In this document: positions 1 through 64,000 of the stretch, piece by piece
Numbering within the stretch: position 1 is the stretch's first letter
How the letters are laid out: every line of letters begins with the position of its first letter
From: Epithemia pelagica
Taxonomy: Eukaryota > Protista > Bacillariophyta
Assembly (NCBI GenBank): GCA_946965045.2
Contig: OX337230.1
Span: 2,170,001 to 2,234,000 of the forward strand
Reading direction: 5' to 3'
Length of the DNA: 64,000 nucleotides
Notes under the pieces: model-generated
The model's database searches: none
Told to the model about the DNA's origin: nothing
The model's input: the letters and a program-made list of their open reading frames with translations, nothing else
Made by a program: the position numbers and the translations under genes

Positions 1-948
1 CGGGCTTCCTGCAGGATGGTGTGTAGGCGTTCCTGCCTGTGTGGAGGCAATTCAATGGTACCGGCAATGGTGTCAATCGTCCATCCCAATACTTGCTTGC
101 GGGTTGCCCAACATGCATCTCCTTTGAGTAGTTTCTTGGTGGAGATGGGCTCCTTCCGACTGGCAGGGTCGGAAGGATCATTTGGCCGGAACACTGCATC
201 ATTTAGGTGGAGGACTTGTCGGCGGAAGCGGTTAATGCGTGCTGGAGTGCCTTGGGCAAGGAGCACCTCATCATCAACAAAGACATCAGCATAGGCAAGT
301 GGTGTCAATCGGTGCTGGACGCGACGTGGCTGTTGTGGTAGCCTTGTGGTAGTGGAGGTGTCCTGCCGTGCCACATGCTGCCTTGGTGCGGCGATGGTGA
401 TGCCCTGGGGGTTCGCGTCAGGAACATAAGTGGCGGCCATGGACTCCAACGGATGTGGTCGGGGATCCCAGTTGCTGCCAGCATACATGTTGGCAAGGTC
501 GGCAATAGTTTCTGTTGCACTGCAGAAATAAGGGGGACTCTCGGTCCAGCCCATTGGGAGTGTAATCGGAAATGCCACCAGTGGTTGCTCTCCCGGTTGA
601 GTGGGAAAGGCAACGCCCAGAGTGAGGACATCTTCGGGCTTCAGACGGATTCTCTAAAATCCATCTGAAAGATCAATCTTGAGCATGTACACCGGGCCAT
701 GTTTTGGGTTGGCCACAAGGATGCGGTAGAGCAGTCGGTGTAAGGCCTTGCCAAATTGCATGGCCTCAGCAGGTGCTGTTTTGTGCGTTTTGCTGTTTAG
801 TCCGGAGAAACTGTAATCCACTATGGTGCGGGGCCGCCGTTCCCTCTGTGGAACGACCCCCAATGGTGAGATGCGTAGCCTTTGGTAATGTCGGACAACT
901 TGGTAGGGCAGGACAATCCAAAATTTTTTGTTCACCATGTCCACCATT
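1..948 (-). pseudogene. Reverse transcriptase of the DIRS-like element, 3' part
   Basis: The frame of ORF 654..947 continues past a TAG at 654-656 (DGF*RI, where Tyr is expected) through LPMGWTESPPYFC...YADVFVDD...LGWTIDT to position 1. Confidence 0.8.
944..948. repeat. Left 5-bp target-site duplication (CCATT) of the Copia element
   Basis: CCATT immediately precedes the TGTTA LTR start at 949; an identical CCATT lies at 9333-9337. Confidence 0.93.
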
Positions 949-1731
949 TGTTACAATTCTTTCTGAATCGTAGGGACATTGATGCTCGGTAGAGCAGACA
1001 ATCAGGTAGGTCACCAACCGATACAAGCTTCTCAGGGTCAGAGAAGCAAGCAAGTCGAAGTCTATCAGAAGGATAGTCGGGACACAAAAGAAGATGTGAT
1101 AAATGGTGATATTGTTAGATTGTGTGTTGATTACTACGATAGGTCTACGTGAAATGTTCGGTCCTGCCAAGGGTCATGTGTCATAGGTTCTTGGCGGCAA
1201 CAGGTTTGGAATAGTTGGAGTTGATTCATATGATGTATATGACATGTATATGTGGGCGGATAACATATACAGGGTCAACAGCTCTTGCTTTGGGTTGGCA
1301 TAGTTGTTTTCATGGCGCGCAGCTTGTTGACAATTTGGAGATTGTGGGAATGGAAATATGGTCTCGCGTGATCGTGTGTCGTGCTTGGGATACTTAGACC
1401 GTTGGGTCGGATAGATGCCGATAGCGCTCGGATGTCGCTTGGGCGCGCTCGATGATTTCGGGCGCGTACGCTTAGGGCGTTAGTATAATGTCCGAGCAAC
1501 GGCCAAATTTACGTCCGTTGTAATACCGCACGACCCAGTTTAGTCTTGAGAGTGAGTTCGTCAATCTATTCTCACTTTTCATGATTTGCGAAGAAATATA
1601 GGTCGATATAGCGCGAAGCTAGGAAACATAGCTCGAAGCTAGAGGGCATGATGCGATAGCACGAGGCTATGTGACATGGGGAATCGATGAGATGTAGAAT
1701 CTAACCACCATAGACGGTGAGAATTCTAACA
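949..1731 (-). repeat. 3' LTR (783 bp)
   Basis: Matches 8550-9332; one mismatch seen by eye (T1002 vs C8603). Ends are TGTTA...TAACA. Confidence 0.96.
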
Positions 1732-4700
1732 CTCCCCACAACTCGTCGTTTCAGCCTTGTCATCATTGGATTTGTTGAGATCTTGAACTTCTCCTTTCCA
1801 AAACAACAATGGCTTGAGCATGGGCCAAATAGATACGAAATCCCAATGTTTGCTAAGGATATCGGCAGGGTTGGTCTTTCCATCTTTCCAGTAGAATGCA
1901 ACATACTTTGCTGCGATGGCTTCACGAACTCGGTGGTATGACAGAAGATGGTGTCTCTTGGATAGTATGGAATGAGGAACGGTTGCATTGAGCACAACGG
2001 ATCTGTTATCTCCGTACATGTAACTTTGCTCTCGGATAGGTACTCCAAGGTAGCGGAGAGAATGTCGTAATTCTGTAATCTGATCTATTGCTGTCCTTGC
2101 AGCCACAAACTCGGATCCATAGGTAGCAGTTTCCACCGTGCTCTGTCTCTTGCTGTACCAGTCAATAGGTGTTCCGTTCAACAAATGTAGAACAGCAGTG
2201 ACGGATTTACCAGTGACTATGTCATGCATGAGATTGGCATCAACATAATGAGTTGTGGTAACATAGCGGCCAAGAGGTGTTGGGCAGTCTTCAGGAATAC
2301 GTTCACTTGCATTCGAATAGACAGTGCGAGTCCAATCAAATTCTTGGGTAGGAAGACTTGAATAATCAGGCTCTCCAATCCTAAATCTGATTGCGCCTTC
2401 TGGGAGATGTGCAAGGTATCCATAGATACGCTTGGCTCTATCAAGATGTCCTTTCCTTGGAGCAGCGCGAAAACGTGATAGCGTCATTGTAGCGGTGAAG
2501 ACGTCGAAACGACCAATAGTGATCACCCATTGGAGTTGTCCAATCAGAGTTTGGAAATGGCTAGTACCTTCTTCATCAAGGAGCTCAGAATCATCCAATT
2601 CAGGATGGTCTCCACCAATAAGAGGTGTTTTGGCTTTCTTGGGTTTCTCCTTGAAGATTCGTTCGAAAGTGTCCATCATCTTACCAATGTAGCGTCTTGG
2701 ATCTGCTACTAATGTTCCATCAGAATCCTTGGTGTAACAACATCCCAAATGGAAATCAATAGGTCCATCTCCTCTGAGTTTGAAGTTGTATTTCTCCTTC
2801 AGGATCTTGCAGATATTCCCAGGATCAGTAGAAATAATGGCTAAGTCATCAACGTATACGGCAATGTATTCGTAACAGTCTTCTCCAGGTGCTTTCCTCA
2901 TCCAGATATCCGGATCTGCTTTGCTTGGTGAAAATCCCATGTCTGTCAAAACATCGAATAAGACATCATGCCAGCGTGCGCCTGATGACTTCAATCCATA
3001 AAGTGCCTTGTATATAATCAGGATGTGACCTTCTAATTCCTTGAATTCAGGTCCTGCGACAATGAAAATTTTCTCCCCTGTCAAGGCTTCCAGATATGCA
3101 TTTCCAATATCTGCTCCCCATATTTCCAAGTCATTCAAAGTACCCAGGAATAAGGCAATGCGGAGGTTGCGAATGGAAACAACACCTGAATAGATTGTCT
3201 CAACAGGTTCTTTCGTGAGATGTCCATCTGCGACAAGTCTTGCTTTATGTCGTCCATCATGTTTTACGTCAAAGACAAGATGTACACGTATCTTATGATA
3301 TCCTTCAGGTGCATTGGATACTTTCCCTTTAATGAAGATGGCTTTCCCAAAATCCTTGAATGTCTTGTAGGACTGGATCTGTGACAATTCTAATTCTGTT
3401 GCATCTTGCCACTTTGTGTTGCCATGTTGTTTATCAAGAGCGACAGCTTCTTCATAATTGCGTGGTACTTGGAATCCAAACTTATACTTGACGGAATGGT
3501 GAACTTGTTTAATCCTTGACTGTTTGGCTGCTCGAATGAGGCGTTTGCTTGTTTTGACATAACGTTTCAAATGCTTCCATCCAGGTTCGTTGAGTAAATC
3601 ATGTTTCTTTCCATAAATTGCTACAGTGATCGGATCATCATTGGCGATGAGTGATAAAGGTTCATAGGTAGTCTCCCCAGTTTCCCAATCAACAAGCAAA
3701 TTATATTTGCTCCCCTTGTAATCTGGATCAGTTGTGTTCAGTGGGCCTTGATGGGCAATGACGTCCCTGAACCTGAAAAGATTATCTCCAGAGGTTTGGG
3801 CTTGGTTATCTCGTTCGATATACTCCATGAGTTGATTATAGGATATCATCTCATCAACATCAGAATTTGTCTTTCGGTAGATATACTTGACACGTTCTTC
3901 CTGTTTCGTTGCTTCTTCATTAAGATCAATGACTCGTTTGATGACACGTGCACGGTGTCGCTCCCCATTTTCTTCTGTGTCGCATAGGAATGTGCGTCCT
4001 ATCATGTCGTCAAAATCGATCGTGGGCATTGGTTTGGATGGATCTTCACTATCACTGCGAATGAAGACAGTGTCAGCTTGCTTATCATTGTCATCCTTCT
4101 CAGACGAATCCTCCCCTGAAGGTCGATCCACACGTAGGTTAGGTGTAGTGGATGCAACACGGCGAACGGCAGAACGGTAGATTATCTGGTTATCCTGGGT
4201 GAGAATCTTCCAAGTAAAAGAATCACCAACGTTGTGAGCAAAACCAACCCAGTGGCCAAGTTTCTCATCAGAAGAAGATGGATATGAACCGGAATTGGGT
4301 TCAGCGGGGTCGACACGGTAGTAAACCTCATCCCAGAAAGGAAAGAACAAGAGATGAGTAATGTCGGGTGGGCGTCCGGAGAGAGCCTCAAGAGGAGTGC
4401 GACCGGAATGGGTGGGTGATGACGTATGGTTCAATAAGTCACAGACATACTCAAGGCAAAGAAGCCAGGTGTTGGCAGGGCAACCAGTGGCATTCATGAG
4501 AGCGTTGGTCATACGTTTAACGGTCTGGTAACGGTTTTCAGCCTTATTCTGGTGTTGATGATAAGGTTCAGATCGATACTCCCCAATAAGCAAAGTGCGA
4601 AGAATGTCTTTGACCTTTTGAGAGATGAGAGATGAACCACCATCACTGATAAGAGTCTCCATGGCACCACGAAACCGGATGTTATCCTGAAGAGTATTGA

Positions 4701-7413
4701 CAAACTGTTTGGTTGACTTGATCCCATAGATATCAGTAACCAGAGTATCTCGACCAACAAAGATTTGTGCGACTTTACCGCCATGGTCAACAGCAGGGGT
4801 GTCAGAGAAAACCGAGTCAGTAGCAACGGGTTCATGACGTCGAGGTATATTAAGGACCGGATTGCGAGCCTTGAAATGTTTCTTGAGGTTGTCGTGGTCA
4901 AAAGTAATGCTACCATTACGTGTAGTGTGCTTGAACGTATCGGCAATAACAGCTTCAGATTGCCAACCAAAGAATGGACGGAACTTCTTCCAGTCATACG
5001 CTTCCTGGTAACGACGGTGGACAGAGGCATGAAGTGTAGGATCATTACCTTCTGCGTCAGCATAGATAGAAAAGAAGGGTGCGTCGTCGGGTCCATGATC
5101 GTATGGGAGATCCAAAAGGAGATTGAGGTTACAAACAACACGATCAGTGTACTCCCCATAGTTGTCATATGGATGGTTCGACATACTACCATCAGTCTTG
5201 ACGTGTTTCCAATCAGGATCATTGTCAGAGGGTGTGGGAGAATACGAATGGTCCAGAACACCAGGATCCCATGTGTCGGGTGACGTGAAGATGATCTGAG
5301 GTAAGGTATCCATGTCATCGTCGCTGGGGATACCCAAGGAGTGGATATAGGCTAACCCATCCTTGATGTGAAGGGGTATGGCACGACCATCAAGTGTAGT
5401 GATGCGTTGTTTACCATCAACTTTAACAGATCGTTCATCAACAGCAAGTCCGAAATGCTCGAATTGACCAGGAGCATGGATAGATAAGCCCTTTCCATAA
5501 TAAGCATATTCATTGAAGATGCCGACAATAGGTCCATCATTGGTCTCAAACTTTGCGGCACATGTGACGACAGGAAGTCCAGTAAGTTCATGGTTATCAA
5601 TACCCACAATAGTGATATGGCGGCCAGTCTTAGAAAGGATGCGCATGTCAGAACCAGCAAGTCCTCCATTAGCACCACGATCAATCAATTGATTCCCTGG
5701 TAAAGTAGATTTCCTGGAAAACAGATAGCGTGGAACATGTCCTGCTTGTTTATGCATGTTGGCTTTGAAAGTAACCTTCTTGCTTGTCTTGGACTTGGCG
5801 TTAGAAAGAACACTAGTCAGGTCAGTTGCCGGGTGATTGATATCAGTCGTCATGGCTTGGTTGATAAATTGTGTAACCGGATCTGAATCATCTGAATGCT
5901 CAGGGACTACGCCAGGTGAGTCGTCATCAGATGCAACTTGGTTGGGGTCAGGATCAGGTTCCGGATCAATGTCGAGGGCATGTGTTTGCACTGTCCTCGG
6001 TGTTGTTGATGAAGGTGCTTGAATCATCTTGTTATACTCAATGATCAACTTGCGATCTTCTTCAGAAAGTTTGAACCATAGGTCACGCGGTAGACTAACC
6101 TTGGACGAAGAGGATGGAGATTCAGATGTCGCTTTGGTGTTGTGGACATGATACTCCATATCATCTTGTGAGGTTATGTCAGCATCTGTATCTTGGCCAT
6201 ATAGTGATTCATGTTGTTTGACATGTCGACGGCGACTATGAACAGATGACTGGGTTGCTTGATCATGGTCATAAGCTGCGTCTAGAAGGAGACGAAAGTA
6301 TGATTGATAGCAAAGGGATTTTGCACCGGATTTGGTGTTCACCACATTATCCAAGATCTTGACTCGGCGGAGATCAGGTACCTTTTCTACAGCTTACATG
6401 AGGAAGGTCATCCTGGTATGATCAGGGATGCGATCAGACAATGTCACTAAATTGTCTAGCAAACGTAGCTGCTCTTGAAAGTGTAGAAGAAATTGACGTG
6501 TTGTTCCGCGCCATGTGTCGTCAAGACGTAGATTGGAAATGTAGTTGGTTAAGCGGAGGACTTCTCGCTTTGCTAGGTCGGATTCGGTATGCAAAGAGTG
6601 TAACTTCTGCAATACGGCACGCGCATCTTCATCATGTTCATGTTCACGTACATAGGCTCGACCTTGGTCAGTCTGAATGATACGGACAAGAACGGAGTAA
6701 AGAAATACTTGTTGCTCTTGAAAAAGTTCTTCGGCATACTCATCATCATGGGGTGGTGTGTATTTGAAATTCAGAACGTTGGATAGGCCTTGAGCCTTAG
6801 CTGTAGTCTTGAATACACGCCAGAATGAATCGTAGTATCGTTCATCCTTGAATACCTCATATGCAGTTGCGTCGCGCTTAGTTCCCTTTCTGAATGCTGT
6901 AAGGTCTTGTTGAGATTGGGATGCGGCAGTAACTGTGCTGACAGATTTCACAGATGACGGTGACTTCATTGGCGAGACTGGGACTTGGCTAGGTGGTCCC
7001 TTAGAGAAATCTGTGTTGATCCTCCAAGTGTTGAACTCTTTCCTCGTTAGGTTCATCCAGTCGCTATTGGATAGCTCGTCTTGAATTTCATTGGTCTTGT
7101 ATGTGGCCCAATAAGCCAAGAGCTTGATCTGCTGTCTTGTGGGGCCTTGTAGATCATGTGTCTGTTTGTTGACCTTGTATTGTGTCAGTTCCTTCATGGA
7201 TTCCTCGGTATTAGTTTGCATATACGAGATAACATGGGTAATGTTCTCAAAACCATGGTATTTCATCCACTTCATTAAGTAGTCGGCCCTTTCTTTGGTG
7301 AAGAATTGGCAGACAGTAAATATGATGTGGTCGAATAGGTCTGTGTCCGAGACATTGTCTTGGTTATCTTCTCCCTTAGGAGTCGTAGGTGTCTTGGGTG
7401 ATTGAGGATCCAT
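1726..7413 (-). CDS. Copia Gag-Pol polyprotein, one reading frame with a single in-frame TAA at 6394-6396
   Basis: ORFs 6394..7413 and 1726..6354 share a frame. Motifs: protease LIDRGANGG; integrase ATDSVFSD/ISDGG/QNKAENR; RT YIAVYVDDL; RNase H VDANL/YGSEF/GDN/ADILSK. Confidence 0.92.
1732..1740 (-). other. Polypurine tract (TGTGGGGAG on the element strand)
   Basis: Purine-rich tract directly abutting the 3' LTR. Confidence 0.75.
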
Positions 7414-7733
7414 GGTGTTATTTGGTTGGTTCGATGTTTATTTAATGTGCGGTGTGATGTGGTTTATTTAATGTGTGATGTGATGTGAACCCGGATGTAC
7501 CACGTGTGCCACGTATGTACCACGTATGTGATACCCGGATGTGTGTTGTGACGTGCGACTCCTGGAAATTTCCGTTGATTTCGACAAATTTTCGCCGAGT
7601 TTAAACAAATTTTCGCCGAATTTTCGCGATTTGACGGGAATGTGTGGCGTGTTGTGCGACCAAGGGTACCCGGATGTGCGTTGAGTTTAAGTCTTGGAAA
7701 GGTTTTGAGAGGACGGGAGTTAACTATGAGTAA

Positions 7734-8513
7734 TTAAGCTTCGGTCTCCGAATCCCCACTCTCTTCCGAATAATCAGAGTCGTTTCCAGGCTCAGATGGG
7801 GCAGCACAAGCAACAGAAGAAGGGGTATCACCTTCAGCCAGGTGGTTCTCGACCTCGGTACGCAAAGGGTAGATAGTTGCACGATGGTCCTCGATGGTAT
7901 GGACCTCGTGGATGTAGGCAACGTAGTTATCTAGGCGTACAACGTTAGGAGGCAGAGGGCAAGTCGTCGCGTTCACGACGTGGATGGTATTGTAGTATCC
8001 AGTTGGGCGCTCGAAGGTTAGGAAGCGGAGGTGGACAGTACGGATGGGGTTGCCCGAGAGGGCGGCAAAGATGAGGCGACGCCTCGGAGAACGATGAAGT
8101 TGGTCGTTCAGACGGTCAATGTCTTCTTGGTCGACGATGTGGGTCACCGATTGGAACTGGCGTTCGATCTGGGTCTCCCCACGGATGATCTCGGGATCGA
8201 AGGTCGAACAAGTTGGTTGGCGGAAGTACTTGATATGATCAGCAATCAACCGGGTGGTACGACGGGATCGAGAAGGGACGAGCCGACGAGGCGGACTCGG
8301 GGGCCGAAGCAACGGCGCAGGGATCGGAGCGTGAGGCTGGGTTGGAGTCTCGAATGGGTTGCTGTTGGAACTGTCGACGGAGATGTTGACCGATGTGTTG
8401 GCTGCCTTCGGCGTCGGCACCAGTTCCTGCTGCACCAGGGTATCGGGCTGCCCGGGATGCAGTTTGGCTCGATAGATCTGTCGTACAGGAGTGATAAGCT
8501 CGTTAGTATCCAT
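7734..8513 (-). CDS. Extra sense ORF (259 aa) between the PBS and gag, function unknown
   Basis: ATG 37 bp downstream of the 5' LTR, uninterrupted 259-codon frame, Pro/Arg-rich middle and acidic tail; no family recognised. Confidence 0.6.
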   Translation of the reverse strand: MDTNELITPVRQIYRAKLHPGQPDTLVQQELVPTPKAANTSVNISVDSSNSNPFETPTQPHAPIPAPLLRPPSPPRRLVPSRSRRTTRLIADHIKYFRQPTCSTFDPEIIRGETQIERQFQSVTHIVDQEDIDRLNDQLHRSPRRRLIFAALSGNPIRTVHLRFLTFERPTGYYNTIHVVNATTCPLPPNVVRLDNYVAYIHEVHTIEDHRATIYPLRTEVENHLAEGDTPSSVACAAPSEPGNDSDYSEESGDSETEA

Positions 8514-8538
8514 GAAACCACAAGGAAATAAGCTTTGA

Positions 8539-8549
8539 GACTGTTAATC
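8539..8549 (-). other. Candidate primer-binding site GATTAACAGTC, complementary to a tRNA-Asn(GUU) anticodon arm
   Basis: Directly abuts the 5' LTR. No TGG (CCA-complementary) start. The + strand reads GACTGTTAATC. Confidence 0.6.
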
Positions 8550-9332
8550 TGTTACAATTCTTTCTGAATCGTAGGGACATTGATGCTCGGTAGAGCAGAC
8601 AACCAGGTAGGTCACCAACCGATACAAGCTTCTCAGGGTCAGAGAAGCAAGCAAGTCGAAGTCTATCAGAAGGATAGTCGGGACACAAAAGAAGATGTGA
8701 TAAATGGTGATATTGTTAGATTGTGTGTTGATTACTACGATAGGTCTACGTGAAATGTTCGGTCCTGCCAAGGGTCATGTGTCATAGGTTCTTGGCGGCA
8801 ACAGGTTTGGAATAGTTGGAGTTGATTCATATGATGTATATGACATGTATATGTGGGCGGATAACATATACAGGGTCAACAGCTCTTGCTTTGGGTTGGC
8901 ATAGTTGTTTTCATGGCGCGCAGCTTGTTGACAATTTGGAGATTGTGGGAATGGAAATATGGTCTCGCGTGATCGTGTGTCGTGCTTGGGATACTTAGAC
9001 CGTTGGGTCGGATAGATGCCGATAGCGCTCGGATGTCGCTTGGGCGCGCTCGATGATTTCGGGCGCGTACGCTTAGGGCGTTAGTATAATGTCCGAGCAA
9101 CGGCCAAATTTACGTCCGTTGTAATACCGCACGACCCAGTTTAGTCTTGAGAGTGAGTTCGTCAATCTATTCTCACTTTTCATGATTTGCGAAGAAATAT
9201 AGGTCGATATAGCGCGAAGCTAGGAAACATAGCTCGAAGCTAGAGGGCATGATGCGATAGCACGAGGCTATGTGACATGGGGAATCGATGAGATGTAGAA
9301 TCTAACCACCATAGACGGTGAGAATTCTAACA
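8550..9332 (-). repeat. 5' LTR (783 bp)
   Basis: Near-identical to 949-1731; followed by the CCATT TSD at 9333-9337. Confidence 0.96.
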
Positions 9333-9711
9333 CCATTTCACTTTCGAGGAAACCCAGATACGACCTTGAGGATTGATGGGAGCCACGCTCCATTGCTTGG
9401 TCCTTCTGTTTCAAGGTCCAGGGTGGTGTGTTTACGGTGACTGTGGCCCCTACTGACCGGAGCGTCGCTAGGTAAGGTGCGGCAGGATGCGGCAGCTCAC
9501 CCACCTTAGGATGAAGGCACGATTTGCCTCGGATCCTTTGGAGAAATGACAGCCAGGAGGAAGAGCCAGTCAGGGTGCAAGTCAAGCGCTCTACTAACTT
9601 ACCTAGCTCTACACTCCGCGGCAACTCTTGGTAGGGGTCCACTGTTGACTGGGGTGTAGGTGGTAGGTTGGTAGAGGGTGGCCTGCAGGGCATGTGGCCC
9701 CGGCCAGCCAA
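9333..9711 (-). pseudogene. RT ORF of the DIRS-like element, 5' part (cut by the Copia insertion)
   Basis: ...SYLGFLESEMV joins DMVNKKFWIVLP at 943 once the Copia and one TSD copy are removed. Confidence 0.8.
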
Positions 9712-9717
9712 TCACTG

Positions 9718-11790
9718 TTAAGATCCACCATTTGCTGCTGCGGCTGGTGGGTTGTCGGTAGTCCTTTGCTGTGCTGGCATATACTGGCTGGCAAAGGTCA
9801 TCATCCGTCGCCGCTCCCCTGCAGTGAGCGCACGATGGGTGCTGGCCCGTTGGCAGTTGGCATAGCATGTCCCACGCAAGTGATAACTCAAGCAGATGGG
9901 AACTGTTGTGTTGGTAGCTTGATCCGTCGTGGTAGGTGCATGCTCACGCAGCTGCGCAATCCTGGTCCCAGAGTTTGTAAATGCCTCTTGTAGGGCCGCA
10001 ACATGGTTGTCATTTTCCACCTGTTGTCCTGGATCCCGATGGTTGTTGTCAACCCGTGGGTTGTTCCCTCCACCACCACTAGGTGGAGCTCCTCTTGAGG
10101 GAGGTGCCGGTGTTTCTGGCACCACTCTATATTTGGATGGCATGGGGGCAAACTGGTGAAAGGCTTGGGCGGTTACAATCCACTCAAGTTCTTGGAAGCT
10201 GGGGACTACCACCGGTCTCCCTTGGTTGATGGCTTGTAGGTAGGCCGACATCTCCAGTTGGATCTTGCGTAGGATGAGAGGCAAGATAGGAGTGTGGTCT
10301 TCTGAGGACAGGTTGAGGTGTGCTTCCAGTGTTGGCCATGTCTCCCAACAGAAGCGTCGTAGACTTTGGGAGAGTGGTGCATGGACACCCAGGACAACGT
10401 CTAAGGTGACACTAGTGGCTTTTATCTGAAGTCCAGCTTCATAGATTGTGGTGGGCACTGGCACCTCCTTGGTCTTGAAGGTCTCTTGTTCGGCCAATGT
10501 GGGTTGCGTGTGGCCTTGTAGCATGAGGTCCATGTTCTGTGCCCTGATGACAACTTCCCGATCCTTCTCACTGTTCTGAAATCCACATGAAAATGGGTTC
10601 AGGCCAACTCCAAGGTCTTCCATTTCGTGGGTCTTCGGAGCAATGCGACCCATGAGTACTGTCTCATGGAGTTCCTTGGTGACAAATGGTGCAATGGCTG
10701 TAGCGGCATCTTGTTGACGTGCACGTTCATCTAGTAGGGCTTGAAAGGCTATTCGGCGCTCGGCCTTGACTGCTCTGGCCCATCTGTGATAGAGTGCCGG
10801 CAAATCTACTTCATCCACCACAATGCAGTACCGCATCCAGACTGGGGTTGTTTCGGGGAATTTTTCACTTGGTACTGCTGGGGCTGCTGCTGCGGCTCGG
10901 GTAGCTGCATCTGCGGCTCGCTCTTGGGCCCGGTCTGCCCGTAGAATATGAACCAGCTCTGTGGCCTGGTTTTGTTGTGAGGCCAGGCGTTCCTGGTCCT
11001 ACTGAGGGAAGTCCTGGATTAGTGTTGCCCAGCGATGGCGCTGCAAGGCACGGTCTACACGTAGAGCTGGGAATGCACCATGGAATGACCCAAGGTAGGT
11101 TGCTGGTTCACCTTGTGCTGTGCTCGTGAGTGTGACACGTAGCCATTGCAGTAGATAGTCACAGTCTAAGATGGCATTGTCATTTCTAATGGCACCTCCT
11201 ATCTGTTCCCATGCTTCTCGGGGACTGAGCATCTGGTTGAGTATGAGATGGATATAGCGATGAGGTATTGGGACCATGTTGCGCACAGTGATGTCTTCTG
11301 TGTCAGGGGAATTCTCTGGCTGTACCGGAATTAGCTCTAGGCTTGCGTCAGCTGCCAATAGCAGGTCTGTTTGGCCCAAGGTGGGGATCTGGTGTGGTTC
11401 TGTTTCATCAAAGGCTTCGGCAGGGAATTCTACCATGTCCACATAGTGTCCGGCTTCTCCATCCACGTCTTGATAGAAGGCAAAAACACGGTCATCCCAT
11501 TGTGTAGGGCTACCGGGGATACTGGCAAACATGGTTGGCCTGTGGATAGCCATTACCTTGTATCTGTTGTTGAATTTTACTAGTCCAGCAAAGACCTTGG
11601 GCAAGCTGTTGGATGAAGTGTGTATCTTCTGCATGAGGTACTCCGTGGACTGTCCATTGCCAGCAGCATATTGCTCTAGATATCCAATGTATGACCTTTG
11701 CAGGAGGTCCTCCATCCTCTCATACCTCTGTAGGTATGTGTCAGGTGTTTTAGCTATGGCTGGTGGAGCCAGTGGCGGAGGTTGTGCCAT
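9718..11790 (-). pseudogene. ORF1 (gag-like) of the DIRS-like element, with a premature TAG (10999-11001) and a frameshift near 10880
   Basis: The frame continues past the TAG (DQERLASQQ...AAAAA). A one-base shift then gives PAVPSEKFPETTPVWMRYC, entering ORF 9718..10836 with its terminal Cys/His knuckle. Confidence 0.72.
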
Positions 11791-12533
11791 GGTCTTTCCT
11801 ACAAAAGCACTACGCTACGGACGCGATCGTCGGCTGGCAGAACTTATGGCTTTTCAAGTGGTAAGTGGGTAAGTGGTAAGTCTGTCCGTCCTTCTCCTTC
11901 TCCGGCACTACTGCAAACAGATATCAATGAGACAACTGTCAAAAAGATACTCCTAGAGGAGTAGGAGTATATCGTTCTGCTGATAGTGCCAGAGTGAGTA
12001 GTAGGTAGACTTTTTCGTCAAAATAGCTGACACCTGTCAATTCGTATTGAACTAGAAGGTACAATAATATTGTTCGAGACCCACCGACCGTCTTTTTCTC
12101 AACATCATATACATATGCCCCACCACATATGTTATAATCCCCAGAGTACAAATAAAGAACACTCTCTTGGAAGTGGATAGAAAATCTGTACCACTTCACC
12201 GACTTCTAATGATCTCGTCAGCTGAGGCGTACCGCTGCTCCCGCAACCGCGATGAACAGAGTTGGAACTCCCAGCCAAACACCGATGCCGAGTCGTTCCT
12301 GCGCAACAAACTACATGGCCACATTTTTTTCAAACCCAGAGCTCAAAGACTGAATTGAAGCTCACTGCCTTCTAACATATTCATTTCTCTGCTTCTTCAT
12401 AACTCTCTCCTCTTAGCTTGTTGTGAAAGCAATTAGTCCAGAAAAGGACGTTAACACCAAAACAAAGCCGTCATCTCGTTCCCAGCCAATCTTTGTTCAC
12501 CAATTCTATTCCCGCTGACGATCTTGGACAGCT

Positions 12534-13373
12534 TTGCTTACTCCCATGTGGACAGTATCGACGACAAACCAAGATACTATTTCGCTTCTCCAAAGGGGGT
12601 GCTTTCAAGATGCCATATGTAGCGCGAAACGAGCGATTCATATTTTGAGAAATTCTACGGATGGGTCGCAAAGCGCATCCATGTCTCAGAGCTCCAATTC
12701 TCCACGTCATGTACAATGTCACGAATCCCACTGTGAATCAGGCTGCTCATCTGCGGAATCAATCTACTATTCTGAGGTGTTTGTGGGTGTCGTCCGCCTA
12801 TTCTTTGGGAAGGAAAATCATCACCAAGGCCCGTTGGACGGCAATGACATGGAAGTTGACACCACAAGCTCCACACCAGCTCATTCACCTTTGGAAGTTT
12901 TCGATCGAAACCTTGCATTGTCTTCGTATTGTTCCATCTACCAGGGTGCTTTCGTCTTTGATGAGGAATTTCGTTCACGTTATGAGACCGACGCAGCTGC
13001 TATGTTGCTGTTTAATCTTGGCCTAGCGTATCATTTGTCTGCAGCCTCTGAGGAAGTACATGGTACTTCAAGAGGTGCCTTCAAGAACGCCAGTAATGCC
13101 CTTCATGTGTACAAACTCTCAATGGCTGCGATTGACAAACATGCTTGTACTTCTGGAAGTTCATTGTAGACTTTGGCTCTTCTTGCAAATATGGGTAATA
13201 TCCTGTCGCGATTAATGCGAGACTCAGAGGCAAACCATTGTTTCAGCGGATTGGAATACTGTCTGTCAGATCCGGGTCTGGTGAAAGGCATGGAAGAAGA
13301 GGATATCTGCTTCTTTTGCTTCCAGGTCTCCTTTTGCCGTGCTCGCCACTCCACAGTCGCGGTTGCGGCCTAG
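12534..13373 (+). pseudogene. TPR-like helical protein (diatom-type family) with an in-frame TAG at 13167-13169
   Basis: AAMLLFNLGLAYH and ALLANMGNI helices; ORFs 12534..13169 and 13173..13373 are in one frame. Confidence 0.55.
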
Positions 13374-13829
13374 AGACCAAATCATACTACTGCGACAACC
13401 AGCAATATCCTTGGAGTTTTTATTCGTTCATCGGGGGAAACGATGATGCTAGATAGCAAGGAAACGTTTGATTCCTTGCATAAGATATCTAAGTCTACCT
13501 TGAAGGATTTCATGTCGCCCACCGACCACGGACGACTAGTGAACCGCTTCGACGCTAATATATTCCATACAATTTTTGGATGGTGGGTACATTCTAGTCG
13601 CAGCATCACCCTAAAAGCAGTAATTCGCGATTCGACACGTATCGCGTTTCAAAGAAGTGGATGACATAGCTTAGGAGAAAATATGTGCAAAACAGACACC
13701 GACCTTGTAATGAAATCACAACACATAGAAAAGAGACATTCTGCAACAAAAGCGTAATGTAGCAAAGAGTTCTTCTGAGTGGATGGTTAGGATCAACATC
13801 CTCATATTCCTTCTGATCGGTTGTTCGGG

Positions 13830-14804
13830 CTATGCTTTCAGTCCAGCTGCTAGACCACCGTCAACTGCAATGTTGGAACCAGTAATATAACTCGACTGCT
13901 TCGACAGAAGAAAAGACACCACATCCAAGACTTCTTCGATATGTCCAAGCCGCTTCAATGGTACTTGTTGGATTTTCGCCCTGGCAACATCCTCCTGGTT
14001 GGAGGCAAAGAAAGGAGCACCAACCCGGGCATGGAGTTTGTTCTGGCGTTCCCACATAAAGCCTGGACCGATTAAGGCCGGGCTAACGGCATTGACCCGA
14101 ATACCATATTGCGCCAATTCCTTGGCAGCAACTACAGTCATGGCTACAACTGCTGCTTTCGAACTGGAATACGCAATCATTGCGGGCGTTCCTCGCAAAC
14201 CAGCCACGGACGCTGTGTTCACAATTGCACACTCCTTCCGGGGATTATGCTCTTCTTGTTCTTTCATTTTCGATGCCACCGCTTGCATTACAATGAACAT
14301 ACCGGAGACGTTAATATCCATGACAAGCTTAAAATCTTCCGGGTCGTAGTTTAGCATTGTCTTGATCTTTCCTTGGTATCCTGCGTTGTTCCATAGAAGA
14401 TCAATTCTTTTGAATCGCAGTGCAATCGAACTAATCACACCATCGATTTGTTTGGGGTCTGTAACATCACATACGTACGGCTTGTAGTCAAAGGTTCCAC
14501 TTCCCAGTTCCTTCTCCATCTCCGTATACGTTTCTTTCAATGTTTCTCGATCTCGATCTAATCCGGCAATTCGCGCTCCTCTTCTCGCAAAGAAAATGCA
14601 GCCCGCTCTTCCCAACTGACCGCCAGCCCCAGTGATGACGACAACTTTACCAGCAAAAGTTCTTTCCGGCTGGATATTGGTGGACGCAGCCAGACTCCGA
14701 TCTTCGTACAGGCTCTCGCCGTCACTCGCATATTCCGCAAGTGAAGGCATGGAGCTGGCAATGCTATGCTCAGATTGAGAGCTGCTCTTCGGTTTTCCGT
14801 CCAT
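13830..14804 (-). CDS. Short-chain dehydrogenase/reductase, xylitol/polyol-dehydrogenase-like
   Basis: TGAGGQLG, NNAG, YSSSK and NAVSP motifs plus GPGFMWERQ; intronless, 324 aa. Confidence 0.9.
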   Translation of the reverse strand: MDGKPKSSSQSEHSIASSMPSLAEYASDGESLYEDRSLAASTNIQPERTFAGKVVVITGAGGQLGRAGCIFFARRGARIAGLDRDRETLKETYTEMEKELGSGTFDYKPYVCDVTDPKQIDGVISSIALRFKRIDLLWNNAGYQGKIKTMLNYDPEDFKLVMDINVSGMFIVMQAVASKMKEQEEHNPRKECAIVNTASVAGLRGTPAMIAYSSSKAAVVAMTVVAAKELAQYGIRVNAVSPALIGPGFMWERQNKLHARVGAPFFASNQEDVARAKIQQVPLKRLGHIEEVLDVVSFLLSKQSSYITGSNIAVDGGLAAGLKA

Positions 14805-15118
14805 TGCAAACTACCAGGGTGTCAAGTAAAGGGTCCGGACTCCTTTTGCTCCCCTGGACTTCGATTTCAACCAACACCACCAGTATTTTATGACGAATTT
14901 TTTACTCCGAAGATGGAAGTTTCCGTGCCATCTCCACTCTCCACACACAGGAAGAGCAAGATCTCCCACATCTATGAAATAAAGCATACAATTTTCATCA
15001 AAATTGATGTACATTATCGATTCTTGCATGGGTCTACTCTTGAGTCTATGGTCGCATGAGGATTTTGGAGCTCAAAAACGATACAAACTTTCTAATTCGT
15101 TTTTTCTTTTTTCGACTA

Positions 15119-15801
15119 AGGGGGTATGTTATCGGGCACGCGGAGCATGGGCGGAGCATGGATATGGGGGGAGCAATGCATGCTCCACGATGCATGCTCC
15201 GCGCGTCTATATTATCGGTGGGCGGATGCAGAGATGCGGAGCATCCGTCACGGAAACGCGTATGGGTCGCCTTAAGTATGGAATCGAAAAGGAAGGAGAA
15301 GAGCAACTTTGGGAAGACGATGGCAAGCAAAGGGGTGGTTTCCGGACACAATAATCATTCCCTTTATAGACTACTTATCAGATAGAGTATCCATTGGATA
15401 TTTCACCTGTTGTTCTGTTGGCCCTACGAGCTCATGTGGGAAAGACACGTCAATTTCCATGCTCTATGGAAACACAACCTCCACCATGAGGATGGAAAAG
15501 ACTCCTAAAGAGCATGGCAGCAACAGTTGGCCGACTATATGTACTTGTCTACAATACTAGTGCCTGGATAGACTCTGTCATCGCTTTTGTCCATGACAAA
15601 TCCATCATCGGAAGACTTCGACTGTTCGACGCATTGAGTGTGTGGTGTGTGGGCGCGTGATTTTGCTTCCAACCATGCTCCACCCGCACTCTTCCTCCGC
15701 ATGTAAATTTTGCGGAGGAAAGCTCTATATCCGGGTTGGTTTGGCCTTTCTCCGCCCATATCATGCTCCGCACATGCTCCGCGCGCCCGATAATTACCCC
15801 C
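15119..15801. mobile_element. MITE-like element with ~50-bp imperfect TIRs and repeated GGAGCATG/CATGCTCC subterminal motifs
   Basis: 15120-15172 (gggggtatgttatcgggcacgcggagcatgggcggagcatg) is the inverted match of ~15750-15801; no coding capacity recognised. Confidence 0.7.
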
Positions 15802-15834
15802 AAGCATGGGGTGAGTCCAATCACGCGTGATTGA

Positions 15835-16933
15835 ATGCACTTCGTGCATTCGTCTACTCACCCCCACGGCTCGACCTGGTCTCTCTCGACTCTGATACAA
15901 AATTCATGCAACACACCCTCATTCATCACGGTGGTGGAGGTGCAGTGGTCCAGAACATCTTCTTTAATGTCGTCTTCCTCCCACAAACGGCACCGCCTCA
16001 CTCAGAAGGAAGTAAGGGAGCTATTTGACGCCCGCAGTGTTTCCGAAAGGTCGACGGCGTCTGTTAACAACCAAGATGAAAGCATCGCCAAAAACCAAAC
16101 CACCACCCCATCCACCAGCAACAACAATCCTTCGTCTCTGCCTCGTTTCGCTTCCTTTCCCACGGTCGATCCACAAGCCTATTAAAACCCCTATGGCGCA
16201 GAAGGATCCATTGGCCCATCCAAGTCACACTGTCCACCAATACCACCTCCAACGTGGTGATTTCTTCGGTCCACGTGTACCCGCTTCCTCAATTCTTTGT
16301 CAATCTGTCGGTATTGGACGATGATTTGGACGTGAAGGAACTCGAACGAAAACTACAATTGGCAACGAGTTCCTACCTAGAGCTGTCCTTTCAAGAAATT
16401 GACTCCCTTTTTCGCAAGGAAAATGAGGAACGATTTGATTCGGTGCAAATCACATTTGATCGTTTTGATCGAGCCTTTCAAGGAACCGAAAGCAATACTG
16501 ATCCAAATTTCCATAGCATTCCAACCTCTTTGATTTGGCCTCCATTCAAGGGTATTTAAGGTTTGTTACGGACGTGACCAATCACCAGCATGAGGTTTCA
16601 CAAAAGGAAGTTCAACGCATTGAAACCATTATTCAAACGACTCTCCGTTTTGCCTTTGAAGATCTCATTGACCGTCTGTTGCCTTGGTACCATGATCACG
16701 ATCCAGTGCTTCTTCGAGTAGTGGAGCAAGTCCAAGTCACTGTGGAGGATGTACCCACATTACTTGAGAAAAAGGGTACTGCTACAAACGACAGCGAGTC
16801 TTCGTGTCTCAAGGAACAAGAAGACTACCTGTTTTACGTTGCCATTGGCGTTGCCTTTTTCCTCACGGCAACTGGAATATGTGTCATTTTTGGAGCTTGT
16901 CAAGTACGGACCGTCATGAGGGGCATCCAATAA
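15835..16933 (+). pseudogene. Fragmented hypothetical protein with a C-terminal transmembrane helix
   Basis: Three successive ORFs (15835..16185, 16254..16559, 16535..16933) ending in YLFYVAIGVAFFLTATGICVIFG; no family recognised. Confidence 0.4.
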
Positions 16934-17854
16934 ATGGCCGTTTGGGCCGTGTATTCGGGCAAGTGATACAAGGAGTGCAAGAGTGCTTTCAATGACTCAA
17001 TCAGGGGTGTATGCAAAATGGCATGGACCAGTGCCGACAGGAGGGCCTGGACTTGGGTCACGGGCCACTTGGCTTCTCCATCGCTGTCATCAGTTTCATC
17101 TTGTGGAATGCGGGTATGCGCCGTACTGGTCGTCGGAGCAGATGATTCTGCACCGTAGCAAATGACGTCGGCCGTTCGAATGACTCGTGAACCTTCCCAT
17201 AGATCTGTGAGCTCCCGACGTCGCCAACCAATCAAGAGGACCATTCCCAAACAGCAGGGGACCAAGTACAAAAGTGCCGGTTGGCCCATATCCATCCAGT
17301 ACACAGCAGCATTTGCCATGGACAGTCCAACAGCATAGGCAAATGACACGAGGCAAAAAGTAGCCACCGTTCCAGCAAGTACTTCCGCAATATTTTTGTT
17401 CGGGACAGGGATAGGACCGTCCCAACGATCCATTGCCACCACCCATGACACCCAAAAAGCTCTTGGCTGAATCAAAGCGTGCTGCAAAACTGATCAGTAA
17501 TCCGGGCACGACAATGTCGCCGATACCCAAAAGGTTGGACCCGCCACGATAGTCGGCAATGTGCGGTATGGTGAACAGCATTGGTAGGGGATTCCCCCGT
17601 TGTCGGCAATAGAGGGGATCTTTGTGGTACTTTTCACACCAGTCTGGATTGGGAGGAGGACCTCCACTGGTACCAACATCCAGCATTACACTCTTCTTGA
17701 ATATAAGAGGACTGACAAAGACAAAGAATCTATCGTAGGAAAAAGCACTGTGACGAGGCAAACAATAGGACAAAAGACATGGTCCGAGAGGACTTGGCAG
17801 AGTAGGACGTCTCTCTGCGACAAGCAATACGTACTGCAGGCATCGACTTGCCAT
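16900..17854 (-). pseudogene. Signal peptide peptidase-like (SPP/SPPL, GxGD protease) C-terminal fragment, frameshifted
   Basis: SYDRFFVFVSP (YD motif), LGIGDIVVPG and GQPALLYLVP are present. There is an extra base at 17341-17343, and the N-terminal TM region is missing. Confidence 0.85.
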
Positions 17855-18923
17855 GCCCGGGCCGTCTTTCTATGCCATCCTCTGAATACTGAGTTGATTG
17901 ACGTTCGAGTGAAGGAAGCCCACAGGCCTTATTGGTATTTGAAAGAGGAGTGGCCGGAGGGTTTCGGTTGTGGCAAAAAAAGGATGCTTGACGTATTACG
18001 ACAGGGTCATCTGGTTTGTTGTTTTTACTTTGTTGAAGGCTTGAATTGAGAGTGTCTTGGTCCAATGAGTAGAGGCTTTGGAGAGCCGGCGCCTTCGTAG
18101 AGTCATCGTGGGTAGTATTGGTGAGAGCCTTGTGGTCGGGGTTGGAGGTGCGGGTAGCCATGATGGATGTAATCGTCCTCACTAGTTTGCCTCCGTGGTG
18201 GCTCTGTGGAGGTGAAATGCAGTTTGTATCAGAGTCGAGAAATTGGCGATTTGGGGCCCTCGCGCCGTGGGGGTGACTAAGGGAATGCACTTAAAAAGTG
18301 CGACTGACCGGGTCGCCCCATGCTTGGGGGTAGCCCGATAATATACCCCCTAAGGGCTGGGGATACCGATCCATGTACATCTAAGTAGGCTCAGTACATT
18401 AACCTACGTAGTACTATTTTCGTCTGTGTAAGAAGTGGGGCGGATGGTCACACCGAGTCGCACGTCGTAAACTTGCCACCGATAGAAAAGGTGCAATCCG
18501 GAAGCCATCATTCGACAATGATGGAAGTCATCACCCCCATGGCAATAACTTCCTGAACAATTGAGCCTACCTGAATCACTTTTACAATAAGAATCTTTAC
18601 TACTAGAGCAACTTTGCTTTCACTTTGATTCAGGCACCCTTGAAAAATGAATGAGTTAGGGCGGTCGTTCGATTTCATCACTGCAGAAAAATGAGCGTAC
18701 CTTTTCAGCCAACTTGGCAAATCTTCTGTAATTTCAGACAACAATTTCAAAGGTAGAGGCAAAGGACTTACGGTGGTGGGATGTTTATGCGATGCATGGG
18801 TGAATGCATACGGTGTCACCGGATCTCGCCACTTCTCGATGACTGCGCAACTTCGCACCCTACTATAATTTCCATAGTCTTTCTAGTACTGTTTCTACAC
18901 ACCTCCTACGTGACTACTTCACC

Positions 18924-21640
18924 ATGGTCAACCGCCGCTCACAGCGGCCCTCCTCAACTGCCTCTCGGCAATCTCCTTCGTCGACACCATCAGCGTCTTC
19001 CCAGGCTCGAATGACGACCTTTTTCCGTCCGGCTGGATCCCCTGCAACCACTGGCCCCGTTAACCCTTCCTCTCGGCACGCGGCGGCAGCGTCGAATGCA
19101 TCCCTAGCGGACACCACCACTGTTGCCTCTAGTTCGACTGGCTCGATTACGTCAAGGTCCGCCAGGTTGTCGGGTTTGGATGATCACAACACCATGACGA
19201 CGCCCCATCCTGCCCAAGTGCCTTTACCAGACTCCTCCCAAGCTTCGGACGGTGGCAGTACATCTACGGCCCTTTCCTCGCGCTCTTCCCTTCGAGATGT
19301 TGGACACCGGCCTCGCGGTCAAGGCCCTGGCCGCGGTGGCCGGGCGCCGATCACTGCTTCCCGCAGCAGCGGACGTTCTGCTTCGTCGCGTCGTCGCCAG
19401 CGTAATCGGACCCGACGGTCCGGGCGATCCAGGTCCCAATCGACACATGAGGCCGACCCGCCTCCGGTAGATGTACCGATGCCGGACGTGGAGGTAGTGG
19501 CAATTTCTCCGGCACCGGCTTTGGGTTTGAATGCCACGGCAAACACGGACGCGGCTCCCCCGACAGCTCGTGCTGCGGTGGCAGTTCCGTCCCCAGCCCA
19601 GACTTCTATCGAATCACCTCAGCGCCAGTTCCAATCCACGCTACAATCGGAACTTACAGATTTGCAGCGCCAACAAGGTACCCCCTCCAGGACAACCACC
19701 ACGCCTACTCCGATTCGGCAGCACCCTTCCCCGACATCGGCGCGGACTTCGAACCGCGGCCACTCGCCCTCCACATCCACCATCCAGGAGGCAGACGACG
19801 AAACGGTAGCTCGGGACAACGCGACGGGACCCTTCGTTCACATCTTCGTCAATCAACCGGTCGAGACACCACAAGGGCCGACCCCTGGCCAGTTCGGTAT
19901 TGCCACGACGCCCTCCATCTCGGGCCGCTTCTCCCATCCTTCAGGCCGGTCGGCCTCTGGCTCGACGCGCCAGGATGCGAACCGCCCCATCCGACTGGCC
20001 CCGGCTCAACATGTGACGGCACGGTATGAAATTCGGGTGAATGTTCCGCCTTCCTCGGCTCCGGACGACGAACTACGCACGGCGCTTGTCAACTTCTTCA
20101 CCAAGTTGCAGGAAGCTGACCCGTCCCTGGTGTTGTACCCGTGGGCCGAACGCGACAACCGCGACGATCAGAATGGCTCCCGGCCTTTTCGCTCTATCTC
20201 CGCTCCTACCGGGATTCCAGTGGATCTTGCGGCGATCAAGCGCTACTTCCCTCGAGTCATCCCTAAAGCCACTGGGGGATTCGTCTACCCCTCGGTTTGG
20301 TGTGGCCACACCAAACCGTTTCGAGAGATCGTTTCGCATCTGCAGGGGTGGTTCCAAGGGGAGAGGCACGGTTTTTGGAACCGTCAGCTCCAGTGTGAGA
20401 GTACTTTGATAGTGGGTTGGGGACTTTATTCGACGCAAACCATTCACGCCCCTACCCTGCGGGCTGCCCTCTCTGCTGAATTGGGATATGAGGTGGGTAT
20501 CCGCTGGAGAACGATTAGTACGGGCCAATCGGGCACGATTCCCGCCAATCAACTCGCAAAGGCCTTGCACTTTGAGGTCGATCGTCGGCATAAATCTGAT
20601 GCCAAACGTCGCTTAGCTGCGATTTACGATCGACAGGCCGAGGATTTTCCGCTGGGGATCAAGATGAGACTTGTTTGGCGCCTACACGATCTCATGAACG
20701 TCCACACACGAGCTAAGGTCGCTGCCCTCCGGCTGCGCCAGTTGCAATTTTGTCAAGCGATGGTTAGCATGAGGACCTGGGAGATACACGACATCGATTT
20801 GGTGGACGACGACTCCGGGTTGTCCTTGCGCAATCGACTGATGGAGCTCAAGAGTCAAAGTGGTCATCGCCTATTCCACACCGTTGACCCCAGCCACATC
20901 GAGGGAGCGGTGCAATTTTGCTTCCACCCGGACAGGGAAGACGAGGCACGCACGATGATCCTAGCCTTGGTCCCTTACCTTCGGTGGAAGGTGTCCCAAG
21001 TTGATCCCCCCCTCCCCGATCGTGAACGGGAGATTTTGCTCTCCCGTACAGTTTATCGGCACTTCAGTCAGGATGCCCTCGAACGGGCCATCGGAGCTAC
21101 CTGGAACCCGGTCACGATGACGGTTGACTCGCCCGCTGATTCTTATAGCGCTTGGGTCCACGATATGGGCGATGCAGAATTGGACTGCTCCAAATTCGGT
21201 GACGGCTCTGGGACGGTGGCAATCACTCCTTCCCCTCACAGTATCGTTCGCACGACGCGGAGGCTGACACGGATAGCGTCTCGACCCTCCCCCAGGGTAC
21301 ATCGATCGCATCCACGGTCACCGGCGGATCGGTACGGTCGCACGGTTCCTCCTTGGCGTCCCGCTCCTCAGCCCACGCCTTCCGTCCCCCTCCGGCACCT
21401 AATCCCCGTTCGGTAGCTACTTCCCAAACCTCGTCTTCACTTGGCTCTTTGTCCTCCCCTGATCCCATGGTGGCCCATCTTACACAATCTCTTCAATCTG
21501 TAACCCAGTTCCTTTCCACGTTGCCTCCCAACGATACAACAGCGGCTTTGCGCGCGCACTTACTTTCTCTGCCCACGGCACCAACTTCCCCTAATGCTTC
21601 CTCCCCGCCGGCACCGTCGCCGGCGGGGCCGCAGCATTAA
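18924..21640 (+). pseudogene. LINE ORF1 (~900 aa, low-complexity N-terminus), one frameshift near 21235
   Basis: The 830-aa ORF shifts to QYRSHDAEAD..., which is in frame with ORF 21353..21640. Confidence 0.75.
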
Positions 21641-21668
21641 TCCCCACGCTCCGGTCCGGGTGCCCGCT

Positions 21669-24600
21669 ATGCCTATACCCGTGACCACCGAGGAGCCAGT
21701 GCCAAGGGCGTGGAAGTCCCCCGCACGTGACCAGGCCCGAGATATGTTTGGACTTTCGTCTGGGTCACTCCGGGAGGATTGTTGGGGCGATCCCATGGCA
21801 GAGGAACCTCCTGACACTACCCTACGGGTTGCAACCATCAACGTGGGAGGACTTCCCACCCAAGCCAACCACCCCAAATACCAGTCTCTTCAAGCTTTTG
21901 CTCTGAGCAACGACGTCGACATCCTCTGTCTCACTGAAGTGAACGTCGCCTGGCAACACGTGGAGGAATCGGCTCATGTCTCCCAGATTGTGCGCCCATG
22001 GTTCCGTTCTACATTTTGCCGTACCGCCTGGTATAAAGCTTTCCCAAGTGAATCTCCCCGTCAACCCGGTGGAGTAGCTCTCCTCATTCGCGGCGCCCAT
22101 GCAGGACGCGTGATGCAGAGTGGTCAAGATGAGTCCGGCCTTGGATGGTGGGTCTGGGCCCGCCTACGGGGCCCCCGAGGGCAGTCTCTCTTAGTAGTCT
22201 GTGCTTATCGCCCCGTGTACCACCCTAGAGATCTCTATTCTGTCTAGAATCAGCAACAGTCCTTCTTCGACAGTCTCACACCGCCACGCTTTACGGATCC
22301 TCGAAAAGCGTTTCTGGATGATCTTTCCACTTTCCTCGCTACGGCGTTGCAAAATGGAGATCATATCCTCGTGGGTCTAGATGCAAATGAACCATTATCT
22401 CAGCCCTCCAACCCCGTCTCTGCCACGTTCTCCCAGATCAGCCTCCATGACGCAATCTTAACAAGACATGGACATGAACTTGCTCCATCCACCCACCAAC
22501 GTGGCTCTGCCCCGATCGACGGCCTCTTCGTTTCTGCCGGTCTGGAACACTTGGCGACGGGCTACTTGCCCTTCGGCTCAGTCGCAGGCGATCATCGTCC
22601 GTTATGGATTGACATACACCTTCCCTCCGTATTCGGCGGCACCACGTCCGAATGCTCCGCTGCCATCCCCATATCTACCGCACGACGACTCCAGTGCGCC
22701 GACCCGCGCGTGGTCCAGCGTTACAACAAGGTTCTTCACCAGTTCTATCAAGAACACGATCTGGCGACACGGGTTTTCCGACTAGAGGTGGACATCTCGC
22801 AAAGGCCATGGTCTCCGGCCCTTGCGGCGGAATGGGAGGCGGTCCACGCTCTTCGCCTCGCGGGCATCCAGCTGGCTGAGTCCAAATGCCGCCGTCTCCG
22901 CACCGGGGCCCTTCCCTGGTCCCCGCAGTTGGGACGCGCTCTACTCCTGCATCGCTACTGGGATCGGCTGCTTCACCGCGCCAAAGGCTACAAGGTCAGT
23001 TGGAGGTATCTCTGTCGGCTGAGCAGGAAACTGGGCCAGACCATTCCTACGGAACTTCGGGTTGAGGATTTACGCCCACAAGCAGACGCCGCATCGGAAG
23101 CGTATAAAAATCTCCGACGCGACGCCAACTCCCAGAGAACGTCCTATCTTGCTCAGTTGGCGCAGGCCCGCGCCGATGCAGGTCTTGAATCACAAGCGGC
23201 CGCAGTGCGAGTGATGGCTCAACGGGAGAGACAACGGCGTGATGCCCGCCTGCTCAGATCAATTTACAAAGCTGGCTCACGCCGCGGGTTGGATCGTGTG
23301 GAGATACCAGTGGGTGACGGCGAATGGTTGGACGGCGAATGGACGGGAGAGTGGCGCGAAGTCACCAACAAACACGATATCGAAAAAGGCTGCCTCCAAG
23401 AAAATGATCGACGGTTCAGACAGGCCACAGGCACCGATCTGGTTACGCCTACGGCTGTGGAGTGCCTGGGACCAACCGGCTGTTCCGCAGCCGCTACGCA
23501 TCTACTCAAGACGGGCGAAATTCCGTGGTCTTTACAAGAGTCGATTTCCCATGCCGCCTCTTCGTATTTGGCACACCACCGTATCCCCTCGGTCCTCTCT
23601 CTTAGCTCCTCCGCTAATTTGGATTTTCATACCCCGGCGTATGCAACTGGCTGGGAGAAGATGCGGGAACACACGGCCTCGGGCAAATCGGGCCTGCATT
23701 TTGGGCACTTCATTGCTCAGGCTCGCGACCCTCTCCTGTGTGCCGTCGACGCTGCAATGGCTTGGATCCCGACTCAGGTCGGATATGTTCCGAAGCGCTG
23801 GACCTACGGACTCAACGTCATGTTAGAGAAAAAACCAGGCGTGGCCAAAGTATCAAAGCTTCGAACAATATTGCTTTATGAAGCAGATTACAATCAGAAT
23901 AATAAAATCATGGGACGGGCCATGATGGCTTACGCGGAGAAACACAACCTGCTCGCCCCTGAACAATACGGGAGTCGCAAGCATCACTCCGCCATCTATC
24001 AGGGACTCAACAAGGTCCTCACATTCGACCTTTTCCGACAGCAACGCCGTTCGGGGGCCCTGTGTTCCAATGATGCAAAATCGTGTTACGATCGCATCGG
24101 GCACTCTTCGGCGGGCTTGGCGATGCGGCGCTGTGGCATTCCCATCCCCATGGTCGAGGCCTCGCTCCGTCCCATTCAAGCGCTCAAGCATTACATTCGG
24201 ACGACATTTGGAGATTCCACTGTCTTCTTCTCTGCTGATGGCCATGACCTTCCGGTGCAGGGTATCGGGCAAGGAAATGGGGGCGGCCCGGCCATTTGGG
24301 CTGTGGTCAGCACCCCCATAATCAATTCAATGCGTCAACGCGGCTATGGGCTGTTTCTCCGTCTCCCCTTGAGTGGGGATCAGTACATTTTCGTGGGCTA
24401 CGCCTTCGTCGATGATACCGACTTGGTGGTGAACCTGACTCCGTCCGAACAAGCCCAGCCCCAGCCTTCTCGAATTACACGCGTATTTGAACGAATGCAG
24501 GAGAGTATCACCTTTTGGGAGGCTTCCCTCCGTGCCTCGGGTGGGGCCTTGGTGCCTCAAAAATGCCATTGGTATCTCATTGATCACTCTTGGCGGAATG

Positions 24601-27496
24601 GCAAGTGGAGTCTTGTGTCGCCGTCGGAAGTACCACACGCGTTGCGCACGCGGTCCCCCTCGGAACGATGGGTCGATATTGAAATCCTGTCGCCCCACGA
24701 GGCTCGGCGCACCCTCGGCATTCGCGCTGCCCCTGATGGCAACATGAAGGCGGAGATCGAGTATTTGTCGTCCCAAGTCAAGCAATGGACCCAACTCACC
24801 GTGGCACGTCGTCTTCCACATCACCTTGTCTGGTTGTCCTTGACCACAGGGATTTTGAAGAAATTGGCTTACCCACTCCCACCTACGACTTTATCCGAGG
24901 ACGACTGCCGCCACATCATGCACCCTTTGCTGCAGGTGGGTCTCAGTTGTTCTCACATTGTACGGAGTTTTCCGAGGGCTGCCGTCTATGGTCCGGCCGC
25001 ATTGGGCGGTTTAAATCTTCCCAACCTTTACACGGAACAAGGGATTGAACACATTCGGGCATTGATCCAATTTGGCCATGATTCTTCCATCACCGGTTAT
25101 CTTCTCCGGGCATCGCTCCAAGCTCTGCAACTGGAATTAGGTCTACCTGGCAATCCGTTTGCGTATGACGCTGTGACCTGGTCCGACTGTGCCACCTCTT
25201 CCTGGGTGGTAAATACATGGCAATTTTGCTCCCGTTACGGCATCTCCATCCCCAAGCTCCCGCGTGGCAGTCTGCCCCTCCTTAGAGGAGGCGACCAATA
25301 TCTGATGGAAACCTTTTACCGGTCCGGCTTTCGACACCCGGCTACTCTTCGCTCCTTGAACCAGTGTCGGTTGTACCTTCGGGCAGTGTCGCTCGCGGAT
25401 ATTCTCTCCGCTGATGGCTCCCGCATCCTCGAGGATGCCTGGACTGGGGCCAATGGCTCTTGTGGTCGACGTGCAGCGTGGGACTGGCCTCGTGCACCCC
25501 CCCCCCCATCACGCATTGGATTGGTCATTATGGCAGCGTGCCTTGTCTACGTCCTTGGGCGCATCTTCTCGGTTTCGGCGCGTCACTGCGGTGGTCTCCA
25601 CCTGGATCTTCCCGCACGCTCTCCCGGCTGCGGCTCTTTATTCTTCTCGGTGGAATCGGTTGTACCTTCCATTGGATGACCGTGATTGTGTCGTTCCAAC
25701 GAGCTGGCAGGAGTTTCGCGCCCTGCCTCGACAGAGGGGCCGCTCCCGTTTCCTTCCCACGGACAGTCTGGTAGGCTTTGGGACGCTATCCCTGGCCGGC
25801 CCGGTCTATGTCGTGGACGTCACGGTGCCTGTGCCTTTGGTCAGGCCTAGGGACGGGCAGGTGATCATGTGGTCTCAGGATACCACCGCCCTGACGTTCT
25901 CGTTAGGCGGTCCGGTGCTTCCCCCGCCGGCCCCGTTGGCTGATTTCGAAGCTCGGTTGTCACCTGTTGCTCAAGTGTGGTTCCTATCGGCCTCCACCGC
26001 CGGCCTCTCGCCCCTTATCTCGGCGCTGGCCGCTGGGACTCTGGAGGCGGTGTCCGATGGTTCTGCTCGGGCTCAAATTGATGGCACGTGTGCGTGGTGT
26101 TACCACCGATGCCGACACTCTTGAATCGATATCTGCTGGCGCCAGGGTACCAGGTCCACCGGACAGTCAAAATTCCTTCCGGAGTGAGTTGTACGGGATC
26201 TTTGGCATCGTCTTGGCAGTACGCAACTTAGTCCGCCTGGGGAATCTACCCAGTGGGGAAGTTACGGTGGCCTCTGACAGTCTGAGTGTCTTGAATCGAG
26301 TTTTCCGCTCCACGCGTCCAGCCGCTGTGACCGATAAAAGCTGGGAGCTGTTGTCGGCCGTGCAGAACCTTCTGCTGGCGATGCCCCAAGTCACTTGGTT
26401 TCCACGCCACGTGCGCGGCCATCAAGACACTACGGGCCGACAGAATCTGGATCGTTGGGAATTGCGCAACGTCCTTATGGACGAGCGGGCGTCGCAAGTC
26501 TATGAGCTGATACCTCCTGATGAACTGCCTCCATCTCCCTTTGGCAAATTATCTCCCTTGGTTCTTAATGAGCAGGTGCTTGTTTCGGATTTCGCCACAG
26601 GTCTCTGCAGACATATTAACGGCCCGCCTCTGTTGGACCTCCTAGCCCGCCGCGGTAAATTCGGCACAGCGTCCGCCACATCGGTCGACTGGGAAGCCTT
26701 TTCCTTGGCCGCCAATATGCAACCACAGAACCGACGCCATTGGGTCGTTAAGGCCTCGCTCAACCGCTCTGCGGTCGGTGTCAAAATGCTCCGTCGAAGA
26801 CAGTGGAAGGATGCCTCCTGTCCGCGGTGTCATCACCCGCTGGAAACAGCCCTTCACGTCTACCAATGCCCCCATGTGGAAGTCTCTGTATTGTGGGACC
26901 AGGCCTTGACTGCTCTCTCCCGCTGGTTTGATCGCTCCTTTACTCACCCAACAATCGCTTCTTGTATCCTTAATTCTCTCCGCGCTTGGCGCCACGGCCA
27001 GCCCCCACCTTCTCTTCACACAACTGTTCCCTCTCTTCCCACCGCTCTAGCGGCACAACGTCTCCTCGGCTGGTCTTCCGCCCTGGAGGGTTATTGGTCT
27101 CCTGCGTGGACGGAGGCTCAAGAGTCTTACTTTCGCTTCTTGGGTCGCCGTAACTCGGGACGGCGATGGTTAGCGGCCCTAATTGTCCAGCTGTGGAATG
27201 TCTCGTGGGATCTTTGGGAACATAGGAATGGACATCAGGTCCGCCGGACTCAGGCCCAGGAGCGCGCCGCAGTGCAATTGGACCTCCAACAGGAGTATGC
27301 ACGCGGCCCCCTAGGCCTTCCTGCGCCCGTTCAACGTCTGTTTCTCCGTCCCTTGGCCGCTCGGTATCTGGATGCTATCGGGACCCAACGACGGTTCCTG
27401 CTCCGGATCCAGGCGGCCCGACGCCGTACCAGATATCGGGCCCTTGCGGAGCAACGTCGGCTCTTCCGCCGGTTCTTCCGCTCTGGCCACTCCTAA
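21669..27496 (+). pseudogene. LINE ORF2: AP endonuclease, RT, RNase H, CCHC; one TAG and two frameshifts
   Basis: APE: TINVGG, LTEVN, GLDANE, IDGLF, GDHRPL. RT: LYEADYN, NDAKSCYDRI, GQGNGGGP, AFVDDTD. RNase H: SDGSA, RSELYG, ASDS, HVRGHQD. Knuckle: CPRC..H..C. Lesions: TAG 22245-22247, C11 run 25497-25507, shift near 26100. Confidence 0.9.
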
Positions 27497-28335
27497 GCCT
27501 TTGTGGTTTGTCTCACTCCCTTTCTGTATCCATGTTTTGTGCCTTCCTATGTCGTTTCATCCTATTCATGTGTCGACCCCGGCCTTGGAATGCTTCATCC
27601 GGTCGTGACGGGGCGACGTTAAAGCCTCGGGCAGTCTAGTTTAACAAAGACTAATCATCGAGTTGTATTTGTATTTGTCACCAGATCTCGCCATCATTGT
27701 CGAGCGTTTTTGCATTTTTTTGAAATTCCGACCATTTCCGGCGTGACGTGTACTATCTGATTTTATGTACTCTACGTAGCTTTTGTACTGAGCCTACTTA
27801 GATGTACATGGATCGGTATCCCCAGCCCTTACTATGTGTAGGTGTAGGAGGAGTAGCTTTGGGGCTTGGGGGACAAAGACCATGACCATGACTTCACAGC
27901 TCACAGCAGATACTATGGGCGACAACAATATAATATTATAAAACGCGCTGATGGCGGATGTAGGTTTGGGTTTGAGGTTTGAGGGGTTTGGTTTCGAGTT
28001 TGAGCGGTTGATCCTGTAGCCTGTAGCCTGGAAATCTGGGACTGGGACGGGACAAAGTCGAAGACCCGTGTCGACCGTCTTTCTCGCTCTCTTTGCGGTC
28101 GTCTTACACGGTCTGGGTGTCCGTTCTAAGTTCTGAGACAACGGGGCTGCCACAACCCACAACCCCAGCTTTCTGCTTTTGCGATCGAATCGGATGGACA
28201 CTGAAGACGGTGAAATTGGAGATGGTAGAATGGTATCTGACATCATGTGGAGCAAGTAGCAGTACGGACAATTATTGACAGTTAAAACCGTCTCATATCT
28301 CCCATACTATTATGCCATCCCATTCGATCCGGTCT

Positions 28336-28418
28336 GAAAAGAAAATAGGGGGGGGAGAAGGCAGAGGAGAGGGGGAGAGGGGGAGAGGAGGGGGAGAGAG
28401 AAGGAGAGAAGAAGGAGA
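28336..28418 (+). repeat. Polypurine (G/A) tract, ~83 bp
   Basis: Only two pyrimidines in the stretch; several GGGG(G) runs. Confidence 0.8.
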
Positions 28419-28810
28419 TTCCGTAAGTCAGATTCTTTCATGAAATCGATCCACGTATTGCTCGCAGTCTCACATTTGTTTCCTCTGACGTATGAAATGT
28501 TCTAGGAAGCTCCAAACTTCCCTCAGAGGGGAGAAGGCACTTCCCCTCCAAAACAATTAAGCCCTTCATGTCGTTTCAGCACCTTTTTGTTATTGAAACG
28601 ACATTCTACACTGGTACAATCCTCCCGACCATCCGATGACCTTTCACGTGGTTCTACGTAGCATGTGATGAGGCGTATCCAGTCTGTGCTTCGCATCACA
28701 ATCGGAACTGCTTGCACCTCGCACAAGATCTTGTCATAATTTTTTTTGCTACGATGTTACTCACTACGAATTTTTCTTTTTGTTGTTTGTCATGCAGGTA
28801 TTCAGGTCAA

Positions 28811-31800
28811 TCAAGAGAATGAAGATGGTGCCTTGTTCAAGGCTCGTTTGGGGCAGCGTCGGTCATGGGGTGGACGTCCTTTCCCTCGTTCTACACAGTA
28901 CTTCATGTACTTGACGCAACAGAACTGGGTTTGGACACGAGGTGGTGGTCCGAAGGGAGGAAAGGTGGGCATGCATCTTGGGACGGATTGAAGACCACCC
29001 CAGCCATGGGGATTGTTGTGGAATGCAAAGGGGTATTGCTGTTGATCGGGGAGTGTTGTTGGCCGTTGCTGATTTTGCTTGTACGGGTTGACAGGTTGGT
29101 TTTTCTGTCTTGTTGTCGTTGTTGTTGTTGCTGATTGCAGTACCACCAACCCATTTGCTGTTGTTGCCATTACAGGTGTGCTGTTCGCTGTATTTTGAGG
29201 CTCTTTGTGTTGTTGTTGTTGATCCTGCACTGTCGCTGCTGATTGATTTGTTGCTGCCATCGTTGTTGTTGGTAAGGCTTCGCTGTTGTTTGTAACCTTT
29301 TGCTTTTTGTTGCTGGTGTTGTTCTCATCCAAATCGTTGCTCTCTTTTTCTTCTCCCTCTCTTTCCTTTCTCTTATTGCTACTGATTGCCTGTGCTTGTG
29401 CTGTTTCTTGTTGTTGTGTCTGTTGTTGTGTTTCTTGCCGTGTCTGTTGTTGTGTTTCTGGCTGTGTCTGTGGTTGTTGTATTTTGGCTGGATTCTCCTC
29501 GCTGTCCTGTTGTTGGATTTCATCTTTGACCTCTGACTCCTCCTCTGCCAAACCCAACAATGGAATGAACGTGTCATGCAGCAACCTCTTCTTGTTGCTC
29601 GCACATTTTTGGCACTGGCATCGATCGTTGAGTGGATGCTTTGGAACTTGTTGCGTGATTTCTTTTCTCGTTTCCAGGTACTCGGAGAAAAACCGTTCTC
29701 CCGTATCTTCTGGAAGCTTCTCAACCTCTGTAAAGGGAGGACAAGAAGCTCCAGACATCGAGGCAAGTATATTGATCATGTTTGTTTTGCATGCGTTACC
29801 AAAACTCACCACCATTTCCCATCCTACAGGCACCACTGAACGTTCTTCTTGAGACTTCGTCATGATTCTCATCTTGTGACGAATTGCCCTGTTATACTGG
29901 ACCGTGCCTGCCAAATTCAAAGCATCTGCGAGAGTTTCTCGCATGCCACAGTTGGCAAAATGCGTCAAATTATCATGAAAGCTCTCGAGCTTACTCTCTC
30001 CTCTCAAAGGTACGTACTCCACTAGCTGGTTGCTTGATCTTGGTGATGGAGGTATCTCACGATACATTTTCTCTACGGGCAAGGGATCAGCAAGGAACTT
30101 TGCCTTCTCTTTACAGTTTTCCAGTGCTTGATGTGTTTCGGCCGTAAAAAGAGGTTGATTGGAGTGTGGATCCAATCGGCCTCGTGCTGGTGGCTTGCCA
30201 GGAGTGGAAGTGCACTTGTATTTGCACTTCCACTCCTCCAACTTGAGGACAATCGTACACCCCGAATAATCTTCCATAAGTTCTTTGAGTACCTCTGTCG
30301 AAAGGTCTTGGTTCCCATCATTTCACTGATCTCTTCGTCTGTGTATTGTTTCTTGGAGCTTGACATGGTTCCATTTTTCAAACAACCAACAAGTTTCTCC
30401 AAGTCTTCAGGATGGTACTCGTAGATCGCATCCAACAAATCCTTCATGGCTATCCCAAAGTCAATGTGCCGTTGTCTGAGCATCTTGGTTATCCTCTGTA
30501 TGAAATGGAAAAGGCCAAGACGGCCCTCCAAGTCATCAACCAACAACAACCAGAAATCCTTGCCACAAGTCCATGTGTCAGAGTACATGGCCTTTGGGCA
30601 AAACCCGGTACGTCTCAGCACTTGTTCCGCAGCATGTGCAAACTCGAGTGCTGATGTGTCGTTCACTAACACTGCACAAGCAATTTCTCCTGCCTCTGTT
30701 GCCATGGTCCACATTGCAGCTGCATTGAGGCGTCTTGGATAATTTTTCACTACCTGGTGGGTGTGGTCGTGAGCAAATATGTGCTGGCATCTAACCCCTT
30801 GAATCTCTCTTGTGTTTCTCTCATTGTCAGACACCATCCAGGGTTGCCATTCGGAGCTTGCTCCATCGTCATATAGCTGGCGGATTGTCTCGCCTAAAGG
30901 TGGGTAGCGAACCAGAAACTCACCATCCTTTTGCATGTAGTCTTCTGATTCTTTTCCTGTAGCAGCACAATAAGAATAGTACCTCATAGTCTTGTCTTCA
31001 TAGCAGGTGTTGATTCCTTCATATAGCATCCGACTGATGTAATCCCCATTGCCATAGGTTACCATTGATGCTTCCATTATCCTCGTAGCATCTTTAGCTA
31101 GATGCGGTGTTCCTCTAGCATACTTGGGTTCCACTGGGTAACACATAGCCATGTAGGGAGGCAGTCGTGCGAGCAATTCTCCATCGTTTGCATAGAAGGC
31201 AGCCGAGCACCCGGCACACTTGTATCCCATAAGTATTGCATACTTTGGGGGACCAGACATGGCAAAAATGGGGAAAAGGGACTTGTTTTTTGAAAAGTTC
31301 GATCGCGTACGCTGGAGATTACCCCGGCAACGAGGACAACGCAAGTGGTTACTGGGGAAAAACAGCTCCCAATCAACAACCAGGAGTTCCTGTCCCACAA
31401 TCGAGTCGTACAAAGCACTCGTGTTGTCGGCAATGGGGGGTACAGTAACGGTCATATTAGTGAAGAAAGGTTTCAAATTCTCAACACACGCTTAGAACCA
31501 AGGCACGTGTCGGTCACATAACTTGCCAACGCATGCACAGCACGTGGGACATGCACCTCCGTAGGTACTGCTGTCACACGCGTAATTACCTCAAACTTGA
31601 AATCTTCGGCTGTGGGAACATACACGCCTTCCTCGCCACCAACGGTAGAACTTTCCGTTGCCGTAGTCTCCGTAGTTGATTGTGTTTTTTCATTTTCAGC
31701 GTCTCTTGTCATTGCTTTTTTCGACGAGCAATTGGGACGATGTTCCATGAAAGTGTTGAGTGCCTCCTGTGTGACATTGGAGGCGGACAATCTCTCTGCA

Positions 31801-32018
31801 CTGGTAAGTTGCTTGCAGATTGCTTTGGCATGGGCAGCCTGGGCCTTTTCTGAGGCCACTACCTCTGCTCCTCTTCCATCGTTCATTCCCTTGCCCCTTG
31901 TTGTTGTGTTTTTGCTGCATCTGGGGTGGTGAGGGCGATGAGGGATGGCCATTCCTCTTGCCTTGGCCCTGCAGATGGGGCAGTCAATGTCGGACTCAAA
32001 GATGACCGAAAGGTCCAT
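28811..32018 (-). pseudogene. Putative DDE-type transposase-like protein (~1050+ aa), two frameshifts; superfamily unresolved
   Basis: ORFs 31473..32018, 30073..31476 and 28811..30277 join by single-base shifts (~31480, ~30260). Motifs: CPRC/CAGC, DHTH, YSD, LFHFIQRI, RGESKLESFH, and a Q/T-rich tail. Confidence 0.6.
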
Positions 32019-33565
32019 CTTTCTCCAACCTGAACGCTTCTTCCAACTCTTCTTTGGCCAACGAGAGTACTGATTGGATTTCCGTATCGTTGCGACTGTG
32101 GCCCCATGGCCTTGGCCGCTGTGAATTGTGCTGCAGAACTCATGATCTCTATTTGTTATTCTAACTTATTGAAGTGCATCCTCTTTTCCAGGCTTCTGAC
32201 CATGCTCAAAAGGGTCATGAGATGGTCAGAAGAGGACTTGTTGCAATGGTCGACTTGGCCATGCCATGGGCGACCGTGAAGGACCGACCGGATCGGCTGA
32301 TGGAATCTTCCCTCCATGTTTTTTGTCCGTGATTCGATGGGTTCCCGGGACACGGTAAGACACTTGTAACGACATTTGTTTCCTAAGTGATTTTTTGTGA
32401 AACGACATTTCTAACCCAATCATATTGCTGCCTTTTGAAACTAACACCCCCTGAAAATGGGTGATCTGTGGTCTATGCCTACTCGTATAAGGAACAACGC
32501 AATGGGCGACGAGACATGAGCGTGAGAGACAAGGAATCATAATAATATTTTTATCACACACACGAGAGACCACATGAACGAAACAAGCATTCTAGTTAGA
32601 GGACAGAGGAATACCTTAAAACTTTCAAGGACCAAAACCAAAAAATAGAGCATCAACCAAGGGAGATTACTCTGTGAAATGCGATGTCGAAAGTCGGATG
32701 GTGCCTGGTAAGGATCGGCATATTGAACATCGCCAAAGTCATCTTCTGGAGGAAACTAAAACTACTCCGCTATTGCCTCCTCAAACAGCAACCTACACCT
32801 ACTCGTACCTACCGACCGTACATCGGTTCGGAACCTGCGACCACATTGTAACAGCGACCGATTCATCTGAGTCCCGGATCTTTTCGATGGGACTGGTACT
32901 GGTGGTCCCATGATTACTCGATCAAAGACAAAACCCAAGAAGGGAGTAAGAGGTTACTCGCAGAATCAGGTAAACCAATGTCGCTATAATTAGGAGCATA
33001 CGAGTTTCACCCGTTGCTATTTCAACGTCGGGTCTACTACGAATAGTTGCTAGAAGCAAAGGCACCTGAAACCAACAACAAGACACATCGGAAACAAGAT
33101 GAGTGAGTCAATTGCATGTGTTTGTTTTATCGATCTCTGGGTCGCCCGTGCGTTCCTCAGAAGGAAGTCAGCAGATAATGGATAATTCCACACAAGGTTT
33201 CAGGACAAGGAAGTAGTTAATAATCCAAGTTTCCTCACCGGAAGCAAGATTCGTCTAAACACACACCAATAGATAAAAGCAACATACCATTTACCATTCT
33301 CGTTTCAGACATGCCATTTGATTCCTTCTCAATAATATATTACAGATGTTGCGCAGAACGATACTTCGTTTTAATTATCTGGAACAAGCAAGACGTTGAA
33401 TCATGAATTTCCCAGAAGCAAACGACGAAGGCAAGTCAAAAGATACAATTAACTTGGATCATTGGTAAGTCAGTTTCTTTGTCAAACGGAGTCTCAGGGG
33501 CACCTTCGATTAACTCAAATTGTACCTTGGATATGTATACCATGAGGGCACGTGCACACGAGAAC

Positions 33566-33931
33566 TTACGTTCCATCGTCGTCTTCATTGGTGCCATAAC
33601 AACATGCTAGGCCAGCATCACTTTGTGCTCCAAACATGATTGCGTTCGCCAAGGTCAGGGACGAGTGAAACATGATGGCTGTTCTTGCAATTTGTTGTCT
33701 TTGATGCTGCAGGAGGGTCTTCGTCGACGAAGTGGTGAACGACTGTGATGATGATCGGCCTGCAGAATTCGACGTTCTTGTGGATGTCCGTAATGAGGAG
33801 GCTGACCGAGATGATCCACTTGTTCCATTACATCCTTTTGATGATGACGAAGGTGCTGATGTTCTTCCTGTTCGTTTTAAGCCTTTTCCGGCCATGGAGG
33901 TTGCAGCAGATACGGCTTTTCCAATCTTCAT
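33566..33931 (-). CDS. Small Ser/Thr-rich hypothetical protein (121 aa)
   Basis: ATG at 33931; low-complexity N-terminus and an ordered-looking C-terminus (MFHSSLTLANAIMFGAQ...CCYG). Confidence 0.4.
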   Translation of the reverse strand: MKIGKAVSAATSMAGKGLKRTGRTSAPSSSSKGCNGTSGSSRSASSLRTSTRTSNSAGRSSSQSFTTSSTKTLLQHQRQQIARTAIMFHSSLTLANAIMFGAQSDAGLACCYGTNEDDDGT

Positions 33932-34142
33932 CGTGGTTCGTTCGATCCTGTCGTCGGACGGCGCAAATGTAGGGCGCTGAATCGATCGCTTTTCGTCAGT
34001 CGCGAAACCCGGGCCGCGAACTGCGAAAGCCCGAAAGATCCAAATCCGCTGGTGGTGAGACGAACAGACGAATGATCCATTCTTCACCAACTCTCCATCA
34101 AACGTACCAATTGATGGCAACCCAACTGAATGCTATTCCATC

Positions 34143-36868
34143 ATGGATGACGCAGAAGCTACCGAAAAGAAGCTGACGGAGTTGCTCTCACGGGTTCTAT
34201 TGACGGAAGCAGATGAGGAAGTCGACGGCCTGGACGAGGACTTGGTGTCCTACATGTCGGGTATGTTGGCCGCAAAGATGGATGAAGACGGCGAAAAGGC
34301 GGAAGTCGTAGAGGAAGCTGTAAGCGAGGTTTTGGTTCCTTTTCTGGAAAATTTCGACTGCCCTATGAGTTTGATAGACCGAGCGAAACAGTCCATCTCC
34401 GAGCTTTTGCTGGCTGCATCTTCTGGTGCGAACAACAATAACAAATCCAATGCCTCAACCACCCGGAAGTTGACCCAAGGTGTTGTTAGTATGTCAAGTG
34501 ACTTGGACGCAGGTAGTGCTGCAGATAATGATGCAAACCGATTTTTATGGGGAAAGGAGGGAGGAGTCAAAGCAACGCACAATACACTGATTGATGCGTA
34601 TGCCACTGACAAGGAAAACTTGGCTTCGGCCAAAGACAAACGTAGGACAAGAAAGAAAGAACTCGAAAAGGCTCGCAAATTGTTGTCGAGTCAAAATGAC
34701 GAAGATATTGATACTGCGGGTGGTGGCCTGGTGCGTATGAAGTATCAGGACTTTGCCAGCAGTGCGGGAGGCACAAAGGACAAGAAGAAGGATATTCAAG
34801 TGCGCAATGTCACAGTGTCTCTGGATAATGGCACCGTCTTGATGGATAACAGCGAACTGAAATTTGCTTATCAACGTCGCTATGGTTTGATTGGTGAAAA
34901 TGGAGTGGGAAAGTCGACACTTTTGAAATTCATTGCTCGCGGTGAAGATATGAAGGATTTTCCCGCTCATTTGAGAGTACTACATGTTCGACAGGAAGTT
35001 CCTGCTCATTTGTCTCAAGAGTTGACTGTCGTTCAGGCAGTGTTACAGTCAGATGAAGAGCGGAATGACTTGTTGCGTACCGAAAAGCAGTTATTGGCGA
35101 AGTTGGAAATGGCGGGTGGAAGTGATGATGGCGACGAAGGAAGTGGAAGCCAATCGCTTGAAGAAAAACGCAAGAAACTAACTGCGACACAACAGCAACA
35201 AAACAACGCAGATGAAGGAGGAGCCGTGTCCGCGGCATCCATGAGTGAACTACAAAATGACTTGAAAAAACTTGACCACGTCTATGCACGCTTGCAATCG
35301 CTTGGTAGCGATACGGCACAATCACGAGCTGCCATGATCTTGTCAGGCCTTCAGTTCTCGCTAGAACAACAGCAGAAACCAGTCGCCGACTTATCGGGAG
35401 GATGGAAAATGAGAGTCGCTTTGGCAGGTAAGTTCAAACGAATGTCTAAAGGGACAGACTAAGGAGTGTTTGCCTTGATGCGATGTGACCATGCCTCATC
35501 ATAAGTTGAATTATTGCGATAGCTGCTCTTTTTATCCAGCCTGAATTGCTCATGCTGGACGAACCAACGAACCATTTGGGTAAGTCGGAGACCGGCCAGA
35601 CTTTTTGGAAGTTTGTTACGCGTCAAACTCACCCAGTATTGCTGTTGCAATAAAACAAAACAGACCTAGAGGCGTTGGTGTGGTTGGAAAGTTATCTCGT
35701 CAACTACTCCCATACGTTGGTGGTTGTTAGTCACGATCGTGGGTTTTTGAACGAGGTTTGCACTGACATTGTTGATTTCAAGAACCGAAAGTTGACGTAC
35801 TATCGTGGGAACTTTGATAATTATGTCAAACAACGCGATGAGAATACACGCAACGCTATGCGGGCGTACCAGGCCTATCAGTCCAAGCGAGAGCACATGA
35901 TGGAATTCATTGAAAAGTTCCGAGCCAATGCGAAACGTGCGACCATGGTTCAATCCAGAATCAAAGCCGTAGAAAAGATGGACGCTGAGGCACCCGAGCC
36001 TGTCGAAATGGAATCAATTTGGCGTTTCAGCATCCCTGCATCTAGTCCTCTTGGTCCTCCAATCATCGCTGTAAATGATGTCTCTTTTGATTACCATGCA
36101 GAAGGGAAATCAGAGTCTAACTACTTGTTACAAAAAGTGAACTTCGGTGTCACTCTGACATCCCGGATTGCCATTCTGGGTGCGAATGGGCAAGGTAAAT
36201 GGACTCCGATTTTACATTCTTTCGCTTTTCTTATCTATGGGCAGTTTTCTCATCCGTCAGTTTCTTTTTTTTTCTCTTGATCGATATTTGAAGGCAAATC
36301 TACGCTGTTAAAGTTAATCATGGGATTGCTACGACCCTCTAGTGGAACAGTTTCGGTTAATTCAGGGCTTCGAATTGCCTATTTTACCCAACACGCTGGA
36401 GACAACTTCGACTTGAAGATGTCTGCGTTGGAGAATATGCTCACTATGTACGAAAATGCAGAAGATCAAGAAATGCGCTCGTTCCTCGGCCGCTTCCAAA
36501 TCCAAGGCAACGATGCATTGAAACCAATGATGCTTTTATCGGGCGGACAGAAGAGCCGTGTTGCATTTGCTGCGTTGGCCTATAAACAACCCCATATCCT
36601 GGTCATTGATGAAGGTTCAAATCATTTATCCATGTCAGCAGTCGAAGCGCTGGTCGAAGCAATCAAAGATTTCAAAGGAGGCTTGCTCGTGGTCAGTCAT
36701 GACCAGTTCTTTGTGTCCAACACATGTAGTGAATTGTGGGTCGTCAAGGACGGCGCATGCTCAAGATTCAGAGGTGATTTTGATGAATACAAGAAGCACA
36801 GCGCTGAGATAACTCAAAAACGAGTTGAAGAGAGCGTCAAGCGCGTGGCGACCATGAACCAGACATAG
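34143..36868 (+). CDS. ABCF3: ABC-F family ATPase (GCN20/ABCF3-like), 4 exons
   Basis: Two NBDs (GENGVGKST, LSGGW, LDEPTNHLD; GANGQGKST, LSGGQ). GT-AG introns 35428-35522, 35580-35663 and 36195-36293 restore the frame. Confidence 0.93.
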
Positions 36869-36927
36869 CTCCTGCATTAAGTGTAAGTGCGCGTAACGCT
36901 TACCATCAACAGCGTCTTTGTCTCTTT

Positions 36928-37797
36928 TTACGCTGGCGACCAGACCGGAAAAGTTATTTGATGCGTTAGAGAGCCATTGATGCTCGCTTGTTTGTCCCTT
37001 ATAGATTCTGAACTCACCACATCCTTCGTCTCTTTCAGAACATGCGGGGAAACGTCCAGCTCATACTCATCGAATGTCTGCGTTTCGGTAACGATGCTTC
37101 CAGATTTCGGGGATGCATGAAGGAGAGGATCCGGGTCGAGTGACACGCAAACTTCCCTTTCAACAAAAAGCGGTTTCAGAGGCTCTGATTTCCCTTGTGG
37201 ATATGTGATGCTTGGTCGAGACCTATGATTCTGATCGCAGCTTGTAAAGCTTTCTCGATAAGGCTCTTTTCTGTACGCACCCCTTTTCTTCCCTGTTCCT
37301 TTGCCTCTTGGTGGTGGCTCGTAAATCGCGCACGAGGTTGATTGAGGCACCGATCGCGGTAAAATTGGAACGTGTCGACCTCCTGATAGAGAAGAGATCA
37401 TCTGCCTTGTCCTTTGTGTCTTTTGAAGCCTTATGCTCGAAGATTGACTATCACAAGTCTTCGTTACACAGGGAATTGTGCTCTCGGTGCTCTCTTGTAC
37501 ATTTTTGATCGTGTTCTCCACTTCATTGGCCTGTAGAGCAATCACCTTTCCGTGTTGTTGATCATTCAGGGGCAGCCTGTCACTACCGAAAGCGATTGTC
37601 TCCGAGTTGTTAGTTTCGGTATGCAAGAACTCATGCTCCTCTTCGAAGTCATGCAGCAGTGGGTCCAGATCTGCATTCGTAAGGACATCAACTGGACAAA
37701 GACTTTCCATGGAAATACACACTTCCTCTTCTCCCTCTTGACTCTGCGAGACTTTAGCGTCTTCTTCCTTCTCGTTGCCAACGGTTTTCGTGCTCAT
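36928..37797 (-). CDS. Hypothetical protein (289 aa)
   Basis: Long open ATG-initiated frame between two conserved genes; no domain recognised. Confidence 0.5.
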   Translation of the reverse strand: MSTKTVGNEKEEDAKVSQSQEGEEEVCISMESLCPVDVLTNADLDPLLHDFEEEHEFLHTETNNSETIAFGSDRLPLNDQQHGKVIALQANEVENTIKNVQESTESTIPCVTKTCDSQSSSIRLQKTQRTRQMISSLSGGRHVPILPRSVPQSTSCAIYEPPPRGKGTGKKRGAYRKEPYRESFTSCDQNHRSRPSITYPQGKSEPLKPLFVEREVCVSLDPDPLLHASPKSGSIVTETQTFDEYELDVSPHVLKETKDVVSSESIRDKQASINGSLTHQITFPVWSPA

Positions 37798-38298
37798 TTA
37801 AATTCCAAGGCTTCAGGCAAGGTGTGTTCTGGTCATCAGGCATGTGGGATCCGTGTGCTTTGACGAAGGATGGGAAGGCTACAGCACCCGTTTCCTGTAT
37901 CACCCTGATCCCTTTTGCCCATGCAACTCACCATTCTCTCAATGATTTATGGCCGAATAACCTATTGTATCGACATGAGAAAGTAACATCTTAAGTAGAC
38001 GAAGTTCCGACCAAGGGATGGGTCGCGTTTAACCTCCAATCAGCTTGAAAGATAAAAAATCCACAAATTGTTTGTGGGTGGCCAATGGAGAAGGAACTCT
38101 AAGCCTTATTTCATTAGGTCAGTGCCGATCTTAGTATGGTCTGTATTTCTTTTCAAGAAACTGTAGAATGTCGCATTTGTCTTCCCCTTTTCCCCAAGTG
38201 TTTGATCCTGGAGAGACTGGAGACAACCACGAGGCCACGAGGAGATTCAAGATTTTTCAGGTGAACTTCAAAAATCAGGCACAACTTGTTTAAAGTGC

Positions 38299-40935
38299 TC
38301 AGTCTTTTTCATCTGTTGCATCATCGTCCTTTTGCTGTATGATATCCATCGCACTTTCTAGTACGCGAGTTTCATCGTCCTCTTCGGTGCGTCGGTCCCC
38401 GAAGCGTTCCTTCACCATGGTATCAATTTCTTCGGCCAACATTAGAAACTCTTGATTAGGACAAATCTTTTCGAAAATTACCTTGGCTTGCTCAAAAGCG
38501 GAATCCAGCACAAGCCCAGGAGCTGGTCGATGAACAATGTGCAATCCATTGGTATTGCTGCCAGCTGCGACCGCGCCCTCATCGAATAGGGGGTAACTGA
38601 ACTCAACGTGGAAGATTTCTTGGCAGTCATCCGAGTCCTGACCATCCCCATCACCTCCACTTGGGAATGGAGTTTTGTTTTCTTGTCTCTTCTTCATTCG
38701 CTCTTGTTTTTGCTGTTCAAGAATGGTCTTCATGGCACGTTGGAGGATGGAATCATTCACTTCCTTTTCATCGTCGTTGCCTTCGTCATCCACTACGGTG
38801 GAGAGATGCACCACCGAGCACCCGATACGTGGTTCTCGGACCGACAAGTGCGGTGCCACATGAACAGATTCATCAAACACCAAGCCGTGAATGGTATAAG
38901 AATGGTCGGTCGAAGAACCATCACTTTGCTGCTCCTGAGGGGGAAGAATAATGGCTAATCGTTGTTGCTCATCGGGACTGGATACCAAAGGCTTGCCTCG
39001 TACAATACTGATTCGTCGCATCACTCTACGCTTTCGCACAATGCCTCCGCTGCTGGTACTGGGTTCTGCAAATGCGAGGCTATTTTCGGGAACAATCACA
39101 TGATCGCATGCCACAAGTTTCCATGAGCTCGGATTCGTTTCGGATTCGGGTTGCTTTTCTGGATCGAGTTCCTCGGGAGCGGGTGGCTGCAACCACACGC
39201 CAGTCACCTGATCGTTGGGTTTGTGATTGCCATCGTCATTGGTACCATCCGTCGAAATTCCGACGACGCTCCGTCGCAGCAAGTACGTTCCACCGTACAC
39301 AGCAGCCGATCGACAAAATGCCTGAGACAGTTCTCCGCTTCCATAAAGAGGTACTAAAAAGGCCGTCGTGCCAAACCGTCCCAATGCTTGCACGTGGCGA
39401 CACAATCGCTTCATTCCTTGTTCCAACGACGTGCAGGAAGACGACAAAGAACTGTCCGCAATGGGTTCAAGTGCCAAGGCATAGCGAACTAGAGATACCA
39501 ACGACTGAGACAATTTATGCTTTTCTCTCAGATATCTCTCAAATTGCCAGACAGAAGACAATCCTTCCTGTTCTTGATGCTCTTCCAAGCACTGTTGCAG
39601 AATTGTCATGTCTTGTGTCGTGACGGCTTTATTCTGGGGTCGAGCAAGCGACCGTCCTTGGTTCAAATGACGCTCGTTCCAAGACGTGACGGCTTCTTCC
39701 GACATTGGTACGGGTTCCAGTCCTCGCTGCTCCTGTTCTTGTTCGTCCTTGGTTTTGTCGGCACTAGGAGTTTCCTCGTTGCTTTCCTGCCCTTCCACGC
39801 CACTCGTGACATCACTGTTGTTCAGTAGAAGGCCGTAGTCGAGTGCCAATTGTAAAAATTTCATGAGTCGCCGTTTCTCCATGGGGGATAGGAGAGTGGA
39901 TGAAAAGACATCATTTTTGCTGCAGGGGACTGGCTTTAGATTCGGTCCACCCTTGTCATTTTTGGTGTTACTGCTGCTACTTGCATACAGCAATTGTTCG
40001 AGGGACTTGAATTCCATGTAGTCCGAGACACCACTTCGGAGCAACCCTTGAACGGCAGGTCCCCAGGCAAACAACAAACCGGGCGAGATATCCAAGGCAA
40101 AGGAAGAGGCAGATCGCGTCTCCTCCAAAAGCTGGTTATCCACTCGCTCATGCCACGACTGCACGCATGCTCCGGAACTGACTGCTCTGGGGCTCGTAGG
40201 GGTCTGCTGAGCAGCAGTAGTAGCAGAAGAAGAAGAAGAAGCTGCATAATATTGATCAACCACTCGCTGCAACTCGGAAGAAGTCCAATCGGAAGGATTC
40301 TTTTGGTGAATTTCGTCCTTGTTGTCCATTGAATTGCGCAAATCCTCCAAGGGAATGGCAAGATGAAGATTGGGATGACTTCCATTGGCTAGTGTCCATG
40401 TGGTCAAGGCCAAGGTGATGTGAACACGTGAATATTCTTGTTCAAAAGCAACGCTTGATACTTGGGCCATACCGTAAGTTGTATGAACCATCGTGTTTGG
40501 TCTAGCAATGGTATAATTCTGGAGTCGTTGCATACTGTGAATCACCAGACCCACGGTAGTATCCAAAGGAGACACGGGAATTCTTCTTCTTTGTCGTTCC
40601 TCTTCACCATGGGGAGGAGCATCTGGGGCCGCACTGGTGTTTTCCCGTTTCTCATTGGGCTTCAAGTGTTCACGGATGAACGGTAAGGTCCAAATCGCAT
40701 CTAAGGATCCATAGTATTCCGATGCATCGCAATGCAAAATGGATTTTCCTGCTCGAGCCAATGCTGAGGCCACAATGGATTCCACCAACCCGGTTCCGTA
40801 AAGAATGACATCGTATTTTCGTCGCAATCCTTCCTCGTCAGTCGTATCGTCCTCCTCCTCCATTTTGACTTCCTTATCAGTTGTTTCATCCGCTAGGGTC
40901 GGAGCCGAGCGGTGCTGATCGTCGTTGTTCCCCAT
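38299..40935 (-). CDS. REP: Rab escort protein / Rab GDI-family protein (REP/CHM-like)
   Basis: YDVILYGTGLVESIVASALARAGKSILHCD..YYG, FALDISP, SDYMEFK, PLYGSGELSQAFCRSAAVYGG. First ATG at 40935. Confidence 0.9.
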   Translation of the reverse strand: MGNNDDQHRSAPTLADETTDKEVKMEEEDDTTDEEGLRRKYDVILYGTGLVESIVASALARAGKSILHCDASEYYGSLDAIWTLPFIREHLKPNEKRENTSAAPDAPPHGEEERQRRRIPVSPLDTTVGLVIHSMQRLQNYTIARPNTMVHTTYGMAQVSSVAFEQEYSRVHITLALTTWTLANGSHPNLHLAIPLEDLRNSMDNKDEIHQKNPSDWTSSELQRVVDQYYAASSSSSATTAAQQTPTSPRAVSSGACVQSWHERVDNQLLEETRSASSFALDISPGLLFAWGPAVQGLLRSGVSDYMEFKSLEQLLYASSSSNTKNDKGGPNLKPVPCSKNDVFSSTLLSPMEKRRLMKFLQLALDYGLLLNNSDVTSGVEGQESNEETPSADKTKDEQEQEQRGLEPVPMSEEAVTSWNERHLNQGRSLARPQNKAVTTQDMTILQQCLEEHQEQEGLSSVWQFERYLREKHKLSQSLVSLVRYALALEPIADSSLSSSCTSLEQGMKRLCRHVQALGRFGTTAFLVPLYGSGELSQAFCRSAAVYGGTYLLRRSVVGISTDGTNDDGNHKPNDQVTGVWLQPPAPEELDPEKQPESETNPSSWKLVACDHVIVPENSLAFAEPSTSSGGIVRKRRVMRRISIVRGKPLVSSPDEQQRLAIILPPQEQQSDGSSTDHSYTIHGLVFDESVHVAPHLSVREPRIGCSVVHLSTVVDDEGNDDEKEVNDSILQRAMKTILEQQKQERMKKRQENKTPFPSGGDGDGQDSDDCQEIFHVEFSYPLFDEGAVAAGSNTNGLHIVHRPAPGLVLDSAFEQAKVIFEKICPNQEFLMLAEEIDTMVKERFGDRRTEEDDETRVLESAMDIIQQKDDDATDEKD

Positions 40936-41090
40936 GGCGGCAAGTCCTCGACGTTTTGTTAGTGGGAGTAAGAATGAGACGTGGTGGAGAGACCCATATG
41001 CGACCAATATTATCCCCTTGGTGCGTCTGATCCGCTACCGATTGCGTCGGAATCTTTTTCGTGGCCCGCGATCTGTTTCACCAAATCACC

Positions 41091-43262
41091 ATGCCGAAGA
41101 AGAAGAAAGCCAATCATCGACAAAAGCGTTCTGCCGACGAAACCACCCTTACAGGAGACAGTGGTGATGGTGAGGGGACCAATCAGGAAGTTGGGTTCCA
41201 AAAGGAAACTTTGGACACCGTATCCTCTTCGATTAAGAAATCCAAACGTGCCAAAACCATCTCACCACCACCAACCGTCAAACCTCGCACGGATCAAACA
41301 CCTGACTCTTTCGGTACAAGCGCTAGACACTCTCATGGGACGAATGCCGTCACCACTGCCAACGTGACATCTTTGGATGCCTCACAAACGACCATTCTGG
41401 AGAATTATCCCAATCTTTTGGAGGATCTGTTATCACCAGGAGCATTGACCGTGCAAGACTTTCTACAGACCAAGTTTCGACAAGAAGCCTATCATGTTCC
41501 AGCAGTGACTTTACCGTCGTCGAGAAGATTGTCGGACAAACAGAAAGAAAGCAAGAGCCACCGGCAGACTGATTCTGCAAGCGACCCTCATCCTCGCATG
41601 GCTGGTATTGTCGAACGTCTCTTTGATTTGGACGTCGAACAACTCATGGAACACACGGCTTCCGAAAATATTTTCGTTTGGCTCAAAGATCATACTACCA
41701 ATTCGCCCTTGATCCGATCCATTGAAGTGGGTGACAGTGAAACAGCCTTGGCCTTGTATCGAGCTGGCCATTCCACCTATTTTCGGGCTCCACCGGAATT
41801 GGAAGAACTCTTGGTCCCTGCCTTGCTCGAAAATACTGGTTTGGGTTGTGGACAGTACCATGCTGTACACAACAGCAATACTCGAAATGGTATGATTCCT
41901 GTTACCACGGCGTCTGCCTGCTTGGGCCGGGGCGAAATTGAATTGTTTTTGTCGGCTCAAGCAGGTGCAGTCACGGAATGGCACTACGATTTCCAAGAAA
42001 ACTTTACATTGCAACTGTCGGGTCGCAAAAAATGGACCTTGCAACACAGTACTCCATATCATGTCTTGTCACGAGCCGTAACTCCGCATTACCAGGCCGA
42101 GTCCGTCGTGGAAGGACAACTCTTGGCGGCCCGATTGGCCTCCGCCACCACCACCACCAACAACAACAGCAAAGAGTGTAATGGCAACGAGCAAAAGGAA
42201 GAGCACAACATGTTTCAATTTGGACCACCCGATCCGACCGCTCGACACAATGCACGAGGGGAACCGCAAGAAGTGATTTTGGAACCAGGAGATGTCTTGT
42301 ACTTTCCAGCTGGTATGTGGCACAAGGTGCAAGTATTGGAACCCGGTGTATCCCTCAACATTAGTCTCATGGCCATGAATTATGCCAGTCTCACGTGTCA
42401 GGCCCTAGAACATTACTTGTTACAACGACATGGTCAGTGGCGACAAACCATACTCACACACCATTACCATGACCGTGCGACTTACGGAACGACCAACCTC
42501 TTCAACGAATCGTTGTCGCATTCAAGTTCGCCGAGGTCGGCCGTAGAGCAGTTGCAATACCTACTGGAGCATGACTTAACCCAGGCGGTACATGACTTAC
42601 TACAAAAACACGGCGGAGCTTCGGCCATCTTGCCTCCTGTTCTACACAACGGGCAAATGACGAATCCACTGAACGGAGATGGAAAACATGGAAATCACAA
42701 CAACACTGACGACCAGGAGGACAATGATGACCAAGAGGACCATGATACTGAAACCATCGACGACGAAAACGACAATGAAACTAGTCCCGGAGAAGAGACC
42801 GACCTTGATGAACATGGGACTGTTATTCCCATGGACGATCAGCCCCCGCCTCGGACACTCGCATTTGATCCGTCACATGCGGCTCTGACTGAGAAACTGA
42901 AAACGCACCGGCTCATTCGCAACCCTTTGGCCATGCTTATTCGAAACGACGATATCACTCGCTATTACAAGAGCACTTGTCACGACACAACGCAGAAGGA
43001 CGACAGTGACCGTGACGAAAGAGCGGGGACGTTGTTTGTGCTGAATTTTAACTTTGCCGGAAGCGAGTTGTCGCGTGAGAGCTTTGTTCGGGCGACACTT
43101 TCTTCGATGACCCATGCTGCTCTGGATACCATGTTCCTCGACGAGCAAAATGCCGACGATCAATCTACAGCTTTGATACAGTCAGGAGCAGATAAGGACT
43201 GCAATACTGTAGCTTGGTTGGTGTATCTCGGATACTTGGTGTGGGTAAAACGAAGGCTTTGA
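41091..43262 (+). CDS. JmjC/cupin 2-oxoglutarate oxygenase (RIOX/Cupin_4-like) with a basic N-terminal NLS-like stretch
   Basis: TEWHYDFQENFTLQLSGRKKW and LEPGDVLYFPAGMWHKV give the HxD...H triad. Confidence 0.85.
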   Translation: MPKKKKANHRQKRSADETTLTGDSGDGEGTNQEVGFQKETLDTVSSSIKKSKRAKTISPPPTVKPRTDQTPDSFGTSARHSHGTNAVTTANVTSLDASQTTILENYPNLLEDLLSPGALTVQDFLQTKFRQEAYHVPAVTLPSSRRLSDKQKESKSHRQTDSASDPHPRMAGIVERLFDLDVEQLMEHTASENIFVWLKDHTTNSPLIRSIEVGDSETALALYRAGHSTYFRAPPELEELLVPALLENTGLGCGQYHAVHNSNTRNGMIPVTTASACLGRGEIELFLSAQAGAVTEWHYDFQENFTLQLSGRKKWTLQHSTPYHVLSRAVTPHYQAESVVEGQLLAARLASATTTTNNNSKECNGNEQKEEHNMFQFGPPDPTARHNARGEPQEVILEPGDVLYFPAGMWHKVQVLEPGVSLNISLMAMNYASLTCQALEHYLLQRHGQWRQTILTHHYHDRATYGTTNLFNESLSHSSSPRSAVEQLQYLLEHDLTQAVHDLLQKHGGASAILPPVLHNGQMTNPLNGDGKHGNHNNTDDQEDNDDQEDHDTETIDDENDNETSPGEETDLDEHGTVIPMDDQPPPRTLAFDPSHAALTEKLKTHRLIRNPLAMLIRNDDITRYYKSTCHDTTQKDDSDRDERAGTLFVLNFNFAGSELSRESFVRATLSSMTHAALDTMFLDEQNADDQSTALIQSGADKDCNTVAWLVYLGYLVWVKRRL

Positions 43263-43991
43263 TTCCGATGATTGGAGGCGCATCACATATTGCTATGAGA
43301 TCCCCACATGCTGGACGAGAATGGGTAAACTGACCCACGATTTCTAGCACAGTATGATGAAGTAAGAAACTCCATTGGACTTGCGCATTCTGGTCCATAA
43401 ACGGCGTCTTGCAAAGCCATTTCTTCAGCGAAAATGGTCATACTCGGGAATGAGATGTGACTGCGTACAAAAGGTAGATACATGGTCTACGACTAGATTG
43501 ATGTCTTACTCCTACTGCTATTTGGTATTTGGTACCCTCAGAAGTCAGAAGATGCAAAAAGGTACTCCTAATATATAGGAATTGCCTTAGAGCTCTCACT
43601 TTAAAATCTGTTTTGGTAGGCGCAGTTCCGCTTCAGTCGCATGTGTCCCGATTGGCAATTTCAGTGGCACAAAAAATGAGCGTGTCATGACAACAAGTGT
43701 CATGACCCACGACTTTACATTCAAGCGATGTCAACTTGAGTTCCGTGACTGCTGTGACTGAACCTAAAGAGCCTTCCACTTTCTGAAAACACGAACAACG
43801 CTAGATAGTTTGGTCTTGACACATTGTCACAAGTTGCCACCCGGAGAACAAGTCCCATGCAACCGGAATCAGTGACACGCCGATGGCTGTGGAGGCAAGG
43901 GAAGGAAGACATCAAAAAATCTCATTCCTGATATAACATAACATCCAAAGACTTCAGAACGCTATCTGGCTGTCGAGCATTCATCTTTACA

Positions 43992-46113
43992 ATGGTGCTA
44001 CAATCTCTTCGCAATACGGCGCTTTCCCGATGTGCGACGCAATCGCTTGTTCGATCAAGCTATATTGGGTGCTACCGTGCCTTGTCATCCGTGTATAAGC
44101 CCGACCTACCGACATGGCAAGCCAAGGGCTTTCTCGACGAACGAGGTCTGACCGTTTTTGGAACCCTACATGAAATGGTGGATCGAAGCTGCCAAGTGTT
44201 TGGACCCAAGAATCTGTTTGGAACATACTCCGAAACATCAAAAAGCTTTGAATGGATGAACTTTCAAGAATTTGCCGACAAGGTTGACTCATGCAGAGCC
44301 GTCTTGCATGATCTTGGTAAGTTGGAAATGACCGTCGTTGACACCCAAAAGATCCGACTCTGAACGATTTTGTTTTCGAACGTTGTTAATAGGTGTCAGG
44401 CAATACGATAAGGTTGCAGTCATTAGCAACAATCGCTGGGAATGGGCTGCACTTGCAGCAGCTGCTTACAGTATGAACGCTAATCTCGTTCCCATGTACG
44501 AAGCTCAGCTACCGTCCGATTGGACGTTTATCATCAACGACTCTGAAGCCAAAGTTCTCTTTTGCGCCAATACTGATATTTTCAACCGTGTCTCTCGAGA
44601 GGTGAAAAGCAACACTCCTTTGTTACAAAGTGTACTAGTGTTGGATGGTGACGAAGGCGACGCGTTTTCCCTTGCAAGGGCTATGTCTTCTGTCACAGCT
44701 GACATTCACGACGAATTTGTTGCTCCACCGACACCTGACGATTTGGCCAACCTAATCTACACCAGTGGAACAACTGGAAAACCCAAAGGCGTTGAACTCA
44801 CGCATTTGAACTTTACGTCGAACGTCAAAGCCGCTGCCCGGTCCATGGTCACAGATCCCCATGACTTGATTCGTCCGCACGACGTCTCACTGGCCTTTTT
44901 GCCATGGGCACACTCCTATGGACAGACATGCGAACTTTGGATGGGCATTTCGCATGGCGCAGCTATGGGTATCTGCCGCGGTGTGCCGCTGATCCTCGAA
45001 GATCTGAGTCTCGTCAAGCCGAACAATCTATTTGCGGTACCGACACTATACAAGAAAATTTATGACGGTGTCCACAACATGATGGAGTCGGCATCCCCTA
45101 TCCGTAAACGCCTCATGCGCACGGCTCTTGATTTAGGTCATCGCAAAGTAGAAGCTGACATGGGACGAGCACCACCCCTGGGTTTCTTTGAAAATATGCA
45201 ATTCAAAGCGCTAGATCGACTGGTTCTTAGCAAGATCCGAGCTCGCTTTGGAGGCAATCTTCGCACGGGTTTTGTCGCTGGTGCTGCCTGTCCATCTGAG
45301 GTGTTGAATTTTATGGATTCCATTGGCATTCCAGTTTGTGAAGGTTATGGTCTTACGGAAACATCTCCTATTATCTGCATCAACACACCTGAAAATCGTT
45401 TTGTGGGTTCCGTGGGACGTCCAATTGGGGGCGTCCAAGTTTTTGTTGTTGACGAGGACGGTAAACCAGTGGCCTCGGGGGAAGAGGGCGAGATTTGCTG
45501 CGTCGGTCCCAATATCATGAGAGGCTACTACAAGAACCCAGATGCCACAAACGAAGTTATCTCCACTGCTCCCGATGGCAAATCAAGAATGTTCCATACT
45601 GGCGATCTTGGAAGAATGGATGCTGACGGATGGGTTCGGGTGACAGGTCGCCTCAAGGAGCAATACAAGCTTGAGAATGGCAAGTACGTTGTACCCACGC
45701 CCATTGAAGAAGCTATTGGAATGAGTCGGTTCATTACGCAAGTTGTCCTATGTGGAGCCAATCGCCCTTTTAACGTTGTACTTATTGTCCCTGATTTGGT
45801 GGCCATTCGAAAAGAGCTCAACATTAACGACAGCGTTTCGGACGGTGAGATGACAAAGGACAGCAACGTTCGAGATTTGATTGACAAAGAGATTGAATCG
45901 GGATGCCGCCATATGAAGAAATTTGAGATTCCTCAAGCGTGGGCATTTGTGGCCCCTTTTACTGCAGCAAACGGCATGTTGACACCGAAAATGTCCATTC
46001 GAAGACACAAGGTTATTCAAGCACACAAGGCCGAAATTTCACATTTGTATGGCGATGATCCCGTGGTATCCGAGGCGGCGGATTCGCAAGGGGCAAAAGA
46101 GGCTGCGGCGTAA
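43992..46113 (+). CDS. LACS: Long-chain acyl-CoA synthetase (AMP-binding), possible mitochondrial presequence; 2 exons
   Basis: IYTSGTTGKPKG, EGYGLTET and FHTGDLG motifs. Intron 44317-44392 restores DLG|VRQ. Confidence 0.92.
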
Positions 46114-46723
46114 CCAGAAGCAACTCGTACTGAGTGTTTTTCATAAACTGCCGTCGGCAATGTTTCTTAATTAAATTGATGCCAACCCAGGGATCCAACC
46201 ATTCACAGCACTTGTAACATATAGATAGTCCTAAGAACAGAGATCACAAGTAGACATTCAAAAAAGAGGGGATCGAATGGATGCATGTACTTGTTGCGAC
46301 AAATTGTTGGCCATCGATTTGCTACATGAAAATGAAATGGAGTGCGGGATTGCAGGGAATTCCAGTTTTATTGTGCGACTAACATCTTTTCAGTCATAGT
46401 GTCATGCTTTTACCGGGACTCAACTCTCGTATGCGAACGCACTTTGACACGCTTCTGACTTGCATTCATTTCCATTAAATAAGAATAAGAGATTCATGTC
46501 CTACGTGTTGACACCATAGGGCAACTCAGTGCGGAATACGGAATCGTTCCATGTCACATTCGTCTCGGATTGACACCTTCGACAAACATTGCTTATCAAG
46601 TCGTGTGTCGCATTCGCTATTCGCTCCCATCAATCGACCTCGAAAATCAAAACCATCCGAAGCTCATCTGCTCCCCGTCTGGGTATTTGGGTCACATCAA
46701 TCAGATCTCCAAAGAGCGAACAG

Positions 46724-48682
46724 ATGTCAAACATTGGAGATATAAAAGTAATACAATCCTGGTCCACCATGGCGAACCAAATGCTGGCGGAGGTATTTCA
46801 GAACTCCCATCCAGATCTCGTCGGAATGGAGATATCACCAGCTACCGGTGAAAAAGAAAACGAGACACCTCCAGTAAACCTTGATTCGTCTACTAGCAAT
46901 CAATGTGATGGCGAAAACAATGCCTCGTCCTCCAAGCCATCAAGCTTTAAACAGGGCGCGCTGCCATCACGAAAATCGGTCGAATTCGCTGTGCTCCCAC
47001 CTACCAAACGGGTAAGACATGCAGCTGAATGGACAACAAAGCAAGCAGTTGAAGGTGAGTGTTACACTGATAAACCTACCGTGTTTAACTTCCTCGTAAA
47101 CAGTAAGCCCTCACGATTGGTCATTGATGTCTATAATTGTACAGCTGTTGCCACCGCAGTTGGCCCTGAAGACCGTCTACGAGCAATAGAGGGTGCACGT
47201 GAAACTTTTGGTCATGACCTACAATCCCTTCACGATGAAGAACTCAATTCAGGAGCCGATGCTATTCTTACAAAACATTTGGCTTTTGTGCTTTTGCCTC
47301 TCATCGACGCCACCCCTTCGTCCAATCAGCTGTCTGTGGAGGATTCGATCAATAATCTTGAAGACGTGACGCGAGAGTTAAGTCTCACATTGGAATCTTT
47401 GGAGTCGATATACAAGGCTTCTTCTGATGCTGTTGGGAGATCGTTCAAACGAGTGGGGAAAGAGCTAGTTAGACTAATAATGACCACTCTGATAAGAGAA
47501 CTCGGTAGACGAGTTGAAGAGAATCTCGTCTTTGAAGATCAGCGGGTCAAAAGTAAAGGCGACGACTGTGATTGCTCAAATGAGGGGAACATGGGGAGTG
47601 GTGACGATGATATTGACGGGGATGAACGAGTCGATAGAGCTTCAACCAACAACCGGGACTCTCGTTGCAAAACACCACCGGAACTGGTGAATGAAGGACC
47701 TCAAACCATTACAACCGACTTGGTTTCTCCTGAAGGAGACATTGTCATCCGACATTGCACACGAATATTGGGACATTTTGCGCGAGTGGGGAACGTCACC
47801 AAAACTCTCGCTCATTCTCCGGGGCTTCTGGGATTGTTGGTGAACTTGATCACGCTCTACCCATATGATCGAATTCCATTTGAGGCACGTCTGGCGGGGA
47901 TTTGGACGCTTGCCAATTTGGGGTGTAACGGTGAGAACATGCAGATGATGGTTGGGACGCCTGGGCTTATTGGTGGCCTTGTCAGAGTGTCTTGCCGTTG
48001 TGTTCACCCGGGTGACACTGTGGAGAGAACTGTGGAGATCTTGAGAGGACGGTCCATCGCTTCTCGCTGCATTCTCAATCTCTCGTGGGATTCCGAAAAC
48101 AAAGTCGTTCTTGGTACAAACGAGGCACTTGTTGACTTGTTGGCGGAATTGGCAGTTAACCGTCACTCTCCTATGGCCAAAAGCCGAACGGTTCGTGAGA
48201 TCTTGGTGGCAACTCGCCGCCATGCAGTGGGGGCTCTACGAAACTTGGCCGCAGCACCTCGTCGTTCCAAACTCGCGCTTGTTGCGCACAAAGATGGGCA
48301 CTTGCTGACCGTTTTAACGGACGCTGCCCTCAACGACCCCGACCAGTTCGTAACTGATCGTGCCTTGGCTGCGATCAGCAATCTCGCAATTCAGGACACT
48401 GCTCAGCAACTTGTCAAGCATCCTGCTCTCATCCTTGCTTTGAAGAACGTTCTCTTGTCGACCGAGGAGGAAGACAAATCGGCTCACGAGGAAGGGACTC
48501 CTAGGTCCCATGCATCCGCCACATTGTTGGTATTAGAAAGGAGTATTCGCCCTGAAATGCCGGCGTATCAAAACCTGCGAAATCTTCTTGATGCGCTAAA
48601 CCCGTCCATGTCAGATTCTGACGCAAAACTGGATGAATACAGTGGAGATCCCATGAAAGTCGAACAAATTACCGCTGTCTGA
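46724..48682 (+). CDS. Armadillo-repeat protein
   Basis: Repeated ..LANL/..LRNLA/..ISNLA helices in the C-terminal half; intact frame. Confidence 0.75.
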   Translation: MSNIGDIKVIQSWSTMANQMLAEVFQNSHPDLVGMEISPATGEKENETPPVNLDSSTSNQCDGENNASSSKPSSFKQGALPSRKSVEFAVLPPTKRVRHAAEWTTKQAVEGECYTDKPTVFNFLVNSKPSRLVIDVYNCTAVATAVGPEDRLRAIEGARETFGHDLQSLHDEELNSGADAILTKHLAFVLLPLIDATPSSNQLSVEDSINNLEDVTRELSLTLESLESIYKASSDAVGRSFKRVGKELVRLIMTTLIRELGRRVEENLVFEDQRVKSKGDDCDCSNEGNMGSGDDDIDGDERVDRASTNNRDSRCKTPPELVNEGPQTITTDLVSPEGDIVIRHCTRILGHFARVGNVTKTLAHSPGLLGLLVNLITLYPYDRIPFEARLAGIWTLANLGCNGENMQMMVGTPGLIGGLVRVSCRCVHPGDTVERTVEILRGRSIASRCILNLSWDSENKVVLGTNEALVDLLAELAVNRHSPMAKSRTVREILVATRRHAVGALRNLAAAPRRSKLALVAHKDGHLLTVLTDAALNDPDQFVTDRALAAISNLAIQDTAQQLVKHPALILALKNVLLSTEEEDKSAHEEGTPRSHASATLLVLERSIRPEMPAYQNLRNLLDALNPSMSDSDAKLDEYSGDPMKVEQITAV

Positions 48683-49834
48683 ACAGCCCGAAAATGTGAT
48701 CACGACCCCATACTCACACACCAAACTTGTAAAAAGGAGCTTGTAGAATGAACCACAGAGAGCTCCATTCGATGCCCACAGTGTACAGAAACCGAATAGA
48801 ACTATACAGGGCACAAGGGAAGAGACAGAGAGCGCATGAAATTAAGCATGCATGGCTTTCGAGAAGATACAAATAATAATACATGTACTAAAAGTGCTGT
48901 TAGATGACTACAGGCCTATGTTGACATACATATGAAGCATGGTATCATCGCGTGAAAAACTAACTTCATGTTGTTTACTTTGGACCCCTCTAGTAGTAGA
49001 CCAAAGAGTCGCAACAATCATCGGTTACCAGTACGTGAGTCAAGGATCTAGTTCGGAGTTCATCGTCTTTTGAATACACGCCCTTTCTAATCGATAGAAT
49101 TGGGGATTACCTGAAAAAGAAAACAGACAAAGATAATGCGAGTATGAGCTAGGGTAAAATACTTTCAAATGTACAAGGACTTAATTGCCTTTTGGGGATG
49201 CTTTCGCTTAAAGACCTTAGTGTCCATATGATGCCGCATATCCCATCAGTCGCATGCGCAAGTCATTGCCACGGTCCAAGAGCGGCTTTGATCTCGGCTC
49301 CCAACGAGCCAGTCTTTGCGTCAGAGAGACGACAAAGAGCTAGTCGATCTGTTCCCTGCTTGGCAAGCAGAAGAGTTGATTCAGGACATGAACTCATGAC
49401 AACAACAAGCGACGACTGCGAGACCTGCCAACATTCCTTTTCTCGCACGGTAGTATCAGACCCATCCGTCACTTGGGGAAATGGATCTTTTCGCACATGC
49501 TTCTTCACGTCCACAGGAGGGAGGAACGTAGTCATTTCTGAATTCTTACCTTTTCTCAATGAAGAGCGGAGATGGATGGGAATAGTGCGGAAACATGAAG
49601 AGCGGTTGATGGATGGGAATGGCGAAAAAGCATGTCATCTGTCATTTCCTGTCATGGTGCAATTGCGATCTATTCCTATCTAAACTTTTCTTACAACCAG
49701 TCAGGTACTTGAGTCCCGGAACCTCCACTCCCACCAGGCATTTTGGGCATTCCCAACGCCTTTGTAGACATTGCAGATCTATTATTGTCGTTCACTTCAG
49801 TCTCTACGAAACTCAAAACAATTGAGTCGAAACC

Positions 49835-50338
49835 ATGGATGGCGATCACATCATCAAGCTGACCAGTAAAGATGGGGATGCATATGAGGTACCTATCAAA
49901 GTTGCTAAAATGTCAAAATTGGTAGTAGAGACGTTGGGTGGAGACGACGCTTTTGATGACGATGATGACGACGAACAAGAAGCCACGGAAGTTCCCTTAC
50001 CGAATGTGTCATCACCAGTTTTGGAAAAAGTGATTGCCTACTGCAAACACTATCAAGAGGAAGAAATGACACCTATCCAGACTCCACTGAAATCGAGTAA
50101 ATTGGAAGAGTTGGTACAGCAATGGTATGCAGATTTCGTGAAGGTACCCAAGAATATGCTTTTTGATTTGGTTGCTGCCGCGAACTTTATGGATATCAAA
50201 CCATTACTGGATTTGACTTGTTTGGCCGTTTCGATCATGATCAAGGGCAAGTCGGCAGCGGAACTTCGAGAAATGTTCAATATCTCACCAGGGTTTTCTC
50301 CGGAAGACGAACCGGCTCACGCCGAAACCGCGGCATAA
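49835..50338 (+). CDS. SKP1: SKP1 (SCF ubiquitin-ligase adaptor)
   Basis: IKLTSKDG, VPLPNV...LEKVIAYCKH, LFDLVAAANFMDIKPLLDLTC...IKGKS..ELREMFNI. Confidence 0.96.
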   Translation: MDGDHIIKLTSKDGDAYEVPIKVAKMSKLVVETLGGDDAFDDDDDDEQEATEVPLPNVSSPVLEKVIAYCKHYQEEEMTPIQTPLKSSKLEELVQQWYADFVKVPKNMLFDLVAAANFMDIKPLLDLTCLAVSIMIKGKSAAELREMFNISPGFSPEDEPAHAETAA

Positions 50339-50654
50339 CAGGGCAGAGCACACAGGTTGTATCGATTGTGCGTGGGACTCTTACTTATAGATGAAATGAA
50401 AACTTATTAAAAATACCAGACAGGGTATCGTAATACTGGAGCCTTCTGAGTGACGACAGTAAGCGTAAGGCTCTGTATGAGTCATGCTCAACCCGCCCAA
50501 AGCGTGAGGTTTACCAAGCTGAACGACGAATTTTGTCCTGCAGTCGAACTATGACGGCAGTTGGTCCGTTCCAGCATGTTCATCGAGAAGGTGAACCTGC
50601 CTGGTGGTCTTTGTGTGACCTGTGAATGGAAATGAGTTCATGATGAAAAAGAAA

Positions 50655-51236
50655 TCATCGAGATCGGTACTTGACTTGATCTCGAGGAATAAGCTCCAAC
50701 TTTGGACGAAGTCGTCTATAAGTGGGATCCCACGGCGCTGGCTGTTCCCATTGCCTTGTTACTGGGTTCATCCAGGCTTGTACCAGATTCTTGCTTATCC
50801 TCCGGTTTGGAGGGAGATATTGACTGTTGGTGATTGCCTTGTCGTTGTCTGCACTCTCAAAATATCTCACCACAGTGCCAAAGACGAACATTCCAATCGC
50901 TCCATACATCAAATTTCTTGGCCGGAGAATACCCTGCAATGCTTCCTCAAAGCCGGAGCTTGCGTTGAAGTTGTGCACACGTGGGCCTCTTCTGAATGAA
51001 CTTGGAGGAGTGCTAATGGGACCATGCCCTCCTCGGAGATATACGTCATATGCCTCTCGTTTCGCTTTGTCGGTAAGAACACTCGCGGCATTGGAGATAA
51101 CTTGGAAGCGCTGGGTGTTTCCGACACCAGCGACATCGGGGTGAGTGGTTTTGGAAAGTTTCCGAAAGGCAGCTTTGATTTCATCAGTGGTCGCAGACCG
51201 TGAGACTCCCAGCGTTTCGTAGTGATTCTTCTCCAT
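50655..51236 (-). CDS. J-domain (DnaJ-family) protein with a hydrophobic segment
   Basis: NHYETLGV...IKAAFRKLSKTTHPD...AYD. Confidence 0.9.
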   Translation of the reverse strand: MEKNHYETLGVSRSATTDEIKAAFRKLSKTTHPDVAGVGNTQRFQVISNAASVLTDKAKREAYDVYLRGGHGPISTPPSSFRRGPRVHNFNASSGFEEALQGILRPRNLMYGAIGMFVFGTVVRYFESADNDKAITNSQYLPPNRRISKNLVQAWMNPVTRQWEQPAPWDPTYRRLRPKLELIPRDQVKYRSR

Positions 51237-52180
51237 CGCTGTGCCTGTCCACAGTCAACGCTGCGCTTTTCCCGTCCGTCTTCCAATTTGCTAAGCAGTT
51301 TCGACCGAGTTGTTCATTGTTCCCATGATGGGCTGAGGTCATCGCGAGCGAGAAACGTCGTTTTGCGTCCGTCAAAATGCAGAATTATATCAGTCATCAT
51401 GTCAGTCAATCCTTGTCTGTGAAAAATGCTTACGTACGTCGATTCTCCCCACATGCGACTGAAATGGCGTTAACAGACGGTTGGAAGTCTGTAACAGTTG
51501 GCTACGTGTGCTTTGGAAGCAACCGCTCGGAAGTGTATTGGTCTCTACTCGTAGTCCATCTTACGGACAGCTGTCACGACGGGAGGATACGGAGACAGGA
51601 CAGACGTCGCCACCGCCCTTTTACTCTTATGTGACAAACAGTTTGTATATTGCCCTTCTCGTCCCAACGGATGAACAAAATGAAGGCTATACTAAATGTC
51701 TACACTCCACATGGGGGTGATATTTTCTTGGTCGTCAGTCGGAGTCTCGAAATGATTTCCTATCGGTACCGAGTTACCGACTGTTGTGTGACCAATAACT
51801 TGTGTTTGTCTGTCAACATCTATTTTCGCTAAGTATTAATATGTGTCGTGTGGGGATTGGAACGACATCGCCGAAAATGGCATGGGACATTATCTAAATA
51901 AATGATTCAGGGCAGTTGTTTTTATACTACTCCGACAACAATCTGATTTAAGGGATCCACTCGCGCCATGCGCTCTGGAAACGACGACGTGCGCCATGCC
52001 TCAAGTCAAAAACTAGCTGTGTTGTCGCGCCCACACTTCGTTTCCAAACCCTGACGCGCAGGGTCTCCTCCGCCAACGAATAGTTGAATTGAAGAGCTTT
52101 CCCTTGAGAGAGAGGACACGTTCATCTTTTTGGAGTTGGGCGAGGTTGTGTGTAGGAGTGTTGTGTGTTGATCGGCCACA

Positions 52181-54037
52181 ATGGAGGAAAGCGGGGTGGG
52201 AAAAGGGAACCAGAGTAAGGATGGAAGCCTTGCTCGATCTCAGAGCAGCTTGGAGTTGCTATCCAATACAGCGTTGGGCGTTGCAAAAGAAGGGGGTAGT
52301 TCTGGCAACAAGAACCGCACCGAAGAACAGGAGGAATCCGTTTCGGCAGACTCGGGCGACACCACAGAATCTGCTAGAGTCACTCCGTCCATTTCACAGG
52401 GATCCATAGCGGCTGCTGCGGCTGTAGCGGATTCGATAAATGGCGGCGCAGTCAATAAAGGGTCATCTAGGGACTTACAGGAGCATACAAAACGAGCCGG
52501 AGACGGATCACACCCGGTTTCGCGGATTCCATCCATAAAGCATCCAGGAGCGATGGTGTTATCGCAAGGATATGTCCCAAATTCGCCCTACTTTTCGCAT
52601 CCTTCGGTTGTAGTAGGAAGTGATCCGACGGGTCTTCCCATTGATCACTACAGTGGATCTTCTTTCCAGGTGGGCCCGCCGCTACCTCAACCTCCGCCTT
52701 TGCAGCCAACTTTTCTTCCAGAGAGTTACTATGCTCATCCACATTATTACACTGCGGCGAGTGGAGGTCCTGCTCATCATCCGCCTCCCGCCAGTCTTAA
52801 AACACTTGCACCTCCACCAGCTATGCAACAAGCGCCCCCAACTCCTCCGTTTGCAAATGCTTCTTCCAAACGGGGTGGACTGAATGCAACAACACACGCC
52901 GCGTTCATTCCGCCGCGCTCTAGCTCTGTTCGCATGTCATCTGCGCCAATAGAAGGCAATCCCGCACAGCTTTCTCCAACACCAACTCAGTATCAGGCTG
53001 TTGGGCGTCATCCTAGCTACCCTGTGTCTCATCCAAGTCTTGGACATACACAGGCTTCAACTGGACATGTTGCAAGCCTAAGTGGAGCGAATGATCCACA
53101 CCACGCGGTTCGGCCTGCGGCGCCCCTTGATCCTTGTGAGAGTTTTCAGTCTGATTCCACGGGATCTTTAGTATCGGAACAGAAATTTTCACATGGCAGC
53201 CACAAGTTACTGCCAAAGAAAAATCGCACAACCGAGAAATCTTTGGAAAAACAAGGACGGCCATTGACAATCGCAACAAAAGTTTCGAAGGATTCCTTCA
53301 CCGAGCTATCGACAGAGAATCAGCTGTTACAGGAACGAAATGCGGAACTTCAGCAAGAGCTGGAAAAGCGTGATCAGGAAATTGCATTTTTACGGAAGGA
53401 AGTAAGAGACTTGGATTTGAAAGTGAAGGAACTACGTCAGTTCCCTTCCGGAAAGATATCTCAAATCCCAATGGCGTAAGTGATCCATAGGCAGAGGGTC
53501 TTGGTGTTGCCTTTTTAGTGCGGAGGGCTCATTTGTGGTTTCATTTTTTGTTTCAACAGTGACATGCTTGAGATTATGCAGATCTATGGATCTGAGGTGT
53601 CGGATACGGTAATGCCACCCCGTAAACAAAACATTCAAAAAGCCTCTGTGATTCGCCAGTTCCGGCGATGGAATCCAAATTTCTTAAAGTTTTTCTTTTT
53701 CAAGGACGGTAAATGGCACCCGAAATTGGGAAAGGAGGGAGAGCTTGCTCGAAGAATGACTACACGGAAGAAAGGGTTGAAGACAAAACCCTACATTGGT
53801 GAACCAGAAGAATTGTCTCCACAGCAACCAAATCGTTCTCAAGAAGAAAATAATAAACAAGGTGAATCGTCCGACAATGATGACGCGGATCCTTCCCTTT
53901 GGACAATCCATAATAACACTCATACATCTGACCACGCGTCGGCGCCGGCATCTCCATCCAGTATGTCTCTGTCACCCGGGGGGAATCGAAAACGCAAATT
54001 GGACGATGACAACAAGACGAACAACAAGAATGGATGA
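52181..54037 (+). CDS. Pro-rich coiled-coil protein with a basic C-terminal domain (possible nuclear regulator), 2 exons
   Basis: Intron 53476-53559 (GTAAG...CAG) joins IPMA|DMLE. Coiled coil LSTENQLLQERNAELQQELEKR; KRK NLS-like motif. Confidence 0.7.
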
Positions 54038-54342
54038 TGTCTTACAACATACACGCATTATTACAAGCATACACATACTACTAACATACATACACCAAGA
54101 ACGGGGATAAGACAAATACAAGAAGAAAGCAACCAACTGCGTGGAGAAATACGCTAAATGATCTGATCGGGGGAACACGCATGGGACAAGCAATTACCGA
54201 CTATAGACTGGATGAACCTACTAACATTAAAATAGATTTCACAATTTGACAACGGTTACTTCAGCGCCTGCTGTTCAACAATCTTGAGTACCGCAGTACT
54301 TTGGGCTTAGGGTAGATCTCCTAGGAGTAAACGGAAAACATG

Positions 54343-55812
54343 CTACACGAACGAATACAATGGAAAATATATGGCATGCGTCTTTTTGTTGGAAGGATCT
54401 TCGGCCATATCTAACAGCAACAAACACAATCCACCCATACCTTCAAAGAGGCTGTACGGTCGATCTGGAATGTATTCCAACTTGGCTCTATGCTGCACAG
54501 CAAAGTCAACAAAACACTGAGCCTTTGTTCGAAAGGAATCATCCAGTTCGGACAGGGCCAAGAGGGTGTAGGCGTTACCTGAAATACCATGACACAATCC
54601 TACGCCTTTGCGAAGTAATCCTCGAGGCCAAATCACGTTATTGGCAATTTCGCATGCCATGTCTCGATATTTGACGCATGTTGCTTGATCGTTTTGGAAA
54701 ATACGAGCTGCCTGGAGCAACAAAAGGACATGACCCACAGCACCGTGGCACCAATGCACCAAGCGGTCAGTCGCCGGGTAATTGTTCGGTTCCGGGATGC
54801 TGCTTTCTAGATTGCCAGACGGATGCAAAAATTTTGTGTTCAATCGATCAATTGTTTGCCGAACCAGCGAAAGTAGTGAATAGGACTGGTCCAATTGTTG
54901 GAGTTCTTTCGGGTTCAGGGACAGCAGTGTTTGTAGAATGCCAACCACTCCGTGAGCTGCACCCAAAAAGAATTTATCGCGCCAATGCCATAAAAGTGGA
55001 AGACCATATTGGGAATAATGCTTAGCCATGGCTATACCCTGCTCCACAATGGTCTCTGCCAACTCCAAGACAACGTCGGAACCCAACTGTGGATCGTTCA
55101 ATTCGGCTCGCAAAAATAAAATGGTCTGAATGGCACCTGCACGTCCATACAAAATCTCACAGGCAGAGGGTGACAGGGGAGCTGCCTCCAAATCGTGTGA
55201 AAGCCCACCACGTTGTTCTTCTCGTCGATTTTTGTGGAAACGACGTTGATCCAGTGCAGTTTGACTCGTCATTGAATGCAGCCACGAAATAAGATACTCT
55301 GCAGACTGGCGAGCTGCGTCCGGTCGATTCAAACTGTAGAGGAGAACTGCTTCCATGGCTTTTGCTCCAACGTAGGGTCCTTCCAGCAATGTAACACGTA
55401 CATGTCGCCTATTGAAGTGTGATTCATGGTGAAGGGCTGCTTTTTGCGCCAGAAGCAATACTTTTTCCAACTGAGTGTGGTGCATGTGCTCTTCATAGCC
55501 TTGACCGGGACCGTTCTCACGTTTTCGCTTGCGAGTCGCAAGCATCAATTTCCAGTCAAGGTAGACCAGGGGACCAAGGGGACCATGATACAGATTTCCC
55601 AAGGAATGAGGGTGACAATGAACATGACCTTCTTGACACCATTGCGTCAATTGCATCGCCATTTCGAAATTTCGTTCCAACGTCTTTGCCGAAAAGGGAT
55701 CAAGCGGCCTGTGTCTGTCATGTTCGTCACCGTCTCCTGTCTGAAGCATGTAAGGGTTAGGAAAGTAACGACTTGCGTCAATATCATTCTGGTGGCATTC
55801 TGAGTTCGACAT
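54343..55812 (-). CDS. LANCL: LanC-like protein
   Basis: GAAHG, WCHG, GLCHGISGN (Zn-binding Cys/Cys/His) and PYSLFEG. Confidence 0.9.
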   Translation of the reverse strand: MSNSECHQNDIDASRYFPNPYMLQTGDGDEHDRHRPLDPFSAKTLERNFEMAMQLTQWCQEGHVHCHPHSLGNLYHGPLGPLVYLDWKLMLATRKRKRENGPGQGYEEHMHHTQLEKVLLLAQKAALHHESHFNRRHVRVTLLEGPYVGAKAMEAVLLYSLNRPDAARQSAEYLISWLHSMTSQTALDQRRFHKNRREEQRGGLSHDLEAAPLSPSACEILYGRAGAIQTILFLRAELNDPQLGSDVVLELAETIVEQGIAMAKHYSQYGLPLLWHWRDKFFLGAAHGVVGILQTLLSLNPKELQQLDQSYSLLSLVRQTIDRLNTKFLHPSGNLESSIPEPNNYPATDRLVHWCHGAVGHVLLLLQAARIFQNDQATCVKYRDMACEIANNVIWPRGLLRKGVGLCHGISGNAYTLLALSELDDSFRTKAQCFVDFAVQHRAKLEYIPDRPYSLFEGMGGLCLLLLDMAEDPSNKKTHAIYFPLYSFV

Positions 55813-55997
55813 TGTCAATGCTTTGCTCTCAAAAGATTCTGGATTGTGGATGCAATCGCACGGGAATAAAAAGAAGCCCCAAACGCGAACTGTTCGCAAT
55901 TTCTACTCGGCCCCCCATTTTGTACCCCGGATTATGTTCTTTCAAAATGGGGGGGGTTGATGCCCTTGCCCCGTGACGCTCGACCGCAATTTGGACC

Positions 55998-57053
55998 ATG
56001 GCCGAACCGAATGAACTGGAAGCCTGGAGGGAGGTCCACAGCACCCTTTTAAAGGCATGTGAACTGGCACAAGACTCTCTGAATGCACAGAAGATGCAGT
56101 ATCGATTCTGGGTGGAAGAAATATGCGCCAATCTCACAGATGATGGACATTTAGCACCAACTTCCATTTGGACACAACCCAAGCGACCTAATTTGGGTCA
56201 CAAACGAAAACCACAAACAGTTGGAGCAGGCAACACTGGAAAACGAAAGAAAAAGAGCATGACCGAGACTAGCAGTGCTTTTATGGACTCAGGTCTAGCG
56301 GAAGCAGATACAGTGCATGATAAGGAACATCAGAAGAAACCCAAAAAAATCAGGATCAGTCTAAAACATTCGAAATCGGAAAAGCATCAATCAGCAAAAA
56401 CGAAAACGCAGAAGATTTCTGGAAATGAGATCGATATTCATCCAAACGAAGATTTAGAAGCTTCATCACCCGCCGCCTCATCGGCAACGGACCCAAGTCT
56501 CATGGTACCGAGATATCCTGGAATTGCTCTGGCGAAGGCACAACAACAAAAAGGTTCACCCTATGACGCAAATTCCCCTGCGCTTAATGGTACATCCAAT
56601 ATGGGACAGGCAACAGTCTCACAAGTACCGTTGCACCAAGCTGTTGGAGGAACGTCCTCTCCTCATCAACAAGCGGCACTCCAACTTGCCATGAATCCAC
56701 AACCACAAAATCCACTGCAAATGATGGTACGTAGAACAAACTGGTGATGATTTCTATTTAGCGGTTTTATGGACTCATGGATTCATCTTTGGGTATTATC
56801 TCACTGTTTTCAGGCGGCGATTGCCTTTGGCGCGAGCAGTGCCCAAGTCTCGGGATATTCGCCCACCGGAGTATCCCCATCCCCCGCCAGTGGTGGCAGT
56901 CTTTATGGTGCTCTGAACAACCAAGGTACATTGGCGAACTATCCTCCTCCATCGTTTGGTACACGTCGTACATCTGCCACCACTACCTATGGTTCCATTC
57001 AGGACGTGGTGGATGACGAAGAAGATGATGAAGAGGATGACAATCCTTTCTAA
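55998..57053 (+). CDS. Hypothetical low-complexity protein, 2 exons
   Basis: Intron 56727-56813 (GTACGT...TTTTCAG) keeps the frame; basic NLS-like clusters and an acidic tail. Confidence 0.6.
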
Positions 57054-57484
57054 CAAGTCTCGTGAAATTAAGCTGGATGCGACTGTCCTTGCTCATCTGA
57101 CTTTGTTGACCACCAAATCATGTCTTGAATTGGTCCGTGGTTGACCCACAATCTCATCGAACACGGAAAAAGGCTTTCCGACAGCTCGCATGGAACTGGA
57201 AGTAAAAAGGAACCAAAGCATAGAATTTGTTCGAGCCGATCGTGACGCTACTGTGATGTCCTTGACGACAATGGTAACATGAAACGTCGCCCAGAAACGA
57301 AAAAATGCGGTTTGTATTTTGATATACTAAGTGATTCTTTTACATATCTCATACGTAGCGGTCGAGCGCTCTAATATCTAGCTATCTTCTAACACGACAG
57401 TTTTGTGGACATGTAGACGTCTCTGCTTTCCTCCGTTTGCCTGCTTTGAAAACATGCAATACATGCAAAATGCATATCATTGTC

Positions 57485-58222
57485 TCACTCTTTCTTCTCT
57501 TCAAACGTTTCTTTCATAACAGGAAACGTACGCACGGCAGCGGCCGTCTCCTTAACTTCTTTGAACGGAGCAGTAAGCGTCAAGACACCATCCGCCAAGA
57601 AAGCTTTCAAATTCTCTGTATCAATCTTCTCATCCAGAGTAAAAAACCTCTTGAAGACGGACTTCGATGAACCCTTCTTCCTCTCGGCAAAAATGAACAA
57701 TTCATCTCCCGTGACCTTCACTTTCAAGTCTTCAAGTTTGACTCCAGGAAGGTCCATCTTGAAAAACGCGTCTCCCTCAACTTCGGCCGGTGGGTCGAAA
57801 GGGGACGCCGTCACTTCGAACGGTTCGGGAATTGGAAACTTGGGGATCGTCACGGTCAGGACTCCGTCGACCAGACTGGCCTTGACGCCTTCAGGCTTCA
57901 CTGACTTTTTGTCAAGAGAAAATTTTCGTTGAAACTTGCAGACAACCTTGTCTCCGGTCTTTCGAACGGCATCGATGGTGAGGGTGAAGTTGTCTTCAGT
58001 AATTGTGACATCCTGGTCCTTCACACCGGGTAAGTCCATGGTGAGAGAAAAGGAATCCTCGAGTTCAAACACTTGCACGTTGCGAATAACGTGGACAGGC
58101 GTTTTTTCGTCAACCTTGTCGTTGTCTTCGTTCTCATGGTTGTTGGGCGTCCTGTTCGATACCAGGAAGTACGAGCTCGGGAAGAGCGGGGAGAATTCGG
58201 TCGTGCTACGAATAAGAATCAT
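57485..58222 (-). CDS. HSP20: Small heat-shock protein with two alpha-crystallin domains
   Basis: Two copies of (M)DLPGVK..D..(I/V)...A.R/K...F.R.F.LD......A.L.DGVLT(V/L)T.P. Confidence 0.88.
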   Translation of the reverse strand: MILIRSTTEFSPLFPSSYFLVSNRTPNNHENEDNDKVDEKTPVHVIRNVQVFELEDSFSLTMDLPGVKDQDVTITEDNFTLTIDAVRKTGDKVVCKFQRKFSLDKKSVKPEGVKASLVDGVLTVTIPKFPIPEPFEVTASPFDPPAEVEGDAFFKMDLPGVKLEDLKVKVTGDELFIFAERKKGSSKSVFKRFFTLDEKIDTENLKAFLADGVLTLTAPFKEVKETAAAVRTFPVMKETFEEKKE

Positions 58223-59299
58223 GGTGCTGCTCAAAGGGCTTTGTGATTGCTTGTTTTTGTGTGTGTTCGGGTTACAGTTTTTGATGTGGTTTGAAATTAT
58301 GAGAACAGTCAAAACACAACATGAGAACATGTTTTCGATATGACTCCTCGATTTCGCTCTTCGAAGCTCGATTCACGGAGTCACGCAGAAAGCGAAGGAA
58401 TATGACTGTGATCACAATTGTACAAATGAGTCCCGTCCGAAAAAGAGTCATTTCGAATGTTCGATATCGTTGAATCCCGAACCTGAACCTCAGCTGACAC
58501 AAACACGACTGAGGTACCTGCCGTACAAGCTGGTTCACGTTGCGTAGTGCATGAGTATATTGGTGTAGAAGACTGTACCAAAAAAATCGTACATAAAATG
58601 CTATAGTGATTTTCCGCAGCACAGAGCACAGCACCCATGACAATGACAATGGGACGGCCGATGTTTGGGCAAATACGATGCCATTCATGGCCGCAAGCAC
58701 AAGAACTGCTGCAACTAATAGACGAAGTAGGTTAAATTTGTTTATATGGGCACAGCTAAGGAGATGGAGAATGATTGTCCACGATGCTCAGCAGTGGAAA
58801 TACGTTCACTCCTTGTGGAGACTGAACTACAGGTCGAAATGCGCGACACCCCTATGATTTCCTACTACTTTCATATCTACCCTATCGATTAGGTTGGGTG
58901 GTGCTTCGCATTTCCCCCGCGGATTGGCCATTGTCGCATGAAGCGGTCACTTGTGGTTATTGCATTTTGCATTTTACGATATGTGCGCGACAAAATGTGA
59001 GGAGCGTGAAAAAGTAACTGGTTCGAAACGCTGGGGTACTGTAGGCTAAAGTGTAGTATACAATTTCCCACTCTGAAAAACTCATGCACTTCGCAACGTG
59101 AACCAGCTTGTAGACCGTAGACTACCTATCCTTACTCTAGCTGTCGAAGCATGAGTAGCTCTCGCCATGTTTTCAAGGGACGGTTTTGTTGTCCGAGGAC
59201 GATTAACTTCTTTTATGAACTATGAACGTGATTGATTGAAGTATACTTCCTTTCTCCCTTTCCGCGCATCAAAATGAAACGACGACCACCAGCTAGCCT

Positions 59300-61519
59300 T
59301 TATCCGTTACCAATTTCAGTATCGTGAGTGATCTTGGATATAGTTTTCTCGGGTGGTGTCGCTGAGAGCTCTACATCCGAAAGTCCAAATTTTTGGCGTA
59401 CATATGCAGTATTCCAAACTTGATCAAGATTCCAGGTATAGTGTGTTGTAGTCTGTGAGCATGGCAACGAGGCGTTTGAGGCCGTGGCCACACAGCACTG
59501 GCAGCAAGGACAATACGACATGGATGCATTGGACGCATTGGATATACCTCCCAGATCACCAACAGAGTCTTTTTCTGTCTCGCTCTGGTGCATCACACAA
59601 TTATCCATTGTGAATTCTTCCAGACTAGGGACGCAGAGTGGAGCCACCTCGATTCCTACGCTCCATGAATTTTCGTGCACCACCAGAGTCTCGAGATAGC
59701 GAAACTGAGTCATGACTGGGGCAAAGTCGCCCGTGAAATGGTTCCGAAACAAGATGACGTTTTGGAGGCGAACCGCCGCCGTGAGCGCTCTAGGTATCTC
59801 TCCAGTCATGGCATTGTCACCCAAATCCAACGTTTCAAGTTGAGTCTACCAACTTTTTGTCACGTCATCTCTTGCAAAGGAAAGCATTTCCTCTATGGAA
59901 CCTTTGCGATTGGTCTGTTGAAGTGACAAGTGCTTCAATGTAGGCATTGCCTCATTGGTGTAGGAAGTTTCCACGACGAAATCACGAGGCACAGGTCCAG
60001 CATCAAAATTGTTGAACGACAGGTCAACATATTGCAGCTTCGCGGGCGGAAACCCAGTGGGTAAGGGACCAGTCAAATCATTGAATGAAACATCCAAGTG
60101 ATAGAGTTGAGAAGCGTTTGTCACCAGTGACAATGGGAACAGACCGCTGAACTGATTACCACTGGCGGAAAAGTATTGTAGCGTCGACATTTTGCTCACA
60201 TTTGGGATCGTCCCAGTCAATGAATTATTTCCAACGTCAAGTACCACCAAGGAATCGCTAAAAAGCCAATCTGGAAGACCACCCACCAAATGGTTCTTGC
60301 TTAGATCCAAAACTGCCAGCGTGGGCCAAAGATGAGTCACTAGAGGATCAGTCTCGCTTGCAGACAAATTCCCAGTCAATCCCATGTTGGAAGCAAGAAG
60401 CAACTGCAAATTTTTCAATTTACTCAAGAGCAGTAAGGGGTTGGTAGCACCAGAAGAAGACAACGGGTTTCCACTTAACGATAATTGCGTAAGATTGGAC
60501 ATGTTTTGAATTGATTCAGGAAGAGTTCCGGTGAGAGTATTGTTGGCCAATAGGAGTACAGTCAAGTTCTGCATGTCTCCCATCCAAAGGGGAAGAGATC
60601 CGTCAATCTCGTTCGAGGTCAGATCAAGCATTTTGAGCTTTTCAAAATTTCGAGCTGCGAGAGGAAATTCTCCTCCAATATTGTTGTGGCTGAGACGTAG
60701 TTCTTCTAGATCATGCAGTAATGCCAGTTCGTGTGGAAGTGTCCCTGCAAGTCCCATGCGGGGCAAGACAACGCGCTTCACCAACGACGACGCGTCCTTG
60801 TCATAGCAACCTGGGGAATAGGACGAAGAGGCACCATCCGTACATAGTCCACAGTCTATACCAATTCGAAAGGAAGGGCTCTCCTTGTTCCTGACATTCC
60901 AGGCAGTCATTCCCCATTCACAAACATGTGCACTTGACAACCAATCCATGTCGTACACCCAACTTCGACCATGCAGTGCAAAGTACAAGACAGCGACTAC
61001 AAAGCGTTCTTTCAGTTCCGGATGAATCGTTGGTGTTGTGAAATCCAAATGTCGTCGATCAAATTCGGACAACCAAACGCAGGCATCCCATTGTGGTCCT
61101 TTGTGACTTTCAAGTAGTGACGGGGAGACCCAACCTTCCTGGTACACAACAATGTTGATCAATTGATTAAACCTTTCCATTTTAGTTGTTGTGTTTTCTT
61201 GAATTAATGATTCGTTGGTAGTTGAATTATCATCCTCGTGATATTTGAGGAAGGGGATGGATTGTATCCAGATACCTGCGCCAACCATTACAGAAACAAC
61301 TATTATCGCCGCAAGAAACGAAAGCGCCAATACGAATAACAGTGCGTGTCTCAACCAGCGGAGACGGTCACGACAGGTCCAGCGGCGTCGGCGGTGGCGG
61401 CGGTGACGACGACTGCGTCGAGGGGAGGATGCAGACTTTTGTCTGTTACCGGAACTGGACTCTGCGCCGCTCAAAACAATCGCCAAACGTTTGCTCAACA
61501 TCATGATTGTCATGATCAT
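59300..61519 (-). pseudogene. Type-II membrane leucine-rich-repeat protein (diatom-type) with an in-frame TAG at 59846-59848
   Basis: Arg-rich N-terminus, TM helix, PQWDACVWL...ERFVVAVLYFA..G..W...W cap, plant-type LxxLxLxxNxLxGxIP repeats and a CPCCQCC end. ORFs 59846..61519 and 59300..59830 share a frame. Confidence 0.8.
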
Positions 61520-61909
61520 CGGTTGATATTTGGGTGTGTTTACTGTTGCTCATCCGATAATAATGGTTGTGTTGTCTTTTGCCCTGCCATCACGAGAGTG
61601 TCGCGAGGTGGTTGTCATGTCTTTATCGTTTATTGCGGTGAGATGATGACTTTGTGGTGGTGAGCAACCCAAAGACCCATGGAGATTGGTCATTTCAAGT
61701 GAAAAAGCCAGAATTCTTGTTGGGTGAAACCTTACCAGATCTTAGGTCTTGCTGTATCCTCATTCCTATTGGAGTTCTCCAGGTGAAGTTCGTTGCAGTT
61801 CGTCCTTCGTGCGTGTTTCTGTGTATGTCGTCATTGATGATGGCCATTGACGATTCTCCCATTTCGAAGAAGATTCACGTTGTCGATCGTATTGCTCATG
61901 CTTGTGTAT

Positions 61910-62694
61910 ATGCCAATGTCAGTCGTAACATATTTCAACACCTATCTAGTTGTCTTTCAAGTATGTCTGCTGTTGTTAACACAGCAACCCAAGAATGTTG
62001 AAGGCTTTGCATCATTGTCCAGATTCGGGCGGCAAAATCACATCCAGCAGCCGATGGAAACGACCCACGTCAACAGTTTGGTCAGTTCAAGGTCATCGCA
62101 GAGCTGCTCTCCAACGACACTCTTTGCGACAGAAGAAAAGGCTGCTCCAATGGTAACGGGAGAAGAACTGGAACTTATGCTACAGGAGTGGGATCAACCC
62201 CTTGTTTTGGATGCCTACGCGACATGGTACGTGTTGGTCGAACTTCTTCGACCAACGTCTTTGAACATACGACGTCGTGATGTTTACTTGCGATTCTGCA
62301 AAATGCCAGAGCATGTCGTCATTATCTCACAAACATGAAATGTGTCTGGCTATTGCTGTTGCTCCTTTTTTCATGATTCTACGTGATTCGCAGGTGTGGT
62401 CCATGTGTATTGATGGCACCAGAATTTGAATCGGCTGCACAGGAACTCAAAGGTCGGGTGCGGTTTGTCAAGATGGATACTGACCAAGAAGAGACCATGG
62501 CAGCTCGCTTAAATATCATGGGATTGCCAACTCTCCTTTTCCTGGGGAAGTACGAACCCAAAGAAGGAGAGGAGAACGCTGCTGCCAAGGCCGTATTGAA
62601 AGGCAGAATTGAGGGCGCCTTACGGAAACAGGACATTGTGGATTTATGTGAACACTACTTCTTTGGGGCACCGGCGCCACAACAATTGTATTAA
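61910..62694 (+). CDS. Plastid-targeted thioredoxin (WCGPC), 2 exons
   Basis: Intron 62227-62393 splits the W of WCGPC. Signal peptide ends VEG-F (ASAFAP-type cleavage), followed by a Ser/Thr-rich transit peptide. Confidence 0.88.
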
Positions 62695-63220
62695 CTTCTA
62701 ACCTATCCAGGCATGGCGGTAAACACTTCATGGTTGCGAGTTGCGACACAATCACGTCGGCCAGCAACATATTACGTTCTAGTGGTTTGAACTTCTCGTT
62801 TCTCGTATGCCATTTTCGTCCGACTGCGGGTTTCCTCAGCCCAAACCATTTCAGTAGCTGCTCGGATGGTCGACCAGTAGACTCAAAGCAACGATGAATG
62901 GAGCGGTAGATGGTACCCGTGCCGTACATTTGCACAGAATCATCCGTCAATCGCGCCAAACCTTCACTTTGTAACTTTACATCCAGCGTCTACAAGATCA
63001 AAATGTAATGTCACTTGTCACAACATGTCGATCCAGTGCTTGTGTCAACCTCTTGGGCGAAAAAGTTTTTCTTTCGTTCCAACGTCACAACAAAACATCC
63101 ACGTGGAACATGAAGCTCTTGATCGAATTCGTGAATCAAACGTCGCAATGCGCTGCGGGTTTGGTGAGTTATATTGAAGCCCTTTCGTTGCTTCTTCAAA
63201 GTGCTCGGTGTTTTTCTCAA
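62516..63220 (-). CDS. Possible spliced hypothetical protein, start unresolved
   Basis: A GT-AG intron at 62990-63049 would join FFAQE|TLDVKLQ in frame. The upstream frame contains stops and the 3' end overlaps the thioredoxin antisense. Confidence 0.3.
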
Positions 63221-63533
63221 GCGTTATAGTATATTCTTTCCATGTCAATCATCATAATATTTTTCAATGAAACCGTCACTCATTCCAGTCATGAACACTG
63301 GGAAGTTTTGTTTTCTCCATCTGTTCTTCGGCACGATAGTTCGGTAAGCCACGCGAAAAAGTAACGAAGGAGAACTTGCAGGTTCGTCTTTCGTCTTTCA
63401 CTTCTTGACTCTTTTGACACACAAAAAACAAACTCAAGAGCTTTGACACTTCGCCTCTATCTTTCTTTGACCCCCATTTGACACTTTGTCAGTTTTATTT
63501 TATTCCTTTCCGACAACCACAAACTCTCTCATC

Positions 63534-64000
63534 ATGACACTTCCGCAAACAATCACTGGAAAGCCTTTCGAACATCAGGGCGAAAGCATGGCCTCAACAA
63601 TTCGTTCTGAAGCCGCTTGGGACGATGAAATGGCTTTCTCCGTCGACCAACTCTTCTTTGTAACCAGTTACAGGTGGGTAGATGTGATCAGAGATCAAAA
63701 TGAGCAGAGATCTTGATAAACCTCACTTTTCTATGTTTCTTGTATTCGTGTTGAACAGTGACTTTGATAAGCTTGCCCATGGCCCTCGGGGAATGGAAGC
63801 AAAACATTCTTTGCATGTTTACCGATTCCACCCCCATGACGGTTCCATGTTGCTTCTCAACATCTGTGGCTCTGCAAGTGAAGTGAAGAACCCTGCGTTC
63901 TCTATCTGTCACCCTCGGCTAAATGTTGTTTACACATGCACTGAAGACATTGTCAACAATGGTAGGATTTTCGCTTATGCATTGGGCGATAATGGTGAAC
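63534..64000 (+). CDS. Lactonase-type beta-propeller (6-phosphogluconolactonase/Pgl-like), truncated by the window end
   Basis: Intron 63674-63758 gives VTSY-S-DF...VYRF...G.M.L...NPAF...HP..NVVY.CTE. Confidence 0.72.

Follow-up and report, generated by a model that had tools for sequence, protein, structure and literature searches.

The locus at positions 18351-27831 of the window, that is, of the whole 64,000-nt stretch of Epithemia pelagica DNA that was analysed, is most probably (at roughly 85%) a chance nested insertion of a worn-out LINE into one copy of a common MITE. It is ordinary transposon nesting, and it is no new composite mobile element. What the locus is made of, how many copies there are, which sites are empty and where else the LINE has inserted were directly observed. 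There is no sign of a preference of the LINE for the MITE, nor of any movement of the 9.5-kb composite.

The original prediction described an 8.8-kb LINE with its own target duplication within a MITE flanked by TA and bounded by terminal inverted repeats (TIRs), and this description held, the LINE being 8,844 bp long. Three options were offered for its origin: chance nesting, Tx1-like targeting of the MITE, and a mobile composite. The first has survived; the other two fail on a target that is filled once in 61 cases and on junctions that are single-copy. The candidate new system is removed, and the importance of the locus is mainly one of annotation. That is, two separate repeats, a TA-flanked MITE and a low-copy LINE with APE and RT domains, are present here, not one element.

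The MITE and its family

When the LINE and one copy of its target duplication were subtracted, a MITE of 619 bp was obtained, which corresponds to 615 bp plus a TA per end. In the alignment to the uninterrupted 619-bp copies, the left part (18351-18831, plus strand) covers family positions 1-481 and the right part (27694-27831, plus strand) positions 482-619. The left part begins with a TA (18351-18352), presumably one copy of the target-site duplication of the MITE, and continues with a TIR of 46 nt (18353-18398, plus strand); the right part closes with the partner TIR (27784-27829) and the second TA (27830-27831). Counted with the palindromic TA, the two ends (18351-18398 and 27784-27831) form a pair of 48 nt that is 100% complementary, in agreement with the exact 46-bp inverted repeats and TA duplication predicted. 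The predicted size of about 615 bp was likewise borne out, as 22 genomic copies without an insert match the reconstructed MITE over its full length (1-619), with identities of 89-99%.

Each of these 22 copies runs from TAAGGGC to GCCCTTA, and their flanks are unrelated, which is consistent with a TA duplication. Neither TTAA nor a direct repeat of 3 bp was found at these copies; the borders of every one of them read TA...TA, and it is from these borders that the TA target-site duplication is taken. For the MITE itself no empty pre-insertion site was found. Searches with the TIR pattern and with the left arm together placed the family at no fewer than 62 loci in the genome. The element is short, non-coding and multicopy and has perfect 48-nt TIRs, as a MITE does, and its only ORF gave no match in Pfam. 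By its ends it is putatively Stowaway/Tc1-mariner-like, with TA as the sole character that would place it in this superfamily.

Perfect 48-nt ends were present in 17 of 23 MITE copies, some of which are about 10% diverged. The MITE of the window carries 5 private changes in 619 bp (0.8% divergence), and with this number of changes the 96 nt of TIR would be expected to stay unchanged about half the time. Perfect ends are the norm of the family, and the perfect TIRs are therefore no sign of recent movement in this genome. The earlier argument, in which perfect TIRs around a decayed LINE were taken to fit a late movement of the composite, does not stand, since copies have such ends whatever their age.

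A subterminal inverted 13-mer had also been pointed out. It is present, with its right arm at 27691-27703 and not at 27693-27705. We rejected it as a functional subterminal site: no more than 12 of 23 copies have an exact left arm, and the right arm is not specially conserved, lying in a block of 380 bp that is 97-100% conserved throughout. The insertion point of the LINE falls within the best-conserved part of the MITE.

The family makes up only about 0.06% of the genome, and at this share a hit by one low-copy LINE group is improbable a priori, which counts against chance nesting. The pairing of this LINE with this MITE was chosen after the fact among many cases of a transposon within a transposon.

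The LINE and its insertion

The LINE is bordered by a direct repeat, TGTCACCGGATCTCGCCA on the left (18814-18831, plus strand) and TGTCACCAGATCTCGCCA on the right (27676-27693, plus strand). The two copies are equal at 17 of 18 bases and, by the consensus of the empty targets, the right one carries a single G-to-A change. From these borders the LINE is 18832-27675 on the plus strand, or 8,844 bp. It is a defective full-length non-LTR retrotransposon with APE and RT. Its 5' end, CTTCTCGATGACTG, is common to three relatives. Its 3' UTR (27497-27675, plus strand) consists of a hairpin, GGCAGTCTAG..AGACTAATC, and a TGTATT-repeat tail without poly(A), and both hairpin and tail are common to five other tails. 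Members of the group have no LTRs or TIRs of their own, four insertions show duplications of 13-18 bp, and one copy is 5'-truncated, as is characteristic of LINEs.

ORF1 (18924-21416, plus strand) is open, encodes 830 aa and matched no Pfam family. ORF2 lies on the same strand in four segments. The first (21594-22247) holds the first part of the APE domain (Exo_endo_phos, E 6.4e-7 in Pfam) and ends in a premature TAG at 22245-22247, a point at which the open relative reads through. The second (22248-25502) continues in the same frame with the rest of the APE domain and the RT, and is 63% identical to the open relative L045. The third (25501-26100) is in another frame after a frameshift near 25501, as detected by tblastn with the open frame of L045, and the C-terminal segment (26099-27496), also placed by tblastn, is in a third frame after a frameshift near 26100; it gave a weak zf-RVT-like match (E 0.042) below the Pfam cut-off. 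Of four lesions predicted in the LINE, these three in ORF2 were confirmed by comparison with the open relative and the fourth was not.

With an apurinic-like endonuclease at the N-terminus of ORF2 and a reverse transcriptase behind it, this is an APE-type LINE. The RT was not detected in the long ORF2 pieces by Pfam or by phmmer against PDB, and was recovered only from the cut-out 23640-25100, which matched RVT_1 above the gathering score (E 2.4e-8). The RT core occupies about this interval, with FVDD at 24405, and the translation shows RT motifs. RVT_1 was also matched by 16 of the 17 LINE family members. The profile of these 17 sequences gave only a marginal match in PDB, to the thumb of R2Bm (E about 1); neither profile nor single-sequence searches of PDB matched L1 ORF2p. 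In the protein Atlas the matches were confined to diatom clusters and RVT_1 clusters. In open relatives ORF2 reaches about 2,000 aa (e.g., a frame of 2,009 aa at C13:2380950), and the family is notable for this unusual length.

If the locus arose by chance nesting, the events may have been as follows. A MITE copy would have inserted at a TA adjoining another repeat. Later, the full-length, low-copy LINE would have entered positions 464-481 of the MITE through target-primed reverse transcription. A nick was probably made in the bottom strand just before TGT, which matches the TGTATT tail of the LINE and may have provided microhomology for priming, and a cut of the top strand 17-18 bp downstream would have produced the target duplication. 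The LINE would then have decayed, with a stop and two frameshifts arising in ORF2 and a single substitution in the target duplication.

Empty targets, other insertions and competing explanations

The 28-nt target of the LINE, GTCACCGGATCTCGCCA^TCATTGTCGAG (^, insertion point), occurs uninterrupted 60 more times in the genome, so that one of 61 targets is filled. The 22 full MITE copies align straight over the LINE junction and are thus empty sites. A search for a second copy of either MITE/LINE junction found none in the genome, each being single-copy.

Other termini of the LINE group represent 4-5 independent insertions. Two long relatives lie at C13:2376101-2385030, with the target duplication TGCTGATTCCCTGTTT, and at C13:3274357-3283176, with the duplication ATTGAGGGGCAAGA; the terminus at C17:3169543 duplicates the flank of the latter. 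The copy at C11:1687097-1689295 is 98% identical to the LINE of the window, is 5'-truncated at LINE position 6445 and has the duplication GATATTCTCACCA. C5:901103 is a LINE 5' end only. The three readable duplications are unrelated sequences, and the flanks of these five termini (C13 twice, C17, C5 and C11) showed no similarity to the MITE. A sixth tail, at C7:3084698, has an unplaced end position and stands outside this comparison. We also considered the C11 target as a diverged MITE and rejected this, its local alignment score being 11 against 11.8 +/- 1.2 for shuffles.

The original prediction called for reading the flanks of other LINE copies, counting empty and filled MITEs and seeking filled composites at other TA sites, and it named unrelated targets with only one filled MITE as the result that would speak against an undescribed system. 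This is what was found, one MITE being filled by this LINE.

Reading of the TIR matches covered the two long pairs and some short stretches; about 12 further matches are solo TIRs. Both long pairs are MITEs filled by other elements, and no transposase-bearing partner was found in them: one is interrupted near position 506-516 by an RVT_2 (Copia) element of 7.15 kb, the other near position 234 by an element of 1.7 kb with TIRs of 48 bp. These two cases point to general nesting in transposon-rich DNA. Two second-tier LINE copies, on C8 and C6, were considered as nested in MITEs and rejected, since distances of 0.8 and 2.3 kb separate them from other copies of the MITE; both families simply share transposon-dense DNA. 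Strictly, the solo TIR matches could still include another MITE split by a very large insert, but such a MITE would not hold this LINE subfamily because all ends of the subfamily are accounted for.

Among the competing explanations, an insertion directed by a short motif fares best, though we consider it unlikely. The youngest LINE subfamily would prefer TCTC(G/A)CCA^TCA(T/A)T (^, top-strand break), and the MITE family, with the motif in all 60 or more copies, would be its largest target pool. At their 5' junctions the copies of the window and of C11 both show the motif in one register, agreeing at 11 of 13 bases, and the C11 site is otherwise without similarity to the MITE (anchored permutation, p about 0.004, for n=2 insertions). 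However, the motif was spotted after the fact among several comparisons, the end of the C11 duplication can be placed only to within 2 nt, the motif is missing from the three older relatives whose junctions can be read, and 60 perfect targets stand empty. Specificity in target-primed reverse transcription is usually set by the first nick, that of the bottom strand, and the bottom-strand nick sites of the two insertions differ apart from a tail-like triplet. That the subfamily recognises the motif, with the MITE as its main landing pad in an early, low-efficiency relation like that of Tx1L and Tx1D in a diatom, seems to us somewhat more doubtful still. The motif is the one weak lead left.

An obligate targeting of the MITE, as Tx1L of Xenopus targets Tx1D, has in its favour that one LINE copy sits in the best-conserved part of the MITE. 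We regard it as very improbable, and for this assembly it is refuted by the single filled target among 61 and by the 4-5 independent insertions whose inspected flanks lie outside MITEs.

Hardly credible is a composite in which the MITE ends moved the whole 9.5-kb unit by cut-and-paste, with the LINE as cargo, after its decay had begun: the perfect ends and the TA duplication around the unit fit it and nothing further does, both junctions occur at a single site, perfect ends are normal even in old MITE copies, and the divergence of the MITE (0.8%) is similar to that of the LINE (about 2% relative to the C11 copy, and 1 base of 18 between its duplication copies), so that late movement is unnecessary to explain the ends.

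Comparison with known systems

The MITE resembles those of the Stowaway/Tc1-mariner type in its size of 615 bp, its long perfect TIRs, the TA on both sides in all copies, its tens of copies and its lack of coding capacity. It differs in that the two long TIR pairs inspected yielded no transposase-bearing partner.

Tx1 of Xenopus laevis is a Tx1L LINE inside a Tx1D DNA element, for which Garrett et al. 1989 and Christensen et al. 2000 are cited in the literature. The present locus is similar in having a two-ORF APE-type LINE inside an inverted-repeat element, with a long target duplication (17-18 bp here). In contrast, many Tx1D copies carry Tx1L at one and the same site, whereas here the MITE of the window alone, one target of 61, holds the LINE, whose other copies lie at different loci.

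With stringent-type LINEs our LINE shares a 3' hairpin that is conserved, a tail of TGTATT/TGCATT repeats in place of poly(A), and microhomology between tail and target at its 3' junction. It differs from them in its very long ORF2 and in its RT, which only just qualifies as RVT_1 in Pfam and whose best PDB match has an E of about 1.

Nested insertions of a LINE inside a MITE or DNA transposon are found in most transposon-rich eukaryotic genomes. As in such ordinary nesting, a younger LINE with a target duplication of its own splits an older MITE, paralogous copies of the MITE allow the empty site to be reconstructed, and other MITE copies hold other inserts. Nothing of substance sets our locus apart from these cases, and its only oddity is the small size of the host (619 bp) beside a full-length guest.

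Structure of the split MITE and its family

A repeat search of the window detected a single outstanding inverted pair (18351-18398 versus 27784-27831; 48 nt, 100% complementary), which corresponds to 46 nt plus a palindromic TA. The same search detected a direct repeat, with TGTCACCGGATCTCGCCA at 18814-18831 and TGTCACCAGATCTCGCCA at 27676-27693. These two copies of the LINE target differ at 1 of 18 bases and enclose 8,844 bp (18832-27675). The anatomy originally predicted, an inverted-repeat MITE split by a LINE, was confirmed. The predicted inverted 13-mer also exists, but its right arm lies at 27691-27703. To the left of the MITE, 17951-18333 belongs to another repeat family (at least 10 copies, 82-99% identity) whose matches end about 17 bp short of the MITE's TA, at about 18333; the right flank is single-copy. 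The surroundings of the MITE are transposon-dense.

Joining 18351-18831 to 27694-27831 reconstructed a MITE of 619 bp. In the genome (60.5 Mb, 23 contigs), a search with the left arm gave 40 scored full-length matches among 143 candidates, and a 36-nt TIR pattern allowing up to 3 mismatches gave 66 matches; combined, they define at least 62 MITE loci. When the reconstructed MITE was compared with the fetched loci by BLAST, 22 copies were uninterrupted over positions 1-619, at 89-99% identity. Because these copies align across the junction, the empty site is proven, and so is the LINE's target duplication of 17-18 bp. All MITE copies are edged by TAAGGGC...GCCCTTA and have unrelated flanks, meaning that the MITE duplicates TA, and not TTAA or a 3-bp direct repeat. 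By this TA duplication only, the MITE is classed as Stowaway/Tc1-mariner-like; no transposase partner for it was found among the inspected loci. Among 23 aligned copies, a 380-bp block at MITE positions 181-560 (window 18531-18831 and 27694-27772) was 97-100% conserved, and conservation fell to 77-91% at positions 81-180. The family looks mosaic, its subfamilies differing chiefly in the left arm and in a paired G/T-to-C/A change at both ends.

Coding content, decay and age of the LINE

ORF1 of the LINE (18924-21416) is open and encodes 830 aa, which is unusually long for a LINE; it had no Pfam match. ORF2 spans 21594 to 27496 in pieces. The two ORFs share a frame, and two stops lying within about 90 nt separate them. 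The first ORF2 piece matched Exo_endo_phos in Pfam (E 6.4e-7), and a reverse transcriptase is recognisable in the ORF2 translation. Pfam hmmscan of the 1,110-aa piece (22347-25679) returned nothing even at E 10, whereas 23640-25100 scanned alone, as a 487-aa cut, matched RVT_1 at E 2.4e-8 (34.4 bits against a gathering cut-off of 29.6). Long pieces of this LINE family should therefore be scanned domain by domain. The LINE belongs to the APE-type non-LTR class. Its neighbours in the Atlas were unnamed diatom clusters and RVT_1 clusters, and the best match in a PDB search was no better than E about 1. An RTE-like non-LTR family is mentioned for T. pseudonana in diatom surveys (PMC2806351).

Comparison with a relative having an open frame across the region showed that ORF2 is broken at three points, by a TAG stop in frame at 22245-22247 and by frameshifts at about 25501 and about 26100. 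Thus three of the four lesions originally reported were confirmed, and the fourth was not found. The contrast between this decay and the perfect TIRs had been read as compatible with movement of the whole unit after the LINE began to decay. This argument carries no weight, since perfect 48-nt ends occur in 17 of 23 MITE copies, including some at about 10% divergence from the window copy. Moreover, the 619 bp of the window MITE carry 5 private changes relative to the young-subfamily consensus, so the absence of any change in the 96 nt of its ends is roughly a coin-flip. The LINE differs from its copy on contig C11 by about 2%. The LINE and the window MITE are similar in age.

Occupancy of the LINE target in the genome

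The uninterrupted 28-nt target, GTCACCGGATCTCGCCA followed directly by TCATTGTCGAG, occurs 61 times in the genome (56 perfect). One occurrence is the window's own right-hand copy, leaving 60 empty targets and one filled. We counted LINE ends using the first and last 500 nt, the last 70 nt and the conserved 3' hairpin pattern as queries; the LINE is low-copy, with a total of six tails and four 5' ends. Its group, graded by RT protein identity, contains 3 or 4 relatives in the 74-82% range, roughly a dozen in the 65-68% range and a large number near 30%. Outside the window, copies lie at C13:2376101-2385030 (duplication TGCTGATTCCCTGTTT), C13:3274357-3283176 (duplication ATTGAGGGGCAAGA), C17:3169543, C5:901103 (5' end only) and C11:1687097-1689295 (98% identical to the window copy, 5'-truncated at LINE position 6445, duplication GATATTCTCACCA). 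The sixth tail, at C7:3084698, belongs to an element whose end was not placed. The copies at C17:3169543 (stretch L034) and C13:3274357 (L035), which are on separate contigs, share the same tail and at least 45 nt of 3' flank, which indicates that the segment was duplicated or that the insertion lies in another repeat, and not that the LINE inserted twice. The flanks of the two C13 copies and of those on C17, C5 and C11 had no similarity to the MITE, and the genome contained no second MITE/LINE junction. In two cases a second-tier LINE copy is close to another MITE copy, at a distance of 0.8 kb in one and 2.3 kb in the other, and in neither is it inside the MITE.

Spacing was unusual for just two TIR pairs. 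At C6:2006131-2013881, the MITE is filled at position about 506-516 by a 7.15-kb element of Copia type (C6:2006627-2013777, L073:728-7878; RVT_2 E 2e-17), in which two open ORFs encode 497 and 1,314 aa. At C17:2859873-2862197, it is filled at position about 234 by a 1.7-kb non-coding element (C17:2860242-2861982, L072:643-2383) that has 48-bp TIRs (98%) of its own and, internally, 25/77-nt tandem repeats. Three of about 62 MITE copies are thus filled, each at a different position and by a different kind of element, as general nesting predicts. Taken together, the nested structure is real, and we put at roughly 85% the ordinary explanation that a dead LINE landed by chance inside a single copy of a common MITE.

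Insertion of the LINE and comparison with Tx1

Tails of the LINE group end in TGTATT or TGCATT repeats and lack poly(A), and each LINE duplication begins with a triplet that resembles the tail (TGT, TGC or GAT-ATT). All six tails (window 27630-27675, C7:3084698, C11:1687106, C13:2384982, C13:3274366 and C17:3169552) keep a 3' hairpin, GGCAGTCTAG and AGACTAATC separated by 6-14 nt, followed by GAGTTG and the repeat tail. The hairpin is conserved among relatives with proteins about 25% different and is probably the recognition element for the RT. These features are consistent with target-primed reverse transcription, in which the RNA tail would pair with the bottom strand at its nick and the insertion would be completed by a staggered cut in the top strand, 13-18 bp downstream.

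The LINE might instead have been directed to the MITE by a short motif. The two youngest insertions, in the window (18814-18831 and 27676-27699) and on C11 (L032:1430-1448 with L076:399-415), have in common TCTC[G/A]CCA followed by TCA[T/A]T, matching at 11 of 13 positions in register at the 5' junction, and an anchored permutation against random window sites gave p of about 0.004 for n=2. However, the motif was chosen after the fact, the end of the C11 duplication is ambiguous by 2 nt, and older LINE relatives do not have it. We therefore consider motif-directed insertion improbable; the shared junction sequence, which we keep as a lead, could be either a target motif or coincidental.

The original prediction of a Tx1-like, targeted or mobile composite is contradicted by the single filled target, the MITE-free flanks of the compared LINE copies and the single junctions, the very outcome that it had named as its refutation. 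We tested both defining features of Tx1, namely that the same site is filled in many host copies and that copies of the LINE are confined to that site. The LINE described here differs from Tx1 in both respects.
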